Source of the DNA: Eledone cirrhosa
Lineage: Eukaryota
Direction of reading: 5' to 3'
Assembly: GCA_964016885.1 (NCBI GenBank)
Contig: OZ024742.1
Span: forward strand, 280,364,001 to 280,428,000
Length of the DNA: 64,000 nucleotides
Every line of letters starts with the position of its first letter. Position 1 is the stretch's first letter. Positions 1 through 64,000 of this stretch are shown here, piece by piece. The position numbers and the translations under genes are program-made. Under the pieces are notes generated by a model. That model did no database searches and had not been told where the DNA came from. It worked only from the letters and a program-made list of their open reading frames with translations.

Positions 1-45210: not shown

Positions 45211-45299
45211 TTTTTTATACTTATATACTATATACAATTATAAACATTCATTACCACCTTATTACAAGAGTATATATCTGGTGGCAAAGAAAAAGAAAG

Positions 45300-45335
<36 letters not shown>

Positions 45336-46321
45336 ATAAGGGCATATGGCTGTGAATGCATTGTTTTTCTATTCATTCAATTAGGCCGGTTGATTTTTAT
45401 AAAAAGAAGAAAGTAAAAACTACAACAAAAAATTGTAAAACACAGATAAAGCAAACACAAACAAAAACACTACAATATAAAAGAAAGACTACAGATTATT
45501 AAACTAATATCAAATAATTAGATAGAGCTAATGTTTGAAATAAAAACATTGTGAACCAATGTTAAACGACAATTATTACTGGACGGCGGCTTTTGTGTCT
45601 ATTTTATTTTAATTTTATATTGGTGTGTTTCCTTGATTTCTTCAGAAATCAAGAATTAATTGTAATTCAAAACACTTTCTTGTTTCTCGCTATTAATTTT
45701 CTTATTGTATTGTTTAAAACTCGTTACCAAGGAAAAGCAGACAGTTTATTCGCTAGTAATTCTATTTAAAGGCAATGGTCGCAATCATCAATTAAATCTT
45801 GGCCTCGAGGAAAAACAAAAACCTTTTGCAATTTATTATTTCATTGAAGAGAAAAATATTTTAAAAAAAGTTAGAAATAAAATCAACAACAACAATGACA
45901 ATATTATTAACGACAATAACAAAAGAAATTAACAATATAATATTGTCATATCAGAATTCATCATTATTGACCCAAAGATGAAAAGAAGAGAAAACAAGTT
46001 TCGAATCTAATCGAGACTGAAGAGTGCTTAAGAAGATTCATTCATTCATTCATACATTCATTCATACATACAATCATACATACATACATACATAAATGCA
46101 TGCATACATATATACGTACGTGTTTACATACATACACATATACAAACTAAGACAGACGCACATACATTCACACATACGCCCACCCATACACATACATTCA
46201 AACACAAAAGCGGGTCCCACTTATATAAATACCAATGAAAGTTGGACATGACTGATGAAGGACTAATTTTATACATATGTAACCCATGTGCAACAACGCA
46301 GCGCCCCATTTTTCTCATATT

Positions 46322-46357
<36 letters not shown>

Positions 46358-46358
<1 letters not shown>

Positions 46359-46660
46359 TCAGGTTTGAGGTTCACCACTGTATGGAGCTGGTCTATTCCG
46401 TATGGTCAATCGTAATGCAATAATATAGAGAGTATTAACGTAAGGCAGATCAACCGTCTTTGTTTTTGTAGTTGGTGGTGCTATTACGGAGTTAAATATT
46501 ATAATGAAATGACAGGAGGCTGGATTTGTGTAAATCCTTGAAAGGTTTATTATACTATGATCATTTCAATGACCGGGTTTCGTATGAATCCGGTGATATC
46601 ATCAGGTATTCGAAATATAATACGTGAATGTAATAGATAAAATCCATGGGGCTGAAAATC
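46358..46660 (-). mobile_element. Family-D short element containing an intact HHR
   Basis: Homologous to 39720-40020; ends at a (TA)n tract. Confidence 0.8.
46552..46609 (-). ncRNA. Type I hammerhead motif with palindromic stem III
   Basis: Minus strand: ATAC CTGATGA tatc ACCGG attcatacgaaac CCGGT catt GAAA TGATCA TA GTAT. Confidence 0.75.
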
Positions 46661-46799
46661 GAGGACCGGAGGGCGACCGCTATTCTGTTCCTTCAACCTC
46701 AAGGTGCACTATTGGTTGTGTAAAACGATCCAAAACATTTTTGTTAGAAATATTAAGTTCTCCACGCTTTTGTATATCTCCAATTCCATTCAAGGGAAC

Positions 46800-47015
46800 A
46801 GCTAGATGATGTAAAACGGAGTATTAGTGTATCAATATGAAAATCCGAAGGCAAGGTAAAATTTCCAATAATTTTAATCACGACACATGTTTCAATAATG
46901 TTCACTCACAGAGTTTATTCCCTCATATGAGGGAATAAACCGTACGTCGACTCTATCTTGTGTAGTAATTAACCATTACTGCATTCAGGTTAATCCTAAG
47001 CATTTCTTGCATAAC

Positions 47016-47021
<6 letters not shown>
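46800..47021. repeat. Composite: internally deleted long-tail copy of the 47572 family plus an inverted copy of 48992-49072
   Basis: 46836-46897 matches 47575-47636; 46897-46940 matches 47733-47777; 46940-47021 is the reverse complement of 48992-49072. Confidence 0.85.
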
Positions 47022-47084
<63 letters not shown>

Positions 47085-47201
47085 CAAGATAAGCAGAACA
47101 AGTAAAATTCAATCAATTTTTCAAAATAAATCAAAATTAATATACAATCAAAATTAATCAAAATTAAAAAATATAATATAAATATTTACCTATTCTAATG
47201 G

Positions 47202-47279
47202 CCCTAACTGTACAGTTTCACGGTGCAAAACATTAAATATCACCAGGATATTAATGGAAAAGCAACGATCATCAGAGAA
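47202..47279 (-). ncRNA. Type I hammerhead motif with long stem II and palindromic stem III
   Basis: Minus strand: TTCT CTGATGA t CG t TGC...ATTAATATC ctggt GATATTTAAT...GCA c CG t GAAA CTGTACAG TT AGGG. Confidence 0.7.
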
Positions 47280-47505
47280 GCATTTTCCTGTCCTAGGGTT
47301 AAAAACCCCTGGAACGACAAAATATATGACCTCACTCCAACTAATACAGGTCTAAAAGGTCGTGAAAGTGATAGTGAAGGCGGGAAATCGTAGACTCGCC
47401 GGCTATAGCTCGCCACTAAAAAAAATTTTTAGTAACTAAATATAACGACAATTTGTATCTCTACATATGGAGATTATTGAAAAAGGTTAATATATATCTG
47501 AGGGT

Positions 47506-47571
<66 letters not shown>

Positions 47572-47572
<1 letters not shown>

Positions 47573-47955
47573 AAATGAAAATCCGAAGGCAAGGTAAAAT
47601 TTCCAATCATTTTAATCACGACACATATTTCAATAAGAGATAGATCGATCGTGAAGACATGATCCATTATCACTGATCTCATCAGGTGAACATGAATTGT
47701 CTTCAAATTCTTGATATAAGGGAGAAAATTAGCAATGTTCACTCACAGAGTTTATTCCCTCATATGAGGGAATAAACTCTGTGAGTGAACATTGCTAATT
47801 TTCTCCTTCATATCAAGAATCTGAAGACAATTCGTTGTTACCGGATGAGATCAGTGAGAATCGATCATGGCTTCACGATCGATCTATCTCTTATTGAAAT
47901 ATGTGTCGTGATTAAAATGATTGGAAATTTTACCTTGCCTTCGAATTTTCATTTT

Positions 47956-47956
<1 letters not shown>
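47572..47956. mobile_element. Spacerless palindrome (~192 bp arms, centre CATATG 47761-47766) with an HHR in each arm
   Basis: Arms are reverse-complementary with scattered substitutions; flanked by (TA)n on both sides. Confidence 0.92.
47616..47689 (-). ncRNA. Type I hammerhead motif; mirror copy at 47838-47911(+) has a CGGATGA core mutation
   Basis: Minus strand: TCAC CTGATGA GAT...ATT GAAA TATGTG TC GTGA. The third copy at ~46877-46893 reads GAAA CATGTG TC GTGA. Confidence 0.65.
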
Positions 47957-47987
<31 letters not shown>

Positions 47988-47992
<5 letters not shown>

Positions 47993-48901
47993 TTTAGTAC
48001 AGCATTGACGAAGCTTTAGTATACGGCCAAGCTAGCGTCTATGCATAATCGGTCTGTAGCTTTAGCACTCGGATGAGGTAAGACCCCAGAGTAATAACAT
48101 TACGTTCAGACAGCTTAGCAAATCAGATATAGCAGTCAGCAGTCCAACCGCATTACCAGAGCAAAGAAAATACATGATCCAGGAAAAGATGTTATTCTGA
48201 CCTGGACATAACGGTGAGGCTGAGTGTAAAATATGTAACTTACATCGCATATCCACAATATAGATCACAATATCACATCCAACATCAGCGCTAAGTTTCT
48301 GCAAATCCAAGATCGACAAATTCCTATTGCAGGAGTCTGCAATATAATGGGTTTTGACGACAGAACATAGGATTTACTTCTTCAGCAAGTCTTTCGTTCT
48401 TAGCCAAAGCAGGTATGTTGTAACTTTAAAGGTCGCCACAGATACGTGGTTTTCTCCAAGGGAGGTAACCCCCGCTTAGGCGGTGTATTCTAATTTGAGG
48501 TAACGGAATGAATCCCCTTATACAAACCGAATAAAGCACTCGACTAAAAGTTATCAAACAAACTTAAACAATTAATCAATCAATAGAAACATCCAATTAA
48601 ATTAATCAGTTAATCGTTAATTCTAGGAGTAAATATAAATTTTAGCACAGCATTGACGAAGCTTTAGTATACGGCCAAGCTAGCGCATATGCATAATCGG
48701 TCTGTAGCTTTATCACTCGGATGAGGTAAGACCCCAGAGTAATAACATTACGTTCAGACAGCTTAGAAAATCAGATATAGCAGTCGGCAGTCCAACCGCA
48801 TTACCAGAGCAACGAAAATACATGACCCAGGAAAAGATTTTATTCTGACCTGGACATAACGGTGAGGCTGAGTGTAAAATATATAACTTAAATCGTATAT
48901 C

Positions 48902-48905
<4 letters not shown>
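47988..48905. repeat. 1.4 units of a 648 bp direct repeat between (TA)n tracts
   Basis: 47988-48257 is similar to 48636-48905. Confidence 0.9.
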
Positions 48906-48991
<86 letters not shown>

Positions 48992-48996
<5 letters not shown>

Positions 48997-50640
48997 GTTA
49001 TGCAAGAAATGCTTAGGATTATCCTGAATGCAGTAAGGGTTAATTACTACACTAGATAGAGTCGACGTACGGTGAGGGGTTACTCAATGAGTTACAAAAG
49101 AACAGTTGAGGAAACTTGGTTTCCGATTCTTCTATATTCCGGAGAATGATCAATAAAACAGGTAGACATCATAAAAAGGTAATTTATTCCAAGTGTTATG
49201 CCCATCTGTGTCTAAAATATTTTGTTTTGTAGTGTTGTTTAATAATCGCTTTAAGTTAAGTTTTTTCATGTGTGCTTCTTGGTTTGGTGCAGTGAGTATG
49301 ATAGCTTAACAGTCTTAGAGTTTAGAATTTTACTGTATTTATGGGAATTAGGGAAATGCTTGTTAATTCACTTAAAGAATAAAAGAGGTAGTTTTGTACT
49401 AATCGAAGCATTAACAATGGGATTATACCAGACATAATTCCTACAACGTAATTTATTTGAGTTTGGTGATCATTTTCTATTATTAGTATGTCTGGTGCTA
49501 CTGCGTGTGTGAGTTTGTATGCCTGTGTCTCAGTTACATATTCTTCGATTCCGTGTGTTGCTATGTGTGCTCTGGTGATTCTTATCAATGTATTCTATTT
49601 TATCCTGGTGGTTAACATTCCCCAGTGCGTTATTATAGTATTCTGCATGTTCGCTGAAAATCTGAGAGTTAGACGATAGGCGAGAGATTCTAAGAGAAAT
49701 ACTACGAGGAACCGATTTAATCATGGAAAGTGGGTGATTCGATTGGTAATTAATATAGGTAAGGTTCTCATTTATCTTGTGGAAGGGTCGTATCAATCCT
49801 ATGTTCAAATTAAGAGTTACGTCTAGAAAATCCGCTTCTTAACTTAAAGCGATTATTAAACAACACTACAAAACAAAATATTTTAGACACAGATGGGCAT
49901 AACGTAATATCAACTTCCCAACCACCAAATGGGAGACAAGTATTACACAACCCACATGTACTCTTATCCCAACCTATCCATGGTACAGTTGTTACCCATA
50001 ACAAAAAACTATAACTGCTACCTACCCGAGAGATGCCCATTGAAGAATAAATGCCTGGAGTCCAACATTGTTTATCAATGCACTGTCGAATCAAACGACG
50101 AGAAATTTTATTACGTCGGGTCTACCACTACCTACTTTAAATCACGCTGGTATCGTCATCGAGGTTCGATTAAACATCTTGAACACCGTTATGTAACTAC
50201 ACTCGCTAATAAGACCTGACAACTCCGTGAATACAACCGGCAGTTAACCCTAAAATGGGATAAATTATCCAGCGCTAGTGCATAACGGAGTGGATTAAAA
50301 TACTGCAGATTATGCAACCTTGAACTTTTTTATATCTTGAAAACAATTTACTAAATGACAGAATCGAACGATCGTTATACTGCAACCACAAACTGAAGGC
50401 TAAATTTTCTCACTATAAAAGTAACTTAACATAATTTGAACCCGAGACTATTACACCACTTTCTCGCTAACTAATTTCACTCAATTCTTACTCCCTAACT
50501 ATACCCCCCCCCCCACACACACACTACTAACCAGTACCTTGCTTATCGTAATAAATGGATAGTTAAGTACGATCAGCAAACTACAACTATCAACTCGGTT
50601 TATATCGCCTTTCCTTCCCCTTCTCTTAACTTTTCTCTGT

Positions 50641-50710
<70 letters not shown>

Positions 50711-51172
50711 CCATCTTCTCTACATCTATTAACCTGCTCTCTGTAGCAATAAATAATTCCAAACTTGATAATACAACACAATGCCTAAGTTGTCAATTTG
50801 ATAGTAAGCAGTATAATAAAACCACTTGTTGGACCCCTATCACAACATTTAGATTAAGGTATCTGTATTCTTTAAACCACTCTCTCCCATTTCTCCTACC
50901 CCTACATCTCTCTCTCTCTCCCCCTCCCTTCGTTCGCTCTTCCTTTTCTACTCTTTCTTCCACAATTACTCCCTTTAAGAAATATAAAGAAACCATGATT
51001 CAGCCATTCGTTCTGAGGATTTGGTGGTGCGAACAGCTTTAAAAATTGAGTATCTGCCAATTAATAACTACCAATTAGCATATAGCATGACTAGGCTGTG
51101 TAAATACTAAAGACACATTTGTAAACACTTGGAATACATTACCTTTTTATGATGTCTACCTGTTTTATTAAT
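48992..51172. mobile_element. Penelope-like element (Naiad-type) with inverted architecture
   Basis: Minus ORF 49530-49808 (YINYQSNHPLSMIKSVPRSISLRISRLSS, RT thumb). Plus ORF 49929-50219 (YNCYLPERCPLKNKCLESNIVYQC...YYVGST...FKSRWYRH, GIY-YIG). 49195-49260 is the reverse complement of 49837-49902, and 49150-49197 of 51124-51171. Confidence 0.85.
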
Positions 51173-51179
51173 AATTATT

Positions 51180-51253
<74 letters not shown>

Positions 51254-51254
51254 C

Positions 51255-51320
<66 letters not shown>

Positions 51321-51897
51321 TTGTGTATATACATATATATATATAACACATGCACACACACACACACACATACACAAACATTCGAATTAATTGGTCTTTC
51401 TCTTTTATTGTTCTCTATACGATCCTGCAAGGCTTCGGTTCGAAGAATTTTTTTGATCTTTCATTTTAAAATTTGTCTCGACAGAAATAATTACCAGTAT
51501 CATCCTCGGGTAGCAATTTAATCGTTTATATTCTACAACCTTCTACGTTTTCCATTCTTCTTCACGTCTAATTATTAGGCATTATGTTTAATTATTTTCA
51601 ACCGCTTATTAACTGAGACTATAGAAATATAGACATAGAAAGTCAATGGTGAATGAGAGCTTCACAAACTCTCATATACACATGCATACACAAACCCATC
51701 ATAGTCATATGTATATCACGTTATTACTATATGTATGTATGATTGTATGTATATATCCATGTATGTATGTATGTATGTATGTATGTATGTATGTATGTAT
51801 GTATATATGTATTTAAGTATATATGTATGTATCTGTGTATATGTATATATATATAAATATATTCATATGCATATATCTATATATGTATGTATGTATG

Positions 51898-51961
<64 letters not shown>

Positions 51962-52853
51962 GTATATATATATATATGTATATATATGGGTGTGTCTGTG
52001 TGAGGATGAGTGTGTGAGTGTGTATGTCTGTGTGTACTATATACATTTTCTATCATATTTCCGCTATTATGTAATATTGAAGTTTAATTTTATCACAAAA
52101 ACTTATCCATTTGTATTTTATGCACACAATTCGAAAAAACTCATACACGCACACACAGACACATATACACCTAACACACAAACAAACACACACATGCGCA
52201 TACGCACAACACACACACATATATACATATATATACATATATATATATGTATATATATTTACATATGTGTGAGTAATAAAGGAAGGTATATTTTGCTATA
52301 TACTCATTACTATTCAAACACATTTCCTACAGCTATTATCTTTGTTCTGCCGAAGAAAAAAGAGAATCTACAGTGTGAATTATATATTATATATCGAATT
52401 ATAAAGAAATCTATTTATCGAATTATATAACAACTGGTTACTGCGACGTATAAATCAAAGAATTCCATACCAGTGTTATTGTATATTGTTTATGTCATTT
52501 CAATAGGTGTGAATGCAATATTTGATGTGGTAGCGCGTAACGTCAGTTTCATCAATACAAGAAAGTAATGTAATATAATATCAGAGCCTATTTTAGAGTA
52601 CAAAGTCCGTTGCTTTTGTTGTTCTTGCTGCTGTTATAGTTGTCGTCGCTATTGTTTTAGTTGTCGATATATTTTGTTGTAATATTGTTCATATTTCATC
52701 AGAAAAATGTTCAAAGATATTCTCTAACTTTTGACTTCTTATTAAATATTATCCAATGTAGAGTGACCTTAGATAAATGTTTTGGTGTTATATTTACTAA
52801 ATTCCTACGCTGAATAATAAGGGTTTTATTGATAGACACGATACCTTATACAA

Positions 52854-52918
<65 letters not shown>

Positions 52919-53002
52919 TTTGCTCTACGGTTCTTATATATTTGATATATATTTATCCTTATCGAGCCCTCTTTGGATTTTAGTCTTCAAATTGATTATT
53001 AT

Positions 53003-53059
<57 letters not shown>

Positions 53060-53554
53060 CAGAAGGGATATACAATTTGTTGGTAATTCAACAAATATAA
53101 ATGTTTATAATTGATCCAGAGCACTCTACAAGTTTTCTGGAGTATGATATATATATATATATTTATATTTATATATATACAGTATATGTGTAGTTAAACA
53201 TTTTTTTTTTTTAATTTCTCCTTAAAAAATTGTTTCATTTTGTTTTTTTGGTTTGTTGTCTTATCCTCTCTTTGTTTACATTCTTTCATTTGTATATACA
53301 CATACTCACAGACACACTCTCACACACACACACACGCACACATATATATATATACACACATACACACATTATTATTTTATTGTATCTTAGAGATGAATCT
53401 TAGTATTTATAGTTTTATCTGATGATCACAAGACAATGTATGTACGTATGTATGTTTGTTTGTAAGAATGTATGTATGTGTATATGTGTCTATGTATGTG
53501 TATATGTATGTATGTATGATGCATGCATGTATGAATGTATGAATGTATGTATGT

Positions 53555-54720
53555 GGATTTCCCGTGGACAGTGGTGCAGTGGACATGATGTTTTCTGCCA
53601 GACAGCTCCAGGAAAAGAGTATTGAAACAAGGTTACATCGCTTTCAAGTGTTCATTAACCTGGTAAAGGCATTTGGCACAGATAATAGAGAAGCTCTTTG
53701 GAAAATACTTGTAAACATTGGGACAAAATGTTGATAACCACGCACCAGTGATTTGAGGTAACGAAAGCCTTTGTGAATATTGATTGAAATGTGTCAGAAG
53801 CTATTGCTGCAAGGAAGGGCCTCAAACAGGTGATATAACAGCACCGACACTCTTTACATTGTTCTCTGCAGTTCTTTTTTTAACGGCATTTAAAGACTGT
53901 CGACATGGAATATTCATCAGGTTTCGTACATATGGGAAGCTTACAACATACGAAGCTCATGTATTCAATGTTGAGGGATATTCTCTATGTAGATGACTGC
54001 AATATTTTTGCTGACGCGTGGAGAGATATGCAGAATCTACTGAACGTCTTCAGCAATGCATGTTCTGCCCTTGGTTTAACAATTAGATTGAAAAAAAATG
54101 TGGCCATTTACTAGCCAGCACCAGGAAAAGCATACGTAGAACCAAACATAAAAGTGTATGGTCAGGAACTCTAGATTTATCCTGGCAGTACTGTAAGCGT
54201 GCGGTGCATTCTTGACAATGAAATATCATCAAGAATCAGCAGAGCTAGTGACGCCTTCGGAATGCTGGAGAAACGATTATTGTTTCACCAAGGTATCTCT
54301 ATTTATACTATATTTACTGTATTCTTGTGAGACGTGGGTTACTTACAGGAAAAATCTAAAGCAGCCTGGGGGCCTTCAACCAGCTGGAGTGCCATCGTCG
54401 AATCTTGGATCTACACTCACTGCATGTGAGCGATGTTGAGAACCTTGAAAGATGTCACTGTCAGAGAATCGAGCCAATTATCATGCAATACCGTTTCCGA
54501 TTGGTAGGATATGTGAGAATGGAGTACTCTAGGTTTCCCAAACAACTCATTATTGTGAGCTGAAGGATGGCTCATATTCACTTGATAAACTTAAGAATAA
54601 GTTCAAAAGGTGTGTGAAAACATCTCTGATGGAAGCTGGTATCTCGAACGGAGGTGGGGAATAAGCTGCCAGGCATAGAACTCCTTGACGTGAAAGTATA
54701 CTTTGAAAGTGAAAGTATAC
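53555..54720 (+). mobile_element. Decayed RTE (BovB-like) LINE, RT and 3' portion
   Basis: CGFP....VDMMFSARQLQEKSIE...FINLVKAF...REALWKIL; QTGDITAPTLFTLF; LYVDDC; LLYSCETW. Confidence 0.85.
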
Positions 54721-54744
54721 TTTGAAACAACCTAAAGAAATACT

Positions 54745-54945
54745 GTTCTATATTTTTGAGATGAGGAATTATTTACATTATATACATTGGTCGGATAGGT
54801 GCCCTCATCTTATTTTGTTGTTAACACAACGTTTCGGCTGATGTATCCTCCAGCCTTCATCAGGTGTCCTAGTGATGTTATTATTGACGTTTGTTCAGGT
54901 CACTGCCTCGAATTGAATTCGGAATCTTGAGATTAGTAGCCCGCT
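54745..54945 (-). mobile_element. SINE-like element: tRNA-like 5' head joined to a hammerhead-containing 3' part
   Basis: Minus strand: GCGGGCTACTAATCTCAAGATTCCGAATTCAATTCGAGGCAGTGACC (anticodon/T-arm-like, degenerate B box), ~25 nt linker, then HHR. The A box is lost in the (CT)n tract. Confidence 0.6.
54823..54868 (-). ncRNA. Minimal type I hammerhead motif (dimer-type, palindromic ACGT stem III)
   Basis: Minus strand: GACAC CTGATGA a GGCTG gaggatacat CAGCC GAA ACGT T GTGTT. Confidence 0.85.
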
Positions 54946-54959
54946 CTCTCTCTCTCTAT

Positions 54960-55100
<141 letters not shown>

Positions 55101-55101
55101 T

Positions 55102-55291
55102 GAACAAGTATGACCCCGACGGCAGAGCTCAAGCCGTTTCGACGGCTATGTTTGGACTAAAATACCCGTCGAAACGGCTTGAGCTCTGCCGTCGGGGTCA
55201 TACTTGTTCCTATTACCCACTCTACTACAATAAGTATTGAGTACTTTGGTGCGTTATGGTCCATCTGGTTCCTTACCAGAATTTCTTCGTT
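55102..55291 (+). mobile_element. Family-B fold-back element: perfect 44 bp arms, hammerhead 3' half, ~80 nt tail
   Basis: 55102-55145 is the exact reverse complement of 55166-55209; GAAA CGGC ttgagctct GCCG TC GGGGTC at 55171-55199. Confidence 0.9.
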
Positions 55292-55325
55292 ATATATATA
55301 TATGCATATCCATTAAACGCAAACG

Positions 55326-55415
<90 letters not shown>

Positions 55416-55596
55416 CAATCTAGCTGTCGTCTGTTCTACAGTGTGGATGTAATTCACTTCGCGCAGAAGTTTTGTTACTAACACCACAAACAAAGACACA
55501 ACAAACACAAAAATAACATTTGAAAATAACACCATAACAGAAAGCAAAGCAGACGACAGAGTCAAGAATTCATTTGCACAAACAACAAAGAAATCT

Positions 55597-57159
55597 TTGA
55601 CATATGTACCCGAAAATATTTCAGATGTGGCACGAAGAATCACAGACGCCAAACAATACATAAGTGAAGGAGAGAATGGTATTTTATCGGTAAAAATGCC
55701 TCAAGAACTCACCAAAGACATTGAAAGTAGAACGGTCGTGTTACGCACCATCAACAACACTTCAAAAAAACCTGAACAGCATTCTCAAGCAGATATCAAA
55801 ACAGTACTCACAGAAGTCCTTAATGAAACCACTTTCATAAGAAAAGACAGACTGTATGGAAGACTAGCAATTATCATGAAGAACGAATCGGCGGCAAAAA
55901 AATGTGCTTTGTCACCGATTCGTTCGAAAAATTTTACCTTTTATCCATCTTATATGGGTAAAAGAACTCAACGCATATGGCTGGATGCAATGATGCCAGA
56001 TGTGGACTACTGCTGGCTCATAGCTGGCTTCATCGATCCAGTGAATGACAACGTTATTTCCATTGGGAAAACCACAGGCAATGCGTTCAGTGGAACATGT
56101 ATAGTGCTGGTAGTGCAAATGAATCCTGAACGCATCGCCTAAATACCCGACAGAATCCTATTAGAGGGCCACAAGTATATAAACATTAGCGTGGAGGGGA
56201 GAAGGCCGTCCTGCCATATCTGTGCAGGCAGAGGGCACCTGAAGGCCGCTTGTCCCCAACTCAACAAAAAGAAAACCCTGCTACCAACACCAGCTCCACC
56301 ACCACCACCACAACAGATAAACAAACAACAAAACTCAGTCCCACCCAACACGTCCCTCAGTAAAACCACACCACCACCACAACACAAACAGTCACAACAC
56401 ATTACCCCAAAACAAAATACAGGCCCACCCAACCCCTCACTCAATAAAACAACACAACCACCGCAGACACAACACACAACACAGTCTAACATAGTGACAT
56501 CCATCTCTCCCACAAAGAAAACCAACACGGAAACATTACCAGCAAACATACCTCTTCCCTCCAACACTGAAGATAACCCAACGAATTCGGAGGAAGAAAC
56601 GGAGTCCTTCAGACAGATTAAAAGGAAAAAAAGAAAACATGTGCAAAACACACAAGGCCAAAAAATCCCCACCCAAATCTCAACACAACCCAACAAAACA
56701 GAAAACACCCCTCCAGCAACAAACAAAACCAAACTTGCCCCTCCCCTCTTCGAAACACTCACACCATCCGAAAAAAAGACATTACACTATACTTACATCA
56801 ACAGAAACAATAATAAATTAAATGAACTCATAAACAATAATCCTTCGGTACAAACCGAAGGTGTAAACTTTGTTTCTTCAGAAAACTACCCACATTTAAA
56901 ATTAATAAAGATCCCAATGAACCTCTACCAAAAACTAAAAAAGGATTTTAAGGATGACGTAGGACGACCCTCTGTCAAACCCATAAACCGCGTCCTACTA
57001 AAAAGCTTTCCCCCTCCCCTTCCCCTCCCCAACACAACTCCAAACACCCCAACCCCACCACACACTGACGACCCCACACCACCACAAGACACCCCTTCAC
57101 CCAACACCCCCGACCCCATGGAAGTCGTGCAACCCGAACCCGGGGAAGCGGAAAGGTAG
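55597..57159 (+). pseudogene. LINE ORF1 (gag-like, CCHC knuckle, Pro/Thr-rich tail) with one in-frame stop
   Basis: ORFs 55597-56142 and 56191-57159 are in the same frame; CHICAGRGHLKAAC; homologous to the 43387-44307 ORFs. Confidence 0.85.
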
Positions 57160-57192
57160 GTCTCTACACTCTCCTTTGGCTCTGCTGCCCAC

Positions 57193-60100
57193 ATGGATGT
57201 GTTAAGAGTAGGATGTTTGAATGCACGTGGCCTGGGCTCAACTTGGAAGCAAGCAAAGCTTCTAAATGACCTCAGGTCATGTGGTATAAATGTAATGGTT
57301 ATCTGTGAGACTCGAATCAGCGTCGTGCGGCAGCTGGCCCCTACCTTCGATGACTTTGAGGTGCATGCATCTCTCTGTCAACCTGGAGGTGGGGTGGGGT
57401 TGTCGTACTGCTGCAAAAACACCTGGGTCTTGCCGTACAGGTTGTGCACTCGGACCCGGAGGGTCGTTTGTTGGTGCTAGACGTTGGCAGTAGTGAAGGT
57501 GCGGCCTTGAGACTGGTCGCCGTCTACTCCCCTTTCGGAGCTGAACGGCCCGACTTCTTCCAGCGTTTGGAGACTTTTCTGGGAACGTCGCGTTCCCTGC
57601 TCCTAGCGGGGGTTGGAATGACATCCTAGATGCACGTTGGGACTATGCAGGAGCATGTCCTAATAGAGGGGGGTGTAACAGCCTCAAGGGGTTACTCGAC
57701 CGTTTTAACTTGGTCGATAGATATCGACTAGATTTTCCAACTGTGCCTACCTGGACTTGGAGAAACCACAGTGGTCAATCTAGATCGTACTTAGATAGAT
57801 TCTTAATTAGAAGTAAGGATAGGGACATATTAAGCTGTCCAGAAATGCGCACGGTTGGCTACACGGATCACAAATTAGTGACCTGCGTAGTCAATCTCGA
57901 GAAAACACATAAACAGGGTCCCGGTTACTGGAAACTTAATTTGTCTTTACCGGCAAAAGAGACTTACATAAACGGGATTAGCAGATTAGTTAAGGAGAGG
58001 TTGACGGGTGCAATCGTCAACAACAGATGGTGGGCATCTCTCAAAAGAGAGATTAGAACAGAATCAATAAGTTATAGCAAGATGTTAGCTGCCGATAGGA
58101 ATAGAAACGAGAAAGAATTAACAGGTAAATTAGAAGAGGCAATCAAGAGTGAAGATGTGGCCAGAGTGCTGGCATCGAGGACGGCCTTGAACCAGTTTTT
58201 CGATGCAAAGCACGAAGGCTGCGTCATTCGAAGTAAAATACGTGCTCTAGGTAATGAGGGGGCCAAAGACGTTGGCTGGGCCCGCGTGACAGAAGCTAAG
58301 AATGGAAATCGATCCACCATCCGGTCGTTGTAAGACGAAGATGGACGGGTGATCCGGGAGCCTAAGCAGATGTGCGAGGCCTTTCAAAGGCACTTTGGCC
58401 GATTGTTCGAGGGAGGCGAGGGTCTGGGCGGGGGCGTGGATTTCGGTCCATACCTCGACGGCCTGCTGCGTCTCTCGAGCGAAGAGGCAGAGTCCTGCGA
58501 GGGACCAATCTCGGCTGATGAGATCGGAGATGCGCTGAGCCAATGCATCAGACGCAAATCTCCAGGTCTCGATGGTATACCTTACGAACTTTATTTAGCA
58601 ATGCCGGTCTTCTTCTCCGAACTCCTCGAAGCGGTCTACTGCAATTGGCAGCAGAACGGGAGAATTCCTTGTTCTGTAGCCAAGGGCGTAGTCTCGCTGG
58701 TGAGGAAGGACGAGAACAAGGGAGATAGTATAAATAATTTTCGGCCCATAACCCTGCTAAACACAGAGTTAAAGATTTTGGCCAAGGTGTTAGCAAAGCG
58801 GTTGGCGCTTGTCGTGGGTGGCCTGGTGGGAGATGCGCAGACATGTGCTATCCCATCCAGGTCAATTCACGATAACCTCCACCTCATGCGATACATCATA
58901 GAGAGGGTTGGCAACAAACCCGGATTCGGTGGGGCCCTGATCAACTTAGATCAGTCTAAGGCCTTGGATAGGGTAGACCATGTTTACCTGGATGCGGTGC
59001 TAGCGGCGGCTGGGTTCGGTCCTGTTTTCAGAGGCTGGATCACTGTCTTACATAGCAACCACATCTGTTCTAGGATCAAGGTGAACGGCTACCTTTCGAA
59101 GCCGTTCGAAATCACACGATCCATTCGACAGGGGTGCCCTCTCTCCTACTTCTGTACGTATTGACTCTCGAGCCTCTACTGAGGAAGTTGGAGTTGTTGC
59201 AGGGTATCCTCCTGGAACCAGGATTGAGCAAAGCGGTGTCGGCCTACGCCGATGACGTAACAGTAATGGTATCGACCGACTCGGAGATCGAGGCGATCGG
59301 TACCTTACTGGAGGATTACGAAAGGTTGTCAGGAGCGAAACTGAACCGGGAAAACTCCATCGGGCTGCAACTCGGAACGTGGAGAGGCAGACCGATGCCT
59401 CCCGACGGTGTCGTCGGACACTGGACGGAAGGCCCGGTAAAGTTGCTTGGAGTCTGGTTTGGACCGGACCTCCAGGTGGAAAAGAACTGGAAAGAGGTTA
59501 CGAACAAGGTGTTTGCACTAACCCAGAAATGGGCCAAGTGTAAGCTGTCCCTGAAAGGCCGGGCGGAGGTGGCGAACATTTACATAGCGTCCGTCACTTA
59601 CTACCGCCTGACTGTCGTGCCTTGCCCTAAGGAAACACTCACCACCATGGAACGCATGCTCTTCCAATTTCTTTGGAAGAAGCGCCCTCCTATGGTGAGA
59701 AGATCCATCTGCTGCCAACAACCTTCGAAAGGAGGGCTGGGGATGCCGTGGTTGATGATGCGTAGGCACGCATTAAGGCTACGGCACCTACAGGTATTCC
59801 TCACTGGTCAACCGGTGTGGCCTCCGTTCGTGAAACGAGCCTTTCCGAGACTAGTCTCGCTCACCGTGCTACAGTCCTGGGTCAAGCAAAGATCCGGAAA
59901 ACTGGGAGACTGGCACACTGAGTGTGCTCAGGCGCTCAGGGCTCTCTGGCAAGCGGGCTAGGCCATCGGTGGAGAATCCACCTCATCATTCTATAGAGGG
60001 CTGGTGGCTAGCAGGGGCGATGACACCCTTGGAGAGTCGCTGGTCATGGAAGAAGACGAACCGGCCAGCCTGTTAGGTAGGACTTTCGGCCCAGGACCAA

Positions 60101-60627
60101 TGGACAACTTCCAGAAGTCACTGGTCTGGCAGTGCTACCGAGGGGCTCTACCCGTTCGAGAGAGGCTCTACAGACACGGGCGCCCGGGCAGGGATCCCTC
60201 AAAAAAGATTTGCCCTAGATGCGTGCGTCACGAAGAAACCGTTGCGGACGCATTGGTGCAATGTCCGGGCGTGGCTGATCTGTGGGGCTACGCCGAACGA
60301 CTGCTGTCGCGGGTGGCGCCGATTCAATTGACCGCCGAGTCCGTGATGACAATCAAACCGCCTCCCCTCTTCACAAAGGAAGCAAAGGCGGTTTTTCTGT
60401 GCGTAATAGCCATGTTGAAAGAGGTTGTTTGGTGGACACGATTGAAAGGTCTGAGGTCAGGCAACTTCCTCTCTGGCCATAGTCTGGTCTACTTCTTCCG
60501 ATATCACTTCGGAAGAAGGATAAGAATGGAGAGAGAGGTGCTTGTCCACAGGCAGTTTTATGAAAGGTGGGTGATAGTGGCGAGAATGGCTCGTGTAAAT
60601 GGGCCTTCTCTGTATACCATCCTGTAG
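57193..60627 (+). pseudogene. LINE ORF2 (APE endonuclease, reverse transcriptase, C-terminal Cys motif) with several frameshifts and stops
   Basis: VGCLNARGL, ICET, YLDR, YTDH, GPGYWKLN, KSPGLDG, FRPITLLN, LDQSKALDRVDH, RQGCPLS, AYADD, CPRC. Confidence 0.92.
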
Positions 60628-60843
60628 GTAAAGAAGTAAAGGAGAGGGGAGCACCTTCTCCATGTGCTCCCCGGGCAAAGGATTGCACACTTTTTCGGGG
60701 GTCTGTGCAACCCCATCACGTCCCCTCCCTTTTGAGGTTATTTTCGATTATTTTCATGTTACACCCTTTTTACTCGATTGTATGTAAACTCCCACTTTGT
60801 ATTTGTCCCTTCTTTTTATGCCTTTATGGTAAATAAAGAAATA

Positions 60844-60902
<59 letters not shown>

Positions 60903-61524
60903 TTATCTATCTATCTATGTATCTATCTATCTATCTGTCTATTAACCTAGATAGATAGATAGGTAGATAGTTAGATAAATACACAGATATTAGTAAATAC
61001 CGGTAAATGTGGTGTACTAGTTAAACAACATAAAAAAAAGCTTTCAAACCATTTATATGAATGTTTATGTTTCCGTACTAGGCAGTGTTTATTAGTAGAT
61101 TCTCATTCATATAAGTCAACGTAGAGAGCATGATTAATGTCAAAAGTACAAGATTAAGTGATTATGTTTCTATCAAGTCGAGGTGGGAATATGAAATTTT
61201 ACGTCGATAGGTTAGGCTGAGTGATCGGAAAGAAGAATGTATTTTCCAAAAGGAAACCAAGCCCAAATATATGACAGACCCACATGACAAGGCAACAGAA
61301 ACGGCAACGCAAATATACTCTTGGGAACCAAAATTTCCGTCAATCGACCAGCTTGGAATTTTACTTTATTTTATTTACGTTAAAAACACAAAAAGCAAAG
61401 TTGACCTCGGCAGAGATCCGTAAAAGAATACACATGCACGAACAATATGAATCTGATAACATATAGCAAATAAACAAAGGCGTACTTCGAAACTAAACTA
61501 ATTTTAATATATTATGACGAATTC

Positions 61525-61745
61525 AAGGGCGGTGGATTGGCAGTATCGGTAGAGTGTCGGACGCTATGCTTTGCAACAAAGAGTTATGGCCCTTTATGAG
61601 CTGAGTTCAAATCACGCCGAGGTTAACTTTACCTGTCATCCTTACGGGGTCGATAAAATAAAGTACTAGTCACGTACTGAGGTCGATTTAATCGACTTTC
61701 CACTCCCCAACAGTGCTGGCCTTGTGTCTATATAAGAAACCAATA
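61525..61745 (+). mobile_element. tRNA-derived SINE, most complete copy, with apparent target-site duplication
   Basis: Same head and core as the other copies. AATATATTATGACGAATTCAA occurs at both 61506-61526 and 61742-61762. Confidence 0.85.
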
Positions 61746-62188
61746 TATTATGACGAATTCAAATACAGATGTAAACAATATGCCTGCATAATGTCCAAGT
61801 AACTGCAATTTGTAACAAATGTAACTGCAATTTGCTGAACTTCGGTATATTACCCATCATGCACACAAAAGCAAACAAACTCACTCATACCTATCACATA
61901 ACTGTGTATATATATATATATATATATATGTACTCTTTACGAAAGTCGCCGTAGTTATTTCAGTGACCTCAGATCATGACACATTCACTCCAAGCTACCT
62001 TACGGTTGTGAAAGTGCATCCCGATGTTCAGAGTGCACGCATTATAGTTATTCAGAGAGTGGGAATCAGTGTCCTGGTAAAGTTACGTCACACATCATCT
62101 AATATATATACATATATATAAGATGATGTGACGTCGGGACTTTGAAAAAAAAATAGGTATATTATATATATCATTTCCTCTTATTTTG

Positions 62189-62244
<56 letters not shown>

Positions 62245-62247
<3 letters not shown>

Positions 62248-63395
62248 TGCTTCCTCTTTCTCTGTATATTTACCCTCTCTAACAGTCACTCTCTCTGTTA
62301 GCCCATTCCTCACCCTTCACTCACTCTCTGATACTACCTCTCCTCCTCCTCCTCCTCCCCCTCCTCCTTCTTCCCGTTTGACCTGTGCGTAATTCTTTTC
62401 TTTCGCACCCTTGGTCAGGCAGGTTTCCCCTTTTTTCTCTCCCTCGTCTACGATTTCACAGAACTTATGTTCACTGAATTCACAGACTAGATTCCTTTTT
62501 CCTCCCGTTAGACCTGTGCGGAATTCCTTCCTTGCTCACATTCCAACCAGGTTTGATGGTCTTTATTCTCTCTTGTTCACGATTTCACCCAACATATATT
62601 CATGGAAATTTGGGACTTGACTCCTTCTTCCTCATTTTTCGTTGCTTCACCATCTTTGTTTGTTTACACTCTCGTGTCCCCTTTATTTACGTGTTCCAAC
62701 GACTTATTTTAGCCGTTGCACGCACCAACCGGAGGTATATGGTCTTTAAAGCGATGAAATACCAATGATGGTTGGAAGATCACTGCTGAAGGACTAACTT
62801 TATTCATATATAGCAGCCACGCAGCACGTTTATTCTCATATTTACACATATTTTTTCCCTCGCTGTGACCCGTCTATTTCGTTCTTACTGCTTCCTCTTT
62901 CTCTGTATCTTTACCCTCTCTAACAGTCACTCTCTCTGTTAGTCTATTCCTCACCCTTCACTCACTCACTCTCTGTTACTACCTCTCCTCCTCCTCCTTC
63001 TTCCTGTTTGACCTGTGCGTAATTCTTTTCTTTCGCACCCTTGGTCAGGCAGGTTTCCTTTTTTTTCTCTCTCTCTCGTCTAGATTCCTTTTTCCTCCCG
63101 TTAGACCTGTACGGAATTCCTTCCTTGCTCACATTCCAACCAGGTTTGATGGTCTTTATTCTCTCTTGTTCACGATTTCACCGAACATATATTCATGGAA
63201 ATTTTGGACTTGACTCCTTCTTCCTCACTTTTCGTTGCTTCACCATCTTTGTTTGTTTACACTCTCGTGTCCCCTTTATTTACGTGTCCCAACGACTTTT
63301 TTTAGCCGTTGCACGCACCAACCGGAGGTATATGGTCTTTAAAGCGATGAAATACCAATGATGGTTGGAAGATCACTGATGAAGGACTAACTTTA

Positions 63396-63400
<5 letters not shown>
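62245..63400. repeat. About 1.9 units of a ~600 bp direct repeat between (TA)n tracts
   Basis: 62245-62810 is similar to 62887-63400 with indels; a related terminal segment lies at 46226-46325. Confidence 0.9.
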
Positions 63401-63444
<44 letters not shown>

Positions 63445-63707
63445 GCGTGTGTGTATGTGTCTGTGTGCGTGCGTGTGAGTATGTGTGTTTCTGTATCGAA
63501 TTTGAAATGTGTGCAACATAAAGCAAATGAGAATTATAATAGGGTAACACCGTTTAGTTGCGATACATACGTAAACACGACAATTCACAGACGCGTGCAC
63601 GCACGACAAACACAAACACACAAATGCAAACACAGACACTTACATCCGTTTATATATAAATATATATATATATATAGTTTTGAGTATAAGTTGGTTGTTT
63701 ACCGACA

Positions 63708-63863
<156 letters not shown>

Positions 63864-63874
63864 TTATATATTTT

Positions 63875-63939
<65 letters not shown>

Positions 63940-64000
63940 ATTCACATGGCTTTCATCACTAATTTAATGCAATGCAAATCAGATGACAAAGCTTCAATAT

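What the first reader, a model, noticed from the sequence alone, without database searches (positions are those of the whole stretch)
54745..54945. tRNA-headed SINE terminating in a hammerhead ribozyme
Seen on the minus strand: a tRNA-like segment with a degenerate B box, a short linker, a clean minimal HHR (5-bp stem II, ACGT stem III), and a tail that can pair GATGAGG with CCTCATC. Established: SINE 3' ends usually derive from their partner retroelement, and schistosome SM-alpha is a precedent for a Pol III repeat with an HHR. Inference: a Pol III-transcribed SINE that borrows a PLE-type terminus and may be mobilised by a PLE rather than a LINE.
Basis: partly seen in the sequence, partly recalled or inferred. 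Interest (0 to 1): 0.7.

Follow-up and report, generated by a model that had tools for sequence, protein, structure and literature searches.

The report
tRNA-headed Penelope retrotransposon end repeat
This is one worn copy of a repeat family, in what is likely an octopus genome, that joins a tRNA-like stretch to a hammerhead self-cutting-RNA motif; it is likely the end piece of a Penelope-type jumping gene rather than a separate SINE, and the tRNA-like stretch would be an unusual built-in promoter.

Summary
The hammerhead is real: the only full type I descriptor hit in 64 kb, none in 100 shuffles, predicted cut 54828/54827. It sits mid-element, with about 85 conserved bases after it. Head and hammerhead are linked in other copies (RAD reads of two samples; 3 of 8 listed contigs), so this is a family, not a chance neighbourhood. 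The head is weaker than stated: only a tRNA 3' half, B box off at G53, no A box in this copy; ARAGORN, Rfam and a tRNA model miss it, though invariant bases fall at exact tRNA spacing (23 of 5000 shuffles). Penelope-type copying is supported: minimal palindromic hammerhead, (AT)n after 3' ends, hints of two ends about 30 bp apart, no target duplication or poly(A). 'SINE' is not shown: an ATG in the core opens a 40-codon frame whose single stop is private to this copy, as where a Poseidon ORF starts, so I favour a truncated pLTR of a coding element with a tRNA-derived head (0.5) over a stand-alone SINE (0.28). No assembly or RNA was available. The scan noted the same layout in another genome (e1-8669850), which shaped this reading.

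The parts
54898..54944 (-). tRNA-like 3' half (anticodon arm, variable loop, T arm, acceptor 3' strand); 5' half absent in this copy
   Evidence: sequence; motif match 54939-54910 with 1 mismatch; not found by ARAGORN, Rfam or model R1; repeated in organisms A and B
54910..54918 (-). degenerate B box (A in place of G53)
   Evidence: consensus recalled
54869..54897 (-). short linker with an AAT remnant; shared by organism A copies, replaced by other sequence in organism B
   Evidence: continuous depth in X1, X5, X6; depth hole 54873-54885 and loose ends in X4
54823..54868 (-). minimal type I hammerhead, palindromic stem III, predicted cut between 54828 and 54827
   Evidence: matches the min-HHR traits in PMC4209133
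54741..54860 (-). 40-codon frame from the ATG inside the core; one stop (54812-54810) private to this copy; candidate N-terminus of a Penelope-type ORF
   Evidence: 52 of 53 and 70 of 71 reads differ at 54812; no protein homologue found
54759..54810 (-). 9-bp stem closing an A/U-rich loop; candidate binding and priming structure
   Evidence: family differences at 54802 and 54762 keep the pairs
54740..54772 (-). candidate optional Penelope 'tail' and 3' end of the element
   Evidence: loose ends at 54739 (4 and 6 reads, (AT)n; 5 contigs of unlike flanks); 2 X1 contigs end at 54770 and 54773
54944..55098 (.). (CT)n(TA)n(AG)n microsatellite at the 5' junction, where the D arm and A box would lie

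Best explanation
This is a decayed copy of a repeat family that links a tRNA-like stretch to a minimal hammerhead motif, and it is likely the 5'-truncated end repeat (pLTR plus tail) of a protein-coding Penelope-like retrotransposon, whose tRNA-derived head would serve as an internal RNA polymerase III promoter. Shown: the hammerhead, the linkage in other copies, the shared 3' end near 54740, (AT)n after many ends. Inferred, by analogy with Poseidon_Ac (PMC11167929): the ORF starts at the ribozyme; the protein binds the first 120 or so coding bases, nicks AT-rich DNA and primes inside the stem-loop at one of two sites, giving ends with or without a 30-bp tail; most products stop early, as here. 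The ribozyme is copied uncut and would cut only as a dimer or with protein help. Untested: Pol III transcription, cleavage, the parent ORF.
For: Family: 78 (X5) and 95 (X6) RAD reads laid, 72 and 78 of them under 95% alike, depth continuous from 54770 to 54914; X1 pieces 6, 7, 8 (3 of 8 listed, of 125 laid) run from the core to 54936-54945 with 6-13 other letters. Ribozyme traits of PLE min-HHRs: extra base before stem II, G-C closing pair, palindromic stem III. Ends: (AT)n loose ends, second end about 31-34 bp inside in 2 contigs, no duplication longer than a 7-base word; 30-40 bp tails and (TA)n targets are PLE traits. Geometry like Poseidon_Ac: cut +33 and end +119 to +122 from the ATG here against +26 and priming at 111-118. 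Frame: stops 1, 3, 4 in the three frames; 4.2% of shuffles have none; reading the listed majority letters codon by codon (table, by eye) leaves no stop in either organism, across 9 majority differences between them. Depth falls steadily towards the head (X1 about 2600 to 30; X4 over 3 million to about 0.3 million), as 5' truncation would give. Coding PLE remnants exist in this window.
Against: No parent ORF was seen: peptide searches gave nothing real (the one hit is an immunoglobulin-repeat protein; none of 27 RT hits or the window's PLE matches). The ATG comes free with a CUGAUGA core, lies 5 bases before stem II rather than at it, and a young non-coding derivative would keep an open frame too; p about 0.04 is weak. 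The head fails three tRNA detectors and has no A box here. The depth fall can come from alignment edges, and summed contig depth is no copy number. The short-end class rests on 2 contigs. In organism B no listed piece (0 of 8) bridges head and hammerhead. RAD reads come from few loci (about 10-14 starts); one stack with a broken core makes up 26 of 60 and 46 of 74 reads. No compensatory change in the ribozyme stems was seen.
Confidence: 0.5

Rival explanations
1. A stand-alone, non-coding Pol III SINE: tRNA head plus a borrowed PLE terminus, copied in trans by a PLE protein.
For: Head and ribozyme linked in a family with a fixed 3' end; organism A has its own short linker; one X1 contig end (33 letters, 30 shown) shows a D-loop-like AGTGG-TTAA motif just upstream of the anticodon arm; no T run over 2 in 204 bases; no coding homologue found. 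Non-autonomous PLE derivatives are known.
Against: No common 5' start shown; copies holding the head are the minority by depth; open frame from the core; absence of TTTT is expected in 95% of shuffles; an unchecked note on a like layout elsewhere reported a coding parent (e1-8669850).
Confidence: 0.28
2. An ordinary PLE end in which the tRNA-like stretch is a passive captured fragment or a chance likeness; transcription comes from Pol II or read-through.
For: ARAGORN, Rfam and model R1 all miss the head; stems poorly paired; window-wide motif count 8 against 4.6 expected; Pol III would stop at T runs inside a long ORF (established).
Against: Gap-free tRNA spacing in 23 of 5000 shuffles; the family letter at 54909 (50 of 55, 67 of 70 reads) restores a T-stem pair; D-loop-like motif upstream in one contig; the head is abundant in two organisms.
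Confidence: 0.17
3. Chance neighbourhood of a SINE fragment and a PLE fragment, or a SINE copied by a LINE.
For: The genome is dense in both; organism B shows no bridging piece.
Against: Same register and same linker in other copies from three runs and two studies of organism A; no poly(A), no target duplication, (AT)n junctions.
Confidence: 0.05

Closest known systems
Poseidon_Ac and other EN+ Penelope/Poseidon elements with minimal hammerheads (PMC11167929, main text read; PMC4209133, parts 1-2 of 4 read)
   Same: Minimal type I hammerhead with palindromic stem III, ATG at the ribozyme, conserved stretch of about 120 bases after it, optional tail, AT-rich targets, copies kept uncut.
   Different: tRNA-like head directly upstream, not mentioned in the parts read; ATG inside the core rather than at stem II; parent ORF not seen.
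Schistosome Sm-alpha / Sj-alpha SINE-like repeats (seen only through passages of PMC6765202 and PMC8490949; original papers not read)
   Same: Pol III-type promoter followed by a type I hammerhead.
   Different: Described as tandem repeats freed by cleavage; here a single dispersed copy with PLE-type end, a minimal ribozyme and a candidate coding start.
Metazoan non-LTR retrozymes (PMC7229834, passages; bioRxiv 10.64898/2026.07.22.740005, part 1 of 5)
   Same: Type I hammerhead, proposed origin from PLE pLTRs.
   Different: Defined by tandem units with a ribozyme in each; this copy has one ribozyme and no second unit in the window.
Helenus and Ajax/Cassandra TRIMs (PMC10886601, abstract start and passages)
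   Same: A small-RNA-derived Pol III promoter lodged in the terminal repeat of a retroelement that is not a LINE partner.
   Different: Those are LTR elements with PBS, PPT and target duplications; this is a Penelope-type end with a ribozyme.
Octopus tRNA SINEs OK, OR1, OR2 (Ohshima and Okada 1994; title only in reference lists, OR1 named a CORE-SINE in PMC4824008 passages)
   Same: tRNA-derived repeats of octopus.
   Different: Sequences not available here; identity with one of them could not be tested.

Membership tests
Minimal type I hammerhead of PLEs | CUGANGA and GAAA cores, stems I and II, NUH site, no stable stem III but a palindrome | tested here: met
   traits
Minimal type I hammerhead of PLEs | Core and stems conserved across copies, with covariation | tested here: inconclusive
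   majority letters of X1 and X4 keep core and stems; no compensatory change; one RAD stack has a broken core
Minimal type I hammerhead of PLEs | Self-cleavage | not testable with these tools
   needs an assay; no RNA run listed
EN+ Penelope-like element | RT plus GIY-YIG ORF continuous with this end repeat | tested here: inconclusive
   40-codon frame only; no homologue; no assembly
EN+ Penelope-like element | Optional 30-40 bp tail, two 3' ends | tested here: inconclusive
   main end 54739-54746; 2 contigs end at 54770-54773
EN+ Penelope-like element | AT-rich or (TA)n targets, no poly(A) | tested here: met
   loose ends of X5, X6, X1; this copy's flanks
EN+ Penelope-like element | Tandem or inverted copies | tested here: not met
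   single copy in the window; holds for this locus only
tRNA-derived SINE | Interspersed family with head and body linked | tested here: met
   organism A
tRNA-derived SINE | Intact A and B boxes in the family | tested here: inconclusive
   this copy: no A box, B box 1 mismatch; half an A box in one contig end; table of differences cut by 6 rows
tRNA-derived SINE | Defined 5' start at the tRNA, independent of a coding element | not testable with these tools
   no assembly; no read-out of the flanks upstream of the head
tRNA-derived SINE | Pol III transcript | not testable with these tools
   no RNA holder listed
Non-LTR retrozyme / Sm-alpha type | Head-to-tail units each with a hammerhead | tested here: not met
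   for this locus; no X1, X5 or X6 joint listed

The most novel reading that the evidence does not exclude
A coding Penelope-like retrotransposon of octopuses carries a tRNA-derived Pol III promoter in its end repeat; Pol III makes a short RNA holding the ribozyme and the priming stem-loop, which the element's own protein copies into many SINE-like inserts, and organism A's short-linker family is such a SINE already split off: a SINE born from inside its Penelope partner.
Probability: 0.3. Interest if true: 0.72.

Novelty: new variant of a known kind. Interest (0 to 1): 0.5.

Why it matters
SINEs are classically paired with LINEs, and the PLE promoters in the passages read are internal pLTR promoters with introns, that is Pol II type. 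A tRNA-derived promoter fixed in front of a PLE ribozyme would show a route by which PLEs spawn Pol III SINEs, could re-class part of the large unclassified octopus SINE fraction (893 of 900 recently active SINE families unclassified in PMC13282606), and gives a 250-base substrate for testing PLE priming and the role of the ribozyme. Eight paper searches listed no report of a tRNA-headed PLE end; Dfam, Repbase and subscription journals were not searchable.

Tried and rejected
No whole genome held. No second copy in the window. Rfam at gathering and E-value thresholds: no tRNA or hammerhead; hits are microsatellite noise. No RNA holder listed (no evidence on expression). Only one laying of reads was obtained (4 of the 7 listed runs: X1, X4, X5, X6), so the family's 5' end, A box and G53 stay open. 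Collection scans: 0, 15, 2, 0 loci; all 17 match little beyond the pattern (15-36 bases) and were dropped as chance. Peptide searches negative; P0029 rejected as an immunoglobulin-repeat artefact. The window's own PLE remnant shows no likeness to the element. tRNA model R1 is bacterial and missed the head. The pairing line printed was out of register and was redone. Motif searches in supplements of PMC8557442 and PMC13282606 found 0; those files may not hold the consensus libraries. PMC5785218 not held. Look-ups of earlier findings by sequence and relatives were empty. Summed contig depth (about 2300-3100 against 7.7 on the flank) was not used as a copy number.

Full report
Setting. The window is animal DNA rich in microsatellites and retroelement remnants. 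Of 27 relatives of a reverse-transcriptase piece at 31810-32403, 6 carry names: 4 Octopus sinensis, 1 Argonauta, 1 Mytilus, so the host is likely an octopod. No assembly is held.

The ribozyme. All parts of a type I hammerhead lie on the minus strand between 54868 and 54823: 5-bp stem I, CUGAUGA, one extra A, 5-bp stem II closed by G-C, GAAA, an ACGT palindrome in place of stem III, and GUU at the cut site (54828/54827). My descriptor finds this one site in the window and none in 100 shuffles made in 1-kb blocks. The extra base, the G-C pair and the palindrome are the traits that Cervera and de la Pena list for PLE minimal hammerheads, which cut poorly and as dimers (PMC4209133, parts 1-2 of 4). 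As a monomer the stretch folds stems I and II but pairs the core with the cut-site strand (z -2.55). Rfam misses it. Cleavage is untested.

It is a family. Reads and contigs were laid on 54600-54960 at 80% likeness (4 of 7 runs listed). RAD runs X5 and X6 (organism A, other samples and study than X1) gave 78 and 95 reads, 72 and 78 of them under 95% alike, with even depth from about 54770 to 54914, where 32 of 33 and 51 of 52 molecules end at an AATT site (my reading: the library's cut site). They thus join the 3' end of the head, the linker, the ribozyme and the downstream part. They come from few loci (about 10-14 starts); one stack with a changed core A6 supplies 26 of 60 and 46 of 74 reads. 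Of 125 X1 contigs, 8 are listed; 3 run from the core to 54936-54945 with 6, 10 and 13 other letters. Organism B (X4, 6172 contigs) holds both head and ribozyme part in great depth, but with (AAT)n after the head and another linker before stem I; none of 8 listed pieces bridges them, so linkage there is not shown. Majority differences in A fall in loop II, the linker and the downstream loop, keep two pairs of the 9-bp tail stem (54802, 54762) and restore one T-stem pair (54909); minority changes in B's ribozyme sit at four CpG positions. No compensatory change was seen. Six rows of the difference table and 188 loose ends were not shown.

The ends. Depth drops to background below about 54740. 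Loose ends at 54739 read (AT)n in 4 and 6 RAD reads and unlike flanks in 5 X1 contigs; two X1 contigs stop at 54770 (followed by AT repeats) and 54773. No target duplication or poly(A) is seen at this copy (longest shared word 7 bases). An optional 30-40 bp tail, 5' truncation and microsatellite targets are PLE traits (PMC8557442, passages). In Poseidon_Ac the ORF begins at the ribozyme, the cut lies 26 bases into it, the protein nicks AT-rich DNA and primes in a stem-loop 111-118 bases into the ORF, the tail is the stretch between two priming sites, and uncut RNA is the main template (PMC11167929, main text). Here the cut is +33, the ends +88 to +91 and +119 to +122 from an ATG in the core.

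The frame. That ATG opens 40 codons to the 3' end with one stop, at which 52 of 53 and 70 of 71 reads differ from this copy. The other frames have 3 and 4 stops; 4.2% of shuffles have none. By eye, the listed majority letters leave no stop in either organism. This is modest evidence: the ATG comes with the core, and no protein homologue was found.

The head. Positions 54944-54898 read as tRNA positions 27-73 without gaps; 10 of 11 recalled invariant bases are met, G53 is not. Such a match arises in 23 of 5000 shuffles of the element, but window-wide 8 matches stand against 4.6 expected. ARAGORN, Rfam and a model of 22 bacterial tRNA 3' halves do not detect it, and the stems pair poorly. The D arm and A box are missing here, replaced by microsatellite. 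One X1 contig end carries a D-loop-like AGTGG-TTAA motif at about the right place. tRNA origin is therefore likely, a working promoter unproven. Depth declines towards the head in both contig runs, which fits 5' truncation but also alignment edges.

Mechanism. Shown: motif, family, 3' end, AT-rich junctions. Inferred: a PLE protein copies the RNA from internal priming sites into AT-rich DNA, and this copy is an early-terminated product. Whether the template is the RNA of a coding element whose pLTR starts with the tRNA-like head (0.5), of a free SINE (0.28), or of an ordinary PLE with a passive fragment (0.17) depends on what lies upstream of full heads and downstream of tails, which I could not read. 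The first two can coexist. An unchecked note on another genome describes tRNA head, (AAT)n and hammerhead tail as the pLTR of a coding element (e1-8669850); it moved me to test the frame and gave the Poseidon paper. Its layout resembles organism B's loose ends, but I could not compare sequences.

Known relatives. It works like a Penelope/Poseidon end; membership lacks the parent ORF. It shares the promoter-plus-hammerhead plan of Sm-alpha (passages of PMC6765202 and PMC8490949) but not the tandem layout, and fails the tandem test for retrozymes (part 1 of 5, passages). Helenus/Ajax are the LTR parallel (passages). Octopus repeat surveys read in part do not mention it in the parts seen, and eight searches listed no tRNA-headed PLE. 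Consensus libraries in supplements or Repbase/Dfam that I could not see may already hold it, possibly as an octopus SINE.

Verdict. Real family, Penelope-type copying likely, SINE status and Pol III activity open. New variant of a known kind; interest 0.5.

Noticed in passing
window 55100-55291 (+) and 21086-21258 (+): Two copies of another family: an inverted arm at one end, (TA)n at the other, and a GAAA, a paired stem and GUC that read like half a hammerhead; no CUGANGA strand on that side. Separate from the finding.
   Followed up: partly
window 29071-32403 (-): Broken Penelope-like element: RT pieces and a GIY-YIG domain, with a second endonuclease-like piece at 30739-31128; no hammerhead descriptor hit and no likeness to the finding.
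   Followed up: partly
window 11757-14633, 47535-47992, 37227-37668, 5168-5404: Long palindromes, several centred on (AT)n, 81-94% identical arms.
   Followed up: no
window 40434-44037 (-) and 55453-60627 (+); 7740-10090 (-): Two related LINE-like ORF sets, 65-70% alike at DNA level, and a third broken LINE-like stretch; family labels not tested.
   Followed up: no
window 17131-17160, 24165-24194, 38085-38099, 61584-61613: A four-copy repeat family with a B-box-like motif, probably a conventional tRNA SINE.
   Followed up: no
run X4, beside window 54868: Organism B's linker before stem I contains a second B-box-like motif (GGTTCGAAA on the element's strand).
   Followed up: no
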